IMG/VR virus record: IMGVR_UViG_3300036766_000194
Span: 124,001 to 188,000 of that record
Length of the DNA stretch: 64,000 bases
Reading direction: 5' to 3' (one strand)
Shown here: positions 1-64,000 of the stretch, piece after piece
Layout of the letters: the number at the start of each line of letters is the position of its first letter
Position numbering within the stretch: position 1 is the first letter of the stretch
Notes under the pieces: model-generated
Databases searched by the model: none
Seen by the model: the letters and a program-made list of their open reading frames with translations, nothing else
Told to the model about the DNA's origin: nothing
Translations under genes and position numbers: made by a program

Positions 1-168
1 GTAAGGATGATTTCCAGATTGTTACTTCTGACAAAACCCAAACCGATTTCCAACAACATAAGGCAGATCCTTTAGACCTGAGCAAAGGAACTAAAAAGAA
101 ATAAAGAAAACTACCCGAAAATAGAATTACAGGGTAGAATAAAAGAGCAGGAAAGAAGGAGAACATAG

Positions 169-555
169 ATGCCCGTATTAAAGTGCCCTGTATGTGAAAT
201 AGAGATGGACACCTTCGTCTTGAACGAGAGGGGGCGGTGTTCGTCTTGTGGAGCCACTACCGAGGACTATGTTAAGTTCATACATCTTTTAAAGAGTAAC
301 ATGAAGAAAGTTATTCCTAAAGAAGTGAACGTATTTGTAGATTTGGTGGCCGGGGAATTTGTTTCTTTGATAAAAGATAGGATTAATCCGATTCCTCGTG
401 GAGATAGGCGCAAAGATGTTCGTAAAAAGGACCGCCGTAATCGTTCTAGAACTCCTGGGAAGTTCAAGGCTGCTGTAGATGCTGTCTACATAACCGATAG
501 GAAATTAAAGGAGAAGAAAGATGGCAAAACAAATCAAACAAATCATAACAGTTGA
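169..555 (+). CDS. Zn-ribbon protein, hypothetical
   Basis: CPVC...CSSC at the N-terminus; AGGAGA SD upstream. Confidence 0.6.
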   Translation: MPVLKCPVCEIEMDTFVLNERGRCSSCGATTEDYVKFIHLLKSNMKKVIPKEVNVFVDLVAGEFVSLIKDRINPIPRGDRRKDVRKKDRRNRSRTPGKFKAAVDAVYITDRKLKEKKDGKTNQTNHNS

Positions 556-697
556 GTTGCTTTTGGACCCTGGACAAGAACCCTACTATTTCAACGAAGC
601 CAAAGTGGGGGGCATCAACTATATTGCCCTAGAAGAATTCTTCAAAGGCGTGGGATTCGTGGTGTTATCTTACGGGAGCAAAATCGAAACGAAGTGA
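521..697 (+). CDS. small hypothetical protein (58 aa, MAKQIKQIITVELL...)
   Basis: AGGAG upstream; its stop overlaps the GTG start of the next gene (GTGA); below the ORF-track cutoff. Confidence 0.6.
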   Translation: MAKQIKQIITVELLLDPGQEPYYFNEAKVGGINYIALEEFFKGVGFVVLSYGSKIETK

Positions 698-1374
698 AGA
701 CTCTTATTCATATTCTCGGACCTGGTGCATCAGGTAAGTCTACGCTATCCCGAGCTATTCTTCAATATGGAAATCCTGTTCCTTATGTAGCAGAAGCATC
801 CGATGTTGTTCCTTGTACAAACAAAGGAGTGATTGGGACTGAGAAGATTTCCTACGTCTGGTCTAGTAATGGAATAGCACTTGCCGGGAATTCTAAGAGT
901 GGTACGGACAGTATCAATGCCATTGATGCTCTTCCTAACGTCTTAGAACTTTGCTGGGCTAAAGTCCCCGCTGTTATTGTTGATCCAGTACGTTGCAGTA
1001 AGAAATTTGTAGATTGGATGAAAACCTATCCAGAGCCGCTTACCGCATTATTTGTGTACTTGGACCTTTCCCTGGAAGAAAATGTTCGTCGGTTGATAAA
1101 TCGTCGTTTTGAAAACAACATGAGGAGAAGTAAGGGACTCGCTATTCCTGAAACTTCTCTCCCTGAGAAAACCTATAGCAATATGTTGGCTTTTCGAGAA
1201 CGTGCTCAAGGAGTCTTCACACACGCCGGCAATACCTATAACCGCTTCCCTAAACTGTGTTTAGCACTCCCTGAGAGACTGTCTACAGGGGAAGGGGCTG
1301 CGGCGGTGCATAGTGCCCTAAAATATTTAGAAGGGCTTAAAGAGGCTAAGAATGACCTAATCGTGAACACATGA
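694..1374 (+). CDS. P-loop nucleotide kinase
   Basis: Walker A GPGASGKST at the N-terminus, NMP-kinase-like lid (RRLINRR), GTD motif. Confidence 0.75.
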   Translation: MKTLIHILGPGASGKSTLSRAILQYGNPVPYVAEASDVVPCTNKGVIGTEKISYVWSSNGIALAGNSKSGTDSINAIDALPNVLELCWAKVPAVIVDPVRCSKKFVDWMKTYPEPLTALFVYLDLSLEENVRRLINRRFENNMRRSKGLAIPETSLPEKTYSNMLAFRERAQGVFTHAGNTYNRFPKLCLALPERLSTGEGAAAVHSALKYLEGLKEAKNDLIVNT

Positions 1375-1402
1375 GACGGTACGCACAACCAGAATCGCTA
1401 AT

Positions 1403-1431
1403 TAACCTTTTTCAGAAAACTACAGTATTAT
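1403..1431 (+). promoter_or_regulatory. promoter of tRNA array 1 (TAACCT-N17-TATTAT); predicted +1 at the leader ATG
   Basis: matches a motif recurring about 10 times in the window; ATG lies 6 nt after the -10 box. Confidence 0.7.
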
Positions 1432-1437
1432 ATTAAC

Positions 1438-1521
1438 ATGAGACACATACTCTTATCATCGTATCTATCATCCAGTAGTTTGCTTACTGGATCCGAGCCG
1501 ATGAGAGGGTCTGTGGAATAA
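1438..1521 (+). CDS. attenuator leader peptide of tRNA array 1 (MRHILLSSYLSSSSLLTGSEPMRGSVE)
   Basis: codons 4-16 are all Ile(ATA)/Leu/Ser/Tyr codons read by the downstream tRNAs; overlaps the antiterminator strand. Confidence 0.8.
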   Translation: MRHILLSSYLSSSSLLTGSEPMRGSVE

Positions 1522-1545
1522 AGACAGACACTTAGAAGTAGAATC

Positions 1546-1584
1546 GGCCTCGGACCAAAGTACACGGTCCGAGGCTTTTGTTTT
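1546..1584 (+). terminator. intrinsic terminator (attenuator) before tRNA array 1
   Basis: 10-bp perfect stem GCCTCGGACC/GGTCCGAGGC followed by TTTTGTTTT; its 5' arm can instead pair with 1489-1502. Confidence 0.85.
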
Positions 1585-1597
1585 AGAAGTAAAGTTT

Positions 1598-1686
1598 GGA
1601 GCGGACGCCCTGTTGGAATGGGCACCTGTCTGTAAAACAGGAGTCCCCTGCGGATATTGTGGGTTCGAATCCCTCTCGCTCCACCA
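1598..1686 (+). tRNA. tRNA-Tyr(GTA)
   Basis: cloverleaf, CCTGT-CT GTA AA-ACAGG, long variable arm, CCA end. Confidence 0.92.
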
Positions 1687-1698
1687 AGTTTTATCTTT

Positions 1699-1784
1699 GC
1701 GCGAGTGGTGGAATGGCAGACACGCTGTCCTCAGAAGGCAGTCCTCGAAAGAGGGTGGAGGTTCAAATCCTCTCTTGCGCACCA
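1699..1784 (+). tRNA. tRNA-Leu(CAG)
   Basis: cloverleaf, long variable arm, A73, CCA. Confidence 0.93.
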
Positions 1785-1786
1785 AT

Positions 1787-1873
1787 GCCGAAGTGGCGGA
1801 ACTAGGCAGACGCGGCTGGCTCAAACCCAGTTGGTTAACAGCCATGGGGGTTCAAATCCCTCCTTCGGTACCA
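1787..1873 (+). tRNA. tRNA-Leu(CAA)
   Basis: cloverleaf, long variable arm, CCA. Confidence 0.93.
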
Positions 1874-1942
1874 AGTTTTTGGAGTTTACTGTGGTTTAGT
1901 TTAGAAAGGAGTAAACTAGGATAAACTCAGTAACTAGTTTGT

Positions 1943-2029
1943 GCGGGTATGGCGGAACTGGCAGACGCGTTGGACTTAAAATCCAATGGCCGCAAGGCCG
2001 TGGGGGATCGTGGCCCTCTACCCGTACCA
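1943..2029 (+). tRNA. tRNA-Leu(TAA)
   Basis: cloverleaf, atypical T-loop ATCGTGG, CCA. Confidence 0.88.
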
Positions 2030-2042
2030 AAGTTTTGATTTT

Positions 2043-2126
2043 CGGCGAGTGGCGTAATGGCAGCCGCGCTAGACTTAGAATCTAGTCCTTAAATGGGTGT
2101 GGGTTCGAATCCCTCCTCGCCGACCA
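2043..2126 (+). tRNA. tRNA-Leu(TAG)
   Basis: CTAGA-CT TAG AA-TCTAG, CCA. Confidence 0.92.
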
Positions 2127-2132
2127 AAATTT

Positions 2133-2218
2133 GCACCTGTGCCGGAACTGGCATACGGGCACGGCTGAGAACCGTGGAGCGAAAGCTCTTGTGAGTTCGA
2201 CTCTCACCAGGTGCACCA
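2133..2218 (+). tRNA. tRNA-Leu(GAG)
   Basis: CACGG-CT GAG AA-CCGTG, CCA. Confidence 0.93.
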
Positions 2219-2223
2219 ATATT

Positions 2224-2275
2224 CGCTAAGGATGGCGGAACTAGGCAGACGCATCCTTTAGGAACCCCAGTAGCG
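2224..2275 (+). pseudogene. tRNA-Leu D-arm remnant or tRNA-like hairpin
   Basis: 2233-2252 is identical to the D-arm region of Leu(CAA) at 1794-1813; no anticodon loop or T-arm. Confidence 0.5.
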
Positions 2276-2337
2276 AGTCCGGTTTTGATATGTGATATTA
2301 TATAGAGGAAGGGGTTTCTATATAAGATAACCTATAT

Positions 2338-2427
2338 GGGAAGTTGGCAGAGTGGCCTATTGTGCTGGTTTGCTAAACCAGAATGCTCGAAAGGGCATCA
2401 GAGGTTCGAATCCTCTACTTCCCGCCA
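2338..2427 (+). tRNA. tRNA-Ser(GCT)
   Basis: cloverleaf, long variable arm, G73, CCA. Confidence 0.93.
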
Positions 2428-2431
2428 ATTT

Positions 2432-2521
2432 GGACGGTTGACAGAGTGGCCTATTGTGCACGCCTGGAAAGCGTGATTACCCGAAAGGGTAACGAGTGTT
2501 CGAATCACTCACCGTCCGCCA
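2432..2521 (+). tRNA. tRNA-Ser(GGA)
   Basis: cloverleaf, long variable arm, G73, CCA. Confidence 0.93.
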
Positions 2522-2525
2522 GATT

Positions 2526-2675
2526 ATGAATCTAAAATGCAAGTGTGGTGAGGACAAATGGGAAGTTGTACAGAAAGCTGATGGTAAGAAGACTCTTACC
2601 TGCTTGTCTTGTGGTGCTGAGATTTTAATTTTCTTACTACTTCATCCTGAAAATAAGGATGTGAAGTGGGAGTAA
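2526..2675 (+). CDS. small Zn-ribbon protein (49 aa) inside tRNA array 1
   Basis: MNLKCKCGEDKW...TCLSCG; fills the tRNA spacer almost exactly. Confidence 0.55.
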   Translation: MNLKCKCGEDKWEVVQKADGKKTLTCLSCGAEILIFLLLHPENKDVKWE

Positions 2676-2682
2676 AGAGTTT

Positions 2683-2769
2683 GGAAGATGTGAGCGATGG
2701 CCGCTCGCTCGTCTCGAAAACGAGTCAAGCCGAAAGGCATAGGGTGTTCGATTCACCCATCTTCCGCCA
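2683..2769 (+). tRNA. tRNA-Ser(CGA)
   Basis: CTCGT-CT CGA AA-ACGAG, long variable arm, CCA; atypical D-arm. Confidence 0.88.
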
Positions 2770-2772
2770 AAT

Positions 2773-2855
2773 GGAAAGATCTGCCGACGGCAAAGGCAAT
2801 CTGTCTTGAAAACAGACGCACCGAAAGGTGCACGGTTCGACTCCGTATCTTTCCT
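2773..2855 (+). tRNA. tRNA-Ser(TGA), no encoded CCA
   Basis: TCTGT-CT TGA AA-ACAGA, long variable arm, acceptor stem GGAAAGA/TCTTTCC. Confidence 0.82.
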
Positions 2856-2873
2856 CATTAGTGAACTTTCTAT

Positions 2874-3194
2874 ATGGGTATAAAGTTCACAGTGTACAAA
2901 ACAACGAATCTTAAGAATGCCAAATTCTACCTTGGCTCTCATAAGACCGTTAATCCGAACGATAGCTATCTGGGTTCGGGTACACTTATCCTACGGGCGA
3001 TAGCCAAGTATGGAGAAGAGAACTTCAAAAAAGAAGTTCTCTTCGTATACGATAACGCTGAGAAAGCATTTAAGAAAGAATTTGAATTGGTAGAGGCTGA
3101 GAAGCAGGATAAACTCTGCTATAATTTAAGGCAGGGCGGCAGCGGTGGATTTGGGTCTTTGGTCGAAAGGACAATTTATTCTTATCTTGCGTGA
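2874..3194 (+). mobile_element. GIY-YIG (Seg-like) homing endonuclease, truncated
   Basis: VYKTTN..N.KFYLGSH, YLGSG and YNL..GG motifs; ends right after the catalytic domain; sits in a tRNA array. Confidence 0.8.
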
Positions 3195-3233
3195 AGATGG
3201 AAAACCTGATTTACAACTCGCTGAGTAGATTTC

Positions 3234-3322
3234 GCTGATGACCGTTGGTACGGGGAACCGCCTTATAAGCGGTCGCTCTAGATTAGAGCTTCTTTAGGGT
3301 TCGATTCCCTACGTCAGCACCA
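3234..3322 (+). tRNA. tRNA-Ile(TAT) with long variable arm
   Basis: acceptor GCTGATG/CGTCAGC-A-CCA, ACCGC-CT TAT AA-GCGGT, variable arm GCTCTA-gat-TAGAGC, T-loop TTCGATT. Confidence 0.85.
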
Positions 3323-3326
3323 ATTC

Positions 3327-3358
3327 AAGAGGCTACTCAGTTTCGCAGCCTCTTTTCT
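3327..3358 (+). terminator. terminator ending tRNA array 1
   Basis: AAGAGGCT...AGCCTCTT followed by a T-rich tract. Confidence 0.6.
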
Positions 3359-3398
3359 CAGCCTCTTTTCGCTTTTTCAACCTCTTATAGAGGGATAA

Positions 3399-5483
3399 AT
3401 GAAAGTATTCGTATTGATGGAAAATAGTAACCCTGTAGGGGTTACAAAATCCAAAACAAAGGCTGAGAAGTGGCTCTTCTCTCCCGACAACGACTACCTT
3501 ACGTTTGAAATGGAAGACGTCCTCAAGTCAGAAGAGAAAGCTCCCGCTGCTCCTGTTGAAGAAAAAGATAAGACTCCTCAAGAACATCTCCTCCGTAATG
3601 TGGATAAATTAGAAACTCAAATAGAACAAGCCGATAAGAAACTTAAAGAAAATATAGAGCAGTTGAAGAAGTTTAAGCGTAAGTCTAGCGTCCCTAAAGA
3701 AGCAGCTGTAAACTACAAAGAAATGTTTAAAAAATTTCTTGAAGCTGTTCCTAAATTTGAAGGGGCTGTAAATCAAGAAATTTCCTGGGCTAAGGAACAT
3801 TTAGAAAAGAAAGATCGTATCGTTTGGTATCTCCGTTGGATTCGTCTCGGTATGATACAAGATGCGGAAAACACCGAACAATTGCCCAAAGGAACCTTAC
3901 ATAAAGAGCTAGATGCTCTAAAAATTAAAAGTGGGAAGCAATACACCCCAGCGGACATCATTCGTGATGACTGGCGTTTTAAACGGGATCTTCAACACTA
4001 CATGAGCGTGGCCGATCAAGAAATGCAGTCTAAGCAATTTGGATATGAAACTCCTTTCGAACTCATGACTGAATTAAAGACCATTGACGATAAATTTAAG
4101 GAAAAGGTGCAGGAAGACGCTCGTCTATTAGAACCCCAAGAAGATGACAAAGTATTAATCAAGTTTCCTGATGGTTGGGCCTGGTGGGCATTGAACCGTG
4201 GAGTTTGCTCTGAGGAAGCTGAAGCAATGGGACATTGCGGTAATCAAGGAATGGTCACAGGAAATCAAATCATAAGTTTACGTGAGCCTAAAAGCAAAGG
4301 TGGTAAGAATTATTGGGTACCTCACCTGACTTTTATTCTTGACAAGGATACCGGGATGTTGGGAGAGATGAAGGGGCGGGGTAACGAGAAGCCAGCTGCT
4401 CGTTATCATCCATACATCATAGAATTGTTGGAAGGTGATCGTATCAAAGGAATTCGCGGTGGCGGGTATCAACCTTCCCACAATTTTGCTATGAATGACC
4501 TGTCGGAAGAAGATCGCACCAAGTTGGAAGAAGATAAGCCAGAACTTATGACTTTGCGTCGTTATATGGCGAAGAATAAAAACAAAATTGATGACTATGT
4601 TATTGAGAAGACTCAGGTTCTTCTAGGGCTAAATTCCGAAACATATGATGAACATAACAAGGGATGGACTATTGAAACTTGGAAAAGTGTAGAAAATTTT
4701 GTAGAAGAAAGGGGTAACAGGCAAGCTCGATGGCTTATGAAGTATGAAACTGGGAGAGAGACTCTAGATGTAGATTATGTAAATGAAAATGACGCCTTAG
4801 ATTTCATTGATCGTCTTCCCGATGCTGTGGTGAAGAATATTGGTTTATCATTAGAACAGAACCGTGCCGATGAATTAAAAAAATTCAGAGAAAACTATCG
4901 CCCGTCTGCGCCACATCCCCGGCGTCGGCAGTATACCTGGGAACCAGACAATAGTGGAGATATAAAAGACTTCATAAAATATCTAGAAGAAGAAGGAAAA
5001 AATTCAGAGGTAATGGATAACTTACGTACCGCTTATCGTTATGGGGTAGAAAGCGGAACCCTAAGTCGTATGTCTGAGGTTCTAACCAGAGCCGTGGAAG
5101 AAGCCACAGACAGTTTCGAACGTATTAAGATAGTGTATGAAGGAAACAATGTTTACTATGGCAAAATCTTCGCAGTTCTCAAATTGGTTGACGCTGTTGA
5201 CATAGCTATGGAATGTGAAGACGAGGGAAGCTGTACTTCTGATCCTACCGAAACTCTTGAGACCCTAAAAGTAGAGGCAAGTGAACAAGACGATTACTAC
5301 GATTTTGATGAAAAATATGCCATAAAGCACCTAATAGAAGTGTACGGCGAAGCTCCCGAAGTACCCGAAAAGACTAAAAAGCCAGTAGAGAATAAGAGTA
5401 GGAAGAAAAAGAAGAAACTCAAGTCTAGCTTTCTTTTAGAGGGAGATCAAATTGTCCGCCACACTACCAATACTGACACATAG
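3399..5483 (+). CDS. large phage protein with a PcfJ-like domain
   Basis: EAEAMGHCG...ISLR...PHLT...EMKGRGNEKP pattern; GAGGG SD. Confidence 0.55.
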   Translation: MKVFVLMENSNPVGVTKSKTKAEKWLFSPDNDYLTFEMEDVLKSEEKAPAAPVEEKDKTPQEHLLRNVDKLETQIEQADKKLKENIEQLKKFKRKSSVPKEAAVNYKEMFKKFLEAVPKFEGAVNQEISWAKEHLEKKDRIVWYLRWIRLGMIQDAENTEQLPKGTLHKELDALKIKSGKQYTPADIIRDDWRFKRDLQHYMSVADQEMQSKQFGYETPFELMTELKTIDDKFKEKVQEDARLLEPQEDDKVLIKFPDGWAWWALNRGVCSEEAEAMGHCGNQGMVTGNQIISLREPKSKGGKNYWVPHLTFILDKDTGMLGEMKGRGNEKPAARYHPYIIELLEGDRIKGIRGGGYQPSHNFAMNDLSEEDRTKLEEDKPELMTLRRYMAKNKNKIDDYVIEKTQVLLGLNSETYDEHNKGWTIETWKSVENFVEERGNRQARWLMKYETGRETLDVDYVNENDALDFIDRLPDAVVKNIGLSLEQNRADELKKFRENYRPSAPHPRRRQYTWEPDNSGDIKDFIKYLEEEGKNSEVMDNLRTAYRYGVESGTLSRMSEVLTRAVEEATDSFERIKIVYEGNNVYYGKIFAVLKLVDAVDIAMECEDEGSCTSDPTETLETLKVEASEQDDYYDFDEKYAIKHLIEVYGEAPEVPEKTKKPVENKSRKKKKKLKSSFLLEGDQIVRHTTNTDT

Positions 5484-5682
5484 AATTCCTCACATTGATC
5501 CAAGAATTTTTATCGGTATGTCGTATGGTGATGCTAAGACCCAAATTGAAGGATACGGTTATGTCTGTAAAGTTGTAAAATCTCCCACCAAGCCCCCTTG
5601 GCGTCAAATGAAAGATTACGACCCTCTCACCATCAATGTGTTCGTTATAGACAATAGGGTATCATCTGTCTATAGGGGATAA
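5452..5682 (+). CDS. small hypothetical protein
   Basis: IGMSY..AK...DY.P..INV.V....V....RG resembles small phage inhibitor-I78-like proteins. Confidence 0.45.
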   Translation: MSATLPILTHRIPHIDPRIFIGMSYGDAKTQIEGYGYVCKVVKSPTKPPWRQMKDYDPLTINVFVIDNRVSSVYRG

Positions 5683-5843
5683 TTACAAACCGAAGGGATA
5701 ATCCTCTGCGGTGATGGACAGATGCCATTGCTCAACCGGGTGACGAAGTTAGCTTAGAACACCACTACTTTTAGATGTCGTACTAATGACGTGGACGAGT
5801 GTAGTAGGGAAGAATAGATGATCGTTTTAGCCAACTGAACGTG

Positions 5844-6623
5844 CTAGATAGGCGCAAAATGTCCAGTAGCTAGACCGCTCACAAACCCGGTTACGAATCC
5901 AAATTTAAGCCAGCCCCATCTAGACTTACGGTCCTTTTGCTTCTGTAGTTCAATCTGCTTCACGGTGTTGGCTTCACTGTCGGCCAATGCCTTGATCTGT
6001 TCTTTTACAGTTTCTTTCAACGTCCCTATTTGTTCTGCCTGAGCCATAACCACCGCTTGTAAACCCGCAATCTGAATATCCTTGTTCTTTAATTCTGTAT
6101 CTTTGGCTGTAATAATTTGTTTGGAAACAGGAACCGTTTCAAGGTCGTTCAATATCTGGTGAGAAGCAGCATTACTTAGGGAAAGCATATCTCCATTAGC
6201 TGTGGCATTACCAACAGGAAGATTTTCTAGCACGGATAGTCGCGTTGCCATACCAATAGCATCTAACTTATCGTTCGCTGTTTTACGAATTATGAGACCT
6301 GCTTGTAGTGTAGAGATTGTATTGGCGAGTTTTTCGTTCTGGGCCGTGAGCGTAACCACCATATTCTGATACTGTTGAACGGCTTGTTGTGCAGCGGCAT
6401 CCTTCTGTACTTGACTTGCCTGTAGTTGGGCGACTACTTCTTTTTGCGAGGCGAGGGCTTGCGCACTCGCGTCCGCTTTTCTTTGCGCGACACCTTCTTG
6501 CCAGTTAATAAAACGAGAGTACCCAAAATACCCTGTAGCGAGAACGGCAAGTACAATTATGAGTCGTTCGTGATGTTTAATAAAATCTGATATTCCTGCA
6601 AATTCTTTTAAATTAAATGTCAT
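5844..6623 (-). CDS. membrane-anchored coiled-coil protein (possibly spanin-like)
   Basis: N-terminal TM segment, Q/A-rich coiled coil, C-terminal hydrophobic segment. Confidence 0.55.
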   Translation of the reverse strand: MTFNLKEFAGISDFIKHHERLIIVLAVLATGYFGYSRFINWQEGVAQRKADASAQALASQKEVVAQLQASQVQKDAAAQQAVQQYQNMVVTLTAQNEKLANTISTLQAGLIIRKTANDKLDAIGMATRLSVLENLPVGNATANGDMLSLSNAASHQILNDLETVPVSKQIITAKDTELKNKDIQIAGLQAVVMAQAEQIGTLKETVKEQIKALADSEANTVKQIELQKQKDRKSRWGWLKFGFVTGFVSGLATGHFAPI

Positions 6624-7045
6624 CTTGTCCTTTTCATGAAACGATAGAGTTTCCCAATTTCTTCTAGTGTAGAATCACTCTTTAGGATGTTAGCTCGATA
6701 GCTTATAATTTGAATATTCCTCGGAAGACATTTTCGGGAATCTCAGGGATATCTTCTATTTTCAAAGTGAACGAAATCTTATGTTCTTTAGCTCTAGATT
6801 TCGCTGAATGCCACATTATGTAACGGTATGTTCCTGTGATACCATGAGTGAGAAGATTTTTACGGGCTACTTCTCGCTGTGGACACCCACAACTTTTGGT
6901 GTAGTCCGTGTTTAAAGAAAATCCCTTAATAATTTTCTCCTTTCCACAGATACACAAACAAAGCCATCGAGTGTCGTGTTGACGGGTACTTTCCGCTTGT
7001 TTGATGACAAGTAGCCTTACCGAATTTTTGACCGACGAGTTTTGA
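6620..7045 (-). pseudogene. frameshifted HNH-type homing endonuclease
   Basis: GQKFG / RLLVI..WLCLCICG..KSCGC..SAKSRA / NIQIISYRANILKSD are separated by frameshifts; the central SLDRID segment is missing. Confidence 0.75.
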
Positions 7046-7922
7046 TTTTCTTCCTTGCACGTTTTTTCTTTCCTGGTGCTGCCGTTGCAGTAACTACCCG
7101 TTTTTCTGATTCTTGTAAATTCGAGATTAAAGGTTCCGATGCTCCTTTAGTAGACCCGATAGCCTCTTTCCATCCTAAAGACCAATTATACGCAGCACCT
7201 GCATGCTCTTCTCCCAATCCATTAGGTATATAAGGATTGTCTTTTTCTTCCACTCCATTAAGAGCTGCATCTACACCTTCACGATGGAAAACTTCAGACA
7301 AAACATAACCATTCAGCAAGTCATCCAAATCCAAAGTAGCTAATTCGTATTTTGAATCGGGAATTACAGCAAACTTTCCCTTGCCTAAATCGTAGTATTG
7401 TTGGGAGCGAATCTTCTGTAAAGTTTTGTCGTCTAACATAGACATCAATCCCGCACCGCGACTAATGACTTCATCCCCACTGACAACGGCACGAGCAAGT
7501 TTCAACTGAGCAACAACTTCGTGAATGCCACAGTTATACCCATTTAATAAATCACAATGACAACTAATGTCCACAATTTTATCTAGCAGAAGTTGTTCGT
7601 CTAATCCACGTTGGTGTTTTGGGTCTGGTATTACAACTGCCATGGCAAACGCGGCGTTAATCTCTTCCTGAGTAGCATAAGGATTAGACAAAATCTGTTG
7701 AGCTTCTACGGGCATAGCAACCGATGAATGCCTTTCTAACCCCACTTTTAAGCCTTCGGCATACCCACTTTCAAATCCTAGTATTTTACCCGTAGCAACT
7801 CCTATTGCCTTTCCTTCTTCCCTTCCTTGTACCCGACCAGCTTCCCTGCCTTTGGAGAAGGATTCACTAAAAATATCGTCCACAACAACTGGGAAGAGAT
7901 ACTCTATGAGTTGTCTTAGCAT
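7017..7922 (-). CDS. hypothetical protein with FliH-like GxxxG repeats
   Basis: KGREAGRVQGREEG... repeats; basic tail. Confidence 0.55.
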   Translation of the reverse strand: MLRQLIEYLFPVVVDDIFSESFSKGREAGRVQGREEGKAIGVATGKILGFESGYAEGLKVGLERHSSVAMPVEAQQILSNPYATQEEINAAFAMAVVIPDPKHQRGLDEQLLLDKIVDISCHCDLLNGYNCGIHEVVAQLKLARAVVSGDEVISRGAGLMSMLDDKTLQKIRSQQYYDLGKGKFAVIPDSKYELATLDLDDLLNGYVLSEVFHREGVDAALNGVEEKDNPYIPNGLGEEHAGAAYNWSLGWKEAIGSTKGASEPLISNLQESEKRVVTATAAPGKKKRARKKIKTRRSKIR

Positions 7923-7923
7923 G

Positions 7924-8319
7924 TTAATCCTTTAAGAAACCTTCCATCAATTTAGCATATTTTTCATTGTCTTTTGCTATGCGTTGAGTTTCTGCAAGTT
8001 CCAATAACCGGGGGAGATGGCTGGGGAAATTTTCCATCTTAAATTGTAGGATAGGATCGTATTTTGGGTTGGTTGTATCCACTACATCCAGGCGATCTGG
8101 GTGAAGGATCAAGTCTACAGCTTTGAAATCCAGGGGACTGAAACTCAAGGGGTTTACTTGTATGCGCTTAGGAAAAGCACAGATGTATGAAGAATTCTCA
8201 TCCGTATTCTCCGTTACCCACCAACTAAGCTCTCCTCTATCAGACTGTTGTATTAGATTGTTTAGGAACTTTTGGTCTAGTTCTTTTCGTTCCATTTCCT
8301 TGCGCTGAGGGTTTGACAT
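7924..8319 (-). CDS. hypothetical protein
   Basis: operon-like packing. Confidence 0.55.
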   Translation of the reverse strand: MSNPQRKEMERKELDQKFLNNLIQQSDRGELSWWVTENTDENSSYICAFPKRIQVNPLSFSPLDFKAVDLILHPDRLDVVDTTNPKYDPILQFKMENFPSHLPRLLELAETQRIAKDNEKYAKLMEGFLKD

Positions 8320-9439
8320 TTTTAGTTTTGTCCTGATTTATAATACTGGCTTTTTCTTGTTCCGTCTTTTTGCGTAGTCTAGCTTCACGACTACGACCAT
8401 CTTTAGCTGGCTCTAGAGTGAATACTGGAATGTCCAATGTTGGGTCCAGTTTAGCAATAGCCTTGGCGCTGAATTTATACTGTCTTCCGTAGGTATGAAT
8501 GACTTCGCGATAATTGGTGAGTTTAGGATTGATCTTTTTGAAGTAATTCCGCATCAAATTATCTTTGATGATACAATAGACGATAAATAGATTCTTAGGA
8601 GTTTTAATGTCTTTGCGCTTTATGGCATCGATAACCGTTTTAGCGATTTGTAATGGGCTGTTTACGCCATCATTTACCAAACGTTTTACCAAAGCCGTTA
8701 CGGTGCGCTGACGACTATAACGACGAGGTTCGTCAGAGTTACTAGCTTGTTGAATCTCGGGGAGAGATTTAGATAAAGATTCTTCCTCGGTTATCTTTAG
8801 ATCATCTGATATTAAAAATCTACCTTGAGGATCATCGTTAACAAGGTTAGAAACAACTGGTCCATGGTAGAACACTCTTTGATCTTCAGGAATGTGGTTA
8901 AGATTGAGAAGATTTCTAACTGGAGTTTCTACCAGAATGCTCTTTGTCTTTAGATTTATACGAACACAAGCAACACCATTCTGCATTACTTCTATTTTCC
9001 CGCAATAGTCCCGTGTTTCCCCATCTATAACTCTTACAAAGTCTCCAGCCCTAAGATTCTTAGCACGTTCATAAAAAATCTTCTGTATGTCCCTGATTAC
9101 CTCTTGAACATAGGAATCTTGTGCCATAATGGCTTTGCTGGGATGGTTGGTTTCTCCCTCTGTCACTAGTGCCACCACCCCCGTGATAGACTTGAGTCTG
9201 AGTAAGGGATGGATAGCATTGGTACGAATGAATATATAGATGCCAGTTTTAAGTTCAAAAACATCTAAGTCTCTTACACAAACCGGGATGAATACTTCTA
9301 CAGGTTCTGAACGAAAGATACTAGGAATAGCTTTTCCTATACGGCGTAGAGTCTGTTCGATCGTCTTCTCATTGCTTAACTCCATCATATACCAAGATTT
9401 ATTCTTGAGCTTCTCTATTGCGCCATATTGAAAAAGCAT
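8240..9439 (-). CDS. NusG-family protein (NGN + KOW) with a C-terminal extension of about 200 aa
   Basis: WY..., EVFIP, GIYIFI and ITGVVALV (NGN); LRAGDFVRVIDG...G.I (KOW). Confidence 0.8.
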   Translation of the reverse strand: MLFQYGAIEKLKNKSWYMMELSNEKTIEQTLRRIGKAIPSIFRSEPVEVFIPVCVRDLDVFELKTGIYIFIRTNAIHPLLRLKSITGVVALVTEGETNHPSKAIMAQDSYVQEVIRDIQKIFYERAKNLRAGDFVRVIDGETRDYCGKIEVMQNGVACVRINLKTKSILVETPVRNLLNLNHIPEDQRVFYHGPVVSNLVNDDPQGRFLISDDLKITEEESLSKSLPEIQQASNSDEPRRYSRQRTVTALVKRLVNDGVNSPLQIAKTVIDAIKRKDIKTPKNLFIVYCIIKDNLMRNYFKKINPKLTNYREVIHTYGRQYKFSAKAIAKLDPTLDIPVFTLEPAKDGRSREARLRKKTEQEKASIINQDKTKNVKPSAQGNGTKRTRPKVPKQSNTTV

Positions 9440-9539
9440 GTAGTACCTCTCTTCTGATTCAATACTACGTTCAGAGAATTTCGGAATATTAATAAATTAT
9501 TCAATAGCCTATCAGAAAATTCAGAGGTAGAATACTAAT

Positions 9540-9704
9540 ATGGGATTACGGGAAGAGCTTCTACAGGATTTAAAACGGTGCGAAGAACGGGCTATTGAAA
9601 TCCGTAAGCTCCTCGGCCTAGAAAAATCTACATGTTCTGAGGCAAAATTGAAACAGTTGGAAAATGCTCGCATAAAAAAGAAATTGAAGAAAGAAAACTC
9701 ATGA
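9540..9704 (+). CDS. small leaderless hypothetical protein (54 aa)
   Basis: ATG 6 nt after TAGCCT-N17-TAGAAT. Confidence 0.5.
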   Translation: MGLREELLQDLKRCEERAIEIRKLLGLEKSTCSEAKLKQLENARIKKKLKKENS

Positions 9705-9771
9705 TGGACTCTGCTCTTTTTGTAGTATTTAAAACAGTCTGGTTGGAAAAGAAGAACAAGAAGAAGGAGCA

Positions 9772-9948
9772 ATGAAAAACACAATAATCCGTAATCAACT
9801 TCTACAAGCCATGGGAATTTCTTCGTCTATCAGTCAGATTGATGTAACTGACGTTAGTCTTGAACATCTCATTGCCATAAAACAAACCGCTCAGCAATTG
9901 CACCAATTGTTGAAGGAAATCACTCTTTCTATCCCCAAGGAACAGTAG
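9772..9948 (+). CDS. small hypothetical protein (58 aa)
   Basis: AAGGAG SD; MKNTIIRNQLLQAM... Confidence 0.45.
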   Translation: MKNTIIRNQLLQAMGISSSISQIDVTDVSLEHLIAIKQTAQQLHQLLKEITLSIPKEQ

Positions 9949-10197
9949 GATAGATAGAGGCAAAGGAAGCTGCCTGTGATCTCATGTATCTTCATGGATG
10001 GGAAACCCTTGTATTGAAAAATGTTGGTTGGTCGAATGTGTGGATGCGCATCCCTTTCGTGTTTTTGTGATGAAGGATTACACTGCCACATTGGATCCGT
10101 GTGAAGCGCAGCGATTCGATACGAAAGAAGAAGCAGAGACTTTCATTAACACCAGGTGAAAATGCAGGCAGTGGAGTTCACATTCTGGTAAACCTTC

Positions 10198-11352
10198 TTA
10201 TTCTACTTTAAATCCACCCATACGGGCAGCTTCCTTAGCTGTTAAGGCAGATCCTTCTAAGCCGCTCTTAATAGGGGCAGGTGCTGATGAGGTTATTTTA
10301 TACCCGCTCTTCGCCGCTCCTGCTGCTCCAGGTAGTTTAGGATCTCTTATACAAAACATCTCATACAGGAACAAGGGAAGCACATCGGAGGATAGAGTTT
10401 GACTCTGACTCCACTTCATAAAAAATTCTGTCATAGTGGGAACGTTGCCAAACTGAGTCAGAACATCACTCAGTTCATCGGTAAATACGCTCCGAGCATA
10501 ATAGCCAAACATAGCCTCAATGATCTTAGCAGGTTCATAGACGCGGGCTAGTCCATCTATAGCGAATATGGCTTCTTTCTGCTTCTTTTGTAGGACTAAC
10601 GTAAATAAGTCTACTACTCCATCTTCTAGGGTTGTCTCAAGTTGAGATTTCACCAGTTCAACCGTTACATTTCCTAGGGCTGCAATTATATCTAACATCT
10701 TTACCGCATCACGCACTTTGCCCTTAGAGGCACGTGCTATAGCCCTGAGTGCTTCTAGCTCATACGTTACACCATTCTCTACCGATACTGCCGAGAGCAG
10801 CCCGAGAATAGTCTCATCAGCCACTTTAGCAAACCGTATGCGACAACTGCGACTCTTTATCGTGCCTGGGATCTTTTCAGGAGAATTGGTTATGAATATG
10901 AAAATGGCGTCAGTATCAGCAGCTTCTAAGGGTTTTAGATAGACGTCAAAGGCTTCCCGACTAAGACGATGAGCTTCGTCAATCATAGTCACTCGTCTTT
11001 TTCCTAAAATAGGAAGGGATATTCCTACTTCAAGGATATTTCTTGCTTGTTCTACCCCAGAATTTGATGCGGCGTCAACTTCACGGAAATCAGGATGTTG
11101 GTCAATACCATTGGTATCTATTAGATTACAGCTTTCACACTTTCCACAACCAAGAGGATCACTTCCTGTACACATAAGAGCACGGCTGTGGATATATGCG
11201 GTGGTGGTTTTACCGACACCCCGAATACCTTCAAATATGAACCCTCGTAATAGGAACTTATTGAATTTGAGTAACGCCTGTAGAACTTTTATGGCGCGGG
11301 GTTGCCCTACTACTCCATTCCAGTCTTGAGGTCGTTTAGTTATCAGGCTCAT
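10198..11352 (-). CDS. dnaX: DNA polymerase III gamma/tau-like clamp loader
   Basis: RP..W..VVGQ, GIRGVGKTT, C..GCGKCESC, EVDAAS, IDEAH, TIKSRS. Confidence 0.9.
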   Translation of the reverse strand: MSLITKRPQDWNGVVGQPRAIKVLQALLKFNKFLLRGFIFEGIRGVGKTTTAYIHSRALMCTGSDPLGCGKCESCNLIDTNGIDQHPDFREVDAASNSGVEQARNILEVGISLPILGKRRVTMIDEAHRLSREAFDVYLKPLEAADTDAIFIFITNSPEKIPGTIKSRSCRIRFAKVADETILGLLSAVSVENGVTYELEALRAIARASKGKVRDAVKMLDIIAALGNVTVELVKSQLETTLEDGVVDLFTLVLQKKQKEAIFAIDGLARVYEPAKIIEAMFGYYARSVFTDELSDVLTQFGNVPTMTEFFMKWSQSQTLSSDVLPLFLYEMFCIRDPKLPGAAGAAKSGYKITSSAPAPIKSGLEGSALTAKEAARMGGFKVE

Positions 11353-11444
11353 GGTAGATAATATTATTTAATTTTTAATCTTCCTATCCCAGGCTCTGCT
11401 ATAGCACGAGTCGCACACCCAAATCTTACTGCCCTTATAGGTTT

Positions 11445-11633
11445 CTACTTTATGGTGTGCTGGCTTTCCACAAGAAATTTCTGACTATGGCCGCTTTTAC
11501 AATAGTCACAGACCCAAAATGGATCTCCACTGGTAGCTGTAGCTTTTTCAAACGCAAGTTCACCGCAGGGCACCGGATGAGCGTGTACCCCACATTCACA
11601 TTTATGCTTTGGTTCTTTAAAATTCTTTGACAT
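11445..11633 (-). CDS. small Cys/His protein
   Basis: CECG..H...C...CDYC. Confidence 0.4.
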   Translation of the reverse strand: MSKNFKEPKHKCECGVHAHPVPCGELAFEKATATSGDPFWVCDYCKSGHSQKFLVESQHTIK

Positions 11634-11914
11634 TGGTGTTCATCTTAATCAATTCTACAGCAACCAGAAGAGGCACAGGTTCTCTATACATTAAACGCAT
11701 CTGTTCTGCGCGTTCATCGTTAGTAGAATGTTGTCGAAAAGGAAGAGGCATACAACGGAACCAAACCGCTACAACATTACCTTCTTTATCTAACTCTATA
11801 TCAAGATGAGTAGTACCATGAATCGTTTTATTATGCCCGTAGACAGAGATTTCTTCTTTTTGTTTTCTCTTATCTAGCCACATCATCAAATAACTCACCA
11901 ATTGGCGAATCTTC
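11617..11914 (-). CDS. hypothetical protein
   Basis: GGAGGG SD before MKIRQLV; AVWFRC motif. Confidence 0.5.
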
Positions 11915-12034
11915 ATTCTTCCCTCCCTCCCTGTGGGTGCGGCGGCCAAGACGGACTCCGTAAGCACCGTTTCGTTTTGTTTATTCCATCCGATGCTGTG
12001 AGTGATGACCGCACTTCCAGTGCATCATCTTGAT

Positions 12035-12259
12035 TTACTTTCGCACTTCCAGCCCGTCGATTTGAACCCAAGTTTCCGGGACATGAATGGACCGGGCTAG
12101 AAACGTGCCGCGTGCAGCCTTTACTTCGACGGCGCGAAACCAATTATCAACGTTCACGGAGTCTTTCCTGTGAGCCATGACAGGGGCAGTGCCGCCCAGC
12201 AACGCTTTCCTGGCCTCTTTGTATTCGCTGATTTCTATGGTCATTTGCGTGACCTCCAT
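12035..12259 (-). CDS. hypothetical protein
   Basis: GGAGGT SD before the internal MTIEISE start. Confidence 0.5.
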   Translation of the reverse strand: MEVTQMTIEISEYKEARKALLGGTAPVMAHRKDSVNVDNWFRAVEVKAARGTFLARSIHVPETWVQIDGLEVRK

Positions 12260-12592
12260 ATAATATAAGTCCCCTTAAAATCCTTCACGTTTAATATCTT
12301 CAAAAATTTCTTCGTCGTCTTTGGAACGCATGAAACTCACAAGTACGATAGTAAGCAAAGTCCAAATGGTAAAAAATAGTCCCATGTCTCTATACTACCG
12401 TCCCCGCCGAATTAAGGTTAATACAGCGTGCCAATAATTCTTAACAGCCAAGACCAAACCTACTGCTACTGACATGAGCAAAGGCCAATTAGCGGGGGAG
12501 AATATCCCGTGAACAGGGCAGAAAAAGAATTCATAAATAGCGTTCATTTGTTTTCATCTTCTATGAACTTTGGAAACTTCACCAAAAATGCT

Positions 12593-12853
12593 TCATTGAA
12601 TTGCCCAAATGAGAAAACCCGCAGCAATCAGGGAGACTGCCAGACCGAAACTTACCCCATACAGAAAGGACCGAGCATCCATCTTTTCGGCTTCTTCTTT
12701 TATCATTGCCACGACTATGTCAGCCTCATCAAGGTGAATGCGCAGGTCATTTACGGTATCAAGAAGATGTCCCTCCAATATGTTATACACGCTGGGATGA
12801 CGCTTCCTCAAATCGTTGTGTTCTGCAATTCTCTCGCTATTCATTACGGCCAT
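12593..12853 (-). CDS. small protein with a C-terminal TM helix
   Basis: GGAG SD; hydrophobic C-terminus. Confidence 0.5.
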   Translation of the reverse strand: MAVMNSERIAEHNDLRKRHPSVYNILEGHLLDTVNDLRIHLDEADIVVAMIKEEAEKMDARSFLYGVSFGLAVSLIAAGFLIWAIQ

Positions 12854-12854
12854 G

Positions 12855-13484
12855 TTATTCTCCCCTGGCAAAATCTTTGGTCTTGAGTTTCACAATCAGG
12901 CGTGCGCCGTTTTTGTCAAACAAGGTTTCCAGAGGACGACCTACCAAACCCTCAGCATCCTTGTCAGGATCCACTGAACAACGGGATTTGAACCCCTTAC
13001 GCACGAATTCGGTGGCTTCTTCCAAGGTCATTTCCCCAAAGTCGGGAACAACCCTAAGTCCGAGTTTACTTGCCACGTCGGCGACATTCTCATAAGAAAG
13101 CCACCATTTGTTGTCAACGAGGACGTCAAAGACGATAAATTTTTTAGTGGGAGAAAGCCCTCCGCCATTCTGGATTCCTGCGCCATATCCTTCACCGTAT
13201 ATTACAACATCAGTTTCGGGAAAGAGATCGTTCAACAGAACAGAACTGATATTTTCGTGAAGCCAGTTGGTCAAATCAGCGGGAAGTTGTGCGTTGTCTG
13301 TCTTACCACCAAAGGACCGACTGTTTGACTTCCAGATGCAGCGAATGTTCATTCCGTCCACTTTTTCCGACCAGCGCCAGGATTTCAAGAGGGAGTAGAC
13401 ACGATTCTTAAATACTCCTGGCTTGACCTTGAAAGTGTCGGCATCACGTTCGTACAGCGTTTCAATTTTATGATATTCATTCAT
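12855..13484 (-). CDS. ATP-dependent RNA ligase (Rnl2-like)
   Basis: motif I EKVDGMN, III YGEGYG, IIIa FIVFDV, IV EGLV, V KLK. Confidence 0.88.
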   Translation of the reverse strand: MNEYHKIETLYERDADTFKVKPGVFKNRVYSLLKSWRWSEKVDGMNIRCIWKSNSRSFGGKTDNAQLPADLTNWLHENISSVLLNDLFPETDVVIYGEGYGAGIQNGGGLSPTKKFIVFDVLVDNKWWLSYENVADVASKLGLRVVPDFGEMTLEEATEFVRKGFKSRCSVDPDKDAEGLVGRPLETLFDKNGARLIVKLKTKDFARGE

Positions 13485-13526
13485 GTAGGTTCCCCGCCGA
13501 ATTAAGGTTATTCATTCATGTAGGTT
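13474..13526. repeat. 18-bp direct repeat flanking a 17-bp promoter fragment
   Basis: TATTCATTCATGTAGGTT at 13474-13491 and 13509-13526; 13491-13510 is identical to 12401-12420. Confidence 0.85.
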
Positions 13527-13796
13527 TTGTTTGCACCTTGAAAGGCTGATACTCCTGTTTGTAATCCTACGGAATTTTCTTGTTTCCAATTTCTAATAGG
13601 AGCTTCCCTATTGAGGATAAACTGATCGTCGTCAACAGGTTCATGACGAGGAGTGGTAAGGCTGGGTGCCTTGATATAAAGAACTTCCTCTTGTGCGTAG
13701 AATGACACTACCTCCACCTCCGAATGATTTCATACACATCCAGATAGTCCTTAGATTCCTGCTCAGAGCCATGAGAAGACTCTGATTGGTAGTTAC

Positions 13797-14057
13797 TCAC
13801 CGGACCCTCCGGTAGATTTCGACGCAGGCGAAACACGAATGTTTCAGGTGACCTTCGGTAATCTCAACTCCCAGATCCCAAGCAACCTTACGACCGCAAA
13901 GGGCCAGGGTATCGGCACCGCCGCCCAACATCTTACCCTTGTAGGTAAGAGGACGAATGTGCCAGCGAGCCGTCCTTCCGGATGTCACCGTCTCACAAAA
14001 ACTGTGAGGAGGTACTTCGTACATCTTTTCAAATTCGGGAGTGTTTTCGAGACTCAT
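13797..14057 (-). CDS. hypothetical Zn-binding protein
   Basis: WH...LCG...C..C; downstream of a promoter motif. Confidence 0.55.
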   Translation of the reverse strand: MSLENTPEFEKMYEVPPHSFCETVTSGRTARWHIRPLTYKGKMLGGGADTLALCGRKVAWDLGVEITEGHLKHSCFACVEIYRRVR

Positions 14058-14215
14058 ATAGGTTCTTCCAATTATATTCTACCGGAACGAATAGAAAAAG
14101 GTTAACCTTTCTTATGTTTCTCTCGATTGATACCAGTACATATCAGCGTATAATCCTCGCCTACAAGAGTGACAACGTTCTCCTGTCTTTCAAAAACGTT
14201 AATTTACGAAATTTC

Positions 14216-14458
14216 TTAACCATTGTCATCACGCTCCAGCCGCATGTAGTGCCCGGCATAACCATCCTCTAATTTCACTTCTCCAACGATAAGACAAGTC
14301 TTTACGGAACCCTTCACCTTAGCAATGTGTCCGTCTTCGCCTACACGGTCACCAAACACAAAGTCTAGTTGTTCGCTTTCTACTTGGTCAGGAATAAGGA
14401 TGAGAAATCTCCGCTCATTAGATTTCCCTCGATCAAAAACTCTGGTTTCTACTTTCAT
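14216..14458 (-). CDS. hypothetical protein
   Basis: GAGGT SD. Confidence 0.5.
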   Translation of the reverse strand: MKVETRVFDRGKSNERRFLILIPDQVESEQLDFVFGDRVGEDGHIAKVKGSVKTCLIVGEVKLEDGYAGHYMRLERDDNG

Positions 14459-14490
14459 TTTCTATACCTCTACAGATGTAATACGGGAGT

Positions 14491-14525
14491 AAAAAGAAAA
14501 ACCGGGCGATTTTTAGTCGCCCGGT
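14491..14525 (-). terminator. intrinsic terminator after the OmpA-domain gene
   Basis: ACCGGGCGA/TCGCCCGGT stem followed by TTTTCTTTTT on the minus strand. Confidence 0.8.
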
Positions 14526-14543
14526 GTTCTCACGCCTTGAAGG

Positions 14544-15791
14544 TTAGTTAGTAAGTGCAACGCCCTGCCAAACGAAGTGGACACGACGGTTAAGTTGATA
14601 ACAGGATTCGCTCTCTGTCGGAGTAGGACAGAAGATGTTCGTCTTGCCCTTGGTGTCAGCGGCAAGGATGCGATGCGCATCAATTCCAGCTGCCAAAATA
14701 GCCTTATGGACAGTGTTGACTCGGTTCCTGCCGAGTTTCAGGTTATGATCGCTAGACCCGCGAACATCACAGGCGCTAACGATGGTGAAAGTAACTGCCG
14801 GATGAGCAACGAGGAACGCAATGTTCTGCTCCAAAACATACTGTTGCTTACTGTCAACGTTTGCCTTGTCATAAGCAAAAAACACGTCCTGCATTCTCTC
14901 ATTGAAAATAACTTCACCCGTCTTCACAGGAAGAGGAGTGACCGGAGTTACAGGGGTTGGTGTCACCGTGACGATGGGTTGTTGAAGAAGCACCGTGACA
15001 GGTTCAATCTTAACCTGTATGGGCACCCGAGGAACTACTGCAGCCACCGGAGCAGGAGCAGGTTCCGTCATACAATCTGCCATCGTGATGCCAGCCTTCT
15101 TTGCATTGGGTTCCTGAACAAGCAGCTTACAAGCTGCCAGCTTGGAACCAAGCAAAGCAAAAGAGCGAGCCGTTTCACGAATGTCGCAACCCTTGTCAAT
15201 CTTACCCCCGCCCATAGAGAATCCGAATCCTGCAGCTTGACCCGCGCCGCCGTATCCCTTAATACAAGGGGCAGAAGGCAAAGCATCGGGAGCAATAGCC
15301 GAAGCGGTTTGACGAACCTGCTTGTAGGTCGTGTTCACCGTGGTCGAATTGCCCGAGGAGTTATTGGACTGTTCCTGACCCTGGCTGGAATTACCCGAGT
15401 TGCTCACGCCTGCCGTGGCAGACGCAGAGCCACCCTGGCCGCCAGTGGCGGTATTGGTGTTAGTATTGGACGAGTTGCCGGAATTCTTGATGGTAGCGTT
15501 TCCGCCCTCGCCAATTCCGATGCCAACTCCCGTTGAGGTTGAAGTTGAGGAAGAAGTCGAAGAACTGGAGCCGCCGTTTCCGACGCCGCCGTTTCCGACG
15601 CCGCCATTTCCACCATTTCCACCATTTCCACCATTTCCACCATTTCCACCGTTGTTGCTGTTGGGACAGTTGGGATTGCCATTGCCGTGATCCTGGTTAT
15701 TGCCACAGTCGTCAGCAAATGCTGTGCCGACAGTGAAAGCAAGAGCAAGAATCAGCATAGAGATACGAAAGATACTACGATTGATATTCAA
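14544..15791 (-). CDS. exported Gly/Asn/Ser-rich protein with a C-terminal OmpA/Pal peptidoglycan-binding domain
   Basis: signal peptide (AFA-DD), GGN repeats, VFFAYDK...CDVRGS...N..LG..R...NRRV. Confidence 0.85.
   Translation of the reverse strand: MNINRSIFRISMLILALAFTVGTAFADDCGNNQDHGNGNPNCPNSNNGGNGGNGGNGGNGGNGGVGNGGVGNGGSSSSTSSSTSTSTGVGIGIGEGGNATIKNSGNSSNTNTNTATGGQGGSASATAGVSNSGNSSQGQEQSNNSSGNSTTVNTTYKQVRQTASAIAPDALPSAPCIKGYGGAGQAAGFGFSMGGGKIDKGCDIRETARSFALLGSKLAACKLLVQEPNAKKAGITMADCMTEPAPAPVAAVVPRVPIQVKIEPVTVLLQQPIVTVTPTPVTPVTPLPVKTGEVIFNERMQDVFFAYDKANVDSKQQYVLEQNIAFLVAHPAVTFTIVSACDVRGSSDHNLKLGRNRVNTVHKAILAAGIDAHRILAADTKGKTNIFCPTPTESESCYQLNRRVHFVWQGVALTN
15570..15652 (-). repeat. coding tandem repeats (GGN 9-mers, GGVGN 15-mers)
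   Basis: (CCATTTCCA)n and (CCGCCGTTTCCGACG)n. Confidence 0.85.
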
Positions 15792-15897
15792 ATGTGTTCT
15801 CCTTAGATGTAAGCCCCTTAGATAAGGGTTCTCCTTTTATAGTCTACTGCTGATTCTATAAAAGGGGTAAATTTTATTACATTAGGTAAATAATACC

Positions 15898-16125
15898 TCA
15901 ATCAATCAATCCGGCCAACCGAGCGTCGCTAACCAAGTTGCCCAAATTTGCGTATTCGCGAGGTTGGTTGGGAATGACATTGCGCCGGACTAACTGATAG
16001 TACAGCTGCCGAAGCGTAAGTTGGAATCCTTGTTCGGTGTAGTCATCAATGATTTGATTACATACGGATATCAATTGCCGCTTCGTGGCGCTGAAATTGA
16101 TATTCTGATATTGTATGACAGGCAT
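15898..16125 (-). pseudogene. N-terminal fragment of a TopoVI-A/Toprim-like protein
   Basis: LTLRQLYYQLV...Y..L...V..AR..G.ID then TGA where W usually follows; no Toprim part. Confidence 0.6.
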
Positions 16126-16358
16126 TATAACTCAATTCCTTCTGGAATAGTTCCCCACTTAACAAAATAATAGGCTGCCAGTAATCGTTGTAGTCTTTTA
16201 ATGCGCATTCTTTTCACGCGAGGAGGCAGCTTACTTTTACAAACTATCTCTAATTTAGCTGCTAGGACAAGTCCCTCGGTGCGAGGAAGAAATTTGCCGT
16301 TAATGTAATAGACGTTAATCCGTTCTTCCATTTTTATCCCTTCGTCATAAGACGTCAT
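16125..16358 (-). CDS. hypothetical protein
   Basis: GGAG SD; coupled to the next gene. Confidence 0.45.
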   Translation of the reverse strand: MTSYDEGIKMEERINVYYINGKFLPRTEGLVLAAKLEIVCKSKLPPRVKRMRIKRLQRLLAAYYFVKWGTIPEGIEL

Positions 16359-17107
16359 CTTGTCTCCACTAACTCCACGAATGCGAAGAAAGGAGTTTTA
16401 GAAATTTTCTTGGCAATTTTCGTTTTCATGGAAGTTTGTGTAACTCCATGTTCAATATAGTCATGGATGATTTCTTCATCAGACAGACGTCGAACTAAAC
16501 GGAAGAAGGTTCGTTGCCGGATATCCTTTAGAAAGTTTACTGCGTAAATTAGCAGCTAGGTAGCGATTACCTGACACACGTTGTTGAATAGTTTTCATAA
16601 AGGTACTCTACCGGGGAGCAGTAGTAAAGAGTTAATTTACCAAGACAATGAACCTTTCATAATTACGGCAATTCAATCTCCCCGGTTCCCCGGCTTAGTA
16701 ATGAGAATGAACTCACTGTCACATTGCTGGTTGGCTTGGGATAGGGTTATCATTATTTGGCCTTTTCAAAAGCGATAGACGCACCCAAAAGGAAAGCATT
16801 TTCTATGATGAGATAATCCATAGGAGTGGGGTTAACGATGTTGTCTTCCACAAACACTCGAGACCGGGACTTTAGTTCGGACATCATTTCTTCCGTGATG
16901 TCAATGTAAGATTTCATGCCGGATTTACCTGATTCAGCAGTTTGCTGATCCTGTCTACAAAATTCATAAAGACAGCAAGCTGAAAATTAGGATCATCCAG
17001 AGCAGCCACGACAGCTTTTTCAACCATAGGATTGTGACGGAGAGTAATATGCTCCTTAGAATCACAATACAGACAAGGTCCATAAAGAAGTTCACTTTTT
17101 CCAATCA

Positions 17108-17698
17108 TTAGTTTATCTCCGATACGTTGTCCAAGTCCTGTTCTGATTTAATGGTATTTAGAGGAAGTTCCTGTTGAACGGCAGGCTTGGGAAGTTTGAC
17201 TTTGGATTGGTCAATCACCGGGGTAATGGGAGACTCCACCAGGGGGAGTTCCATACGCTCTGAGCACTCAGGACCAAACCCCGAAGCGATAGACTCCGGC
17301 ACCGTCAGTTTACGACCGCAACGACCGCAGCGACCCTCGTGCCAGACTTCCAAAAGTTCGGGAATGATTCCCTTTTGAAAAGATTCCAATGCCCACATAA
17401 AAGTCTTTACCGGGACGCTGCTGATTCCCATTTTGGAAGCGCGGGTGGTGAACTTACCATCACGAATCATGCCAATATAAACGTAGTCGGCAGTGTTGTC
17501 AGCGCCAGCGAGAACCTTTACGAAGTGAACAGGACCAGCAGAAGGCCAAGCCACCCCACCGGGTGGGTTTGTTTTCCCCTCACGAATCTTGAAAGTATAT
17601 CGGTTTCCTGTTTTGGCGGAACGGAAGGTTATTGTGGAATTACCAGCGAACATGAACTTGAGGATTTGCTTGGTGTCGGTAAGCTGTCCTGGCATCAT
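17108..17698 (-). CDS. DUF6011-like Zn-finger protein
   Basis: EGRCGRCGRKLTVPESIASGFGPEC. Confidence 0.75.
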   Translation of the reverse strand: MMPGQLTDTKQILKFMFAGNSTITFRSAKTGNRYTFKIREGKTNPPGGVAWPSAGPVHFVKVLAGADNTADYVYIGMIRDGKFTTRASKMGISSVPVKTFMWALESFQKGIIPELLEVWHEGRCGRCGRKLTVPESIASGFGPECSERMELPLVESPITPVIDQSKVKLPKPAVQQELPLNTIKSEQDLDNVSEIN

Positions 17699-17840
17699 AT
17701 AACGTTCCTCCAGTCTACCGAACAGAATGAAAAAGGTTAATGATCCGGGTACAGACTTTCCGAGTACTCATACACTTCTCCAGATATAAGCGGCATTAAC
17801 AGCTAGAACGACGTATGTTTTCACTTCCATGGGGTATCTT

Positions 17841-18194
17841 TTACTTGCTTCCCAAAGCATCTTCATCAGTGTCCTTTTGAGACGTGTTGGATTCGTGATA
17901 CGCGGGTCCAATGTCCAGTTTGTGGCCACCGCGACCCTCTTCCCATTGCTGGATAACGTTCGCAACGACTTGAATGTCCGTCAACCCACCATGGTTGATG
18001 AGTAGCTTGTCAACTTCTAGGAGTTGATGGACCAAATCGGGGTGAATCCAATCGGGACTGAAAACAGAACCAGTTTCACGGTCGTTGAGCATTCGAGTTG
18101 CCAATAAGTGGTAAACCGGATACTGATAAAAAGGCCTCTTGAGTAGAGTCTCTTTAACGGGAGAGATTTCAATCGCAAGTTTACGTTTTTCCAT
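17841..18194 (-). CDS. hypothetical protein (leaderless)
   Basis: ATG 6 nt after TAACTC-N17-TAGAAT. Confidence 0.55.
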   Translation of the reverse strand: MEKRKLAIEISPVKETLLKRPFYQYPVYHLLATRMLNDRETGSVFSPDWIHPDLVHQLLEVDKLLINHGGLTDIQVVANVIQQWEEGRGGHKLDIGPAYHESNTSQKDTDEDALGSK

Positions 18195-18226
18195 GTGAAT
18201 ATTCTACCTTGTCTTTTTAGGATGAG

Positions 18227-18661
18227 TTATTCCAAACCAGAATTGCGTAGTATTCCTTGTATTACTGTCTCTCTGAGAAAATTATCCCAACGGGATATAG
18301 GTTGACGATAGCCCAACATAACGGCCCCAACATAGGATTTCATGGAAATCCTATTCCAAATATCTTCCCAAGTAGGACGGTGTATAGTTTTACCTATCAT
18401 CCTGAGTTTGGGCTCCGCCGAATTAAGGTCTCTTTGAGTATCTAGTTCCTCTGCATATTCTTCTATGGCTAGGTCAGCTAGACGACAAATACCTGGTAGA
18501 TCGGCCTTGTGAGGGATACGAAGGGCTATAATAGAATCAATAGAAACCTCTGCTAACAATGCTTGCTCCTGGGGACTGATACGCGGGGCATCATCCGTAG
18601 CAGGAAGCCCACAAGTAATACATAGTCCATTCTCATCTGCTAAGATATGTTCGCAGATCAT
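18227..18661 (-). CDS. hypothetical protein with N-terminal Zn ligands
   Basis: CEH...CITC; GAGGGG SD. Confidence 0.55.
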   Translation of the reverse strand: MICEHILADENGLCITCGLPATDDAPRISPQEQALLAEVSIDSIIALRIPHKADLPGICRLADLAIEEYAEELDTQRDLNSAEPKLRMIGKTIHRPTWEDIWNRISMKSYVGAVMLGYRQPISRWDNFLRETVIQGILRNSGLE

Positions 18662-18899
18662 TTAACCCCTCTAATTAGAGTTGAAAATTACAGGGTTTAT
18701 GGTAAGGTCATCCATATACGTCGTAACTCGTTTCATTCTTCTTTTTTAGCATCTTCACGAACTCTTTTAATCAGAAGAGCTAAAGATTGAATTTCATACT
18801 CATCATCGGGACAATCGGGACTAAAGTCCCTCCACCAATCTCTAGCTGTGTTCCATTCATAATCAGAAACAGCATTTCTCATATGTTCGGGAAGTTTCA

Positions 18900-20240
18900 T
18901 CACGCTGGACCAAATTTAGGATTACATTCTAAACAATCGCATCCCTCAGAATGACTATCACTGAACCCTATTGGGAGGAGGTCTTTATTATAAATATCAT
19001 AGGTACCTTCAAATTGCTTACTCTCCAGGGGTTTTTGAATAGCAGCAATTTTCCTAACAAAGTCTCTAAATATTTCCTCTGTAACAACAAAGCCAGGAGC
19101 CTCAAATATATGAGCCAGAAGATCCGCCACCCCTGGATCCTTATCTTCTTCAGCCGCTTGATACAACATGAACAAGTCCTTCTTTAGGGGATTACTAAGA
19201 ATCTCATTCACTAACACGGCATGAGGATCCATAGTTACTTCAGCTTCGGGTTCAGTGTAGCGCGTAATAGGTTGGCGAGTGCCATTCTTCAAAGCGGTCA
19301 CTACTTCCTGAGAACGTTCTACAGAATTCCTCAATTGTTCTGCTTCACGCTCCTCGTAAGGACGTTTATTAGCCGACGCAATATATCCCACAACCGAAGT
19401 GAATATGGCTATCTTATTGTCTGGGTAATTTCCTTGATAGACCATTTGTAGAACAGCATCGCGTTCAAACTCGGTGAGAGTCCAATTCTCTTCTTCAGCC
19501 CACTTAGTAATTTCCATCTTCTCAAGTATTCTTGCTGCTGTAACGCGGAGCAAGGTGCGAAAGGTTAGAGCCTTTTCCAATAAGTCTACTTCTTGCCAGA
19601 CTATGGGATTATGCTCAGTGACCTCCACCGTAGTTATATCCTCTACTACAACTCCCGTATCAATATGAATCCACTCTTGTATATTGGCTACTTCGGCATA
19701 GTCTACAATCAATCCTAGCAGGTCACACTTTATACACGCAAAGATAGACTTAGCTAGTTTATTGGGGAGACCTGCTTCCTTAGAGAAATAATTAGGACAT
19801 TCCTGTTTAATAAATTGCCAGATGGTTACGTCGGGTTGGGTAAAGAACATCTTAGGATCATAACCCTCTTTGCGTACGACTTCAGCAAAGTGGCGACCGT
19901 TTTCAAGGATCTCAGCATATTGTTCAAGGTCTCCTGTAGAAGAACTGAACACTCCACTAGTCGTAACAAACTGCTTACCATAGCGGGCATCTCCCCCAAA
20001 TAGTGCTTTACGGTCATACACAAAGCAACATTCAATTTCACGAAAGCGAGGATCGTGAACCATCTCCCAAGTAGGACCCAGCGTCTTTACAACTCCAATG
20101 TGTTCGTCAAATAGATACCCGGTAATGATTTGACAATACTCATATTCTTCCTGAGTAACCTCCTGATCATCAGCCTGGATACGATATTCAAACTTGGCAT
20201 CATCTACTAACCCAAACAATCCTCGTAACTTACGATCCAT
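18900..20240 (-). CDS. hypothetical protein (446 aa)
   Basis: long ORF, GAGG SD, C-terminal HSEGCDCLEC. Confidence 0.7.
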   Translation of the reverse strand: MDRKLRGLFGLVDDAKFEYRIQADDQEVTQEEYEYCQIITGYLFDEHIGVVKTLGPTWEMVHDPRFREIECCFVYDRKALFGGDARYGKQFVTTSGVFSSSTGDLEQYAEILENGRHFAEVVRKEGYDPKMFFTQPDVTIWQFIKQECPNYFSKEAGLPNKLAKSIFACIKCDLLGLIVDYAEVANIQEWIHIDTGVVVEDITTVEVTEHNPIVWQEVDLLEKALTFRTLLRVTAARILEKMEITKWAEEENWTLTEFERDAVLQMVYQGNYPDNKIAIFTSVVGYIASANKRPYEEREAEQLRNSVERSQEVVTALKNGTRQPITRYTEPEAEVTMDPHAVLVNEILSNPLKKDLFMLYQAAEEDKDPGVADLLAHIFEAPGFVVTEEIFRDFVRKIAAIQKPLESKQFEGTYDIYNKDLLPIGFSDSHSEGCDCLECNPKFGPA

Positions 20241-20755
20241 CGCTTTTGTCCTCTAGACTTTTAATACTGAATTCTTAACATGGGAAGGCAATTTGTCCCA
20301 ACATTCTAAACAAGCCGCCTTAACTGGTGGACCGGAGGATAATGTATGAACAAAAATGTGTTCAATTCTACTCGGACGGTCCGTAAGAAGTACATTTTAA
20401 ACAGTTAAGGGGGTGATCCTAATATCTAGCACGATTTACCTCGGGTTGGACGGAGACCCGAGGATTTCGTGTGTTCAAATGAATAATTTCTTATTAAAGA
20501 TTATGTATAATCTGAAGATTGCCCTGCGCAATAGTCATGGTCCCAACAGAGATGTTCTACGCTTATGCGTGTCCAATCTCCATCTTCTTTTCGTTTCCAC
20601 TTAGTATTCATCCTAGTAGGTGTTTTTCCACAAAATTTATCACAATATCTAAACAGATATTCACAAGGACGGGAAGATTTGTATTCAGATTTGAGGACTA
20701 GGTTTTCTCTATCACACAAATTACAAGTTTCTGTCATGATAGTATTATTACTCAC

Positions 20756-20965
20756 ATGAGACCCTTTGAATGTAAAGACTGTAAAGAATCCTTCCCCACA
20801 GCAGAGTTCTTTGTGTATCACATTGACACCTGTAAACCGAAAAAGAACATAGATCTCACTCTAAAAGAACTGATAGAAATAAAGAATTACCTAGAGGCGT
20901 TCTCAATTCCGGGAGAAAGAAAGTTACATAAGTTGATTAAAAGACTCAACGAGGTGTTGTCATGA
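20756..20965 (+). CDS. C2H2-like Zn-finger protein
   Basis: FECKDCKESF.....F..H...C. Confidence 0.5.
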   Translation: MRPFECKDCKESFPTAEFFVYHIDTCKPKKNIDLTLKELIEIKNYLEAFSIPGERKLHKLIKRLNEVLS

Positions 20966-21099
20966 TCGGTTGGCTACTTTTCTCGGTGGTCGTAAAGAAT
21001 ACTACTACGACATTGCCGATTGGGTAAGTGACATGGAAGACTCTAAAATTCCTGAGTACATCCGTAGATGGATAGAACGTAATAATCCCGAACCAGACT

Positions 21100-21321
21100 A
21101 TGAAGAGGAAAATGAGCAAATTTCTACATAGTGGATTTGAAATGCGTGAGGGACCGTCCAGTGACGATTATCGTTACGCGGCCCTTATCCCCGAGTCAGA
21201 ACGTTGTTCTACTTGTAAGGGGTTGAGGATCGTTAGAATACAACATTCCTGGACCGGGGAAGATTGGCAGGAATGTTACGTTTGCCGAGGGACGGGGAGA
21301 AAATCATATTCTTTATTGTAG
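21100..21321 (+). CDS. small DnaJ-type Zn-finger protein
   Basis: CSTCKG...CYVCRGTG. Confidence 0.55.
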   Translation: MKRKMSKFLHSGFEMREGPSSDDYRYAALIPESERCSTCKGLRIVRIQHSWTGEDWQECYVCRGTGRKSYSLL

Positions 21322-21566
21322 GAGTAATTTTATTGTTGTGTTTCGGTATGTTTATGTCTTCTAGAGAAGACACCGTTCAGTCTAGAACGAATTCTTCACG
21401 TTTTGCTATCGTTTTCGAAGAACATCTGAACAGTCACATGATAGAAGTTTGGGAAGATAAAGAAACTCATCAAGAAATCGTTTGCGTCTATAATAAAATG
21501 GCTTCGCCTTCATGTTTCTTATCGGGAAGGTCATTTCCCCTTACAGAGACGCCAACCCAGCGTTAA
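21264..21566 (+). CDS. small membrane-anchored protein
   Basis: N-terminal TM segment. Confidence 0.5.
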   Translation: MAGMLRLPRDGEKIIFFIVGVILLLCFGMFMSSREDTVQSRTNSSRFAIVFEEHLNSHMIEVWEDKETHQEIVCVYNKMASPSCFLSGRSFPLTETPTQR

Positions 21567-21649
21567 TCCACATCCCGCCGCAAATCCGTAAGCAAACATA
21601 GAAATAAGTTGAAACAGAAGAAATTGCATAGATAATCCCCAATCTAAAT

Positions 21650-22273
21650 TCAAGACTTTACCCTTGGTTCTACTTCTTCGTGCTTCGGCTTATAGTGTCC
21701 GGTCGCCCATAAAGACATAATCTTTATAACATCTTCATCTTCATACCCCTGTACTTCTTTACACACGTCAAAAGTACTTTCGGAAAACGAAGGAAGTTTG
21801 TCTACATCTCCACGCTCCATTAAAACAATGCTACTCATCACAGTTGTGCCGTTGGAATCTTCCGTAAAGAACCCTACAACACGAGAACGAGAAGGATCAA
21901 CAAATATACTAACCTTAAAGGAAGAATCCTTATCAGGAATCCAGTGAAATTCTAATAGACGAATAGTGTCGTCATCGGGATAGATGTTTATGCTGGTTAG
22001 GTTGAACACAATAGGTTGCTTTAAGGACTGGGTAATTCCCGTCTTATTGTCATAATAAGATATCAATACAAAAGAGGGGTCAGAGTCGGCTAATTTTATG
22101 TGATAAGGAGTAAATTTTCCCTTCCCGCAAAATGAAGCATTGTATTCTCCAACCACTGGTTTAAGACTAGATTTCCATTCTTTTTGAGGGATTTCAATGT
22201 ATTCGGATTTTAATTGTTCACTTGTGATTGAAGGAAATAAGAAAATTGCTAGTATGATTGCTATAATCTTCAT
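21650..22273 (-). CDS. secreted hypothetical protein
   Basis: signal peptide MKIIAIILAIFLF; GGGAG SD. Confidence 0.6.
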   Translation of the reverse strand: MKIIAIILAIFLFPSITSEQLKSEYIEIPQKEWKSSLKPVVGEYNASFCGKGKFTPYHIKLADSDPSFVLISYYDNKTGITQSLKQPIVFNLTSINIYPDDDTIRLLEFHWIPDKDSSFKVSIFVDPSRSRVVGFFTEDSNGTTVMSSIVLMERGDVDKLPSFSESTFDVCKEVQGYEDEDVIKIMSLWATGHYKPKHEEVEPRVKS

Positions 22274-22346
22274 GAAGACTCCCGAACTACTCTTATGTTT
22301 TGTGGGTTTAAGTTTTTATTTATCTTGATTAGCGGGAATGAAGAAG

Positions 22347-22422
22347 TGGTAGGACCACAAGGATTCGAACCCTGGTATCGGAGGTAGAAGCTCCGCGCTC
22401 TGTCCGATTGAGCTATGGTCCC
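22347..22422 (-). tRNA. tRNA-Arg(TCT)
   Basis: CGGAG-CT TCT AC-CTCCG, CCA. Confidence 0.93.
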
Positions 22423-22426
22423 ACTT

Positions 22427-22502
22427 TGGAGGCCGGAGCGGGGTACGATCCCGCACACTTGGTTTAGGAAACCAGCGCACTGTCCATTTGTGCTATCCAG
22501 CC
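22427..22502 (-). tRNA. tRNA-Arg(CCT)
   Basis: anticodon loop TT CCT AA; T-loop ATCGTAC; CCA. Confidence 0.88.
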
Positions 22503-22507
22503 AAACT

Positions 22508-22582
22508 TGGTAGTCCCCACAGGACTCGAACCTGCAAAACGATGTTCGTAGCATCGTGTGATATCCATTTCACCAAGGGACC
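22508..22582 (-). tRNA. tRNA-Arg(ACG)
   Basis: CGATG-CT ACG AA-CATCG, CCA. Confidence 0.93.
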
Positions 22583-22585
22583 ACA

Positions 22586-22661
22586 TGGTATTCCCGGAGA
22601 GATTCGAACTCTCGTATCATCCTTCGGAGGAATGCGCCTGAGTCCACTAGGCTACGGGAAT
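22586..22661 (-). tRNA. tRNA-Arg(CCG)
   Basis: CATTC-CT CCG AA-GGATG, CCA. Confidence 0.93.
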
Positions 22662-22737
22662 AAACTCTATTAAACGCCGGATAGACTACAAAATTCTTCC
22701 GAAATCGTCTATCCGGTCACTATGACCGGGTATCTGG

Positions 22738-22812
22738 TGGATCCCAGAACTGGATTCGAACCAGTATGAATTCGTTCAGAGCGAATTAGGCTACCTATTG
22801 CCTCATCTGGGA
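22738..22812 (-). tRNA. tRNA-Gln(CTG)
   Basis: ATTCG-CT CTG AA-CGAAT, T1-A72, CCA. Confidence 0.9.
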
Positions 22813-22844
22813 ATTGAAACTCATGTCGTACAAGATGAAAAGCG

Positions 22845-22966
22845 GTAATGATAAGGTTCACCGCCGTCATCATTACGGAGAGCTTCTGTGACCTTTGGCA
22901 ATGCGCATTCACACTGGTCATGCTCTTCCTGCGGACACCCGCCGTTTAAACGAACCATATCATTAC
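22845..22966 (-). ncRNA. candidate structured RNA in a tRNA spacer
   Basis: 14/15-bp closing helix plus three nested helices. Confidence 0.5.
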
Positions 22967-22979
22967 TCCTTTCTAAAAT

Positions 22980-23054
22980 TGGCTCTCCGAGTAGGACTTG
23001 AACCTACAACCTTTCGGTTAACAGCCGACTGCTCCGCCATTGAGCTACCGGAGA
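22980..23054 (-). tRNA. tRNA-Asn(GTT)
   Basis: canonical Asn body, CCA. Confidence 0.93.
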
Positions 23055-23060
23055 ATTGAT

Positions 23061-23090
23061 AGGAGATGATAGTCGCGACTATCATCTCCT
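23061..23090. repeat. perfect 30-bp palindrome
   Basis: AGGAGATGATAGTCG-CGACTATCATCTCCT. Confidence 0.9.
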
Positions 23091-23097
23091 TCTTAAC

Positions 23098-23174
23098 TAG
23101 TCGGCCAATTCTTGAATTTTGGCATTTCCAGCTCTGCCAATGGCGGCTGGCGTCTTTCCGTTAAACGACGACTA
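23098..23174 (-). ncRNA. candidate tRNA-like four-way-junction RNA
   Basis: TAGTCG/CGACTA closes three hairpins; the first loop has GG, the last contains TTCAAG. Confidence 0.45.
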
Positions 23175-23176
23175 AA

Positions 23177-23252
23177 TGGCTGGGGCGGGAGGACTCGAAC
23201 CTCCAAGTACCTGAGTAACAGTCAGGCGCTGTACCGATTGAGCCACACCCCA
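23177..23252 (-). tRNA. tRNA-Asn(GTT), second divergent copy
   Basis: CCTGA-CT GTT AC-TCAGG, T1-A72, G73, CCA. Confidence 0.9.
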
Positions 23253-23270
23253 ATTGAACTTCTACAACTC

Positions 23271-23346
23271 TGGTGGAGCAGATGGGATTTGAACCCACAT
23301 CCTTCGCATTGCAAGTGCGCTGCGCCGCCAATTGCGCCACTGCCCC
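23271..23346 (-). tRNA. tRNA-Ala(TGC)
   Basis: G3:U70, anticodon TGC, CCA. Confidence 0.94.
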
Positions 23347-23355
23347 AAAGTTAAG

Positions 23356-23429
23356 TGGTAGGGCTAGGGAGAATCGAACTCCCGTCTACTGATTAAGAGT
23401 CAGCAGCTTTACCATTAAGCTATAGCCCT
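23356..23429 (-). tRNA. tRNA-Lys(CTT)
   Basis: GCTGA-CT CTT AA-TCAGT, CCA. Confidence 0.93.
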
Positions 23430-23439
23430 AAAATTGCCC

Positions 23440-23572
23440 ATATTTTTATCCCACGTCGGCTTTACGTTACCTTACGATAACGAGCGTGTGATGCCTTAGA
23501 CTTACGTCCGTAACAGGCGGCATCCACCCGGCTTATTTGCGTGAACGGAGGCAAGCTACCCCCGTCACGCTT
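23440..23572 (-). ncRNA. candidate structured RNA with GNRA-capped hairpins
   Basis: three stems, two GTAA tetraloops on the minus strand. Confidence 0.5.
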
Positions 23573-23579
23573 CATAAAA

Positions 23580-23655
23580 TGGTATCCCCGGCAGGATTTG
23601 AACCTGCGTATCTGGTTTCGTAGACCAGTACCTGAGTCCACTAGGCTACGGGGAC
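23580..23655 (-). tRNA. tRNA-Arg(ACG), second copy
   Basis: CTGGT-CT ACG AA-ACCAG, CCA. Confidence 0.93.
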
Positions 23656-23666
23656 AAAGTAACTTC

Positions 23667-23742
23667 TGGTGGGTCCGGAGGGTTATGATCCCCCATAACG
23701 CTGTTTAAAAGACAGCTGCTTTGCCAGTTAAGCTACGAACCC
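23667..23742 (-). tRNA. tRNA-Lys(TTT)
   Basis: GCTGT-CT TTT AA-ACAGC; T-loop ATCATAA; CCA. Confidence 0.9.
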
Positions 23743-23752
23743 ATTTAAAACT

Positions 23753-23829
23753 TGGGGTGTAGGACGGGTCTCGAACCCGCTTTAACCGGATTCACAGTCC
23801 GGCGCGTCACCTGTTTCGCCTCCTACACC
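23753..23829 (-). tRNA. tRNA-His(GTG)
   Basis: encoded G-1:C73, CCGGA-CT GTG AA-TCCGG, CCA. Confidence 0.92.
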
Positions 23830-23831
23830 AT

Positions 23832-23993
23832 CGTTTAGTGCTTCCTTGTAAAAGGCAGTTTCAGTCCATTTCTTTTTCAAATGGGCATGAACAGCCATAT
23901 CAGTTACTCCTAGTTTCCTAGCACACGGTCCACCATTGTTGTTTTCTCATGAACCCTTCAATGCCCTTTGTAAGAGATACTGAAAGTCACGAA
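23832..23993 (-). ncRNA. candidate rod-shaped RNA between tRNA-Trp and tRNA-His
   Basis: nested long-range helices TTTCAGT/ACTGAAA and CAAAGGGCAT/ATGCCCATTTG. Confidence 0.45.
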
Positions 23994-23995
23994 TG

Positions 23996-24067
23996 CAGGA
24001 TGGGAGGGACTCGAACCCCCGTAAACGGTTTTGGAGACCGTTGTCCTGGCCGCTGAACGACCATCCT
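23996..24067 (-). tRNA. tRNA-Trp(CCA), no encoded CCA end
   Basis: ACGGT-CT CCA AA-ACCGT, A1-U72, G73. Confidence 0.9.
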
Positions 24068-24073
24068 ATTAGT

Positions 24074-24246
24074 CTTACCGCCTGAGCGGTAAGCTGGGTT
24101 CTATTGATTTATGAGATTAAGTGAGTCGGTGGGAACTACGTTGACCCTCAACCTCGAAATTGCGAACCTCAGCTTACCGCCAGAAACACGAGCCTTACGC
24201 TCTATGCCACTGTCGCTTCGCTTCGCTCCGATTTCGTTTCGTTGAG
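24074..24246 (-). promoter_or_regulatory. attenuator-like alternative helices before tRNA array 2
   Basis: 1:2 (24231-24246 with 24147-24160), 2:3 (24164-24180 with 24086-24101), 3:4 (24086-24093 with 24074-24081). Confidence 0.7.
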
Positions 24247-24251
24247 TTCAT
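24195..24251 (-). CDS. leader peptide of tRNA array 2 (MNSTKRNRSEAKRQWHRA)
   Basis: 13 of 17 codons after the ATG are read by tRNAs of the downstream array; follows the promoter motif. Confidence 0.78.
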   Translation of the reverse strand: MNSTKRNRSEAKRQWHRA

Positions 24252-24269
24252 TTTATTGCTCTCGTATAT

Positions 24270-24298
24270 AGAATACGGGATATCTTTCAAAAAGGTTA
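24270..24298 (-). promoter_or_regulatory. promoter of tRNA array 2 (TAACCT-N17-TATTCT)
   Basis: same motif and spacing as the array-1 promoter. Confidence 0.7.
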
Positions 24299-24648
24299 AT
24301 TAGCGATTTTCTTCTTAACAATGCCTTCTTTAACCCATTTCTTGTGACATTCGTTGATAACTTTAATTATCAGTTTTTCCATCTTCTTATTCTTCGTCAT
24401 GATACATCCAAGGCAGTGTCGCGATCAGTCGGTCTCGTTCGCTCCTCTGGCGCAGGCGCTTCGGTCCCGGTTGGCTCTTCTGGGACCGACTCAAACTGTA
24501 TGTGAACGTCCTCCTCAAAAGCATGCCCATTCTGCCAACCCAACTGCCCAGAGAATTTTTGTTGAATTCTCTATTTTACGATGGCGCATCCAATAGAGAA
24601 GACCTATCGTAGCCACCACCCCAAGAACAACGATTATAAAGGTAAGCA

Positions 24649-25161
24649 TTAGTTAATAATCACCCATACTCTAATACGCCATCCAGGATGATAAGGATTA
24701 TACACCCATAGAACCCCATCATCGTCCTGAACTATGTAATAGTCCTCGTAGTAACCCCAAAGCCATTGCTCCGAATAAGCAAACCAGTATCCACCATAAC
24801 GAAAATGGTTACAACCGTTGTAGTAATAGGGACGTCCTACACGGAACTTGTGATTGTATCCAAAGTGGTACGCATAGTATCTCTGGTCAAAACGTTTTCC
24901 ATCCCAATGACGTCTGTTGTAAGAATTCCATTCTCTTTCGTGACGGTCGGTACGATGCCACTCACGACGATCCTCTTTATTCCAGTGACGATTATCTTGC
25001 CGATTCTCCACACGAGGAGATTCTTGTCTTGGACGAACCTGTTCTTGCCGTTGGCGTCCCTCGCTACGGTGAGATTCTACTCGTCCGTGTCCTTGAGAAA
25101 AGGCCGGGACTACCACTAAAAAGGAAAGAATAAAACCAAAAATGAGATTCTTATTCATCAT
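24649..25161 (-). CDS. secreted Arg/His/Tyr/Trp-rich protein
   Basis: signal peptide, low-complexity R/H region, Y/W-rich C-terminal domain. Confidence 0.65.
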   Translation of the reverse strand: MMNKNLIFGFILSFLVVVPAFSQGHGRVESHRSEGRQRQEQVRPRQESPRVENRQDNRHWNKEDRREWHRTDRHEREWNSYNRRHWDGKRFDQRYYAYHFGYNHKFRVGRPYYYNGCNHFRYGGYWFAYSEQWLWGYYEDYYIVQDDDGVLWVYNPYHPGWRIRVWVIIN

Positions 25162-25187
25162 TGTTTGCTCCCTTCTAAAAGAGGTGA

Positions 25188-26186
25188 CTAGTCCTTTTTG
25201 GTGGTATCGGAAAAGTTGACCGTGAATCCCAGGTCTCCGGATTTCTTAATCTTAGGAAAGTTTTTACGGTTGTCCTGTAGACGACAAAGAGTCTCGTCAA
25301 GATCCATACCTAGACAATGGGTGGCCACAATAAGTTCCCGTAGATGTGCCAGACCAAGACCCTGAGTCTTTTTGACCAACTCCTGCAGACTTTTCTCAGG
25401 CATGGTGTTCTTAACAATATTCTTCATGTAGGCGTAGCGAGCTTCCGCAACGGGAGGATTCAAACCAATAACCAAGTCAAAACGTCCTGGGCGCTTTACA
25501 AAGCGATCTTCCAAAACTTCTGGCTTATTGGTGGTTGCTAGATGTACTACGTGGTTGATTTGTTCTTCACCATCCAACAGAGATAGTATTTGACGAGGAC
25601 GGGAACCACTAGATTCCGTGTACTCTTCAATGTCCTCGATGATGGTGAGAATCTTACGTTCAGGTTCAACTTGACGAATATATTGCAAAGCAATAGAAGA
25701 ATTACTCACATTAGAAACATAGAGAACAACCCCGCCTTGCTCATGGATAATCTGATTACAAAGTAGACGGATGATAGAAGTCTTACCACAGCCAGCTGGA
25801 CCGTAAAGAAGGATCCCACGCTTGTGCAGGAATCCACACTTTTTGAATATATCTTCGCTCACCCAAAACTTAGCAATTTGTTTTAGTATGTAATCAATGG
25901 GCATGCCAGGAAGCACCAGAAGGTCGTCAGCAGGAAAGTCTACCTGAGATAGGTACAAACCCTCTCCATCCGTATCGGCCTCATAGATACCAGCAGGAAG
26001 ACGTTCAACAGTGCTTCCTACGGGACGAAATTTCCCCCCACGAACATACCAACGACTATAGGGAATATCTTCCGGTTCAGGCATGGAAGGTTCTGCTAGT
26101 TCTACTTCGTTTTCATCATCATTACGTGGCATTGATGATTCTCCCTGATAGGATGTTTTACTAGGCGGAGGCCACTTTTTTGCCAC
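25188..26186 (-). CDS. AAA+ ATPase
   Basis: GILLYGPAGCGKT, IIEDIE, ATTN.PE.L...F..RPGRFD. Confidence 0.9.
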   Translation of the reverse strand: MAKKWPPPSKTSYQGESSMPRNDDENEVELAEPSMPEPEDIPYSRWYVRGGKFRPVGSTVERLPAGIYEADTDGEGLYLSQVDFPADDLLVLPGMPIDYILKQIAKFWVSEDIFKKCGFLHKRGILLYGPAGCGKTSIIRLLCNQIIHEQGGVVLYVSNVSNSSIALQYIRQVEPERKILTIIEDIEEYTESSGSRPRQILSLLDGEEQINHVVHLATTNKPEVLEDRFVKRPGRFDLVIGLNPPVAEARYAYMKNIVKNTMPEKSLQELVKKTQGLGLAHLRELIVATHCLGMDLDETLCRLQDNRKNFPKIKKSGDLGFTVNFSDTTKKD

Positions 26187-26502
26187 TTTTACCCCAGTAC
26201 ATTACGTGTGGATGTTCCACAGTAGGTAATACCTGAGAATGCCCAATATAGATTAAATGATGATACCCACAAATAGGACAATTCCCATGAGTATTTTGTT
26301 CTACCATATTTCCACAAGATTGACATTCTCTGTTTGCTAAAGAAGGGAGTGGAGGATTTAAAGGAAGGGGTTGTCCCATTAATTCCCAGCGTTTACGAAG
26401 AGAATTATAGAGATGACGGAAAAATTCTTTAGGAGTTATTTCTTCGGCCCACTGCTGCTCCCATGCTAGAAGACAACGATCCACAGGCTTTAGTTCAAGC
26501 AT
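26161..26502 (-). CDS. Zn-ribbon hypothetical protein
   Basis: CQSCG...CPICG. Confidence 0.55.
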   Translation of the reverse strand: MLELKPVDRCLLAWEQQWAEEITPKEFFRHLYNSLRKRWELMGQPLPLNPPLPSLANRECQSCGNMVEQNTHGNCPICGYHHLIYIGHSQVLPTVEHPHVMYWGKSGKKVASA

Positions 26503-26685
26503 ACTGTATAGTACTCACTTGAGAGATATTTCTTTGTCTAAAGCAATGAATTGGGTACACTCACGGTTGTTTTGGCTTTAGAATGCCATGCTCACAAAAA
26601 GTTATCTCAACCTTATCTACAGGTATGAAATGGCGTACCGTCTTGTGCTCGTATTTGGGATGTCCGCAAATACAGAATTCAATCA

Positions 26686-26988
26686 TTAAATTTCTCCACT
26701 AATCAAAGCAGCGCGTCGGGAAGCTGTCCCCTTCTTATAGGTGGGCTTGGCTTCTCCCACAGTCACGTTACCCAGCTTGACCACGTTGATTTCGGCCAGA
26801 TTGCGCTCAACCCCTGTGCGGTTCGTTCGATAGCTGTAGTTCAGTGACGTGCTGAAATCTTCCCGAGAATTAATTTTGGGAGGAAATAAAAAAGAAAGAA
26901 TACGATCCAAGAAACTCTCACTGGTGTGTGCCAGGATTGCATGACTACGAACATCGCTGCGTCCCAGAGTAAGACAAAAAGTTGCCAT
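26686..26988 (-). CDS. hypothetical protein
   Basis: promoter motif plus GGAGG SD. Confidence 0.5.
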   Translation of the reverse strand: MATFCLTLGRSDVRSHAILAHTSESFLDRILSFLFPPKINSREDFSTSLNYSYRTNRTGVERNLAEINVVKLGNVTVGEAKPTYKKGTASRRAALISGEI

Positions 26989-27038
26989 GGTGTTCCTCCA
27001 GTTATATTCTACCGAGTAGGACGAAAAAAGGTTAATCG

Positions 27039-27351
27039 TTAGAACACTCCTGGAAAACTTACCGAGGAGAAATCCACATTCTCAAGATCACCTTCGATAG
27101 TTTCCAAGTTGTCAATCGCTTCCTGTAATTCATCAGCTTTGCTGGAGGACTGAAGATTTTCGGGCAAGTTGTCGTATCAATTCTGCAACTCGTCCTTGAG
27201 TTCGCTCACCCGGACGATCAGAGCGGCTAGAAGCCACATTGAGCTTTGTTACCGAGAGATCCATTTCCTTGCCAAAGACTTTCTTAGCGGCTTTCTCAAT
27301 GGTCTTGATGTTACTGCCCGTGACAGTCACCGTGATTTTGTAACTTGCTAT
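27039..27351 (-). pseudogene. decayed phage gene (ELQN*YDNLPENLQSSSKADELQEAIDNL)
   Basis: GGAGG SD followed by ATA instead of ATG, a frameshift near 27210 and an in-frame TGA. Confidence 0.65.
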
Positions 27352-27368
27352 GACGTTCCTCCTATAAA

Positions 27369-28346
27369 TTAACGAGCTAAAACTTCTTTGGTCATCTTAA
27401 TAATGAGGCTGTTGATTAGGTCGTAGTCCGGAGTCTTAGGAACAGCGAATTCTGTAAGGCTGTTGACTTTAGTGATCATTTCATCGGCGTAGGTTGTAAT
27501 TTGTTCATAAGACCAAGAACCTTGGCGGATAGCAAGTAACTCAGCAGCATCGGGGCGACGAACATGGCACTTGCCCTCAGTCAGGATTTCATACCCGGTC
27601 CTTAACAGCCGCACCAGATGAGCACCGTGTTTGGTGTCGTAACCAAACTTCACTTCCATCTCACGACGGTGGGGGTTACGTTCAGCCATCCAAGTGACAT
27701 ACTGATCCCGTTGCTTCTTTGCCATATCGTAAAGATGCTTTTGATACTGTTCACTGGGGCATACAATGCCTAATCCCTTTAGTTGCTCAAGATATTGGTC
27801 CTGCTGGACCATGCTTTGAAAAATAACAAATGGTTCCAACCGCTTGACCATGTTCTCACCAAAGCGCCAAGCCACCCAATCCCGACTGATCTTACCTTGA
27901 CGGACTAGGGGTTCAAGAACCTTTATCGCTTCAAATTCTTGAGCGATCCATTTTTGATGAGAACGGATTCTGTGAAGCTGTGCCTGGGCATACCCCACAT
28001 AGGTGCTAGCACACTTCTGAGAAAGAAAGCTGTCGCGATTGTAGCGTAGATGCCACATGATAGGATCTGCCAATATGACATCGCTATGGTTAACGAAGAG
28101 TAATTCCATAACGTTTGGATTGTTAGCAATAGCGAGGTTGGCAAACTTTCGCAGAGAATACAGAGTGGTGTCGCGTTCTTTAGACTGTTCAATCTGTTGA
28201 TCAAAAGCCTTTAAACCGAAGAAGTATTCTTCGGCGGGAACAAAGATTCCAGCGAAATCTTCATCAGACGTGGGAGTATTCATCCCGTAGGCGTGCGATC
28301 CTACACGGGTCTTGTAGATAACAGTATGTTCATTCCGTCCGTTCAT
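27369..28346 (-). CDS. Pol-beta-family nucleotidyltransferase (RlaP/YcgL-like, RNA repair)
   Basis: VGSHAYG..TPTSDED..GIF, NPN..E.L, GYD.K...H.VRL, LLAIR.G. Confidence 0.85.
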   Translation of the reverse strand: MNGRNEHTVIYKTRVGSHAYGMNTPTSDEDFAGIFVPAEEYFFGLKAFDQQIEQSKERDTTLYSLRKFANLAIANNPNVMELLFVNHSDVILADPIMWHLRYNRDSFLSQKCASTYVGYAQAQLHRIRSHQKWIAQEFEAIKVLEPLVRQGKISRDWVAWRFGENMVKRLEPFVIFQSMVQQDQYLEQLKGLGIVCPSEQYQKHLYDMAKKQRDQYVTWMAERNPHRREMEVKFGYDTKHGAHLVRLLRTGYEILTEGKCHVRRPDAAELLAIRQGSWSYEQITTYADEMITKVNSLTEFAVPKTPDYDLINSLIIKMTKEVLAR

Positions 28347-28351
28347 TACAA

Positions 28352-29245
28352 CTATTCTACTGGAATAGAAGGAGAAAAGCTATATTCAAAATAGGATTTA
28401 AGGGAAGCATCTTTCCACGACATTCTATGAGGACTTCTGCTGGTAGGAGCAAACTCTTCCTTAACGGCGTCTATATACATGGAAAAGGTAAAATCGTCCC
28501 CCATGTAAAACTTGTCCCAACCTTTTTGAGTAAAGAATCTCTTAATTTTCAATTGTTCAATAGCGAGGTTATCAAAGGATAGAACACATTTTCCAAAATA
28601 CTTGGCAATGTACATCTTCCATCGGTTAATTTCTTTTTCAATACCCTCATTGTAGAACGCCAACCCCCGTCCGTAATGCTTATAACCTAGGACGAGAATT
28701 TTAGCCTTTGAATCATATGCCAGTAGGTCGTTTATGACCTCAACTTTGTCTTTACCAGCGATAACATGGTAGACGATATTTTCTGTAAGGGATTTAACCC
28801 GACCAAGACAAGAAAGACTCTTAGAATTTAAAACCGAGATTCCCAAACCTTTGATGTATCCTTTTGAAATCAGGGACACCAGGTCGGTTTCGTATCTCTT
28901 AACATGACCTTGATTGACTGTCAGGTTTGCGATAAACCCCAGTTCTGTTAGACGTTTCAGAAATTCAGCCAGAGAAGGATGGGATAGAGGATTTCCTCCT
29001 CCTATAGCGAGTTCCGTCCCAACAGAAAGACCCTTTAACGTATCCAGTAAATGTCCCAAATCCGCATGAGTTCCCGCCGTAGTGGACATCTCATGACAGT
29101 AAGCGCACCCAAGATCACAATAGTTTGTGATCTTGATGTCTATGGACTCCGGAAATACAGGCATGGGAGTACCTTCATACTCCCGTGTCTTAGTTCCATC
29201 GTCCAGGATGGTGACTATTGTATTTCCGTTTTGGTATCTGATCAT
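28352..29245 (-). CDS. radical SAM protein
   Basis: CDLGCAYC (CxxxCxxC), GGGNP. Confidence 0.9.
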   Translation of the reverse strand: MIRYQNGNTIVTILDDGTKTREYEGTPMPVFPESIDIKITNYCDLGCAYCHEMSTTAGTHADLGHLLDTLKGLSVGTELAIGGGNPLSHPSLAEFLKRLTELGFIANLTVNQGHVKRYETDLVSLISKGYIKGLGISVLNSKSLSCLGRVKSLTENIVYHVIAGKDKVEVINDLLAYDSKAKILVLGYKHYGRGLAFYNEGIEKEINRWKMYIAKYFGKCVLSFDNLAIEQLKIKRFFTQKGWDKFYMGDDFTFSMYIDAVKEEFAPTSRSPHRMSWKDASLKSYFEYSFSPSIPVE

Positions 29246-29328
29246 GTTACCCTATTTCAGAAATTATGAAAGAAATATCTTTTCTTTCTAAGACTTTTTC
29301 CCAGATACTTAACATCCCTACCAGGTGC

Positions 29329-29832
29329 CTACTGACTCTTCGGCTTGTAAAGATGAATGACATCGGGATCGACATCGTAAAAGTTTGCGGGCGCATCACC
29401 ATTGTCATTTCCCGTAAACAAAAAAGATTCCTTATTGAAAATAAAATTTCGGAGACTTTCATCTGAAGAAAAGACCTCTTGTGACGTGCCTGCGCTCTGG
29501 TGGTCAACATAGCTACCATGATTCTGACTCTGGTCTGTAGAAATCCGGCTAATGACGCCTTTCACACCTGTCTGTTCTTTGATAACCCTTTCCAACATCT
29601 CCAGATTATCGGGGTTCGTTTGCTGATCAACCGCGCAGTAATTGGCCTTTGTCAAGGCATCGTTGAAGCGGTTCCACTCCCATCCAAATTCTCCCCCAAG
29701 CAGAACAATGTAACCGTCTGAGTCAGGAACTAGGGAAGTATCCAGAACTTCCGTAGAGTCCAGTTCTTTGACGCTGATACTGTGCGTGCTGGAACTGTTT
29801 GTTTCAAAAATGTTTGGTCTTACTTTTTTCAT
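29329..29832 (-). CDS. conserved phage protein (FETNSSSTHS motif)
   Basis: R..FETNSSSTHS and YVDHQS motifs; lies next to the radical SAM gene. Confidence 0.7.
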   Translation of the reverse strand: MKKVRPNIFETNSSSTHSISVKELDSTEVLDTSLVPDSDGYIVLLGGEFGWEWNRFNDALTKANYCAVDQQTNPDNLEMLERVIKEQTGVKGVISRISTDQSQNHGSYVDHQSAGTSQEVFSSDESLRNFIFNKESFLFTGNDNGDAPANFYDVDPDVIHLYKPKSQ

Positions 29833-29833
29833 T

Positions 29834-30094
29834 TTAATTCTCCTTGTACCTTTTAATCCCAGTCATTGTTGACGATTCGTTCACAAAATTCAGCCACTGA
29901 CGATTTTGATACTCAGCGTTATAGTGACCCAAGTGAATCTTTTTGCAATTCTCACAGAGATAAGGCCGCAGCTCAGGCTTGATAACCTTTTTCATCTTCA
30001 TGTCTTCCATTGCCCAAAGAGCTTCTTCCTTGGAATCAAATTTCTTCTTGCTCAGGCATCCGCGTCGAAGACGAAATCTCTCTACGGTTCTCAT
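29834..30094 (-). CDS. small Zn-binding protein (leaderless)
   Basis: C..KKKF.S..EA...Y.C..C...HL; ATG 6 nt after the promoter motif. Confidence 0.65.
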   Translation of the reverse strand: MRTVERFRLRRGCLSKKKFDSKEEALWAMEDMKMKKVIKPELRPYLCENCKKIHLGHYNAEYQNRQWLNFVNESSTMTGIKRYKEN

Positions 30095-30126
30095 TTAGTT
30101 ACTCTACTGTTACTTTCTGAAAAAGG

Positions 30127-31464
30127 CTAGGGAAAGTTTATCTCAGTTTTCATCCTAGCTACGTCCGGTATACTGTGTACCACTTCTTCCTGAATTTCAT
30201 TTCCAGCCTCTATTAGCCCATAACTTCCATTAGTTCTATCCAATTCCAAAACGGTTGCTATGTTGTCAACGAGCGTATGGATACCCTCGTTCATAAGTCG
30301 TAACCATTGACTATAAAAGTAGGAGATAGCTTGCTCCTGCTTAGTCTTACGAATCTCCTTCATTATAGTACGTTTAAAATTGGGAATATCAAACCCCCGA
30401 ATCAAAGCCGCACCAGCATCCCATAGGGTACAATTAGGATTTATGTCAAAGGTGAAGAGATCAAACCTGTAGATCTTAGTTCCCTTTTTGGTGTCATGAG
30501 TGATAATTTCCTGAAAAGTTACACGAGCGGTGTTAATGACCATCTTGTCGTTCGCGTGTTCAAGATTCACCAGATCCGAAGGGTTAGCAACCGTAATAGG
30601 AGAACCCCCTGGATATAGAGTGGCTGTGGCTGTAGGAGAAAAAGCCATCTGAAGCCCTGTGCCCGGATCTTGAACAGAAAAATATTTCTCTACAATCTTA
30701 GCCACCGAAGGATCCTCTATGATAGCAAGTTCCCCTCCGGTGAAGGTGCGAATTTCCTCCGCACGTTTACCAATCTCCTCAACATACAAGGCACCAGAGG
30801 TTTTGTTATTGAGAAATTTCGTAACCCAATCGGCGTCGCCAAACTGCCACATGAGAGGGTAGGTTTCTACTCCCAGGTTCTTAATGAGATTAAGAACTGC
30901 TAAGATATTATCTTGATTAGAATTTTGGATATAGACGCGACCTGTGTGAAAATCCAGCAGCACTGGGAATTGGGTGCGGAGTTGCTCAGCCCATCCCTGA
31001 GCCATGGAATCAACGGTTTTCTTATCGTCTTTCCCGGTATACTTATAAGGACGGGACATCTTTGTGTAGGAAAGGTGTTCCCTAATGGAGTTCAAATCGC
31101 TGACATCTTCCTGAGTATTTAGGACAAACCAGAAACCATACCAGGGCATGTCAGGATTGATGCGATAGGAAACTTCACTATCGCCATAATAATCACGGTA
31201 ATCTTCAGTTACAACATTCTCATTCTTTAGAGAAGTATAGAGTTCTTCGTAGTGAGGAGTTATTCCTAGCTCCCGACCTTCATCTTTTCGCGGGTCGTTG
31301 AAAGGATTTATACCCACAGTATCCACGTTACCAAACTTGGCGCGGGTGTAGGCGACAAGTTGAGAAGAATCAAACAAGGCCGGAGTCTTTATTATACTGA
31401 CCCTAAAAGCATCCAGCGATTCAGGATTTAGTCCTACAATAGCCCATTGCGCTTTACCAAACAT
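30127..31464 (-). CDS. hypothetical protein (445 aa)
   Basis: long ORF, AGGAG SD. Confidence 0.7.
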   Translation of the reverse strand: MFGKAQWAIVGLNPESLDAFRVSIIKTPALFDSSQLVAYTRAKFGNVDTVGINPFNDPRKDEGRELGITPHYEELYTSLKNENVVTEDYRDYYGDSEVSYRINPDMPWYGFWFVLNTQEDVSDLNSIREHLSYTKMSRPYKYTGKDDKKTVDSMAQGWAEQLRTQFPVLLDFHTGRVYIQNSNQDNILAVLNLIKNLGVETYPLMWQFGDADWVTKFLNNKTSGALYVEEIGKRAEEIRTFTGGELAIIEDPSVAKIVEKYFSVQDPGTGLQMAFSPTATATLYPGGSPITVANPSDLVNLEHANDKMVINTARVTFQEIITHDTKKGTKIYRFDLFTFDINPNCTLWDAGAALIRGFDIPNFKRTIMKEIRKTKQEQAISYFYSQWLRLMNEGIHTLVDNIATVLELDRTNGSYGLIEAGNEIQEEVVHSIPDVARMKTEINFP

Positions 31465-31678
31465 TGTTTCTCCTAGTCTACGTCTACAAGATACTCAATA
31501 TACATACCAAACCCTACACTGGTGTGAGTTGATTTTGAGAAAAATTCCTGTTTGATAAGAATACCACCCAATTTACTGATTTCAGAGTTATCAGCTAACC
31601 ATTTATTTACTTTCTTTTCCAAGTCTTCTGCTTCCCATTCAAAAAATACTTTTATTCGTCGTTGCCTCATGTTGTCTC

Positions 31679-32140
31679 CTAACTTAGTTGCGTTTCCAGA
31701 GTTCTCCTGCCGCTCTGAGCAAGCAATTTGTTCCAGCCAGACGCCTTTGCGCTCCATAGACAGTCAGCATCAAGGTTGTAAACGTATTCTTTATTAGGAC
31801 CGTGAAATTCGTACTGCTTTCGGCCGCCCCCGCTGTCCCATGCCCACGCAGCATTAATTTGTTCCCCGGTGAACGCCTTGCGAACTTCCCGCATCGTGGT
31901 CTTGAGAAGTTCACGACAGAAAGCGTGTTCACTTTCCGTTCCGTTGCGGCGTGGCGGAACTAGTAAGTAATCCTTACTTGTCGCTTCCGCAGTGAGGAGG
32001 GGGCACTTTTCCGAGTGGTTCAGCACGGTTTCGATGGCCAGGACTTCCCTTGTGCTCAGTGAGGCGTGGAAGGTGTCCTTGTTGTCGCTGTTCCTCTTGA
32101 GCATCTCGCGGATGGCGGCGATTGCGTCGGTAATAAACAT
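31679..32140 (-). CDS. hypothetical protein
   Basis: AGGAG SD before MFITDAI. Confidence 0.55.
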   Translation of the reverse strand: MFITDAIAAIREMLKRNSDNKDTFHASLSTREVLAIETVLNHSEKCPLLTAEATSKDYLLVPPRRNGTESEHAFCRELLKTTMREVRKAFTGEQINAAWAWDSGGGRKQYEFHGPNKEYVYNLDADCLWSAKASGWNKLLAQSGRRTLETQLS

Positions 32141-32154
32141 TGATTGTTCTCCTT

Positions 32155-32505
32155 TTAATTGCATGTGGTTCCTTTCTCCTTGCGTGGCCTGTCGTTGAGA
32201 TAGGATACCAATGCAGCGACGCGCTCCGAGGATACGTCACGCCCGAAACGCCAGATGTGCACCGTCGCGGGATAACTATCCCCACAAAGGCTCGTTGCAG
32301 TGACGCGGAAACCATACCGTCCAATGTTGGTCGCTGATGCGTGATATGGTATCGTCTTTGCCAGGTCTCGCAATTGGCGGATGACAGACCGTATCTCATG
32401 GACATCCCCGGCCGTTTGGCGGATGACCAATGATCTGCCAATCTCCACAACCGCCGTACTGTATCCCCGCGTATTGTCTCCAATGCTGATTTTTGCGATT
32501 TTCAT
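32155..32505 (-). CDS. hypothetical protein (GC-rich islet)
   Basis: GAGGAG SD. Confidence 0.5.
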   Translation of the reverse strand: MKIAKISIGDNTRGYSTAVVEIGRSLVIRQTAGDVHEIRSVIRQLRDLAKTIPYHASATNIGRYGFRVTATSLCGDSYPATVHIWRFGRDVSSERVAALVSYLNDRPRKEKGTTCN

Positions 32506-32657
32506 TTCGTTCTCCTCATTATTTGTTGAATAGATATATGCGGTGGTCTTGATTCGTCCGCACGCTCACCGACCGCGTACTCGGCACCGATACGGCTTTT
32601 TGTAGGTGACTAGCATTTTAGTGGTCCTCCACTGCGCGGAGATGCGCACAGCGGAGG

Positions 32658-32861
32658 TCAAAGCGATACGGGCGCGATCTGGCCGGGGCGCGCCTTGCGC
32701 CAATGCCCGTCTTTTCGCGTATTGTAGAGATTTCCGGCGGCATCCCGCGCCCAGGAAACGCGATGGCGGCCAGCAAGGCCGTGGCCGTCCGTGTGCGGTT
32801 TAATCGTTCCGCCGATTTTTGCCACGATTTCGATTTCCGTTCCGTTCAATTTGATTTTCAT
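32658..32861 (-). CDS. hypothetical protein (GC-rich islet)
   Basis: GGGGG SD. Confidence 0.45.
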   Translation of the reverse strand: MKIKLNGTEIEIVAKIGGTIKPHTDGHGLAGRHRVSWARDAAGNLYNTRKDGHWRKARPGQIAPVSL

Positions 32862-32951
32862 TTTACCCCCCGCGTTTTCATTTTGTTCTCCCTGCCGTCG
32901 GTGCCGACCCTTACAGGTCTGGCAAAAGAACCGCCCGCATAGGCGCGCATT

Positions 32952-33116
32952 TTAATGGGCCTCCTCGCGCTCGACGAGGCGGCGGTAAGCGGCGTCGGTG
33001 ACCGCCATGACCTCCCAGACATCCATTTTGATGATTTTGGAGATTTGCGCCACGGATTTGCCCTCTTCCATATACAGCCTCAGGATTTGCTCTTTTTGTT
33101 CCTTGGTCATTTTCAT
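32952..33116 (-). CDS. small HTH protein (54 aa, MKMTKEQKEQILRLYMEEGKSVAQISKII...)
   Basis: HTH pattern; promoter motif plus AGGAG SD; not in the ORF track. Confidence 0.65.
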   Translation of the reverse strand: MKMTKEQKEQILRLYMEEGKSVAQISKIIKMDVWEVMAVTDAAYRRLVEREEAH

Positions 33117-33226
33117 TTTGTTCTCCTGTTAATTACTCTACCGTCACCGCCAGAAAAAGGCTAATTTTATCTCAGTTTTCATCCTATACGCACTGATCTT
33201 ATCTAACTCTTCCCATTTTCCTCCTG

Positions 33227-33976
33227 TCATCGTACCCCCGGTACTTCCATTTGTATTAACATGTTGTATAAATTACGAGCAGAACGTAAACTCTTTAGAG
33301 CACCGGAAGGATCTTCTCCGCCTCCGGTTTGTTCAAATATCGAGACATCAAACCCTTTTAAATCTTCTTGAAGATACTTCATACTTTCATCCCCTTGCCC
33401 ACTTTTCTCGTGATCAAAAAGCAGGTTAATCCGTTTGACTCCCAACATTCGTAACCATATGATGTGTTTCTTACCAATACGTTTGGTCAAAGGAGAAAGA
33501 ATAGGAAGGGAAGGAACTAGTAGTCTACAAGCGAGAAGATCAAATCCTCCTTCTACCAAAGTAACGGAACGAGTTTCTAGAATGTTTACCAATGTAGAAA
33601 TGTCATTTCCTATCCAAGTGGGACCTATAAATTGATCCCTATCCCCGAGCGTGTAATACTTAGTTTTGTTATTGTGTAGAACACTACCCGGTAATGGTTT
33701 TGTTTGTGCTCTACGGTACGACCCATCAACATCAATAAGAGGGAATACGAAACAAGGACCAGGCTGGAAAACTTTAGGGATATAGAAAAATCTTAATTTT
33801 TCTAGCTCTCTATCAAAATTAGCTTCTATCATAGGACGAGAAGGTTCCCATCCTCGTTCCTTATAAATCTTTTGTTTTGTCAAAGCGAATTTAGTGGGTT
33901 TACCCAATTCGACTAGACGAGAGTATATTACATCCGTCTGACTCAAAAGTTCCGGAACGTTGTGAAAATCGCTCAT
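33227..33976 (-). CDS. primase TOPRIM domain (stand-alone)
   Basis: FPLID..G, KYY, LVEGGFDLLA, LLFDHE..G..., EDP; no Zn finger. Confidence 0.75.
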   Translation of the reverse strand: MSDFHNVPELLSQTDVIYSRLVELGKPTKFALTKQKIYKERGWEPSRPMIEANFDRELEKLRFFYIPKVFQPGPCFVFPLIDVDGSYRRAQTKPLPGSVLHNNKTKYYTLGDRDQFIGPTWIGNDISTLVNILETRSVTLVEGGFDLLACRLLVPSLPILSPLTKRIGKKHIIWLRMLGVKRINLLFDHEKSGQGDESMKYLQEDLKGFDVSIFEQTGGGEDPSGALKSLRSARNLYNMLIQMEVPGVR

Positions 33977-34248
33977 TGACAGTTTGTTTGTGGTTCTAAA
34001 AGTAGCTTTTCCTGATTAAGAATAGTCTCATTTTTCTGGACTAACTCTTGTTGTAAAACAACTTCATTTTTGTAAAAACTGATGATCATTCTTTTTTGTT
34101 TTAATACGACTTCACCTTGAAATATCAAAAGAATGGTCAACAAAGTCATTACAATAGCCAAAGCACCAATAACAAAACGTTCCGGTTTCATATTATCCCC
34201 ATCTTCATCTTTTAGAATAGCCCAAACGATTTTAATAAAGTCTATCAT
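33973..34248 (-). CDS. small membrane protein
   Basis: single TM segment plus coiled coil. Confidence 0.5.
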   Translation of the reverse strand: MIDFIKIVWAILKDEDGDNMKPERFVIGALAIVMTLLTILLIFQGEVVLKQKRMIISFYKNEVVLQQELVQKNETILNQEKLLLEPQTNCQ

Positions 34249-34263
34249 ATCTTTGTCTTTCGT

Positions 34264-34671
34264 TCATTTAGGGATAACACGTTTTTCTAACTTCTCCATT
34301 GCTGAATGATCAATAATTTCCTCGTTCGTATCTACTACTCCCAATACCCATAGTAATACGCCAATTGCGGGATATTTCCGGAAAAGTATATGCTTATCGA
34401 AAAGTTCATCACGAAATTGTTGGTAGAGTTCTTCTTTGGTATAAATAGAAACAAATTCTTCATCGCGGATGCATAATTCTGGATTATAAGAATGACATTT
34501 TTTACACCCAGTCACTTCATTTCCATGTTGAGTAGCAAATTGACAATTAAAAGGACAAGGACGAGAGTTCTTTTTTAAGAACTTTCTACGCGCTCTATGT
34601 ATGACTTCACGACAACGAGCTATGATGTCCTGTTTAGAGCGAAGTTCTATATGTTGAGATGATATATCCAC
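34264..34671 (-). CDS. Cys-rich hypothetical protein
   Basis: CPFNC...CKKC...C. Confidence 0.55.
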   Translation of the reverse strand: MDISSQHIELRSKQDIIARCREVIHRARRKFLKKNSRPCPFNCQFATQHGNEVTGCKKCHSYNPELCIRDEEFVSIYTKEELYQQFRDELFDKHILFRKYPAIGVLLWVLGVVDTNEEIIDHSAMEKLEKRVIPK

Positions 34672-34721
34672 ATTACTTATTACTTCCTAATTCGAGGTTT
34701 GTCTTCATTTCGTTTTATGGC

Positions 34722-34952
34722 TTACGCTTGAACAATGAGATCTTCAGGAGAAGAAGCGTAGGTGGAAAGAACCGAAATCTGGAAATTCTGGCTGTACTTA
34801 CGAATTGCGTAAGAAAGGGCAGTTGTCCCTCTATGTTTCAAAGCATAGTTAACATGCTGTTTCCAACGATGCTCCGCATGAGTTCCCTGCCATTTACCAA
34901 TATAGACTTTGTTGTTAATCTTATTGCGAATCAGATATACTAACATTTTCAA
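34722..34952 (-). pseudogene. GIY-YIG endonuclease N-terminal fragment
   Basis: LVYLIRNKINNKVYIG...RWKQH...AIRKY; stops before the catalytic E and YN motifs. Confidence 0.75.
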
Positions 34953-35571
34953 CCCGTTCTAAACGAGGAAGTTGATCTTCCCCAGTCGTAACTACATATA
35001 CATTATTGGCTGCTGTTGCTAAGATTGGTTGATGCGTTATCGCTAGTATAGTCCAAGAGTGTTTAGAGCAAAGGGTTTGTAGCATTTCACTGACAGCTGG
35101 TAGGTATTCAGCACTGACATTGTTGAAGGACTCATCAACCGCCAGAAACTTGTAGAGCTTAAATCTCTTGAGCATGATAACACGTAAGAGGAACGCAACC
35201 ACATTCACTATGCCGCCCCCAAACGTATCCATAAGAGGTCCGGTGATGTTACCTTTTCTTCCTAACAAACGGTAGCTGTTACCGCGAACTCCTTCTTTTT
35301 TCTCTATTACAAAGCTGAGTTCCGGCCAGATAAGCTGTAGTCCACCACTAACGATGCTTTCTATTTTCCCAATTCCGTTGGCACTGATGATAGTAATGGC
35401 GCGGTCAATTACTCCTACAGCTTTTACCAGTTGCTTCTTTTCTTCCTCAAGAAGGGAAATCTTAGTCTTCAAACGCACAATATGGACGGCTTCATATTTC
35501 ACTTGTTCTTGGGTGAGGGATACAGCATTACGGAAGGATTGTATTCTAGGTTCAATCATGATTTTATACAT
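34921..35571 (-). CDS. SbcC/Rad50-like ABC-ATPase C-terminal half
   Basis: coiled coil, signature FGGG, Walker B LAVDES, ITHQ; no Walker A. Confidence 0.8.
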   Translation of the reverse strand: MYKIMIEPRIQSFRNAVSLTQEQVKYEAVHIVRLKTKISLLEEEKKQLVKAVGVIDRAITIISANGIGKIESIVSGGLQLIWPELSFVIEKKEGVRGNSYRLLGRKGNITGPLMDTFGGGIVNVVAFLLRVIMLKRFKLYKFLAVDESFNNVSAEYLPAVSEMLQTLCSKHSWTILAITHQPILATAANNVYVVTTGEDQLPRLERVENVSISDSQ

Positions 35572-35746
35572 TCTCCTGCCTCCATTTCGCTGTAGACAGT
35601 TCTGCGGTCCAGAAGAACATTTTCCCAGATAGCCAAGACGCTCCAATTCGATGGTCCCCCATAGCCGGGGTAATAATGCATTTTAATAACTATTTTAGGT
35701 TTCATTTCGGTTCTTTTGCTACTCCGAGGCGTCTAGACTCTCGTGG

Positions 35747-35986
35747 CTATAACCCAAAAAAGCTCACAACTCCGAGCCACGAAAAAGCCGCAGCCAATAT
35801 CATTGGAAACGCGGTGAAAACAACTTCCGCGATGAAAACAAATTTCTGCCAATAAGTGGTGGGATTGAGAAAGTGATAGGCAGCAAGGTCAATACCAGGG
35901 AAAATAGCCAAGAACATCAAGATGGCTAGAGTCATCCCGATAATATACTTCCTTTTGTACTGAGCAGTTTCTATTACGTTGAGCAT
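35747..35986 (-). CDS. small two-TM membrane protein
   Basis: AGGAGG SD; hydrophobic. Confidence 0.55.
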   Translation of the reverse strand: MLNVIETAQYKRKYIIGMTLAILMFLAIFPGIDLAAYHFLNPTTYWQKFVFIAEVVFTAFPMILAAAFSWLGVVSFFGL

Positions 35987-36028
35987 AACATCCTCCTCCT
36001 TTATTACACCAGAGATGTAGGATTAATA

Positions 36029-36424
36029 CTAACTTTTGTTCCAATCGCCTTGGAACAGACCAAAATATAGATTGTAGTTCCCTGCGAACTCCGCCCAATA
36101 CCGTTTTATAGGATCAAATCCCGTAGATAAAAGAGTCGCTGTCTTCTCCGCCACCGGGGTGAACTCTATAGGAAGGTTGTGTAGAATAAAATCTTGGGGA
36201 GGACGGTAGCTTATGGGAACGTTTATAAACTCTCCCCAAGTCATAGGTATATTTGACCACGACTGTAGGAGTTGGGTAAAGTACAAATTTTCAGGCAACC
36301 AGGTTTGAGAATACAGTAATGTGTCTCCCCAGAGAACAGTAGTCTGAACTCTCTTCTCTACAGCATTGACTGCTAAAACGGGAAGATAATGATCAGGGAG
36401 TTTGATGCTTAGAATTCTACCCAT
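36029..36424 (-). CDS. hypothetical protein
   Basis: AGGAG SD. Confidence 0.6.
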   Translation of the reverse strand: MGRILSIKLPDHYLPVLAVNAVEKRVQTTVLWGDTLLYSQTWLPENLYFTQLLQSWSNIPMTWGEFINVPISYRPPQDFILHNLPIEFTPVAEKTATLLSTGFDPIKRYWAEFAGNYNLYFGLFQGDWNKS

Positions 36425-36432
36425 AAGGTCTC

Positions 36433-37419
36433 CTAGAATGTTTTGAAGGAAACCGCCCAGTTTCCTCTTTCAAGACGCATTGTAGGATGATTACCCACAT
36501 TTACACTATACAAGGTAATTTCATCTTCTTTAGTCTGTTCCAAAGCATCTACAATTAGCTTGGCTGTTTTGGTATAGATAGTGAATTTTGTATCTCCGGC
36601 TCCTCCTACTCCAAACTTAGAAGTTAAACCGTGATTATCCTTAACTCTTACTTCCTGACCTGTCAATTCTATATTTCCACTGACAATGCTTGCTGCCGCG
36701 TTTAGAGCATAACAGAGACGATCGGCGGGATAGGAAACTAATTTGGTCCCCGCCACATTGTAGAGTTTAAACAAAATGTCGCTGACATTGTGGGTTCCAA
36801 CAAATGTCAAAAGACTATCTGTGGAAGCTCCCCAATACCCTTTCTCAGTCAGATAGATTTCTTCTACAGAGGGAGATAGAAATTTTAGAAAGGTATCACG
36901 AGGCTGTAACTGAATCTTTTTCAATTCCTCTGGTCCTTGCCAAATGATAATTCCATACACGGTGGGAAGTAGAATTATTCCATTAGTAAGAGAAGGAAAG
37001 GCTACTACAGGGAAAGGTTTCGCATTAAACCCAGAAAATAAAGAAGGATCTAACTTCATTTTAACATCACCAATGGTGTGAGTTTTTAACCCGGCTTGTT
37101 CATGTTTTACGGTATGGACACGAAGTTCATTGTTCCAAGTGTTATTAATAGAAGAGATCTTCAATACACCATTGGGATCCAAATCTACATCTACCTGTTC
37201 TTCAGGAAGAACCCGTAATCTCTCCTGAAGTTGTAATAAACTAACACAAGTTCCCCTTACGCTTAAAGATAATTTTTTAGATTGAATGAATCCAAACGGA
37301 GAGGAACGATAAAAAGTTAGAGGCTCATCCACATAAATCGCAATATAGGGAGATCCATTATCAAATGCGGTCAGAGAACGAAGTGTCTTTAAGAGTTCGT
37401 TTTTGTCTACCAAGGGCAT
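36433..37419 (-). CDS. possible divergent sliding clamp (beta-clamp-like)
   Basis: 328 aa, V.K.EL...L..L start, three-repeat alpha/beta spacing; dnaX is in the window. Confidence 0.4.
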   Translation of the reverse strand: MPLVDKNELLKTLRSLTAFDNGSPYIAIYVDEPLTFYRSSPFGFIQSKKLSLSVRGTCVSLLQLQERLRVLPEEQVDVDLDPNGVLKISSINNTWNNELRVHTVKHEQAGLKTHTIGDVKMKLDPSLFSGFNAKPFPVVAFPSLTNGIILLPTVYGIIIWQGPEELKKIQLQPRDTFLKFLSPSVEEIYLTEKGYWGASTDSLLTFVGTHNVSDILFKLYNVAGTKLVSYPADRLCYALNAAASIVSGNIELTGQEVRVKDNHGLTSKFGVGGAGDTKFTIYTKTAKLIVDALEQTKEDEITLYSVNVGNHPTMRLERGNWAVSFKTF

Positions 37420-37431
37420 ACAATTTTAATA

Positions 37432-40400
37432 CTAGCTCACCGTAATTTGTGAGACAACATATATCGTAACACCTAGAGAATCGGTTATCTGGATGATAGG
37501 TGTTAACACCCCCACAGTGGGAGAATTGATACTCAAAACACCCGCCGATGACAAAGTCACTCCTGTAGGAGCCGTTCCAAGTATTGAGAATGTAAAGGGG
37601 GCATTTCCACCTATTATAGATCCGTTGGTGACTAGATTAAATGTCGAAAGCATCGCATGAACGGATGACACCCCAACAGAAGCCTGTAACGGGAATTTGA
37701 CTGAAATGACTTCAGAAGGAGCCGTATCTCCTACATTTGCTTTTAACATAGCTACCACACGAAAGTTAAACTGCGTACTCATAGTTCCCGAGTTCAACAT
37801 TTGAGGATTCAACGTAACGTTGTAAGATGTGATATCCGGACTATTTAAGGTTGTCAAGGTGGTATAAGACCCCGGAGGAGAACCTAGTATCTGCTGCTGT
37901 ACCCTATACCCAACGACGTTTTCCTTATTTTGTTGAGTCCATGTAAGCTGAGCGGATCCTACAATACGAGAAGGGATTTCTGATCCCCTGATACTCCATG
38001 ATCCCGACCCTGCTTGTGTAAAAGAAGGAGTGTACTGTCCTACGAATTCGCTAACAATATCTCCCAGACTAAAAAATCCTGCGTTAGCTAGAATAGAACT
38101 CAATCCTATCCCGAACGAATTAGCAATGAGAACGCCTGCGGTTTGAGTACTGATAATTTCCAAACTGTTTGGTGTGCTGGTGGAATAATTACCAGAGAAA
38201 CTACCTCCAGAGCCAGTTGATGAGAAAGAGTTCTTTAGAGGATCTGCATTTGCTATTTCGTACAAAAACACAGTTCCGCTTGTATAACTTGTCCCCGAGT
38301 ATGAAATTTTCAAAGATCCTGCTACTAGGTTAGTGGTGTAGTTAAAGATCCCAAATGCGTTGGAATATACAGCCCTGTTATTATCAGTAAGGCCCGGAGT
38401 AAAGTTAGGATTTGAATTAACAAACAAGAGCAAACTATTGGCTTTTACTAGGTTTGGTAGAGATATACTATCACTTGAAATTCCTTGAAAATTAGCCTGA
38501 GCAGATTGTAGGATAATCGGGGCGACATAGTCCGTTACCGCATAGGGGATAGTTAACACTGGAGAAGGAGTTGAAGTTATCGGTATCAGTGTCTGGATAT
38601 TAGAATCTGGAGATGTTCCATCGGCTGACACAGAATACATTTTAAACCTATAATTCTTAGTTACATCCAGTATTCCCGTCGTGTAGCTTAAAGCTACTCC
38701 TGATGTTATCGTAGCAAGAGTGTTATAAGGTCCCAAGTCAATAGAGACACTGATGACATAAGATTGAACCAGATCTGGACGCTCCTGAGTCCAACTCAGT
38801 GTTGCTACATAGTTGTTATCAGTAACAACAGGGTTTAGAACAGGAGCAGTCTGGAGTCCGACATACCCTGAGAAAGGTTCAAAAAGTATTTCCCCGCTTG
38901 TAACAATTTGGTTGCGTAGTTTTGTTTTGTCCCAAGTTCCTATGATCAATCCATGAGCCATGTCTATTAGAGTTTCATAAGTAGCCCCGTCGCTTCCTAG
39001 GGTTCCTATTAGCAGTTTACCTGTGTGTAGGCTCTCAAGGTTGGTTTGACGTACAAACTGAACATTGTCCGCGCCATAGATAAGTCCGGATTCTTTAGAA
39101 ATCTCCAATTTACCCTGGACTTCTAATGTGTCATTTTTAACTTGTAACAAGACGAGTCCATTAGGCCCACTCAGTATGAGGATGCGCTTATTAGCAATCG
39201 TCGCGGTGATGAATATACGATTGACTGTAAAGGACGTTAGATCAGGTAAATTCAAAGTAGCATCGGGGTTATCCGTGCTGATCAAGGGAGCAGTGCTGTA
39301 ACGATATAACTTTTGATTATTCAGCAAGACAAAGGTCTGATCTTGTTCTGTGTGTACTGCGTCTAAGATAGGCACGATGTTCGTGGAAGGAGGAAGTAAA
39401 CGACGCAAGATAGCTGTATTTATTTCAGGATTATACTGGTTTACGAGAACAGAACTTGGACTTATGGATATAAAACGATCATGTCCCTGTAGGGTTACAC
39501 TTCTACGAATAGAAGTCATGTTCGTATACAGACTAGATTTAATGGGAGAAGACCACATTTGGGTGGTATTTCGATAAGCAATATTTGTAGGAGTGAGATT
39601 ATTAGAGGTAGAAATGAAGTTGCTTCTAGCTAAAACGTGATCGTCAAACGTAATAAAAGTGTAGGCTACAACATCGACAGAAACTGTAGAAGAAACCGGA
39701 GTGTTAATTCCATCATTTACGGTTAAGCTAAAAGTTAGGGTTTCTCCATTAATATTGGCTCCCGATGTACTAAAAGTCAAGGTAGAAGAACTACCTCCCG
39801 TAGATACAATAGTCCCCGAGGTTTGGACAAAAGAATAGGTAGGAAATGTGTGAGAATCCACCGTTACTGTAGGGGTCAACGTTACAGTTGAATTTCTCGC
39901 CGCACTAACAGGATTGCTAGGCCAAGTGATAATCGGAATAGGTACAGCGGGAACTGTAATGACAGCTGTTGCTATTGCCATTCCTGTTGGGGGGAAATGA
40001 ATAGGGTTATTGTTGAAATCTATGTCCACAGCTCCTGCTGTAAGAGTGATAGAGAATCCCGCAGGTCCTACAGAATTAGACACAACTAAAGTAGCAGAAG
40101 AATTAGTGCTAAGAGGAGGATAATTAGGTATAAGAGAAACTCCTGTTAGTGAAGAAATACTCCATTCATACTGTAAAGGGTCTGCATTAGCATCACTACT
40201 CCCACTGGCATCAAAGGTGTAGGGAATGCCACGATAGGCTGTCAGAGTCAAGGGGGTGACAATAGCTATAGGAGTGACATTATAGCCAGAAAGAAACTGA
40301 ACTTTGTAGGAAGAATTTTCCCCAAAAATTAGCCAACCTGATGTACTAGGAACAACATCTCTAGTTCCCCTTAGGAAAGACAACCGAGGAGGATTACGAA

Positions 40401-41640
40401 AATCTTGACGAACGGTCAATTGAAAGTCTGTCACATTAAGGTCCGCTACTATAACAATAGAATCTGTCACTCCGGATAGCGTCATATCACGGATGAGATA
40501 GGTAAGAGTCACACTTGAAACGGGAGGGGACCCTCCTGTCATTACTGTCAGTGTTGGTTCTACAATACTCTGGGTGATTGTACCTAGAAAATCATTAAAT
40601 GTCCATGATCCCGCTAAAATACTTGCTAGATAACCTACCAGACTATTACCTATTAATCCTGAGCGGCTTTGGGTGTAATAGGCAAACGCAAGATAGCGCG
40701 AATTTCCATTGGCAATTACAGAAAATTTGGTAGAAGATTGACGACAGATTATGTTGCGTAAAGTAGTGGGAGAACCCCAGACCCCTGTTGTCTTTTTAAT
40801 GACGTTAACCTGCACTGTCATGTCAGTGAATTGAAAACTTTTAGGATGTTCGGTAAAGTATAACTCTAGATTGTCGCCATTCGTAGATACTAGAGATAAA
40901 GCTCCAAAAGTATCTCCTACACGGCTAGCAGAAGATAAGATTATGACAGAGTACACCACAACGCCCGAAGGAGTTATTTCATAACCTTTTAGAGCGTCTG
41001 CTGAGTCCGGAGTGATAATATCTAAGACAGCATAAGTATTCCCATTAACAAGAGGAACTATATCATAGTCTCCCTGAATTTCTTCTCCAGTTGTTAGGGC
41101 AAAAGGTCCTTGTAAAGCTGCCGCTACAAATGTCCACGTAACGCTACCCTCAGTCGTTGTACCAGAAGTAGACCAAGTAGGTTCTGTAATTCCCGAGGTT
41201 CCTGGCGTTGTTACAATTTGAATACTTCCGTTAAAATCGGTGACCTTGGCATTTAAAGCATAGGAATGATTTGCTATCCAACGAGGAGAACTATCTAGAG
41301 TAAATTTTACAACATCAAAAGTGCCACTTTTAACAGGAGGAGAACCTGCGTAACCTGTTCTAGTTCCAATGATATGAATGTAGCCATTGCTGTCCTGACA
41401 AACTGCTGGGTCAAAAGGAGTAGAATTTTTATTAGGAAAGGAGTAAGAACCTCCCTGAGTAAACGTGATGCCGTAATCATCGCTATAAAACCAAGAAAAA
41501 TCTGGTCCCGGAGGGGAACTAGAAACAGCTGAAGTACTTACCAGCCAAAGGATACCCTTGATAATGGTACAGTCAGAATTTCCTGTTAGCTGCGGATAGT
41601 TCCATGTACCTGGAAATGACCCCTGAATAGGACCAGACAT
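37432..41640 (-). CDS. large virion/tail protein with PKD/Ig and FN3-like domains
   Basis: FDASGSSD...L.YEW (PKD), LSW...Y...Y.F (FN3), S/T-rich. Confidence 0.75.
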   Translation of the reverse strand: MSGPIQGSFPGTWNYPQLTGNSDCTIIKGILWLVSTSAVSSSPPGPDFSWFYSDDYGITFTQGGSYSFPNKNSTPFDPAVCQDSNGYIHIIGTRTGYAGSPPVKSGTFDVVKFTLDSSPRWIANHSYALNAKVTDFNGSIQIVTTPGTSGITEPTWSTSGTTTEGSVTWTFVAAALQGPFALTTGEEIQGDYDIVPLVNGNTYAVLDIITPDSADALKGYEITPSGVVVYSVIILSSASRVGDTFGALSLVSTNGDNLELYFTEHPKSFQFTDMTVQVNVIKKTTGVWGSPTTLRNIICRQSSTKFSVIANGNSRYLAFAYYTQSRSGLIGNSLVGYLASILAGSWTFNDFLGTITQSIVEPTLTVMTGGSPPVSSVTLTYLIRDMTLSGVTDSIVIVADLNVTDFQLTVRQDFRNPPRLSFLRGTRDVVPSTSGWLIFGENSSYKVQFLSGYNVTPIAIVTPLTLTAYRGIPYTFDASGSSDANADPLQYEWSISSLTGVSLIPNYPPLSTNSSATLVVSNSVGPAGFSITLTAGAVDIDFNNNPIHFPPTGMAIATAVITVPAVPIPIITWPSNPVSAARNSTVTLTPTVTVDSHTFPTYSFVQTSGTIVSTGGSSSTLTFSTSGANINGETLTFSLTVNDGINTPVSSTVSVDVVAYTFITFDDHVLARSNFISTSNNLTPTNIAYRNTTQMWSSPIKSSLYTNMTSIRRSVTLQGHDRFISISPSSVLVNQYNPEINTAILRRLLPPSTNIVPILDAVHTEQDQTFVLLNNQKLYRYSTAPLISTDNPDATLNLPDLTSFTVNRIFITATIANKRILILSGPNGLVLLQVKNDTLEVQGKLEISKESGLIYGADNVQFVRQTNLESLHTGKLLIGTLGSDGATYETLIDMAHGLIIGTWDKTKLRNQIVTSGEILFEPFSGYVGLQTAPVLNPVVTDNNYVATLSWTQERPDLVQSYVISVSIDLGPYNTLATITSGVALSYTTGILDVTKNYRFKMYSVSADGTSPDSNIQTLIPITSTPSPVLTIPYAVTDYVAPIILQSAQANFQGISSDSISLPNLVKANSLLLFVNSNPNFTPGLTDNNRAVYSNAFGIFNYTTNLVAGSLKISYSGTSYTSGTVFLYEIANADPLKNSFSSTGSGGSFSGNYSTSTPNSLEIISTQTAGVLIANSFGIGLSSILANAGFFSLGDIVSEFVGQYTPSFTQAGSGSWSIRGSEIPSRIVGSAQLTWTQQNKENVVGYRVQQQILGSPPGSYTTLTTLNSPDITSYNVTLNPQMLNSGTMSTQFNFRVVAMLKANVGDTAPSEVISVKFPLQASVGVSSVHAMLSTFNLVTNGSIIGGNAPFTFSILGTAPTGVTLSSAGVLSINSPTVGVLTPIIQITDSLGVTIYVVSQITVS

Positions 41641-42125
41641 TAGACCCCCTTCTTCCTTTCTAGCACATGAAGATTAGATAAATTCTGTTGTTTCTTCAAA
41701 CAACCGCAGTTCTTTGTGTGCCCAATTCTAATACTGCTTCCTGCTGTCACAAATTCTCTCCCGCAATGACAACGACAAAGCCAAAAAGCATTGCCATCTT
41801 TATCGTTCTTAACTCTAGTTAATGCGGTTATACCGTTGATGACTACGTTCTTCATATCTTTGAATGGCGACCCTGGCCAAGATCCAATTTCTCTGTAGAT
41901 CCGATTTCGTTCATAAATACTTTTGATAGTTGCTTCAAGAGTTGGTTTGTGACCCTTAATTCGTAAACTTTTGCTAGTCTTCCTTTTGGAAATTTCAGAG
42001 TGCGGCCCGGTAAACCCTTCACCACCGCGACAAATATTGTAGCCGATATCGGGATGTTGGGCGCAAAGTGCCTTTATCAAAATCTTTTCTTGTTCGCAAA
42101 TTTCTTGATTGAGTAGTTTGAAAAC
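41640..42125 (-). pseudogene. homing endonuclease fragment (GIY-YIG C-terminal half plus Cys DNA-binding domain)
   Basis: EQEKILI...GYNICRGGEG, WLCRCHCG...KNCGC; lacks the GIY-YIG N-terminus. Confidence 0.7.
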
Positions 42126-42132
42126 GCGGGGA

Positions 42133-44562
42133 CTAGACACCTTCGCCCGATCCCTCTGGTCCTTCGTCTTCCTTATCAACTTCGTCCAGTTGAAGACCCT
42201 TAGCCACACGCTTGAGAATATCTGTGCGCATAATAAGTTCAGGACCCAAGTTACCATAGATATTATCAAGAAGATTATTCATCTTACTATCGTTGACAGA
42301 CCAAAGATCATCTTCCAATTGACGTTTAACAGTTTCTGGGTCAATGTTTAAGAACTCCAAAATGGTGCTGACTGGGAGTGAACCTTTGCTGTAAAGATTG
42401 AACAACATGTCATACAGATCGCCAGAGTCACGCAGCGCCATACGGGAGAAGGAAACCTTGGGGTATATCCAACGAGGGCGACCGTACTTGTCCATCTCGT
42501 AAAAACCCTTCTTCATAGCGATAGGCTTGAAGATTTGTTCTTCTAATATGTTACTGACGATGTCACGGAATTGGAGATAGCTTGTATTCATGATTTCAAG
42601 TTGAATACGATTACCGGAGTAGAGACCTTCTCCTATTAGAATTTCAGGAGAGAATCCCAACCCTATGGCTATGTCAGAATTTGTGTGTTGCCACTCTCCG
42701 TCAAGAGCAAGGAGACGGCCTTCACTACCGATTTCATTCCACTGACATTCATAATTCACAACAACTGTATAGTCGGGATCCGCTACTGCCTCGTCAATAT
42801 GAGCACGGAGAGCCATAACTTCAGATGCGGGAATGTCCGGAGCCACAATGAGACGCTTAGGTGTCATATTGCGAGAAGCAATAGTAGACTGTACTTGGCG
42901 CAGCTTTTCACGATAAATAATAGTACGAAGACAACGCTGCAGTATAGAACGTCCATGTAATTCATAGTTGGACTTCTTACGCGCCATATGAATAACGTAA
43001 GAACCTTCAAAAGGATTCTGGTTAAGCATAATCTTACCCTCTTGGGCAAGAGTATCCTTAACATTAGAAGGGACATCAGGGTCTTCCATGTAAACTTGTT
43101 TCTGTTGGTCAGGTGGCTTGAAATAAATTGAAGGTCCATCACTTATCAAACCTTCATTAGCAATTTCTACTTGCTCAGGAGGTAGAACCTGTATACGATC
43201 AAAACCACTGTATTTAAAGTTGGTGATGTGACTGAACAATTCTAGTTGTTTATGTTTCTTCTCACGAATTTCTTGAAGCTCTTCTAGAAGTTCTTTCTTT
43301 TTTTTGAGCAGTTTTAACAAGTGCTTCATTTCAAGAAGTTCTCTCTGAGCCTTAGCACTAGCCCCCATTGCTAGAGCTTCTTGAATACTCTGCTCCGTTC
43401 CATCAGCCGAAGGAGGCATACCACCTCCACCTCCACCACCAGAAGAAGGTGCGGGACCACCCATATCAACATCGCCCATTCCGCCCGGTTCAGCACCTGC
43501 TATATCTTCAAGTCCTTCCGCACCCATGGGTGCGCCTTCATCGGTTACGTCTGCTGTGCCTTCTTCAGGCGCAGCACCAGGATCTCCACCCACAGCTGGA
43601 TCAGCAGCAGGTTCTGGTGGAGCAGCAGTAATTGAGATTAGTTTAGCGATCTTTTTAGAAAGTCGCTTTTCATTCATCGCAATTTTACGCCCGGTAACTA
43701 CAGGGTCTTCATCAATATCAAAAGATATTCCTACCTTTTTAAATTCAGGCATTAACAATGACGCCTTCTTCATTAAAGCACTTTGTTTGATAGGATTCAA
43801 CCAGTCAAGAAGTTTTGCGCTACCATCGCTAAGGGGAGAACCTTCATTTTCTTTTAAAGGTTCCATACCTTGAGGATCTTCATTCTTGTCTAAGATCTGT
43901 TGAGCCATCTTACAGGGCTTAACATTTTCCGCTTCTTCGACAAAGAGAAAAGTCTCACCGATCATCCAATATTCACGCACGGCAGCAATAAGGATTTGAA
44001 ACATCTTCGTATCATTGACCACACCTTGGAAAAAGTCAAATATGAAGTCAGCAAATTCTTCGTCAGAACACTTAGGCTTCTCTAAAACCATCTTACTGAG
44101 AGGAATTTCTGTGTGTAAGTCGATGGCACGACCCACGATAGGATCGCGGTCGTAAGCAAGGCGAAAAAACCGAAGCTCTTCAGCACGGGAAGCAGGAAGC
44201 TCTAACGCATCTACAGGAAATTCGTAGGAATAGTAACCAATGTTGTTAGAGTCTGCTATGTTAGCGTTACCTAATCCCCCATCGTTAAACAGCCCTGCAA
44301 CTTTATCCATACCACCACGAGCAGCTTCTTTAATCTGGCGTAGTTTATTACGGAATTCCGCATCTTCAGAGATATTATTGCCTTCCATCTGGGTGTATCG
44401 TCCTGCAGAAGCAAACTCACGAGTTACCGGAGCCTTTGGGCTACGAGTCTTGGCTGGAGACTTTTGAACTGTTACAGAACCATTACGGACACGGGTTGGG
44501 GTAGACTTCTTAGCTGCGGTCTTAGACGTATCGGGTGGTTTTGGAAGCTGTTCGTCGGCCAT
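42133..44562 (-). CDS. portal protein
   Basis: DPIVGRAIDLHTE.P, GRSILQR, P.V.F.... patterns; in the terminase operon; long acidic/Gly insertion. Confidence 0.75.
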   Translation of the reverse strand: MADEQLPKPPDTSKTAAKKSTPTRVRNGSVTVQKSPAKTRSPKAPVTREFASAGRYTQMEGNNISEDAEFRNKLRQIKEAARGGMDKVAGLFNDGGLGNANIADSNNIGYYSYEFPVDALELPASRAEELRFFRLAYDRDPIVGRAIDLHTEIPLSKMVLEKPKCSDEEFADFIFDFFQGVVNDTKMFQILIAAVREYWMIGETFLFVEEAENVKPCKMAQQILDKNEDPQGMEPLKENEGSPLSDGSAKLLDWLNPIKQSALMKKASLLMPEFKKVGISFDIDEDPVVTGRKIAMNEKRLSKKIAKLISITAAPPEPAADPAVGGDPGAAPEEGTADVTDEGAPMGAEGLEDIAGAEPGGMGDVDMGGPAPSSGGGGGGGMPPSADGTEQSIQEALAMGASAKAQRELLEMKHLLKLLKKKKELLEELQEIREKKHKQLELFSHITNFKYSGFDRIQVLPPEQVEIANEGLISDGPSIYFKPPDQQKQVYMEDPDVPSNVKDTLAQEGKIMLNQNPFEGSYVIHMARKKSNYELHGRSILQRCLRTIIYREKLRQVQSTIASRNMTPKRLIVAPDIPASEVMALRAHIDEAVADPDYTVVVNYECQWNEIGSEGRLLALDGEWQHTNSDIAIGLGFSPEILIGEGLYSGNRIQLEIMNTSYLQFRDIVSNILEEQIFKPIAMKKGFYEMDKYGRPRWIYPKVSFSRMALRDSGDLYDMLFNLYSKGSLPVSTILEFLNIDPETVKRQLEDDLWSVNDSKMNNLLDNIYGNLGPELIMRTDILKRVAKGLQLDEVDKEDEGPEGSGEGV

Positions 44563-44589
44563 TACAATCCTGTCCTCTTAAAGGGTTTG

Positions 44590-45210
44590 CTAGTTTATTG
44601 GCTTAAATCCATCGGGGATCTTGTCTTTTTTAACCACTCTACTCGTAGGCTTCTCTTTATCCTTGATTTCTTTTTGTGCCGAGGCCAGGATCTCTTCTTT
44701 GGTCATCTCTACAGGAAGGGTACTAATCTCCTTCTTCCTCTGATTCTTTAGACGAACAACACGATGATTTTGAAACGTTTCCATAATCTGGCTTTCCATC
44801 TCTACAGCTAGACGTATATTTTGTTCCTTAATTAACTCCAATTTAGCAGAAGTTTTCTGTAAAATATCTAGAGTACTTACAAATTCATTTTGTTCTGCTT
44901 TTAATTGTGAGCGAAGTTCAGTTTCTTGGTTGTCTAGTTCTTGTAGCAATTTATGTCTCTTCTTATTTTCTGGATTCTCTCGTTCTTGCTTTATCTCTTC
45001 CAGACGACGCTTTATTTCTCTACCTACATAATCTTCCATCTTAGAAAAGTAATTCATAGCTAGATGAACTAATTCAGAAGACTTAGCCGAATACGCCATT
45101 TTATTGTAAGTAGAGCTAGAGTCTCTTCGTAACAATTGACGCTGTTGAGTAATCTCAATATCTGAACTAACCGGGTGTCGAAGAAATCTGAAAGAATTAT
45201 TGTTACCCAT
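44590..45210 (-). CDS. coiled-coil hypothetical protein
   Basis: E/K/Q-rich heptads. Confidence 0.55.
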   Translation of the reverse strand: MGNNNSFRFLRHPVSSDIEITQQRQLLRRDSSSTYNKMAYSAKSSELVHLAMNYFSKMEDYVGREIKRRLEEIKQERENPENKKRHKLLQELDNQETELRSQLKAEQNEFVSTLDILQKTSAKLELIKEQNIRLAVEMESQIMETFQNHRVVRLKNQRKKEISTLPVEMTKEEILASAQKEIKDKEKPTSRVVKKDKIPDGFKPIN

Positions 45211-48200
45211 GCATAGCCTCTATCAATGAAATCTTAGATTTTAAAAATTCATTGGGAATCTCGGTCACTACTGTTTTTTCCAAAGTCATAATCTTGTCTT
45301 TATAACGAACTTTTATAATGTTCGTTCCTTTCCCAAACCCTACTGCAGCTGTAAGTTTAACTACTATGTCGGGTGTGAGATCAATAAGTTCGGGCAATCC
45401 TGTATCTATTTTTGGAATAGGAAGGATGGGGGTAGAAACACTAATCTTTTTTGGTCTCCTAATAGGATTATCCAATAAAACATCTTCCACAGGAGTAACA
45501 GTTGAAGGAGGGGCAAACAATTCTCCCTGGATAATTTCTTCCTTACCAAGACGCATAATGTTCGGATACACTGCTCTGGATGGTGGTATAGGTCCTAGAT
45601 ATCCGCTAGGAGGCATTATTCCACGATCTTTGGGTGATAACCCATTTCGAGTTTCGTAATCCTCTAATGTCCCTAATTTGTCGTCATCAGGAACATTATC
45701 AATAGTCCAGAACTCGTGTAGTTGTAGAACAGCTACTAGAGAATTTACAAGACTCTTATGGTCTTTTGCGTCAAACACCTCTTTTATTGACAAGAAGGCA
45801 CGTTCGTGTAAGGATTCTTTTAACCAATTTTTAGCCTTTTCTCTCCGCTCTTCCACCCCAGACTCTATGGCTTTGATAAGAGATTTTACAGTGTCTTGAG
45901 TAAACTCCGAGGGAATATAACGTTCCATACCTTCAATAGCCGTCCACGCAGCAGGCTTATGACCATCATCACCCGTAACGTGATGCTCTACGTCCCAATT
46001 TCTACCATACTCCACATCGCACTCAATAGGCACTACCCAGTTCATTCTTTCATGAAGTTTGCGTAACTTCATAAGACGAGAAATCCTAGGTAGAACAAAG
46101 GGGACATACTCATTCTTAACCGCAAAGTCAATTTCGTCATGAACCGAACAATGAACTCTAAGAATACTTTGTACTTCAGGTTCTTGGTCGCATGCCCATA
46201 TACGAATACGGTTTAAGGAGAGGCGCATGTAGTCTCCTGCCAGTCCTTGTAGAGGAACGTTCACCGCTACGCGGCCAATTTTACCCTGAAAACGATTATA
46301 ATCCTGTACATTACGAACACCCGTATCTACGTTTCTCCACACGCGGTTATTATGTTCCTTTAGACGTTCGTATTCAGCCTTATCCTCAGGAGATTCTGAA
46401 TTCTTTAGAGCTTCTTCCTTCTTACAAGACTTCCGCCATTCCCAATAATTCTCTAATTCAATCTTTAAAGGTTCGTGTATGTGAAGAACTTCCATAGCGG
46501 ACTTAAAATTGATGATACGTCCGGTAGAAGTCTTACAAATCATCTTATCCTTGGCTATAGCCTGCTTCATGGTGCACCACTCAGCAAAAACGGGTACTCC
46601 TGCCCAGTATTTCTCAACCATTAATTTCGCTTCTTCCCAAGTGATGTCAGGATTCTGCTTCTTCATATTCTCATAGATGGTGTATTCGGTACCCCCGTAC
46701 AGAAGAGCAAAGTTAATGATCTTAGCCAGTGAACGTAGAGCTTTTTTGATAGCCTTGGGAGTGTTGGGATCATTAAATTCAGGGAATACTTTAGATGCGG
46801 TCAAGGAATGGAAATCCCCAGCCCCTTCAAGGAATTCTTTAATGAATTCAGGCTCACCACTTACATTAGCGGCAGCACGCATTTCAATATTGCTATAGTC
46901 AATGGTGAAGAACGTCCAGCCTGGTTCGGTGCTAAACAGCGCACGGATGTTGACTACTTCAGCCGCGTCTGCCCTACCATTCTTCCAAATGGTGTTAAAC
47001 TTCCTATCGCAAGTCTTACAAGAAGGAACTAAACATATGGCATAGCCCTGATAGAACCCAATATGATTCTTAATGATATTAGGTGCAACCTTACGAATTT
47101 TACGTTTTCCCGTTACGACCTTTTCTTCTCTGGAGTTGAAGATGGATCCTTCATCTGTTTCGTAGGTACGGGTGACTGTCTCAGTAATGTCTTCTTCGAT
47201 TTCTTTAAAACACGACGGGTGTAGATCGGCTTCTGCATGTTCTTCAATCTCCTCTTCTGGAATTGAATCTGGTTCTAGAACGTTGCCTTTTACCCACCAG
47301 TTGCCCTCAACACGGACAATACCTTGCGGGTTGAGACCAAAACCCCCATCAACTATAAAGTCCCCACCTGCTCCGGATAATCGTCCCCCGGCTACAGTGG
47401 TTTGTTTTAAGAAAATACGAGCAGAATTATCACGCTTATCGTAAGTTAGGTTTTCAGGATGTAATGCGACATATTCCTTATACTTTCCGTAGAGATTCAG
47501 AAATTCATTATCTGGATACAACTTTTGTAAGTCAGACAGAGCCTCAGCGTCTACACTATTCCCTCCTCCCGCTGTCTTCTTAGTTACCTTCAACCCCAGG
47601 GTGTTGAATAGTAGTTTGCCAACTTGAGCTGGAGATCCAGGATTAAAAATAGTATCTTCAATGGGATTATTATCCTCATCCTTTTCTACTTTCCATCCGT
47701 TCTTAACAGAAATATCACGAAGCTGATTTTCAATCTTTTTTATGATAGTCTCATGCCAGTTAACAGTACGATTACGCTTTTGTATGTCTATTAAGAACCG
47801 TTGACGCTCAATCCACGACAAAGAGTCTACAAGTTCTTGATCAATACGATGAACAAATTTTTGTTGAGCAGCCCGTTCCCTCAAATGTTTCCACAATAGC
47901 CATGTACAGATAGCATCCGATGCCGCATACCAGAGAGTTACCTCAAGAGGAAGCCAGGTGAAGGGAACATATTGTACACGTTGAGTATGTTTATTGATCT
48001 TACGTTCTTCAGAAGTACACTTACAATCTCCACTCTGTAACGTTGGGCACCAATCAGCTTTGATCTTAATAAGTTCATCAAGATCAATCATTTCCATACC
48101 CAAGAGTTTTTTACTTAAAGCCTTCAAACCACCTGTATCTCCGCTGTATTGCCCTCGCTTTTTATCAGCGACGTCGGCCTTGGGATCAACAATGTAATGG

Positions 48201-48802
48201 AGGACTTGAACATCTTCAAAATAAGGATAACCGCGTAGCTTCGCGCCAATACAAAGACGCATTATCTCACGGTCAAACTTAGCATTATAAAAAACCAAGT
48301 GACAAACATCAAACAGGGGTTGGAGAGCTTCCAGTACGTCCGCACGACTAACATTTTGAGAAGGATTTCCTTCTTTATCGGCATGCTCATGGGCGATAGG
48401 AATATAGACTCCTTCAATACCATTAGACGATAAACAGATACCAGCAATATCAATCATCACTTCGTAAAGGGGTTGACCGTCAACACCCATCTTGTAAAAA
48501 CTACGGGTATCAAGTCCTAGGGTTTCTGTGTCTAACGCCACCACGGGCATAAGCATTCCGTTTATGGTAAAATGCCGTGTGGTATCGGATATAACTTCTT
48601 GAACCCAATCAAGAAGAGTTTCTTTCGTATTGATGATACGGAAGGCTTTCTCTGCCATCCAAGGCTTTTTTAATTTTTGTATCTCTAGAGTTTTTAAATG
48701 AAAACGAAATACACTTCGGATGTCTTTAGGAGCCTTAATTTTAACAGGTTTTTTGACAACCAGGTCTTCTGGGTTTACATTCTCACGTTTTATCTTAGCC
48801 AT
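45203..48802 (-). CDS. family A DNA polymerase with 3'-5' exonuclease
   Basis: DTET, YNAKFD, YAASD; motif A DYSNIEMR, motif B RSLAKIINFALLYG, motif C VHDEI. Confidence 0.95.
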   Translation of the reverse strand: MAKIKRENVNPEDLVVKKPVKIKAPKDIRSVFRFHLKTLEIQKLKKPWMAEKAFRIINTKETLLDWVQEVISDTTRHFTINGMLMPVVALDTETLGLDTRSFYKMGVDGQPLYEVMIDIAGICLSSNGIEGVYIPIAHEHADKEGNPSQNVSRADVLEALQPLFDVCHLVFYNAKFDREIMRLCIGAKLRGYPYFEDVQVLHYIVDPKADVADKKRGQYSGDTGGLKALSKKLLGMEMIDLDELIKIKADWCPTLQSGDCKCTSEERKINKHTQRVQYVPFTWLPLEVTLWYAASDAICTWLLWKHLRERAAQQKFVHRIDQELVDSLSWIERQRFLIDIQKRNRTVNWHETIIKKIENQLRDISVKNGWKVEKDEDNNPIEDTIFNPGSPAQVGKLLFNTLGLKVTKKTAGGGNSVDAEALSDLQKLYPDNEFLNLYGKYKEYVALHPENLTYDKRDNSARIFLKQTTVAGGRLSGAGGDFIVDGGFGLNPQGIVRVEGNWWVKGNVLEPDSIPEEEIEEHAEADLHPSCFKEIEEDITETVTRTYETDEGSIFNSREEKVVTGKRKIRKVAPNIIKNHIGFYQGYAICLVPSCKTCDRKFNTIWKNGRADAAEVVNIRALFSTEPGWTFFTIDYSNIEMRAAANVSGEPEFIKEFLEGAGDFHSLTASKVFPEFNDPNTPKAIKKALRSLAKIINFALLYGGTEYTIYENMKKQNPDITWEEAKLMVEKYWAGVPVFAEWCTMKQAIAKDKMICKTSTGRIINFKSAMEVLHIHEPLKIELENYWEWRKSCKKEEALKNSESPEDKAEYERLKEHNNRVWRNVDTGVRNVQDYNRFQGKIGRVAVNVPLQGLAGDYMRLSLNRIRIWACDQEPEVQSILRVHCSVHDEIDFAVKNEYVPFVLPRISRLMKLRKLHERMNWVVPIECDVEYGRNWDVEHHVTGDDGHKPAAWTAIEGMERYIPSEFTQDTVKSLIKAIESGVEERREKAKNWLKESLHERAFLSIKEVFDAKDHKSLVNSLVAVLQLHEFWTIDNVPDDDKLGTLEDYETRNGLSPKDRGIMPPSGYLGPIPPSRAVYPNIMRLGKEEIIQGELFAPPSTVTPVEDVLLDNPIRRPKKISVSTPILPIPKIDTGLPELIDLTPDIVVKLTAAVGFGKGTNIIKVRYKDKIMTLEKTVVTEIPNEFLKSKISLIEAMHG

Positions 48803-49406
48803 GGAATCCCTTGCGTATGGCGAGCTTACTAACCACTTCTTTCCCTAATACTGACGCAAGAGGGATCGCAGCTTTGTCGTGTTCGGACTCAAAATATAAA
48901 CGAAGATATTCCATAGCAAGTTCGGGGTCTTTTGTTGTAATAATATCCTGAGTGGCTTTTTGTAAGAAGGGTTCACGAAGATCTTCAAAGGAAAGAGAAA
49001 CAGTGTCATCTTCTTTTTCAGATAAGACGTCTTCTATAGGTGGGAGTTCAAATTTATGTTCCAGCCAAATGAGAGCCTTGACGCGTGAAAAATTGAAGAG
49101 TTTGGAAGTAAAACGGACGGCGTCGTAATATTGTTGACGCGGTGGACAACCGAAACACCAGCAATCATTTGTACGGCGATAAACATAGAAAGACGGACGG
49201 CTATCCCGACCGTGAAAAGGACAACTGATAGCTTGAGTGTTCTTTTTGGTAAGTTCAAAAACGACATCCTCTATACGAATATCATTACGCACACGTTCCC
49301 AACGAATAGGATTTACCCCCGCTGCTTCTCCACTGTAATAGAGCTTGGCATAAGCGGAACGGGAGAACTCTATATCCTCCGGGTCGGGATAGAGCATGTC
49401 ATCCAT
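48795..49406 (-). CDS. primase CHC2 zinc-binding domain protein (stand-alone)
   Basis: CPFHGRDSRPSF...CFGC...D. Confidence 0.85.
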   Translation of the reverse strand: MDDMLYPDPEDIEFSRSAYAKLYYSGEAAGVNPIRWERVRNDIRIEDVVFELTKKNTQAISCPFHGRDSRPSFYVYRRTNDCWCFGCPPRQQYYDAVRFTSKLFNFSRVKALIWLEHKFELPPIEDVLSEKEDDTVSLSFEDLREPFLQKATQDIITTKDPELAMEYLRLYFESEHDKAAIPLASVLGKEVVSKLAIRKGFHG

Positions 49407-49423
49407 TCTGACCTCTCTTTCTT

Positions 49424-50734
49424 CTAGAAATACTCATTTTGAGACGTGTTTCCGGTGAATGACTTCTCTACCTTTTCCCTCGTCTTATAGGGTTTACGTT
49501 GCTTCTGTATAGGTCCGCCATCTATGAAAGACTCTCTCAACTGAATAAGACGTTTCTTATTACGGGTAAAAGTGGCTTCATCCACACCCAGCATTTCTTT
49601 AGCTTCCCGGATGGTTCCGGTTTCACTGATAGCGTTCAGAGTACTGATGAGTTCTGGTTGATTCTCCCACACATAGTCATAGAAACGCTTTACCAGTAGA
49701 TGTTTTTCCATGTTTGTGCACTGGTCTTCACTCTTCTTTTCCAATACTCGGGAGTGGGAATGAATGTACTCATCATCAGCAATATACACATCCTCGTCTG
49801 AAGAGTTACCCATACCAAAGATAACATTGTCCTTACGATAAACAGGGTTCTTATTCTGTTTACCAATAATGGTGACAGAACGATTGTATAAACAAATGTT
49901 AAGATAATTACGAAATCTCCGTTCACTAGCCCCATACTGACGATAGGGATCAAAACACTGAATTACATCCGTACAACCATCTGGATGATGACTACTAGGC
50001 TTACGTGCCTTAGAATTTTCTGGAAGATAGTGTAGGTATAGAAGAAGTTCCTGTTCCCAGTCACGAACAGCTTCGTTGTCTTCAGGCAATTTCAGCCACT
50101 TGGATGTCCAACGACGAATATACCGGGGTTCTTTTGCATAAAATTCAGCAAAATTCTTAGGAACAAGGTATCCGTCATCATAGGAAAAATAGCGACCTTT
50201 AGTGGTGACGTTGAACCTATCTCCAGTGTAAGGATTGACTTCAATATATCTGGTTATGGTTTCGTCAAAGGAATAAACCCCATCTACAACTTCTCCTGTC
50301 AAAGCTCCTACAATGGGAAAATCCCAATCCAAGGGTCTACCTTCTAGGGTTACAACACCCGGACGCCAAAGATATACCGTTGCTCCCTTATAAACCAAGT
50401 GAGCATGACGGCTGTTCTTTCTGGAAACAATTTCTTCCTTTATAAGGACAACATACTTGGGTACATTACGACCTGCCCAGTCTTTTTGGTTATTGACGAC
50501 GGGGATGCGATTTCCAGCGTTCCAAGAGTTTCTAGAAATCTTCTTTCCCGGATATACGTCTTGTTCCAGGACATATTCTTCCTCCTTATCAGTAGGAATA
50601 TAAGCCAACACAACTTGTCCTACTTCCTCTACTTGTCCTCCAAGAGAGATACGCAAGTTATGTTTGTTGGGCTTGAGTTTATAAACTTCTTTTGATCCAG
50701 GAAAGATAACGCAACCAGCACTCGGTGAAAGCAT
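49424..50734 (-). CDS. sigma-factor-like protein with an N-terminal extension
   Basis: DWEQELLL...FDP...F..YL....N (region 2-like); C-terminal HTH TIREAKEMLGVDEATF..NKKR (region 4-like). Confidence 0.55.
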   Translation of the reverse strand: MLSPSAGCVIFPGSKEVYKLKPNKHNLRISLGGQVEEVGQVVLAYIPTDKEEEYVLEQDVYPGKKISRNSWNAGNRIPVVNNQKDWAGRNVPKYVVLIKEEIVSRKNSRHAHLVYKGATVYLWRPGVVTLEGRPLDWDFPIVGALTGEVVDGVYSFDETITRYIEVNPYTGDRFNVTTKGRYFSYDDGYLVPKNFAEFYAKEPRYIRRWTSKWLKLPEDNEAVRDWEQELLLYLHYLPENSKARKPSSHHPDGCTDVIQCFDPYRQYGASERRFRNYLNICLYNRSVTIIGKQNKNPVYRKDNVIFGMGNSSDEDVYIADDEYIHSHSRVLEKKSEDQCTNMEKHLLVKRFYDYVWENQPELISTLNAISETGTIREAKEMLGVDEATFTRNKKRLIQLRESFIDGGPIQKQRKPYKTREKVEKSFTGNTSQNEYF

Positions 50735-50888
50735 ACGCCCCCATAAACCATCATAGTGACTGCTGCTGTATACGCCTAATACGGCATAACAACAAAATGC
50801 TTTAATTGTGACAGGAATAAGGAACTAAAGTACCTGTCAAGTCAAAACAGTACTCTACGCCTATTTTTTGAAGAAAGCTAGTAAAATT

Positions 50889-51314
50889 TTAAGAAGTAAT
50901 ATTTTTGTTTAGATCTACTACAGCTTTGAGGTAACCATTGGTTTCAGCAATCTCAGTTCTCAACTGACAGAGAAGTTCTCCTAGGAGTTCTCTCTGATCC
51001 GTTTTAATACTTCCTAGGAGTTCTCTCTGATCCGTTTTAATACTTCCTAGGAGTTCTCTTTGATCATCCCGCATAGTTTCTAAAATGGTAGTGTGTTTTA
51101 CTACTTCAGCTTGAATGGTTTGTAGGTGATTTTCTGCTTGGATATGAATGATGTTTTCTATGGTATCCAGCTTTCCTATCGCACCATCCCAGTCCCGTTT
51201 AAAGCTCTTAATCACATACCCTCCTGCTCCCACAAGGATGGCTAGGAGTGCACTTGCTACATAATAGATACTTTGTTGAGGTATCCAAGAAAGGTCGCTG
51301 CTCATGCTCATCAA
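50889..51314 (-). CDS. TM plus coiled-coil protein (holin-like position)
   Basis: single N-terminal TM segment; repeat DQRELLGSIKT. Confidence 0.55.
   Translation of the reverse strand: MMSMSSDLSWIPQQSIYYVASALLAILVGAGGYVIKSFKRDWDGAIGKLDTIENIIHIQAENHLQTIQAEVVKHTTILETMRDDQRELLGSIKTDQRELLGSIKTDQRELLGELLCQLRTEIAETNGYLKAVVDLNKNITS
50979..51065. repeat. 33-bp tandem repeat, about 2.6 copies
   Basis: TCCTAGGAGTTCTCTCTGATCCGTTTTAATACT. Confidence 0.9.
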
Positions 51315-51425
51315 TTAGCCCCATATGAATTAAGTTTCTAGTACATCATTATAAAAACTTCACCTATTAAGTACACCAGATAAATTCTTTATTTCAACTA
51401 TGTCAAAATACCAGAAACTAATCTA

Positions 51426-54422
51426 TTAGCGACCCCGACGATGGAAAGGATTCCGTGTCACCGAAACTCCCGGAAGTACTACATTCTGTTGTATCTTACG
51501 CTGACGTTCAAGTAATTTAATACCCCGCATTGGTATTCCAGAGACATCCGTTATCATACCCGGTGGATGAGCTTGACGTTCTTGCATAGCAAAACTTAAT
51601 CCTGTGGGGTCCATCACCAAACGACCTTCTCCCTGGAGATACTCACTCACCTGCCAAGCCACAAGTGCTACGGCGTCACACATATCGTCATGAGAACCCT
51701 TTTCTTCAGGAGCTTTTACACGAAGCATATACTTACTAGCCACAGTTGCTTCTACTTGTTTAATTTCACTCAAGAATTTAGGGACATTCGGAAATCTTGT
51801 TCGTCCATTATCAATGTATCCTTTAAGAGAAAAGTACATTGTAGAATTTATAGCTGGAGTTAAATGCACAAGCTCCATACCTTCTATCCCGTTAATCTGT
51901 AGCAACTGAACCAACATAGTTCCACCGTGTTGGTCCGTTACTCCTTTAAAGCAGGGCATTATATTGTGCATGGCTTTAAGCCAGGAAACAATGTCTAAGA
52001 GAGGAAGTTCGGTATAGTTGACATACTTGTCCCCTCCTAAGCCTATGTCTTCTACACCTGGTCCCTCAAATTTCTCTCCTACCATCATCCTATCCACATA
52101 GTCATACACTAATTCTATGCCAACATTGTTTCTAAATTCAAGATGACCTATGGCAAGAGCAGTACCATCATGTAGCATACCCAAGTCCAGTCCCCAGAAA
52201 TACTGACGTCCTAGCATTTGGATAGGATCAAACTGAATGGTATTCATACGCTCTTCATCTACGCATACATTAAGTTGTGCACTCTTAACATAAGTTTCAG
52301 AAGAATCTAGGAACTCTCCTCCATATTCCGCCCGCCAAGTGATAGAAGATGTAGCATATTTCTGATGAAGAAATGGAGAGTCAGCATCGGGCCACATTTC
52401 AGCTGTAGAGCAACGTAGTGTAAAGATGCCCGATGAAATTCCTCTCTCCAAAGCGAGCTTGTGTAGCTCATACATCTTACCTACACGTTGCCAGGGAGAA
52501 GAGATAGACAAGATAAGAGACTCTCTACGTCCCTTACCAGCATCGGCCTTAAAACGGGCCGTAGCCGGGGTTGCCGACTCATATATTTCGTCAGAACTTG
52601 AACCCTTAGCCGCTCGAAAATGAGCAAATTCATCCAAAGCCAAGAATAGTGAAGAAGGTCCGCGAAGTGCGTTAGTCGTACAGGGATAGGAAGCTACTCT
52701 AATTGTAGGAGTAATATCACGTTTCTGGCGGTCTGCTTCGCTTACAAAAGCCATTTCGCTATTTGAATTGACTCGGATGTAGGGAGAAAAGAATGGTGAA
52801 TGATTTACACGTTCACGGAGTTTATCATAGAGACGGTTGCTACCTTCATCGTCTTGAGCCATGAATGTGAAGTCAATAGGTGAACCCGGCATTAAACCAT
52901 AATGTTCTTGAGGAGAACGAATATTGAGTAGACGATAGAGAGCATATCCTCCAATGGCCGATACCAATTCCGAATTGTGGGTGACGTTGAAGTTCTTCCC
53001 AAACAAAAACAGACCGTCAGGAGTGTCTACCGCGATACAGCGGACTAGCGTCTCGCCAGCGTACTCCACCTCTGTAATCGTACGATAATTCTGCAAATCA
53101 CGCACTTTTTTTGGCACACTCGCCAATTTTCGTTTAAGACGAAAAACAGGTAAAGTAGCCGTCCATAAAACAGAGTAGTAGGCACCACAGTCTTTACCAT
53201 ATAAAGTAGCTCGGCCCTCTTTCCAGTAGGGTTTTAACCCAAGCGAAGCGGCTAGGTGGTACGCGCCCTCAGACAAGTTACGATTGGTGTTAGCAAATTC
53301 ACACTGCCCGTCTTCTGCACAGTATCCATCTGTATCCATCAACCCCTGTAGCAAGGCTAACCGCTGTTCAGTGGAAGCATATAGGTAGTCCTCAGGAATG
53401 TGCTTGTTTTTCCAAAGTTTCATTTTTCGCAACGGGAGGCCGAATATGCTCCAGGAAAAGTTCTTAGCGTGCTTTCCCTGCTTCCATTTGAAACCTGCTG
53501 CGGTGAAATGCTTTAGAATTTCTGGGGCATCATCGGGGTGGCTGTAGATGTAGCCATCACACTTGCTACCATCCCCTAGCCACACCCCCAAGCAATAAGG
53601 ATCCAGGGGTAACTGCTTTTCTTCAAACTCAACGGGAGCGGTGATTCGGATGGTGTGATTGCGATCTTTGCCATGCATCAATGTAGATTTAATTTCTTCC
53701 GTGGTCCTAACCGTCCCTGTAATACCGGAACGGTCTATGAAATTCGCCCGGCCCCGCTTCGCTCCCTTTCCACGTTGAGTTTTAGTGATAGGCATGCGGA
53801 GATTACGACGATCTAACATTGTAAAGGTCTTCCAAAGATGTTCAGGATGTGCTAAGGTGTAAGTTCCATCGTCAAAACTAACCCTATAAACCTTTGACCA
53901 AAACGGAGCAAAGGCTTCCTTTACCTTGATAGCTTTACCATTAGGAGAAAGTATTGTGTCACCCATTTCTAAATCACCCATCCGTTTGAAGCCAGAGGGC
54001 GTAGGGACTACTTCTTCAACACTGAGAGCTTTTCCACCACGGCGGCCTGCAAATAACGCCGCCTCATTAAACCCATATTCGGGGATATCCTGCCAATCGG
54101 CTATGTTACAACGACCCTCTTCGTAAAAGTAGTTTAATAACTGTGCTTCATCGTCAAATTCATATAGAATTTGATCACGAAACTTGTTCCAAACCACTGC
54201 TTTTGGGTGCCCAGGCATTTCCGGGCGATAGTCAAAAGGTATGCCAAAGAAACAGCGAATACATAAACGCTGTAAAGGTGACATTACAAGATTAAATCCC
54301 TGGGGAGACTCCACAAAGTCTAGGGCATTTAATATGCTAACTGTCTCGCCAATAGATTGATCGACAAGTTTACCTAATAGAGAAGCCTGAGATTTATGGC
54401 TAAATTTTTGGCTTTGTGACAT
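51426..54422 (-). CDS. terL: terminase large subunit containing an intein
   Basis: Walker A GRRGGK/S, Walker B ALDEFAH, nuclease GLDLG...D and HDDMCDA. Confidence 0.93.
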   Translation of the reverse strand: MSQSQKFSHKSQASLLGKLVDQSIGETVSILNALDFVESPQGFNLVMSPLQRLCIRCFFGIPFDYRPEMPGHPKAVVWNKFRDQILYEFDDEAQLLNYFYEEGRCNIADWQDIPEYGFNEAALFAGRRGGKALSVEEVVPTPSGFKRMGDLEMGDTILSPNGKAIKVKEAFAPFWSKVYRVSFDDGTYTLAHPEHLWKTFTMLDRRNLRMPITKTQRGKGAKRGRANFIDRSGITGTVRTTEEIKSTLMHGKDRNHTIRITAPVEFEEKQLPLDPYCLGVWLGDGSKCDGYIYSHPDDAPEILKHFTAAGFKWKQGKHAKNFSWSIFGLPLRKMKLWKNKHIPEDYLYASTEQRLALLQGLMDTDGYCAEDGQCEFANTNRNLSEGAYHLAASLGLKPYWKEGRATLYGKDCGAYYSVLWTATLPVFRLKRKLASVPKKVRDLQNYRTITEVEYAGETLVRCIAVDTPDGLFLFGKNFNVTHNSELVSAIGGYALYRLLNIRSPQEHYGLMPGSPIDFTFMAQDDEGSNRLYDKLRERVNHSPFFSPYIRVNSNSEMAFVSEADRQKRDITPTIRVASYPCTTNALRGPSSLFLALDEFAHFRAAKGSSSDEIYESATPATARFKADAGKGRRESLILSISSPWQRVGKMYELHKLALERGISSGIFTLRCSTAEMWPDADSPFLHQKYATSSITWRAEYGGEFLDSSETYVKSAQLNVCVDEERMNTIQFDPIQMLGRQYFWGLDLGMLHDGTALAIGHLEFRNNVGIELVYDYVDRMMVGEKFEGPGVEDIGLGGDKYVNYTELPLLDIVSWLKAMHNIMPCFKGVTDQHGGTMLVQLLQINGIEGMELVHLTPAINSTMYFSLKGYIDNGRTRFPNVPKFLSEIKQVEATVASKYMLRVKAPEEKGSHDDMCDAVALVAWQVSEYLQGEGRLVMDPTGLSFAMQERQAHPPGMITDVSGIPMRGIKLLERQRKIQQNVVLPGVSVTRNPFHRRGR
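52974..54029 (-). mobile_element. class-3 intein (352 aa) with LAGLIDADG endonuclease
   Basis: starts ALS, block B HPEHLW, LGVWLGDG and LQGLMDTDG, block F VRCIAV, ends VTHN/S. Confidence 0.92.
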
Positions 54423-54461
54423 GATCCCTCATATAGGGGGAGGAAAGTGAGGGAATTAGCG

Positions 54462-54734
54462 TTAATCTACCACTTCAAAGTCGTTATTCTCACGCTTGCG
54501 ACCAAAAGGATCCAAATATCCAGCCAAGTACATGATAACCTTCTGGTCGGACTTCAACGTTACCAACCAAACACCCTGAACTGATGGATCTGGTCGTGCC
54601 ATAGCATCCCTTACATCAAGGGTAGATTCATGCTTTAGCATTCTAATCGCGCCATCAGCAGAGTCAGGATATTTGCGGCTCAGTCTTGGTCCAAAATGAG
54701 CTACCTTAACACTGATTTCTTTTAGACCTGGCAT
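54462..54734 (-). CDS. hypothetical protein
   Basis: operon-like packing. Confidence 0.5.
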   Translation of the reverse strand: MPGLKEISVKVAHFGPRLSRKYPDSADGAIRMLKHESTLDVRDAMARPDPSVQGVWLVTLKSDQKVIMYLAGYLDPFGRKRENNDFEVVD

Positions 54735-56623
54735 GAAGGGATGATCTTGTATCTCGGAAGAATGCGGGGACGACGTTTACCCGCCGCGCCAACAGGAATA
54801 CCTGGCATATTCACAGTTGTAAAGGTTTGATCAATAGATTTTTGTTTCTTTAAATTATCTGGATCAGTTCGCTTCTTCAATTTCACTAATCTATCTTTTG
54901 GTGTGGGTCTTACACTGTGAGGATCTCGAACAGCGTCAAAGAAATCCACCGCTCCATCGGGGAAAGGATCATTACCTATAGAACCAGCTGTTAAGAATTT
55001 AGATTGAAAATGTTTCTTGTGTTTTTTCTTGTCCACACCCCAAATTCCCTTCACTAAATCAGCAAACATAACGTCCTGATGAACGCCCATCATTTTAGAA
55101 ACATTCTTCGCCCAATTAGGGTCTCCATTGCTGTAGATTAATCCCGCATCTCGCAAGCTAATGCCAGGCTCAAAATTTGGATTAATACCTTCAGAAATTC
55201 GATGAAGTTGTTTTCTTAGAGCTTCTTCACCTTCCTCATCGGTTTCAAATTTCTTAATTTTTCCTGTGTTGAAGTCCACAATGTTACCAGGATTATGTAA
55301 CTCTGGTTTAGCACCTTCAGCACGGGCAATAGCAGCCACAAGTCTATCTAGTGATTCATTCGTAGGCACGGCGTCTTGTTTCTTAACAATAAGCGCGGAA
55401 GTAGGTTTTGGTGGGGGAGTAGGTGCGCTAGAGGGTGCCCCTAATCCTAACATGAGGGCAGCAGGAAGCAAGGCTTTATTTAGTGGGCCTGCTTCTTTGT
55501 CAAAAGAAGCCAAAATAACTTTGTCAAGAGAATCGGGAGCAAATATCTCTTTTATACGAGCAGATATTTCTTTTGAAGACAATTTGGTGGTGTTAGATTT
55601 ATTAAGAATATCCCAAAGCTGTTCATACCAATTCTTATTGATTTTGCCAGATAAAAATTCTCTTGGAAGTCTATTATTCTCAGTCAAGATTTCTACGTCT
55701 GTTCTGTCTTGATTTCTTTTAGAAGATCCAACAGATTGAGACGCCACATAAGATCCTAATTTCAAATCAATAAGAGTTTCTAAATCACAGAATTTTGGAC
55801 TAATCACCACTTCCGTAGGAATAGGAGTAGGAACGCGAGATGAATTCATTTTCTCTCCCGCTTGTATCAGATCTACATCTTTACCAATGTCAGGTAAGAT
55901 AACAGTCAGAGGAGCTTTACCACGTATAAAACCTTCTTTTAAAAGAATTTCTTCTGCTTTTTTAGGATTAGGAACAACTAGGTCCACATCGTTAGTATAG
56001 CGTGGATATCCTAATTCCTGAACAGCAGCCCCCCCAATCACTAAAGTTGGTATGCCATTCTTTCCTAAGATTTCTACTGCTTTGTTTAAAGTTATAGAAA
56101 TTTCAGAACCTATGATGAGCATCGCCTCTTTGTGATTAAAATCGGTGGCGGTGACTTCTTTAAATCGTGCCAAAACATACTTCTTTTCTGAAGCATTTAA
56201 TTCTGACCACTTTTTCTTATCTAAGGGGAGTTTTCGATCTCCAGAAATTCTCAATAACCCGCGTCTCCCCCAAGAAACTCGTTTATCCCATTCGTAAGAA
56301 AACTGAGCAGCTTGATGACGTCTCAGAGCTTCATTTACTTTTTCATTACTGTTTTCATTAGGTACAGACTCACTTATGCTCCATGCTTCAGCGACCTTTT
56401 GACAAGCCACACAATAGTTAGCATGCTTAGGAGAAGGGATCTTATTCGCTAGTTCTAGCGCGTCTAAGTGATTCCAACCATGATCTAATAAATGGCGATA
56501 CATCTTATGACGAGCAAGAGGATGTTTAATTTCTTGAGGACAATCGGGACAAACAACTCCGCCTACTTGGTAATCACTTGAAGTTTTCTCTTGTGATTTT
56601 CTAAGTTCAAATAAGCGCGACAT
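54722..56623 (-). CDS. multi-module protein with a nucleotidyltransferase domain and a lysozyme-like NPGN domain
   Basis: IGGAAV...G.PR.T.DVD (MNT/AbiEii-like); AIARAEG...HNPGNI. Confidence 0.7.
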   Translation of the reverse strand: MSRLFELRKSQEKTSSDYQVGGVVCPDCPQEIKHPLARHKMYRHLLDHGWNHLDALELANKIPSPKHANYCVACQKVAEAWSISESVPNENSNEKVNEALRRHQAAQFSYEWDKRVSWGRRGLLRISGDRKLPLDKKKWSELNASEKKYVLARFKEVTATDFNHKEAMLIIGSEISITLNKAVEILGKNGIPTLVIGGAAVQELGYPRYTNDVDLVVPNPKKAEEILLKEGFIRGKAPLTVILPDIGKDVDLIQAGEKMNSSRVPTPIPTEVVISPKFCDLETLIDLKLGSYVASQSVGSSKRNQDRTDVEILTENNRLPREFLSGKINKNWYEQLWDILNKSNTTKLSSKEISARIKEIFAPDSLDKVILASFDKEAGPLNKALLPAALMLGLGAPSSAPTPPPKPTSALIVKKQDAVPTNESLDRLVAAIARAEGAKPELHNPGNIVDFNTGKIKKFETDEEGEEALRKQLHRISEGINPNFEPGISLRDAGLIYSNGDPNWAKNVSKMMGVHQDVMFADLVKGIWGVDKKKHKKHFQSKFLTAGSIGNDPFPDGAVDFFDAVRDPHSVRPTPKDRLVKLKKRTDPDNLKKQKSIDQTFTTVNMPGIPVGAAGKRRPRILPRYKIIPSCQV

Positions 56624-56775
56624 TAAACTTCCTTTTTAAGCCTTTTGAATTGCTTCTTCAAAAACTTTACTAAGTCCCACCCTAAAGCATCTGCTGCTTT
56701 ATGTAAAACAGAAGCTAGTGTCATTCCACCAAAAATAAGCAAATAGTGTAAGAGTTTGTCGTCAAAATCCATACC

Positions 56776-59700
56776 TTATCTCTTTGTACCCGTCACGAAT
56801 TTATACTTCATTACCATCGTATCGGTGTCAATAGACTCCGCTCTCACATACACTTCATAGGTATATCCGCCATTACCCTTAGACCAAACAGCCGCCTGAG
56901 CCACGGCATCATTGACGCAGTCTCTAATCTCATCGTCATTCATTCTCTCAATGAGAGTTTTTATTCTACTAGAATTCATAGTTGAGAATGAAGACAGACC
57001 AGAAGGATTCTCCATATATTGGAGTTGAACTTCTCCAACACCAGGAACCTTGTCTAAAGCAACTCCCTGATTTGTAACCTTAAATGCACTAACGAATGTT
57101 ACCGCAATCTCACCTACCACAGCCTTGAGGAAGTCAGAGAGCAAAGTCTTATCGTCTAATCCAGCACGCTTTGCGCGACTAGAATTAATTAGATACTTGC
57201 CAGGTACAGAGGTTGTATTCTGATAGAATTCATCCGTGAACATAGGACCACGAATGTCATTTTCCTTACGGAGAGGAGCGCCATCAAGAACCTGAGGTTT
57301 TCCCTCTCTGCCGATACCCATCCCTGCTGCAGGAGAAGTACTTACGAAAGCTGTTATCTGATTAAGAGCTTCGTCGGGTATGTTAATTCCTGGTATTTCT
57401 ACTTCTTCTGTTTCTAGCTCTCCTCCGCTAATGGAAGGTTCCTGCATAGGAGCATTGCTATCGTTAGGATAATCAACGACGTTATGTTGAAGTTCTGGAT
57501 AAAATTCCTTTAGGACTTGACCAGGGAAGAAGAAATTAAATCCTGCTTCTTTACTTGTCTGATCTTCACCAACTGCGTGTTCCTGATTCGCTCCAACAGC
57601 TTCTTCAATTACCGGGAAGCACTCCTCTTCGTTCTTTTTGACTCCGATATTTTGAGGGATTATAGGCATAGAAGGCTTAATATTCTGACCCATGTTTGGA
57701 GTTGTCAGTTTGTTGATAGCATCAGGAGTAACAGTTGCTTTCTTCAACTTCTTAATACTGAGAGTTCTTCCTAGAGAACCATCGTATAGATCTCCACCAA
57801 TAGTTATACCTCTATACGTCATCCACCAATTACCTTCATCCTGACTAAACCCTAGTGTTAGTCCTTTTGGATGGGTAAAGACTTGAGCGTCATCGTTTTC
57901 ATAGAGTTCGTCGGGAATAGAATCTTCATCGCCGTATTTTTTAGCCAATTCTGCCCTATGGTCTGAACCATGATGATCAAAGATAAAACCACGAGCCTTT
58001 AACTCATCTCCTAAAAAACTTTGGTGAGCGGAGGCATTAATGTTGATAACGATTTTCCCACCATCGGACTTACCTACTTCTACGGTCTGTCCTGGAACAG
58101 CCTTGCCCATATCGTGATGAGCTACAGAGTCAGCTTTGACTTCATTGGCAATTTCCTGAGCCTTCTCGGAAAAACTCTTTCCGATCTCTTGTTCAGCTAC
58201 AGTATCCATAGCATCTTTTATAGCAGTGGCGTTTTGAGGTTCTGTTACAGCTTTGGGCCCACCTAACATGGTAGGTGGGACAATAGGACTTCCAGCTACG
58301 TTCTTAGGTCCACCACTAAGGTCGTTGAATTCACTCATTTGCTGATGAAGAGTATTAGCTGTTTTGCTGGCTTTTTTACTACTATTCCATCCGCATGAAC
58401 ATGAATAAGAACTTTCAGGAGATTCCTTACTTGCTATCTTTCCACACTGAGGACACTTCATAGACCATTGAGATGATGCCTTTTTGTGGGAATGTTCCCT
58501 ATGAGAGTCTAGGGCTGCTGCGCTATCAAATACTCCCCCATTTTCCCCCTCTTTTTCATAAAATTCACCCCATCTAGCTTCCCAGGTCAAACCATAACGA
58601 CGAAGAGTTTCGGTGGCTTGCTGTTTATTGGGACCTCCAGAAACTCCAACAACAGCGTCGGGCATGCTCATCGTCTTTATAGCGATTTGAAGTTGGTGCC
58701 ACTCTGGAGTTCCTTTTGCGGGCAGCGAATGACCAATATTGGTTACTCCTTTAAGTCCCGCTTCCTTCTTTTCCCCAGAGGCTTCTTCCTTTGGGGATTC
58801 AGCTTTTGGGGCTTTTGGTGCACTCTTCTCCGGAGGAGTTGTATTGTCACCTTTGTCAATTTTTATTTCTTTTGGTTTTTCATCAAAATTGAAAGGTTTT
58901 GCGGACTCTTCCTGCTTAGGTGTAGAATCAGGAAGAGCTTTCTTTAAGCCATCAGGATCTTTTGTTCCTTCAGATTGTGGTTGTTTACCGTCACCGGGCA
59001 ACTCAATTTGAGGAGCGGGTCCAAAATCTGAAGTGAGGGATGACCAAATGGAGTCTTCAGTTAGAGGAACATCTGCAACTTTACCACGAAGTTTTTCTAA
59101 CTTGGATTCACGCTTAGAAATCTTCTCATTTTGTCTACGACTTGCTGCGTGATAGGCGTCGGTACGATCTTCTCCTATCGCGCTAGCAACTTTTTCTGCT
59201 TCTTCATCTTCCTTATGCTTCTGCCAGCATTCATGGCATAGCTTATTATCATCTATGCTGCGTTCCTTACCACAGTCCTGACACTTACCCATCTTACGAC
59301 CAGTTTTCTTTGATGATGCTTCTTTTTCTACTTCTTCATCTTCTCTATTGAATTCATCGCGGCATTCATCAGAGCAAAAGTTATAACCCTTTTCTATTTG
59401 CATTCCACAATTCTTACATTCACCCCAACCAGCAGTTTTAGAAACCTCAGCATCGGTTTTAGGGACTACATCAACCGATTCAGTGGGTTGCTTTATATCT
59501 GGGTCATCAGGAGAAACTACTTTAGACTTTGCTCCTGAAAAATCAGCTCCTACGCCATCAGCAGTTTTTGTACTTGCAATCCATTCAGGGTCCATTCTTC
59601 CAGAAGGCTTTTCTCCTTCTACCGGAGACTCAATTCCTTCAAGCTGTTCTACTAGATTTTCCTGTCCATAAGCCGAGGGAGCTTTGGGCTTCTTCTGTGC

Positions 59701-60606
59701 GGGTAGAACTGTTCTATAATGGTTGGGATCCTTGATTCCAGGATGCTTATACTGAGTGGCAGGGGTGATAGGAGCAGCTGTCTTTCCTAAAGCAGAAGTC
59801 AGGGCATCATTAAGAGAAGCCATAACATCAATTTCATCATGACTAAGAAGATCTTCCAAAGCAGCTACGTTAGTGCGAGCTAGAAGAATAATCTGCTTCT
59901 TATGAGATGCTCTCTTTTGAGCGGATTGACCGCCGTTCTTACCGTCAGCATCACCAGCGGTAAAATCGGGGTACTCTTTTTCATTTCCTTCTGCAAGGAA
60001 AGGAAAATTGAGCTTTGTACTAATGTCGGTTACATCTAATTTTGTGGTATCCATGTCAGTCAGGATAGCATCAAAAGCTGAGGATAAACGAGGGTCGAAG
60101 TAGCAAGCAAACACTTGATGAGCTAGCATCTCGGCTAGTTTGCCTTCGTCCTTAATCATATGGAAGGTTACAAATTCACGAGGATTAGTCCAAGCAGGAA
60201 GAAATATGATTAAGGATGCGAACTTATCTTCATCATTCTTAAAGAGTTCTTCCTTTACGCGGGTCCAGTCTTTCTTAGAGAATTCATCAAATTCATTTTC
60301 CCCAATTTTGTGCATCTGCATGTCTGCGATATCTTCGGGATTGAGCATCTTAACGACTTTACCATATAGTAGGGCGATAGGAAATTCTTCAGGGGAATCG
60401 GTAATCTTGGAAGGGACGACCATTAAACGACCTATAACGATATGTTGACGGAAACCTTCGCTGAATACTTCGAATGATTGTATCTTCCCAGTACTCCGCG
60501 CTTTAGAATCACCTTCTTTAACAGCCGCCACCATTTTTGCTAGGAGGTCATCGTTCACAGAGAACGAACGAAAAGATTTACCGCTTAAAACTCCCGAGTT
60601 TGCCAT
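56776..60606 (-). CDS. large head-associated modular protein (1276 aa)
   Basis: many K-x-A motifs separating small modules and Zn fingers. Confidence 0.65.
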   Translation of the reverse strand: MANSGVLSGKSFRSFSVNDDLLAKMVAAVKEGDSKARSTGKIQSFEVFSEGFRQHIVIGRLMVVPSKITDSPEEFPIALLYGKVVKMLNPEDIADMQMHKIGENEFDEFSKKDWTRVKEELFKNDEDKFASLIIFLPAWTNPREFVTFHMIKDEGKLAEMLAHQVFACYFDPRLSSAFDAILTDMDTTKLDVTDISTKLNFPFLAEGNEKEYPDFTAGDADGKNGGQSAQKRASHKKQIILLARTNVAALEDLLSHDEIDVMASLNDALTSALGKTAAPITPATQYKHPGIKDPNHYRTVLPAQKKPKAPSAYGQENLVEQLEGIESPVEGEKPSGRMDPEWIASTKTADGVGADFSGAKSKVVSPDDPDIKQPTESVDVVPKTDAEVSKTAGWGECKNCGMQIEKGYNFCSDECRDEFNREDEEVEKEASSKKTGRKMGKCQDCGKERSIDDNKLCHECWQKHKEDEEAEKVASAIGEDRTDAYHAASRRQNEKISKRESKLEKLRGKVADVPLTEDSIWSSLTSDFGPAPQIELPGDGKQPQSEGTKDPDGLKKALPDSTPKQEESAKPFNFDEKPKEIKIDKGDNTTPPEKSAPKAPKAESPKEEASGEKKEAGLKGVTNIGHSLPAKGTPEWHQLQIAIKTMSMPDAVVGVSGGPNKQQATETLRRYGLTWEARWGEFYEKEGENGGVFDSAAALDSHREHSHKKASSQWSMKCPQCGKIASKESPESSYSCSCGWNSSKKASKTANTLHQQMSEFNDLSGGPKNVAGSPIVPPTMLGGPKAVTEPQNATAIKDAMDTVAEQEIGKSFSEKAQEIANEVKADSVAHHDMGKAVPGQTVEVGKSDGGKIVININASAHQSFLGDELKARGFIFDHHGSDHRAELAKKYGDEDSIPDELYENDDAQVFTHPKGLTLGFSQDEGNWWMTYRGITIGGDLYDGSLGRTLSIKKLKKATVTPDAINKLTTPNMGQNIKPSMPIIPQNIGVKKNEEECFPVIEEAVGANQEHAVGEDQTSKEAGFNFFFPGQVLKEFYPELQHNVVDYPNDSNAPMQEPSISGGELETEEVEIPGINIPDEALNQITAFVSTSPAAGMGIGREGKPQVLDGAPLRKENDIRGPMFTDEFYQNTTSVPGKYLINSSRAKRAGLDDKTLLSDFLKAVVGEIAVTFVSAFKVTNQGVALDKVPGVGEVQLQYMENPSGLSSFSTMNSSRIKTLIERMNDDEIRDCVNDAVAQAAVWSKGNGGYTYEVYVRAESIDTDTMVMKYKFVTGTKR

Positions 60607-61100
60607 TACTTATTTCCTCCCAATTCGATCTTAGCCGTGTCACGTCTAAGATCGGTTTCTTTCATTCTCATAATATCAGCAAAATGTTTCATGATGTTGT
60701 TTTGTAAACTATCTCCAGCGCCAGCTTCTTTCACCGCTTTTTTAAACGCATTCACTATTTCGGTGAAAACAAATTTGAATTTTTCTCCATCAAAATTCAA
60801 AATATCTCTCTTTGACAATATATCTGTCTCAGAGATGCTTTTAGCCAGTTCGCGCAGACCCTTTATCTGGTCGTTATAACCCTTCATCTTAAACTGAAGA
60901 GAAGGATCATTTTCACATTCGCTCATTTCTTGAGCGATGCTAACGATCTCCAAAGAAATAAGACGGGACAATTCATGCACCGGGTAGCTAGCATCGTTCA
61001 TCTTCTCTTTTAATTCGGGAAGATTTGTAGAGCGACGCAACATCCTACCACGATCCTGAGTTACCGAACCGTCATCCTTAAAACTAATGATCTGCTCCAT
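60606..61100 (-). CDS. helical hypothetical protein
   Basis: coupled stop/start; GAGGT SD. Confidence 0.6.
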   Translation of the reverse strand: MEQIISFKDDGSVTQDRGRMLRRSTNLPELKEKMNDASYPVHELSRLISLEIVSIAQEMSECENDPSLQFKMKGYNDQIKGLRELAKSISETDILSKRDILNFDGEKFKFVFTEIVNAFKKAVKEAGAGDSLQNNIMKHFADIMRMKETDLRRDTAKIELGGNK

Positions 61101-62728
61101 TAAACCTCTATGCTAAAAATAGGATTGACTTCAACATTTTCCAGCGTGCAGCCGTCTGTATTGATATCAACCGTTTTCTTTTCCTTCAAATCAAACTCAG
61201 CTAAGATAGAATGACCATCTATAGGTGCGTTGGCAGCTATTTTGTGTCTAATTCCCGCTGCTTTAGCTATGTTCTTTTCAACCCTTGCGCCCTTGAATCC
61301 CAATTTATCACGAAGGAATTCTACATCGCCAGCGGGGAGAATAATCTCTCCACCTTTCTTCTTACCACTTAACCAAGCACTCATTGCCTTAGCAGCTACA
61401 TGCTCTCCTACCTTAGTGGTGGCAAACTTATAGATATAAGAAAGAGCCTGACCTGCTACGCGGAGACGTTCAATATCACCAGAATCAAAATCATTAGCCG
61501 TTGCATAAGCAACTTGAGAAGCTGTCTTACTGGACTTATTCTCGGCGTTACGAATGATAGGGATGCTAGATGAATATTTACGTTCTTGTTTTTTCTTCAT
61601 AACATCTTGTAAAGACACAGTTTTGGAACAGTTTATGCATACTGGTTCATTTGAACCCCCAGCTGTGCGCTGTCCTGCCTGAACAGGTAGTCCCCGACCA
61701 TACTTCTTTTGAAGCAAGACTAGGAGAGACTTCAGCCCTGTTCCCGCTGTTTTAACACTTCCACCCATACCAACCTGTTGCCACGAATTCGTCTTGGCAG
61801 AGATCTTAATAGAAGTTCCATCGCTCTCATGAGAAAAAGCAAGAATGTTAGCTGCTACTATCTTTGTTGGGGTAAACTTGTAGGAAGACATCATTTTGAT
61901 ACCAGGCTGTGAAATGGAACCCTGACCACAAGCGGGACAAGTGCCATCATGTGGGCGTCCTAGATCATGTGTATGTTTAGGCTTGCCACTTATTCCCAAT
62001 GGAGTTGACCCAGGGAGCGCCGGAATCTGGGGTGTTTGTACAGAAGTCTTAACTCCTGCTGGATGCTCAGGGTCTAACCCACAAATGCAGACTTCTGTGG
62101 CGCTGCGTTCGTTATTAGCAACACATTCATCGGAGTGCTTGTCTCCAGAAGCAACATTTGGAGTCTCCCGCTCATACGTCGGAGAACTCTTATCCATATA
62201 AGTGTTAGGTTCCAAATAATTGATCCCTAGATTCGGCGCGGTGCGATTAAGATAATCTGTAGCCATACCTTTATTGAAGAGTTCTATCTCTCCGAGTTTC
62301 TTGAGAGCAGCTACTTTAGCAGCAGCCGTTAGTCCCGATCCTAGGATCTTATCAATACGCCCGGTAACTTCGGCATCGGTGAGTTTCTTCTTCATCCCGT
62401 CTGAATTATCCTTCATAGACTCTATGTCATGAAGTGCTTCTCCTAGGATGCTATCCTCATTCATAGCGTTTTTGCTACGTCCTGACCAATCGTCAGGTAC
62501 AGAACTAACGAGCTTTTTCTTTCCACCTTTACCCCCAGCGGGGAGCATACTGTGATGAGAAGCCGACTCAGCTATTTCTTCCAGTATATCACCGTCAATA
62601 TGGTCATGAGTGCGCTTCAGTTGCGTCTCTCCGGACTTAACCGCATCCTTGAGACCAAGATCTTTCCAATCCGGCTCCCGGTCCGAAAGAAACGCATCAA
62701 TTATAGAACTGTACTCTTTTTTAGCCAT
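61100..62728 (-). CDS. head-region hypothetical protein (542 aa)
   Basis: K-x-A motifs, small Cys/His modules. Confidence 0.6.
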   Translation of the reverse strand: MAKKEYSSIIDAFLSDREPDWKDLGLKDAVKSGETQLKRTHDHIDGDILEEIAESASHHSMLPAGGKGGKKKLVSSVPDDWSGRSKNAMNEDSILGEALHDIESMKDNSDGMKKKLTDAEVTGRIDKILGSGLTAAAKVAALKKLGEIELFNKGMATDYLNRTAPNLGINYLEPNTYMDKSSPTYERETPNVASGDKHSDECVANNERSATEVCICGLDPEHPAGVKTSVQTPQIPALPGSTPLGISGKPKHTHDLGRPHDGTCPACGQGSISQPGIKMMSSYKFTPTKIVAANILAFSHESDGTSIKISAKTNSWQQVGMGGSVKTAGTGLKSLLVLLQKKYGRGLPVQAGQRTAGGSNEPVCINCSKTVSLQDVMKKKQERKYSSSIPIIRNAENKSSKTASQVAYATANDFDSGDIERLRVAGQALSYIYKFATTKVGEHVAAKAMSAWLSGKKKGGEIILPAGDVEFLRDKLGFKGARVEKNIAKAAGIRHKIAANAPIDGHSILAEFDLKEKKTVDINTDGCTLENVEVNPIFSIEV

Positions 62729-62733
62729 GTTGG

Positions 62734-63045
62734 TTACTCCAAACTTCCTAGAATTTCATCAAGAAAGCCCATAGGTGCCTGAGCCGGGGCAGCAGCAATA
62801 CGCTCATGGTTATCAACTTCTTCAGCAGTCAGGCGAACGATGCTATTTCCTTTTACCTTCCAAAAATCCTTGGTAGAAGGACATTCGTATACATTACCTG
62901 CTACTCGCTGTAATCCCATACTTGCTATCTTAACTTTGACCCCTGGTGCTATTGTAGTTGCCAAAGCAAAATGATTATTAGAAGGTATTTCTTCTCTTAC
63001 CTGAGTTCCGACTCCATGAGATTCAACGTGAATTAGTTTAGACAT
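62734..63045 (-). CDS. hypothetical protein
   Basis: GAGGG SD before MSKLIH. Confidence 0.6.
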   Translation of the reverse strand: MSKLIHVESHGVGTQVREEIPSNNHFALATTIAPGVKVKIASMGLQRVAGNVYECPSTKDFWKVKGNSIVRLTAEEVDNHERIAAAPAQAPMGFLDEILGSLE

Positions 63046-63127
63046 AGATTCCCTCACTTCATTTAGGGTCTTGAATTCAGTATCTTGAGGAGTAATCGTT
63101 TAACGACCCCTATTTAGAGAGGAATAG

Positions 63128-63745
63128 TTGACAATGATACCCAATATTCAAATAATTTTCGACAACACTGCCGCAACAGACGGGGCTTGGTTCTATGTAG
63201 GGAAGTATTCAAAATGGAGTCTTTACATAAAAAACGGAGTTGACGCAGCAGTTGTCACCTCGGTTGAGGCTTCTTCTGACCCCACAATTCAATCTAATAA
63301 CGTACAATCTCCTGCTTATCAACCCACTGCTCTAGCCTGGAAGCCTTTCACAGTATATGCTTTGAACGCTTTGGTTGTAGACTACCTTGGAAACGTACAA
63401 AAGGCCACTGTAGCGGGGACAAGTGGATCTAAACCTCCCACCTGGAACACAACCGGAACAACAGCAGATAACACCGTAACTTGGACTTATCAAGCTGCTC
63501 AGGGAAATTCAAACTATAACTCAGCACCAACATCTTCTGCAACCCCAGCAGGAGTTGTTATTTGCCCCACTGCAACTACAGCAGCAGTATTAACCACCAC
63601 AGGGTCGGGAACTGTTTTAGTTACAGGTGCCAACACCCTTTATGTACCTAGTGATGATCTTTATGTAGGATATATTCGCGTTCGTAAGGCTTCCAGCGGA
63701 TCACTAGAAACTATTGCTTATCTTTCTGGCGAAATAGATAGCTAG
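63128..63745 (+). CDS. virion protein with a W..Y..GTSG..P.W..G..D..VTW module
   Basis: module shared with 37432-41640. Confidence 0.65.
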   Translation: MTMIPNIQIIFDNTAATDGAWFYVGKYSKWSLYIKNGVDAAVVTSVEASSDPTIQSNNVQSPAYQPTALAWKPFTVYALNALVVDYLGNVQKATVAGTSGSKPPTWNTTGTTADNTVTWTYQAAQGNSNYNSAPTSSATPAGVVICPTATTAAVLTTTGSGTVLVTGANTLYVPSDDLYVGYIRVRKASSGSLETIAYLSGEIDS

Positions 63746-63844
63746 TATAAGAGTTTGAGCAGGGCAGACAAAGCCTTGCTGCTGGAGGGAAGTCAGCTTT
63801 TCTAAGAAAACAACTTTAGATCTTTACTTATAGGGAGTTACACC

Positions 63845-64000
63845 ATGAAGATTAGCCGTGAAGAATTCAAAAAACAGATTCGTGCTCGCCGATTAGCCAA
63901 GGAAGCAATTAGCAAATATGCTCGTCTCCAAACTGTCGCCGAGAAGTACCCGCGTCATTTTAGTGCCGCAATTGTAGAGTTGGCGAACTCTTTCCACGAA
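63845..64000 (+). CDS. 5' part of a hypothetical protein (runs off the window)
   Basis: GGGAG SD; open to the end: MKISREEFKKQIRARRLAKEA... Confidence 0.6.
   Translation, partial: MKISREEFKKQIRARRLAKEAISKYARLQTVAEKYPRHFSAAIVELANSFHE

Follow-up and report, generated by a model that had tools for sequence, protein, structure and literature searches.

A phage-encoded tRNA(UAU) with an extra arm carrying a GAU loop

Most bacteria read the isoleucine codon AUA with a tRNA whose CAU anticodon has been converted by TilS, so that a gene for a tRNA with a plain UAU anticodon and a long variable arm raises the question of whether it is a genuine tRNA and, if so, how it could be charged and used. We examined such a gene, hereafter termed X, in a 64,000-nucleotide window (positions 124,001 to 188,000 of the IMG/VR record IMGVR_UViG_3300036766_000194) that lies in a complete 300-kb jumbo phage from sediment. 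ARAGORN called a tRNA-Ile(tat) of 89 nt at exactly 3234-3322 on the plus strand of the window. In contrast, the generic tRNA model of Rfam (RF00005) gave only 29.4 bits, marginally above its gathering score of 29, and did so in a permissive run but not with default filters. The observation made in the original prediction, namely a tRNA gene with anticodon UAU, A73, a long variable arm and A at position 8, is thus confirmed, although two points of its description have to be corrected.

The 5' strand of the acceptor stem (3234-3240, GCUGAUG) pairs with 3312-3318 (CGUCAGC) over 7 bp including one U.G pair, and is followed by A73 at 3319 and an encoded CCA at 3320-3322. The anticodon arm (3257-3273) consists of a 5-bp stem, ACCGC/GCGGU, closed by the loop CUUAUAA, with U33, the anticodon UAU at 3264-3266, A37 and A38; the identical 17-mer occurs in other tRNA(UAU) genes. 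The T arm (3295-3311) is UAGGG-UUCGAUU-CCCUA. The D arm had been described as poorly formed, but it is in fact a compact arm (3241-3256) made of A8, a 4-bp stem CCGU/ACGG with the tetraloop UGGU, and the 3-nt linker GGA. This layout recurs with covarying stems (GACU/AGUC, GUGU/ACAC, GCAC/GUGC) in related genes, occurring with a 16-nt D region in 47 of the 112 aligned family members described below. A8 is not unique to X either, since the tRNA-Tyr and tRNA-Ile(GAU) of the phage also possess it. The second correction concerns the 21-nt variable region. The minimum-free-energy form of its arm is indeed a 6-bp stem, GCUCUA/UAGAGC, with a GAU triloop, and folds better than shuffled sequence (z = -3.5). 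However, when compared with its relatives, the arm (3275-3289) is best read as a 4-bp stem, GCUC/GAGC, with a 7-nt loop UAGAUUA in which GAU occupies 3281-3283, followed by the 5-nt linker UUCUU (3290-3294).

X sits at the end of an array of the class II tRNAs of the phage (1598-2856, plus strand), comprising one Tyr, five Leu and four Ser genes. Between the Ser tRNAs and X is inserted the remnant of a GIY-YIG (SegE-like) homing endonuclease ORF (2874-3194, plus strand), which matches only positions 58-99 of the 123 positions of the Pfam profile PF19835 (E = 6e-5). Downstream of X, a hairpin AAGAGGCU...AGCCUCUU followed by a U-rich tract (3327-3360, plus strand; z = -2.5) could be a terminator of the tRNA cluster, but this is inference only, as a consensus terminator scan did not flag it because its loop exceeds 8 nt. 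No RNA run was found to contain the locus, and the DNA contigs covering it show only that X is unchanged in an independent strain variant whose neighbouring sequence has indels, including a 2-nt deletion at 3027 in the endonuclease remnant. An identical copy of X was also found in another metagenome contig.

We then asked whether X is an isolated oddity. A blastn search of the phage database with the whole tRNA block found only generic tRNA similarities. A search for relatives through the two neighbouring proteins was hardly more informative, as the 694-aa protein led to five distant loci without tRNAs and the 226-aa protein to none. On the other hand, a scan of viral sequences for a UAU anticodon loop, the motif GATNA and a T loop returned at least 120 loci; ARAGORN called 113 of the 123 matches tRNA(tat), 85 of them unique. 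A second scan that did not require GAT, likewise not exhaustive, brought 29 tRNA(tat) genes among loci that the first scan had not found, and 27 of these still have GAU in the arm. Altogether, we found 112 distinct tRNA(UAU) genes of this design, 111 of them outside the window. They lie in viral contigs, in the two cultured cyanophages S-SRM01 and S-SKS1, where they are unannotated, and in three metagenome-assembled genomes of Acidobacteriota. A blastn search of cultured phages with three other subfamily representatives found nothing. In the phage tRNA arrays that were retrieved, long tRNAs other than Leu, Ser and Tyr are almost all UAU (142, against 1-3 for any other anticodon).

The family so defined combines a canonical 7/5 acceptor/T branch, A73 (110 of 112 members), the anticodon loop CUUAUAA and an extra hairpin between the anticodon and T arms, with a 3-5 bp covarying stem, a 7-nt loop of consensus YAGAUNR and a 5-6 nt linker to the T stem; in the subfamily of X, the compact D arm (N8, 4 bp, a UGGU-type tetraloop, 3-nt purine linker) is added. 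X displays each of these features. The G, A and U of the loop are present in 110, 110 and 108 of the 112 members, respectively, with the reservation that 83 of the aligned sequences were collected with a pattern that required GATNA. All four pairs of the arm stem show compensatory changes and 94.4% of cells are paired; the covariation score is 0.735 against 0.184 in shuffles, a value reached by 0 of 500 shuffles, although IMG/VR is redundant and cell counts are therefore not counts of independent events. A covariance model built without X scored X at 78.7 bits over its full length, 1-92 (E = 2e-18), whereas the next tRNA in the genome scored 41.2 bits. Two complete relatives of the phage, whose DNA polymerases are 51-54% identical, keep an X-like gene (69.6 and 60.7 bits) at the same place, directly after the four Ser tRNAs and Leu(taa), and with the same arm stem GCUC/GAGC(U). 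ARAGORN missed these two orthologues.

Is there a need for such a tRNA in this phage? AUA occurs 1488 times in the genome, that is 16.9 per 1000 codons and 28% of Ile codons, and searches of the phage for TilS, class Ia and class IIa aminoacyl-tRNA synthetase genes found none. To determine what AUA means, we examined 19 ATA sites of the phage DNA polymerase PolA in 119 homologues. These sites show I 0.31, V 0.18 and L 0.15, to be compared with 0.46, 0.19 and 0.13 at Ile sites and 0.09, 0.05 and 0.60 at Leu sites, with log-likelihoods of -45.0 for Ile, -53.7 for Leu and -69.3 for Ser. The same holds at codon level in 10 relatives, although this test rests on a single protein. Stop-codon recoding, which the tta and tca tRNAs of the phage could suggest, was rejected because ORFs of 100 aa or more already cover 86% of the genome under the standard code. 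However, the phage also has a tRNA(CAU) that resembles E. coli ileX by eye and is likely a tRNA-Ile2(CAU), so that X would be a second AUA decoder and is not strictly required. Moreover, the three bacterial genomes that carry family members all have TilS, which rules out that TilS loss explains the gene there, and the polymerase genes of the relatives hardly use ATA (1%) yet these phages keep the tRNA. Supplying AUA decoding may therefore not be the whole story.

We propose with fair confidence that X is a functional, phage-encoded tRNA-Ile that decodes AUA with an unconverted UAU anticodon and needs no TilS, and that it belongs to a widespread, mostly unannotated family of tRNA(UAU) genes carried mainly by phages. 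The interpretation given in the original prediction is thus partly supported: a real, conserved gene and a role in reading AUA without TilS hold, whereas its additional argument from a single ATA codon opening the control run of a "leader 1" is not needed; the only leader-like Rfam match nearby (Phe_leader, 26.2 bits against a gathering score of 55) is at chance level. It missed the large family, the conserved compact type of the D arm, the likely tRNA-Ile2(CAU), and the fact that the informative feature of the long arm is its GAU loop rather than its length. What our analysis establishes is the existence of the gene, its membership of the family, purifying selection on the arm and its GAU loop, the heavy use of AUA by the phage and the Ile-type nature of its AUA sites; processing, charging and use by the ribosome are inferred from sequence alone, as is any role of the GAU loop in recognition by IleRS.

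With regard to the E. coli isoleucine identity set (Nureki 1994, as summarised in PMC9976931), X has A73, A35, U36, A37 and A38 but U34 instead of G34 or lysidine-34. Typical bacterial IleRS charges a UAU anticodon poorly, and E. coli IleRS is 360-fold worse with UAU than with the lysidine form (PMC3575796). The minor elements of the set are C29-G41, U12-A23, C4-G69 and D-loop G16/D20/D21; in X, C29-G41 and a U-A pair at the inner end of the D stem are present, the 4-69 pair is G-C, and the D-loop elements are absent, the numbering being ambiguous in a compact D arm. A GAU triplet is nevertheless present, but in the extra arm. An attractive though tentative hypothesis would thus be that this loop, which resembles the tRNA-Ile(GAU) anticodon loop CUGAUAA, acts as a portable isoleucine identity element allowing the IleRS of many different hosts to charge the phage tRNA, while the true UAU loop does the decoding. 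Such a "two-headed" tRNA would carry decoding and charging specificity on separate hairpins, making it independent of TilS and portable across hosts. This idea is geometrically awkward, because in a normal L-shape a variable arm does not sit where the anticodon does, and the loop is not a perfect copy of an anticodon loop, with A at the position of U33 in 99 of 112 members and U at the position of A37 in 71 of 112.

One could also assume that the arm is functional without being an IleRS determinant, a possibility that we consider about as open as the mimic itself. It may recruit or block an enzyme modifying U34 or A37, protect against a host defence targeting tRNAs, restrict misreading of AUG, which unmodified UAU does on E. 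coli ribosomes (PMC3575796), or act as a brace replacing missing contacts between the D loop and the variable loop. The deviations just mentioned and the co-occurrence of the arm with a reduced D arm in many members are in favor of this view. However, the arm is just as conserved in members with a fully normal D arm, so it is not merely a brace; no complementary partner for AGAU was seen by eye in the constant parts of the tRNA, nor any conserved complementarity of the arm loop with the anticodon, T or D loops; and the identity of the triplet with the major Ile anticodon would otherwise be a coincidence. It is much less likely that X is charged with another amino acid through its class II shape, LeuRS being the main candidate as the original prediction had suggested, and SerRS or TyrRS the alternatives, and mistranslates AUA as a weapon against the host or as tolerated ambiguity. 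A73 and a long arm are shared with tRNA-Leu and tRNA-Tyr, X lies in the block of class II tRNAs, and its D loop, its A8-C9 and its multi-nucleotide 3' linker resemble the tRNA-Tyr of the phage; precedents are the nematode nev-tRNA-Ile(UAU), charged with Leu (PMC3333845, PMC4300185), and allo-tRNAs inserting Ser at Leu codons. Nonetheless, mischarging would damage the phage's own proteins at about 1500 sites, and its AUA sites are neither Leu-like nor Ser-like. U8:A14 and a normal D loop carrying G18G19, which E. coli LeuRS uses according to the identity literature, are lacking, the D loop having only 4 nt. G73, listed in identity reviews as the SerRS determinant, is absent in 110 of 112 members, and U35, the main TyrRS anticodon determinant, is absent. 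Charging by LeuRS is therefore disfavoured, though not biochemically excluded, and this explanation does not account for the GAU in the loop.

It also appears unlikely that X is a tRNA-like RNA serving not in decoding but as a decoy or regulator, sequestering a host factor or an anticodon nuclease, or marking a mobile element. Supporting this idea, Mukai et al. found six allo-tRNA(UAU) species inactive in E. coli reporter tests and linked them to toxin-antitoxin loci and transposons, family members occur as accessory genes in bacteria that have TilS, the relatives keep the gene in spite of their rare use of ATA, and the non-canonical core (A8, tetraloop D arm) could impair use by the ribosome. 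But every part needed for translation is conserved, including the 7/5 branch, GG in the D loop, a canonical T loop, a canonical 7-nt anticodon loop with U33 and A37, and A73, with CCA encoded in about two thirds of members; the genes sit inside arrays of ordinary tRNA genes, and the anticodon is also fixed as UAU in orthologues found by the structure model rather than by a pattern. Finally, a chance or degenerate sequence whose hairpin and U-tract would simply be a terminator could be suspected from the marginal generic score, from the decayed endonuclease gene that precedes X and from a terminator scan that flags 3275-3289 plus UUCUUU. This is already contradicted by the score against the family model, the orthologues at the same position and the covarying stems, and in other members the tail after the hairpin is not U-rich (for example CUUGA or CGAGC).

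A parallel can be drawn with the TilS-independent tRNA-Ile2(UAU) of Mycoplasma mobile and of lactic acid bacteria (PMC3575796; Tomikawa 2018 and Uesugi 2022 as cited in PMC9976931), which share with X the UAU anticodon, A37/A38 and A73 and read AUA as Ile without lysidine. Those are, however, ordinary class I tRNAs with a short variable loop and a normal D arm, and they work because the organism's own IleRS is adapted (Arg865 in M. mobile), as is the ribosome in M. mobile, whereas X is phage-borne and must use whatever IleRS the host has. The allo-tRNAs (Mukai et al. 2017, PMC5389517), among which UAU is the commonest anticodon, also have a long variable arm and a tRNA-Sec-like D arm with a tetraloop, occur in Acidobacteria and soil or sediment metagenomes, and are in some cases phage-linked. 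But they have an 8/4 or 9/3 acceptor/T branch and G73 or U73, giving a presumed Ser identity. Such a fold is rejected by the sequence of X, in which an eighth acceptor pair would be A.A and the T stem has 5 pairs, and two allo-like UAU genes that we came across have other arm loops (GUGACA and UUUUGUG). The nev-tRNA-Ile(UAU) of nematodes likewise combines a class II shape with a UAU anticodon, but is eukaryotic, derived from tRNA-Leu and charged with Leu in vitro, and X lacks tRNA-Leu core features. [quoted passage not shown] The 3' linker of the arm is 5-6 nt, against 1-2 nt in the Leu and Ser tRNAs of this phage (about 1 nt in its Ser tRNAs, three of which have G73, Ser(tga) being the exception), and the arm loop sequence is conserved, which is not the case of the arm sequence in Leu and Ser tRNAs. 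As to the concept, hairpins that copy a cognate anticodon loop and are read by a synthetase include the E. coli thrS mRNA operator; such mimics sit in mRNAs and regulate translation, whereas the putative mimic considered here would sit inside a tRNA, next to a different, decoding anticodon. Searches of the literature, restricted to an open-access library, found no description of a long-arm tRNA(UAU) with a GAU loop in phages.

As these genes are missed by annotation, phage tRNA repertoires and codon-adaptation analyses are undercounting AUA decoders. More generally, AUA is the one sense codon that nearly all bacteria read only after an essential enzyme, TilS, converts C34 to lysidine, and the known escapes required co-evolution of IleRS, and in M. 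mobile of the ribosome too. A widespread phage tRNA that reads AUA with plain UAU and carries its own conserved GAU hairpin points to a different solution, encoded entirely in the tRNA. If the hairpin is the IleRS handle, it would be a natural case of tRNA identity moved off the anticodon onto an accessory arm and a ready-made design for sense-codon reassignment and orthogonal tRNAs, and it would help explain how phages with AT-richer codon use overcome a host's shortage of tRNA-Ile2.

We first examined what is encoded at window 3234-3322 on the + strand. ARAGORN calls there a tRNA-Ile(tat) of 89 nt, hereafter X. As read from the sequence, X displays a 7-bp acceptor stem (GCUGAUG/CGUCAGC) with one U.G pair, A8, a short D region of 16 nt, a 5-bp anticodon stem (ACCGC/GCGGU), a canonical 7-nt anticodon loop CUUAUAA (U33, anticodon UAU, A37 and A38), a 21-nt variable region, a canonical T arm (UAGGG-UUCGAUU-CCCUA), A73 and an encoded CCA. 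The strand folds better than shuffled sequence (-35 kcal/mol, z = -3.5). However, the generic Rfam tRNA model gives X only 29.4 bits against a gathering score of 29, and its default filters miss the gene. The observation made in the original prediction, a tRNA with a UAU anticodon and a long variable arm, is therefore correct.

The window corresponds to bases 124001-188000 of a complete virus record with direct terminal repeats, which is 299,875 bp long, has 43% G+C and comes from sediment metagenomes. The phage encodes 46 tRNAs covering all 20 amino acids (counting the two suppressor-like species with anticodons tta and tca), plus a permuted tmRNA at genome 234274-234654 on the minus strand, whose tag peptide ends in FAMAAAA. 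The two suppressor-like tRNAs lie at genome 9571-9641 and 239973-240046, with anticodons UUA (reads UAA) and UCA (reads UGA). The phage nevertheless uses the standard code, under which the genome reads well and ORFs of 100 aa or more cover 86% of it. We found no TilS, no class Ia aaRS and no class IIa aaRS in the phage. It also carries a tRNA-Ile(GAU), at genome 9480-9554, and three tRNA(CAU), one of which, at genome 118072-118147, closely resembles E. coli ileX by visual inspection and would need host TilS to read AUA. The tRNA-Ile(GAU) and the tRNA-Tyr (window 1598-1686) of the phage have, like X, an A at position 8 in place of the near-universal U8.

X lies at the end of a block that holds all the class II tRNAs of the phage, namely Tyr, five Leu and four Ser, at window 1598-2856. 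Within this block, tRNA-Ser(cga) (2683-2769) and tRNA-Ser(tga) (2773-2856) fit the Rfam tRNA-Sec model better than the tRNA model (46.4 and 34.2 bits). By eye, both have an 8-bp acceptor stem and a 4-bp T stem, which is the (8/4) tRNA-Ser type that Mukai et al. reported from phages, and Ser(tga) seems to have U73 and no encoded CCA. X is separated from the block by a decayed, truncated SegE-like GIY-YIG homing-endonuclease ORF (2874-3194). This remnant contains a promoter-like site at 3097-3125 (+) (CTGAGA, 17 nt, TG-TATAAT), about 110 nt upstream of X, although it is only a consensus match. A hairpin with a U-tract follows X.

We next checked whether or not X has counterparts elsewhere. Its exact anticodon arm recurs in a 93-nt tRNA(UAU) of an unrelated 433-kb viral contig, which also has a long variable region, as well as in three Acidobacteriota MAG tRNAs of 92-94 nt. 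Comparison of these genes revealed a common design for the variable arm, consisting of a short G+C-rich stem and a 7-nt loop: CCGG/CCGG with CUGAUUA in the 433-kb contig, GCGC/GCGC with CAGAUWA in the three MAGs, and GCUC/GAGC with UAGAUUA in X. We scanned IMG/VR with the pattern CTTATAA, 11-17 nt, GATNA, 9-16 nt and GGTTCRANTCC, which returned at least 120 rows where we roughly expected only a few chance matches. Of the 123 matches analyzed, ARAGORN called 113 tRNA(tat), 85 of them unique and 88-96 nt long. As this pattern requires GAT, a second scan was performed without this constraint (CTTATAA, 20-36 nt, the T loop, 10 nt, then ACCA), and it gave at least 118 rows. Of these, 61 were loci already found by the first scan, and the 57 new loci included 29 ARAGORN tRNA(tat), of which 27 still carry GAU in the arm, nearly always as YAGAU in the hairpin loop, the two clear exceptions being the loci L257 and L223. 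The same comparison revealed, in eleven viral contigs, a UAU-loop plus T-loop element with a fixed 12-nt variable region, AATGCGAAGGTC, which ARAGORN does not call a tRNA. In the phage tRNA arrays retrieved, long tRNAs other than Leu, Ser and Tyr are almost exclusively UAU (142, against 1-3 for any other anticodon). In addition, tRNA-model matches of 108-123 nt in two other giant viral contigs (403101-403208 and 405230-405338 in contig G001:C1, 74281-74403 in contig G002:C1) suggest tRNAs with large insertions.

The arm was then analyzed in an alignment of 112 distinct sequences including X. Position 1 of the loop is C in 78 and U in 33 sequences, position 2 is A in 99, position 3 is G in 110, position 4 is A in 110, position 5 is U in 108, position 6 is U in 71, A in 24, G in 10 and C in 7, and position 7 is A in 90 and G in 16. 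A73 is present in 110 of the 112 sequences. All four pairs of the arm stem show compensatory changes and 94.4% of cells are paired. For the whole structure, the covariation score is 0.735, against 0.184 in shuffles (reached by 0 of 500) and at most 0.231 when the partners are slid. The low figure obtained for the acceptor helix in this analysis is due to an alignment offset between the two D-arm types and is not a biological feature. Indeed, two body types share the same arm. About half of the sequences have a normal D arm, for example UAGCUCAAUGGUAGAGC, whereas the rest have a compact D region like that of X, with N8 (A, G or U), a 4-bp stem that covaries (GACU/AGUC, GUGU/ACAC, CCGU/ACGG, GCAC/GUGC), a UGGU-type tetraloop and a 3-nt purine linker. 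Of the 112 sequences, 47 have the exact 16-nt D-region length of X. The linker from the arm to the T stem is 5-6 nt throughout, unlike in the Leu and Ser tRNAs of this phage, which have 1-2 nt, and this is the length of an ordinary variable loop following an anticodon arm.

To evaluate the membership of X, a covariance model was built from 38 compact-type members without X. This model scores X at 78.7 bits (E 2e-18), whereas the next-best tRNA in the window and in the whole genome scores 41.2 bits, and there is only one copy. The family A DNA polymerase of the phage, encoded at window 45203-48802 (-), has over 200 relatives, many of which lie on contigs of 300-460 kb, so that the phage belongs to a large jumbo-phage clade. 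Near this gene, at window 51426-54422 (-), lies a 998-aa protein with a LAGLIDADG domain, possibly an intein or homing endonuclease. In the two complete IMG/VR relatives (456 and 463 kb, polymerase 51-54% identical), the covariance model finds one X-like gene each, at 69.6 and 60.7 bits. These genes lie directly after Ser x4 and Leu(taa), without the GIY-YIG insertion, which both relatives lack. They have A8, a compact D arm, a UAU anticodon, the arm GCUC-CUGAUUA-GAGC(U), A73 and CCA, but were not called by ARAGORN. Furthermore, an independent sediment sample holds a strain variant in which 15 nt are deleted inside tRNA-Ser(cga) (window 2697-2720) and 2 nt in the GIY-YIG remnant (window 3027), while X is unchanged. 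Among cultured phages, Synechococcus phages S-SRM01 (100.9 bits, though an identical sequence was in the training set of the model) and S-SKS1 (90.6 bits) carry members, and in both records the gene lies in an intergenic gap with no annotation.

We also analyzed what AUA means in this phage. ATA is used 1488 times, that is 16.9 per 1000 codons and 28% of Ile codons, but its use is very uneven between genes: for example, one 802-aa gene has 3 ATA against 31 ATT/ATC, while one 833-aa gene has 30 against 27. The polymerase has 19 alignable ATA sites, at which 119 homologues show I, V and L at frequencies of 0.31, 0.18 and 0.15, respectively. The corresponding values are 0.46, 0.19 and 0.13 at ATT/ATC sites and 0.09, 0.05 and 0.60 at Leu sites, while Ser sites show S at 0.36. 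The log-likelihoods of the ATA sites are -45.0 under the Ile profile, -49.2 under Val, -53.7 under Leu and -69.3 under Ser. A codon-level test was also performed in 10 relatives, and it avoids circularity because these relatives almost never use ATA themselves, their polymerase genes having ATA at about 1% of aligned Ile-type sites. At the ATA sites of the phage, the relatives use ATT/ATC in 26%, Val codons in 16% and Leu codons in 19% of cases, compared with 38%, 22% and 18% at its ATT/ATC sites and 9%, 6% and 54% at its Leu sites. Although this rests on one protein and 19 sites, the phage therefore "expects" Ile at AUA, and a Leu- or Ser-charged X would hurt the phage itself.

Altogether, these data demonstrate a conserved tRNA gene with every element needed for translation, a fixed UAU anticodon and A73, and an accessory hairpin under purifying selection whose loop keeps GAU. 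Charging and decoding by X, as well as any role of the hairpin in recognition by IleRS, are inferred. It is established that E. coli IleRS charges tRNA-Ile2 with UAU 360-fold less well than with lysidine-AU, that Mycoplasma mobile needed an IleRS change (Arg865) to use UAU, and that unmodified UAU also reads AUG on E. coli ribosomes (PMC3575796). The strong IleRS determinants are the anticodon-loop bases and A73 (PMC9976931). In this view, a phage tRNA with UAU would meet an IleRS that recognizes it poorly, whatever the host. The invariant GAU, in a 7-nt loop closed mostly by C-G, resembles the anticodon loop of tRNA-Ile(GAU), CUGAUAA, and we propose that it could supply the missing recognition. 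Since a 5-6 nt linker follows the arm, as a variable loop follows an anticodon arm, and since the reduced D arm may loosen the core, the arm might take the place of the anticodon arm on the enzyme.

On the other hand, several points count against this hypothesis, which remains tentative and which we consider less likely than not. A normal variable arm points away from the anticodon, and the loop has A rather than U at "33" and mostly U rather than A at "37". One could also assume that the arm controls U34 modification, ensures fidelity against AUG or allows escape from a tRNA-targeting defence, as these roles fit the same conservation. By contrast, we are fairly confident that X is a working AUA-reading tRNA-Ile. 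The TilS-independent decoding of AUA put forward in the original prediction is the best-supported reading, but it was reached for incomplete reasons and is only partly supported as it was argued, and the alternative of charging by LeuRS is disfavoured.

A parallel can be drawn with the TilS-independent tRNA-Ile(UAU) of M. mobile and of lactic acid bacteria, like which X would work, although it is not built like them because it is class II-like. X shares with allo-tRNA(UAU) the anticodon, the long arm and the tetraloop D arm, but it fails their defining 8/4 or 9/3 branch and their G73/U73 discriminator (PMC5389517). It also shares shape and anticodon with the nematode nev-tRNA-Ile(UAU), which are tRNA-Leu derivatives charged with Leu. 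Our literature searches found no description of this phage family or of a GAU-loop arm, although they covered a single open-access collection and do not prove novelty. The reading of AUA by a UAU anticodon without TilS is thus already known, and what differs here is a phage-borne tRNA that carries a long arm with a conserved GAU loop. The finding is larger than the single gene originally reported: X belongs to a widespread, under-annotated family of phage tRNA(UAU) genes with an anticodon-like GAU arm.

Follow-up and report, generated by a model that had tools for sequence, protein, structure and literature searches.

The minus strand of a 64-kb stretch of DNA (here called the window), part of a 299,875-bp contig from a huge phage, carries a tRNA array preceded by a short open reading frame. 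The array, here called array 2, runs from 24067 to 22347 (minus strand) and holds 13 tRNA genes with 11 distinct anticodons: Trp-CCA, His-GTG, Lys-TTT, Arg-ACG, Lys-CTT, Ala-TGC, Asn-GTT (twice), Gln-CTG, Arg-CCG, Arg-ACG, Arg-CCT, and Arg-TCT. ARAGORN finds them all, and Rfam finds all 13 above the gathering score. The ORF that precedes them extends from an ATG at 24251-24249 to a TAA at 24197-24195, beginning about 12 nt after the predicted transcription start and ending 127 nt before tRNA-Trp. It encodes the 18-residue peptide MNSTKRNRSEAKRQWHRA. A weak Shine-Dalgarno-like sequence, only GAGAG, ends 7 nt upstream of the ATG, while most genes of this phage have a clearer one.

The array promoter is assigned to 24308-24261 (minus strand). 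Here, a 20-nt motif, AATCGCTAATTAACCTTTTT (24308-24289), contains a -35-like TTAACC (24299-24294), which is followed by an 18-nt spacer and a -10-like TATTCT (24275-24270). The start site is inferred to lie at about 24263. Within the motif, CTAATTAACCTTTTT occurs exactly twice in the window, at 1398-1412 (plus strand) and at 24303-24289 (minus strand), against 0.4 occurrences expected even with two mismatches allowed. The first of these sites lies ahead of a second tRNA array, array 1, and the longer form TCGCTAATTAA-N19-GTATT occurs only at these two sites in the entire source contig. A scan for sigma-70 consensus promoters did not flag this promoter, because its -35 and -10 elements are non-consensus. 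The motif does, however, align with consensus TTGACA-N17-TATTAT promoters at the same position in two more distant huge phages (L073 and L075), and with promoters having TATCAT or TACTAT as the -10 in a third (L076). Because it aligns with the -35 region of these promoters, a reading of the motif as a transcribed boxA-like element was rejected.

The sister element ahead of array 1 lies at 1393-1584 (plus strand). It has the same promoter motif, a leader ORF at 1438-1521 that encodes MRHILLSSYLSSSSLLTGSEPMRGSVE, and a canonical terminator at 1547-1584. Fifteen of the 26 codons of this ORF are read by array 1, covering 10 of its 11 anticodons.

The remarkable feature of the ORF ahead of array 2 is its choice of codons. 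With standard wobble rules, 13 of the 17 sense codons that follow the ATG are readable by array 2, covering 10 of its 11 anticodons; only CCT, which reads AGG, is missing. As 24% of the codons in the long ORFs of the phage are readable by the array, the binomial probability of 13 or more matches in 17 is 8e-6. Coverage of 10 or more anticodons occurred in 0 of 200,000 random 17-codon ORFs drawn from the codon usage of the phage. An empirical comparison gives a similar picture. Of about 127,900 17-codon stretches in the six frames of the window, coverage of 10 occurs in six; five of these overlap this ORF, and one lies inside a long ORF at 41763-41713. Only the ORF ahead of array 2 combines at least 13 matches with coverage of 10. 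The leader also avoids the Arg and Ala codons that the phage prefers, using rare ones instead. Further, the seven internal spacers of the two arrays hold no codon-matched ORF, and the ORF between tRNA-Trp and tRNA-His is not significant. Both of the ORFs that lead arrays are matched.

The RNA that contains this ORF can adopt two mutually exclusive folds that share one strand. In the first (structure I, -40.1 kcal/mol over 24247-24145), leader codons at 24246-24200 (segment 1) pair with a strand at 24182-24145 (segment 2), with the 5' part of the leader pairing with 24166-24147. This fold is seen in snapshots of co-transcriptional folding. Its apical hairpin (24207-24185, -8.4 kcal/mol) holds the TAA stop codon in its loop and is followed by GUGUUUCU; it is a candidate pause hairpin, a function inferred by analogy with the trp 1:2 hairpin. 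In the second fold (structure II, -39.1 kcal/mol over 24182-24086), segment 2 pairs instead with segment 3 (24139-24086), where 24180-24164 pairs over 11+5 bp with 24101-24086. Structure II is, in turn, excluded by an 8-bp hairpin (the 3:4 hairpin, 24093-24086 with 24081-24074, -11.9 kcal/mol) having the sequence CUUACCGC-UCAG-GCGGUAAG. This hairpin is followed by ACUAAU, without a U-tract, and ends 6 nt before tRNA-Trp.

When the 3:4 hairpin is included, the full leader is bistable, with its two states at -57.6 and -57.1 kcal/mol. The overall fold has z=-2.8. Structure I depends on the order of the codons. Shuffling codon order gives z=-4.0, with 0 of 500 shuffled sequences as stable, and the same test gives z=-6.2, -3.4, and -4.7 in three related phages (L023, L024, and L072, respectively). 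Support from covariation is thin, as it comes from four sequences in two lineages, with two compensatory pairs in structure II and none in structure I. RNAalifold analysis is too weak to be proof, because there are too few divergent sequences and these carry indels.

These results confirm the features that the preliminary description reported for this region. They also support its interpretation, that of a second leader unrelated in sequence to that of array 1, yet following the same codon-matching logic. Its warning that the output might not be classical intrinsic termination likewise stands.

Further support comes from other phages. The ORF, its promoter, and its position are conserved in four related metagenomic phages, L023, L024, L072, and L021, whose neighboring ATPase is 70-78% identical. 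In L023, L024, and L072 the ORF reads M(F/T)(T/S)TKRNRSTAKRQWHRA. Between these and the window the two Lys codons are swapped (AAA..AAG in the window against AAG..AAA), so both codons are kept. L021 has a peptide that begins MNSKAQNRNQWQRANHKH, in which the order of residues is different but the set is the same, with N, K, A, Q, R, W, and H filling 17 of its first 18 codons. In L021, segment 2 lies inside the ORF, giving a textbook 1:2, 2:3, 3:4 layout that ends in the terminator CCCGCTA..TAGCGGG+TTTTTGTTGT. L023, L024, and L072, in contrast, lack segment 4 entirely. No convincing complementarity was seen, by eye, that would let tRNA-Trp supply it.

More distant huge phages (L073-L076, ATPase 56-60% identical, source contigs of about 97-465 kb) have a promoter, a leader, and an intrinsic terminator ahead of arrays for other amino acids. 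The leaders ahead of Tyr/Leu arrays contain M..LSLALLYTLLSG.., while those ahead of Pro/Met/Phe arrays contain M..MRP.PMFRPCMPTM... When leaders were scored against arrays in a cross-matrix, each leader matched its own array type only. Leader 2 of the window scored 13/17 against its own type and 0-2/17 against others. The Pro/Met/Phe leaders scored 7-9/22 against their own type and 1-2/22 against Tyr/Leu(/Ser) arrays; they scored 4-5/22 against Trp/His/Lys/Arg-type arrays, because these leaders carry three Arg codons. The published huge phage LR756500.1 has MKAISVHIIHIWEHLLEEVNINIM followed by a terminator ahead of a His-Glu-Val-Trp array. Phage T5 served as a negative control; the same scan found no codon-matched leader in its tRNA cluster.

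Not every search for relatives was productive, of course. A near-identity search of the array region against deposited phages found no match, and a distant blastn search of the same region returned only generic tRNA hits. Scans for the promoter motif found only the source contig and chance hits in IMG/VR, only strain-level copies (L062 and L064, the latter a strain copy of the array 1 element) in JGI metagenomes, and one chance hit having no tRNAs in GTDB genomes. A protein search of IMG/VR with the ATPase found only the source contig itself, and the neighboring 170-aa protein has no homologues. P0006 and two of the P0002 contigs end before the array, while LR756508 and LR756511 have no tRNAs near the ATPase homologue.

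The best explanation is that the region 24308-24068 (minus strand) is a ribosome-mediated attenuator for tRNA array 2, a reading to which a probability of about 0.75 might be assigned. Here, a sigma-70-like promoter with a phage-specific upstream motif would start an RNA whose first feature is a "test track," an ORF in which nearly every tRNA species of the array is represented once or twice by a codon that it reads. These are often codons that the phage itself rarely uses (CGA, CGG, AGA, GCG). If ribosomes read the ORF quickly and leave, segment 1 would re-pair with segment 2, leaving segment 3 free or, in this phage, locked into the small 3:4 hairpin. This would be the OFF state. If a ribosome stalls on any hungry codon, segment 1 would be occupied, segment 2 would pair with segment 3 in the anti-terminator-like structure II, and RNA polymerase would continue into the tRNA genes. 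The result would be negative feedback, where tRNAs are made when decoding capacity for exactly their codons is limiting. That the ORF is translated, and that stalling selects structure II, are of course inferred.

The step by which the OFF state would stop transcription is also inferred. As no hairpin in the window is followed by a U-tract, and as three relatives lack the last hairpin altogether, the step that actually reduces tRNA output is not visible in the sequence. The most likely output is Rho-dependent or factor-assisted termination using segment 3, which is C-rich and G-poor (18 C and 6 G of 54 nt, in the top 0.3% of 54-nt stretches on this strand; 18-19 C and 4-5 G in L023, L024, and L072). 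This is only weak evidence for a Rho site, since the composition follows in part from being the complement of a G-rich strand. Further, the stop codon ends 14 nt before segment 2. A terminating ribosome therefore cannot mask segment 2 as it does in trp or his, and the model needs refolding of the RNA after ribosome release and probably a polymerase pause. Each codon occurs only once or twice, whereas classical leaders use runs of one codon, and sensitivity to any single tRNA may be low. Equilibrium folding with a masked ribosome footprint rarely shows the anti-terminators of the canonical examples, but this is expected, because such switches are kinetic.

Alternative explanations are all unlikely. 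In one, the long helices would be elements for RNA processing or stability, such as RNase III sites that release or protect the array precursor, with the ORF incidental or merely modulating cleavage. Both structures are indeed long (roughly 35-40 bp), imperfect helices next to a tRNA precursor, and no terminator is present in four of the five lineages. This does not explain, however, the codon match, its conservation with permuted order in L021, or the array-specific leaders found elsewhere. Nor would cutting a leader from a tRNA precursor by itself change the yield of tRNA.

About as improbable is a reversed logic, or a general sensor of translation competence, where structure II would be the terminator, structure I the anti-terminator, and the array would be ON when translation is efficient. 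This view draws on L023, L024, and L072, where the only hairpin followed by any U-rich stretch (AUCUUU or GUCUUU) is structure II. The window, however, has no U residues after structure II. By alignment, segments 2 and 3 correspond to segment 2 and the 5' terminator arm of L021, where 2:3 is clearly the anti-terminator. All of the canonical examples (L021, leader 1, L073-L076, and LR756500) are built so that stalling gives read-through, and positive feedback would not explain why the codons match the array.

Still less likely is the view that the ORF encodes a functional small basic peptide, perhaps an arginine-rich RNA-binding peptide of the lambda-N type that acts in trans or on the adjacent hairpins in cis, whose composition only looks codon-matched. 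The peptide is basic, contains a Trp (KRNRSEAKRQWHRA), and may resemble arginine-rich motifs, and its residues 5-18 are nearly invariant in four lineages. Yet this invariance is explained by pairing with segment 2. Further, the L021 peptide has the same composition but a different sequence and only two Arg, and leader 1 and the Tyr/Leu, Pro/Met/Phe, and His/Glu/Val/Trp leaders are not basic, although each matches its own array. Last, that the match is an artefact of a purine-rich, low-complexity stretch with GAAGCGAAGCGA-like repetition is effectively refuted, despite the one other locus in the window that reaches coverage of 10, by a P of about 1e-5 or lower at the one relevant position, by conservation that retains both Lys codons, and by recurrence of the same logic in at least nine other leaders of four array types.

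Control of this kind is well known for amino acid operons. Leader-peptide attenuators of biosynthetic operons (trpL, hisL, leuL, thrL, ilvL, pheL) and of pheST (pheM) in enterobacteria have a short ORF at the 5' end of the transcript enriched in regulatory codons, mutually exclusive 1:2, 2:3, and 3:4 helices, a stop codon near a possible pause hairpin, and a fold decided by ribosome position. L021, leader 1, and the L073-L076 leaders add the hairpin and U-tract, and so match the whole scheme. In the window, the U-tract is absent and segment 2 lies beyond the stop codon. Here, the element is phage-encoded, the ORF samples about ten different codons for seven amino acids rather than a run of one, and the regulated genes are tRNA genes rather than biosynthetic or synthetase genes, so the sensor and the product are the same molecules.

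In leaders that control Rho-dependent termination (mgtL-mgtA and mgtP-mgtCBR of Salmonella, tnaC-tnaA of E. coli), translation of a short ORF selects between folds or ribosome positions that expose or hide an unstructured C-rich stretch, and no intrinsic terminator is needed. This would explain the missing U-tract and the composition of segment 3, although there is no sequence similarity, and the quantity sensed would be a panel of tRNAs rather than proline, Mg2+, or tryptophan. T-box riboswitches are similar in function, as tRNA status controls read-through into translation-related genes by a choice between anti-terminator and terminator. They bind one uncharged tRNA directly through a specifier codon and the T-box sequence, however, with no ORF and no ribosome. 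No T-box, known leader, riboswitch, or other Rfam family matches here; only tRNA hits appear in 23800-24450 at E<=10 and in the whole window at the gathering score. The tRNA clusters of phages T4 and T5 have their own promoters, interspersed small ORFs, and homing endonucleases. As far as could be found in full-text searches aimed at this question and in the huge-phage genome paper, leader-peptide attenuation of tRNA genes has not been described.

A broader hypothesis is possible, but tentative. Huge phages might generally place their tRNA arrays under demand-driven control, with each array preceded by a multi-codon leader that reads, codon by codon, whether the infected cell can still decode. 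Shortages could arise from the pool of the host itself or from cleavage of tRNA by host anticodon-nuclease defenses, and the phage would then switch on exactly the replacement tRNAs needed. This would be a previously undescribed class of regulon and a sensor arm of phage counter-defense.

How phages regulate the dozens of tRNA genes that they carry is essentially unknown, and these genes are usually treated as constitutive supplements to codon usage. A leader whose codons mirror the anticodons of the array behind it implies a direct feedback from decoding capacity to tRNA supply. The codons in the leader should predict which tRNAs are co-regulated, and the pattern of promoter, short matched ORF, switch or terminator, and tRNA array is a signature that can be sought in huge-phage genomes. 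The version in the window, with its balanced two-state switch but no U-tract, is also a good case for studying non-canonical termination outputs. Such a leader could act as a natural multi-input sensor, an OR gate over about ten tRNA species, with a plausible link to host defenses that target tRNA.

The window lies at about bases 124,001-188,000 of IMGVR_UViG_3300036766_000194, an IMG/VR contig of 299,875 bp. No close relative exists among deposited phages. The window carries 24 tRNA genes, which are organized in two arrays. Array 1 (+ strand, 1598-3322) holds Tyr, five Leu, four Ser, and Ile-UAU. Array 2 (- strand, 24067-22347) holds Trp, His, Lys-UUU, Arg-ACG, Lys-CUU, Ala-UGC, two Asn, Gln-CUG, Arg-CCG, Arg-ACG, Arg-CCU, and Arg-UCU; all 13 of these are confirmed by Rfam.

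Protein genes lie inside array 1, at 2874-3194 (+) and 2526-2675 (+). One is a 106-aa ORF with a weak SegE-type GIY-YIG hit (E=6e-5, below the Pfam cut-off), which is probably a homing endonuclease, while the other is a 49-aa ORF with four cysteines. Elsewhere in the window, a 998-aa protein (51426-54422, minus strand) has an internal LAGLIDADG_3 hit at residues 352-403, suggesting an intein or an inserted homing endonuclease. The spacer between tRNA-Leu-GAG and tRNA-Ser-GCU (2226-2262, plus strand) holds a fragment that resembles the 5' half of the neighbouring Leu tRNAs (GGATGGCGGAACTAGGCAGACGCATCC), probably a tRNA pseudogene remnant. In array 2, a perfect 30-nt palindrome, AGGAGATGATAGTCGCGACTATCATCTCCT, lies in the spacer between the two tRNA-Asn genes (23085-23056, minus strand). 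Other internal spacers (23579-23430, 22979-22813) also look structured, but have no tRNA or Rfam match.

Reading the minus strand upstream of tRNA-Trp, the first feature is the motif AATCGCTAATTAACCTTTTT (24308-24289), followed by a -10-like TATTCT (24275-24270). An ORF then runs from its ATG to a TAA stop (24251-24195), followed by 127 nt of structured RNA and then by tRNA-Trp itself. The features given in the preliminary description are confirmed in the sequence. The -10 region (24275-24263) is embedded in an inverted repeat, GTAT-TCTAT-ATAC, that is conserved at the same position in four related loci discussed below (L021, L023, L024 and L072). This could be an operator as well as a promoter element.

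With standard wobble rules, 13 of the 17 codons of this ORF are readable by array 2, and a maximum matching covers 10 of its 11 anticodons; AGG/CCU is the only one missing. In the long ORFs of the window, 24% of codons are readable by this array, which gives a binomial P of 8e-6. None of 200,000 random ORFs drawn from the phage's codon usage reached a coverage of 10. The real sequence was also scanned exhaustively. Among all roughly 127,900 17-codon windows in six frames, coverage of 10 occurs six times; five of these overlap this ORF and one lies inside a long gene. No other window combines at least 13 matches with a coverage of 10. The only other stretches that reach a coverage of 10 for array 1 and array 2 codons, respectively, are 33783-33733 (-) and 41763-41713 (-). 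Both lie inside long ORFs and have no promoter motif or adjacent tRNA, and are therefore treated as chance.

As an internal control, every gap of at least 100 nt that precedes a tRNA in the window was scanned. Here, only the two array-leading ORFs are matched (P = 4e-5 and 9e-6), while the seven internal spacers are not. The promoter motif occurs exactly twice in the window, and its extended form occurs only at these two places in the whole 300-kb contig. Further, within the readable set, the leader prefers codons that the phage rarely uses. It has CGA twice (7% of Arg codons), CGG (9%), AGA (16%), and no CGT (44%), and it has GCG twice (14% of Ala codons).

The second occurrence of the promoter motif belongs to the leader of array 1 (leader 1, 1393-1584, plus strand). 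Its ORF (1438-1521) has 13 consecutive Ile/Leu/Ser/Tyr codons that match array 1. The ATG lies only 6 nt after the -10-like TATTAT, so the transcript may be leaderless. A canonical terminator follows at 1547-1584, and GGATCCGAGCCGAT inside the ORF can pair with its 5' arm.

Relatives of the array 2 leader (leader 2) were sought through the AAA ATPase encoded about 900 bp upstream, which has many homologues in huge-phage contigs. Four contigs whose ATPase is 70-78% identical reach a syntenic array that starts with tRNA-Trp. All have the same promoter (TCGCTAATTA..N..GTATTCTATATAC) and a short ORF. The leader peptide is MFTTKRNRSTAKRQWHRA in locus L023, MFSTKRNRSTAKRQWHRA in L024, MTSTKRNRSTAKRQWHRA in L072, and MNSKAQNRNQWQRANHKHAVVAGLCSDGWDY in L021. 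Two details argue for selection on codon content rather than on the peptide. First, the two Lys codons are swapped between the window (AAA...AAG) and L023, L024 and L072 (AAG...AAA), so that both codons are retained. Second, the residue order is different in L021. Seventeen of its first 18 codons nevertheless belong to the same seven amino acids, and both codons of the His, Lys, Asn and Gln boxes are present.

L021 also has a textbook terminator just before tRNA-Trp (CCCGCTA-loop-TAGCGGG followed by TTTTTGTTGT). Its segment 2 lies inside the ORF and pairs with the early regulatory codons. By alignment, segments 2 and 3 of the window correspond to segment 2 and the 5' terminator arm of L021. 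The leader and switch are nearly identical between L072 (4197-4271) and L023 (7882-7956), yet the tRNA-Trp genes that follow are quite different sequences. The first tRNA seems to have been replaced behind a conserved leader.

The same logic is seen at other arrays. Loci L073-L076 come from contigs of about 97-465 kb whose ATPase is 56-60% identical. Within 21 kb, L073, L075 and L076 carry two more units having the form of a TTGACA-N17-TAT..T promoter, a short ORF, an intrinsic terminator, and a tRNA array; L074 has the same units, but with GGACA and TGGACA in place of TTGACA. One unit precedes Tyr/Leu arrays and has the leader M..LSLALLYTLLSGGGSGVFNG. The other precedes Pro/Met/Phe arrays and has the leader MN.MRP.PMFRPCMPTMRGVAVL. 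A cross-matrix of 14 leaders against 14 arrays is block-diagonal. Leader 2 of the window scores 13/17 on its own array and 0-2/17 on Tyr/Leu(/Ser) or Pro/Met/Phe arrays. The Pro/Met/Phe leaders score 7-9/22 on their own arrays and 1-2/22 on Tyr/Leu(/Ser) arrays, but 4-5/22 on Trp/His/Lys/Arg-type arrays, because they carry three Arg codons. The 5' untranslated regions of leaders of different array types share a small hairpin motif, GCTGCTGGAC..GTTACCCAG, nested in a longer stem (L072 3976-4022; L073 4130-4170; L074 5515-5555). L074 carries a compensatory pair here (CCGG/CCGG in place of CTGG/CCAG). The motif may be a protein-binding or processing element common to tRNA-array transcripts.

A much more distant example comes from LR756500.1, a published 462-kb huge phage whose ATPase is 32% identical. 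It has MKAISVHIIHIWEHLLEEVNINIM, matched to His/Glu/Val/Trp, plus a strong terminator 20-30 nt ahead of a His-Glu-Val-Trp(-Leu) array. It also has a Ser-rich ORF that ends 5 nt before two tRNA-Ser genes, and a tRNA with a CUA anticodon (amber suppressor-type). These features were noted at 10633-10800, 29255-29335 and 18898-18966 of the locus examined (the reverse complement of 88706-129617). Conversely, the same scan on the tRNA region of phage T5 (NC_005859) found nothing comparable. Its only hit was T5.070 (34627-34755), a Cys-rich, zinc-ribbon-like 42-aa ORF directly upstream of tRNA-Cys (5 of 41 codons are Cys, P=2e-4), probably a coincidence of a zinc-finger peptide. The pattern is therefore not a by-product of the method or of tRNA clusters in general.

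Folding of growing transcripts shows the order of events in the leader RNA of the window. Before the last strand is made, the whole ORF forms one long imperfect helix with 24182-24145. This is structure I, at -40.1 kcal/mol, with the stop codon in its apical loop. Once 24139-24086 is available, the same 24182-24145 strand can pair with it instead. This is structure II, at -39.1 kcal/mol, which includes the 16-bp helix noted in the preliminary description. When structure I holds, 24093-24086 pairs with 24081-24074 to give the 8-bp hairpin (-11.9 kcal/mol) that was also noted there. The two complete states are almost exactly balanced, at -57.6 and -57.1 kcal/mol.

Both long helices exist in L023, L024 and L072. 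Permuting the order of the leader's codons keeps the codon match but destroys structure I; the z-scores are -4.0, -6.2, -3.4 and -4.7, with 0-3 of 500 shuffles as stable as the native order. Compensatory changes are few (for example, GGTTC/GAACC against GGTTG/CAACC), because only two divergent lineages are available, and covariation is therefore treated as supportive rather than as proof. No Rfam family matches.

The architecture is that of a ribosome-mediated attenuator. Here, segment 1 is the regulatory codons, segment 2 is shared, and segment 3 chooses between segment 2 and segment 4. It is inferred that the ORF is translated and that a ribosome stalled on any hungry codon keeps segment 1 occupied, so that 2:3 (structure II) forms and the polymerase reads on. 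Fast translation and release would allow 1:2 (structure I) to form, leaving segment 3 free or in the 3:4 hairpin. This logic is unambiguous in L021, in leader 1, and in the L073-L076 leaders, where 3:4 is a real terminator. The reading of leader 2 as a codon-sensing regulatory leader is supported by statistics, internal controls and comparative evidence, and is assigned a probability of about 0.75. If it is correct, it is quite likely that stalling turns the array on.

How transcription is stopped in the window is open. Two classical features are missing; there is no U-tract, and the stop codon lies 14 nt before segment 2. In addition, L023, L024 and L072 have no segment 4. The most economical output is therefore Rho-dependent or factor-assisted termination, although this is only about as likely as not, even granting that the leader senses codons. 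In the OFF fold, a stretch of about 54 nt that is C-rich and G-poor is exposed (18 C and 6 G, in the top 0.3% of windows, with 18-19 C and 4-5 G in the relatives). This composition is, however, partly a consequence of complementarity. In this phage, the 3:4 hairpin may mainly lock segment 3 away from segment 2. Weak intrinsic termination is a less likely output, and some other output is also possible.

The element works like the trp, his, leu, thr, ilv, pheA and pheST leaders and, in its form lacking a U-tract, possibly like mgtL or tnaC. No report of such control over tRNA genes was found in the literature searched, where absence is not, of course, proof of novelty, and the huge-phage genome paper contains neither "leader" nor "attenuat". 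The element differs from these known leaders in what is regulated, which is tRNA genes; in what is sensed, which is a panel of about ten codons for seven amino acids, each present once or twice; and in where it sits, which is in a phage. It differs also in that the sensed molecules are the products as well, so that the loop is closed.
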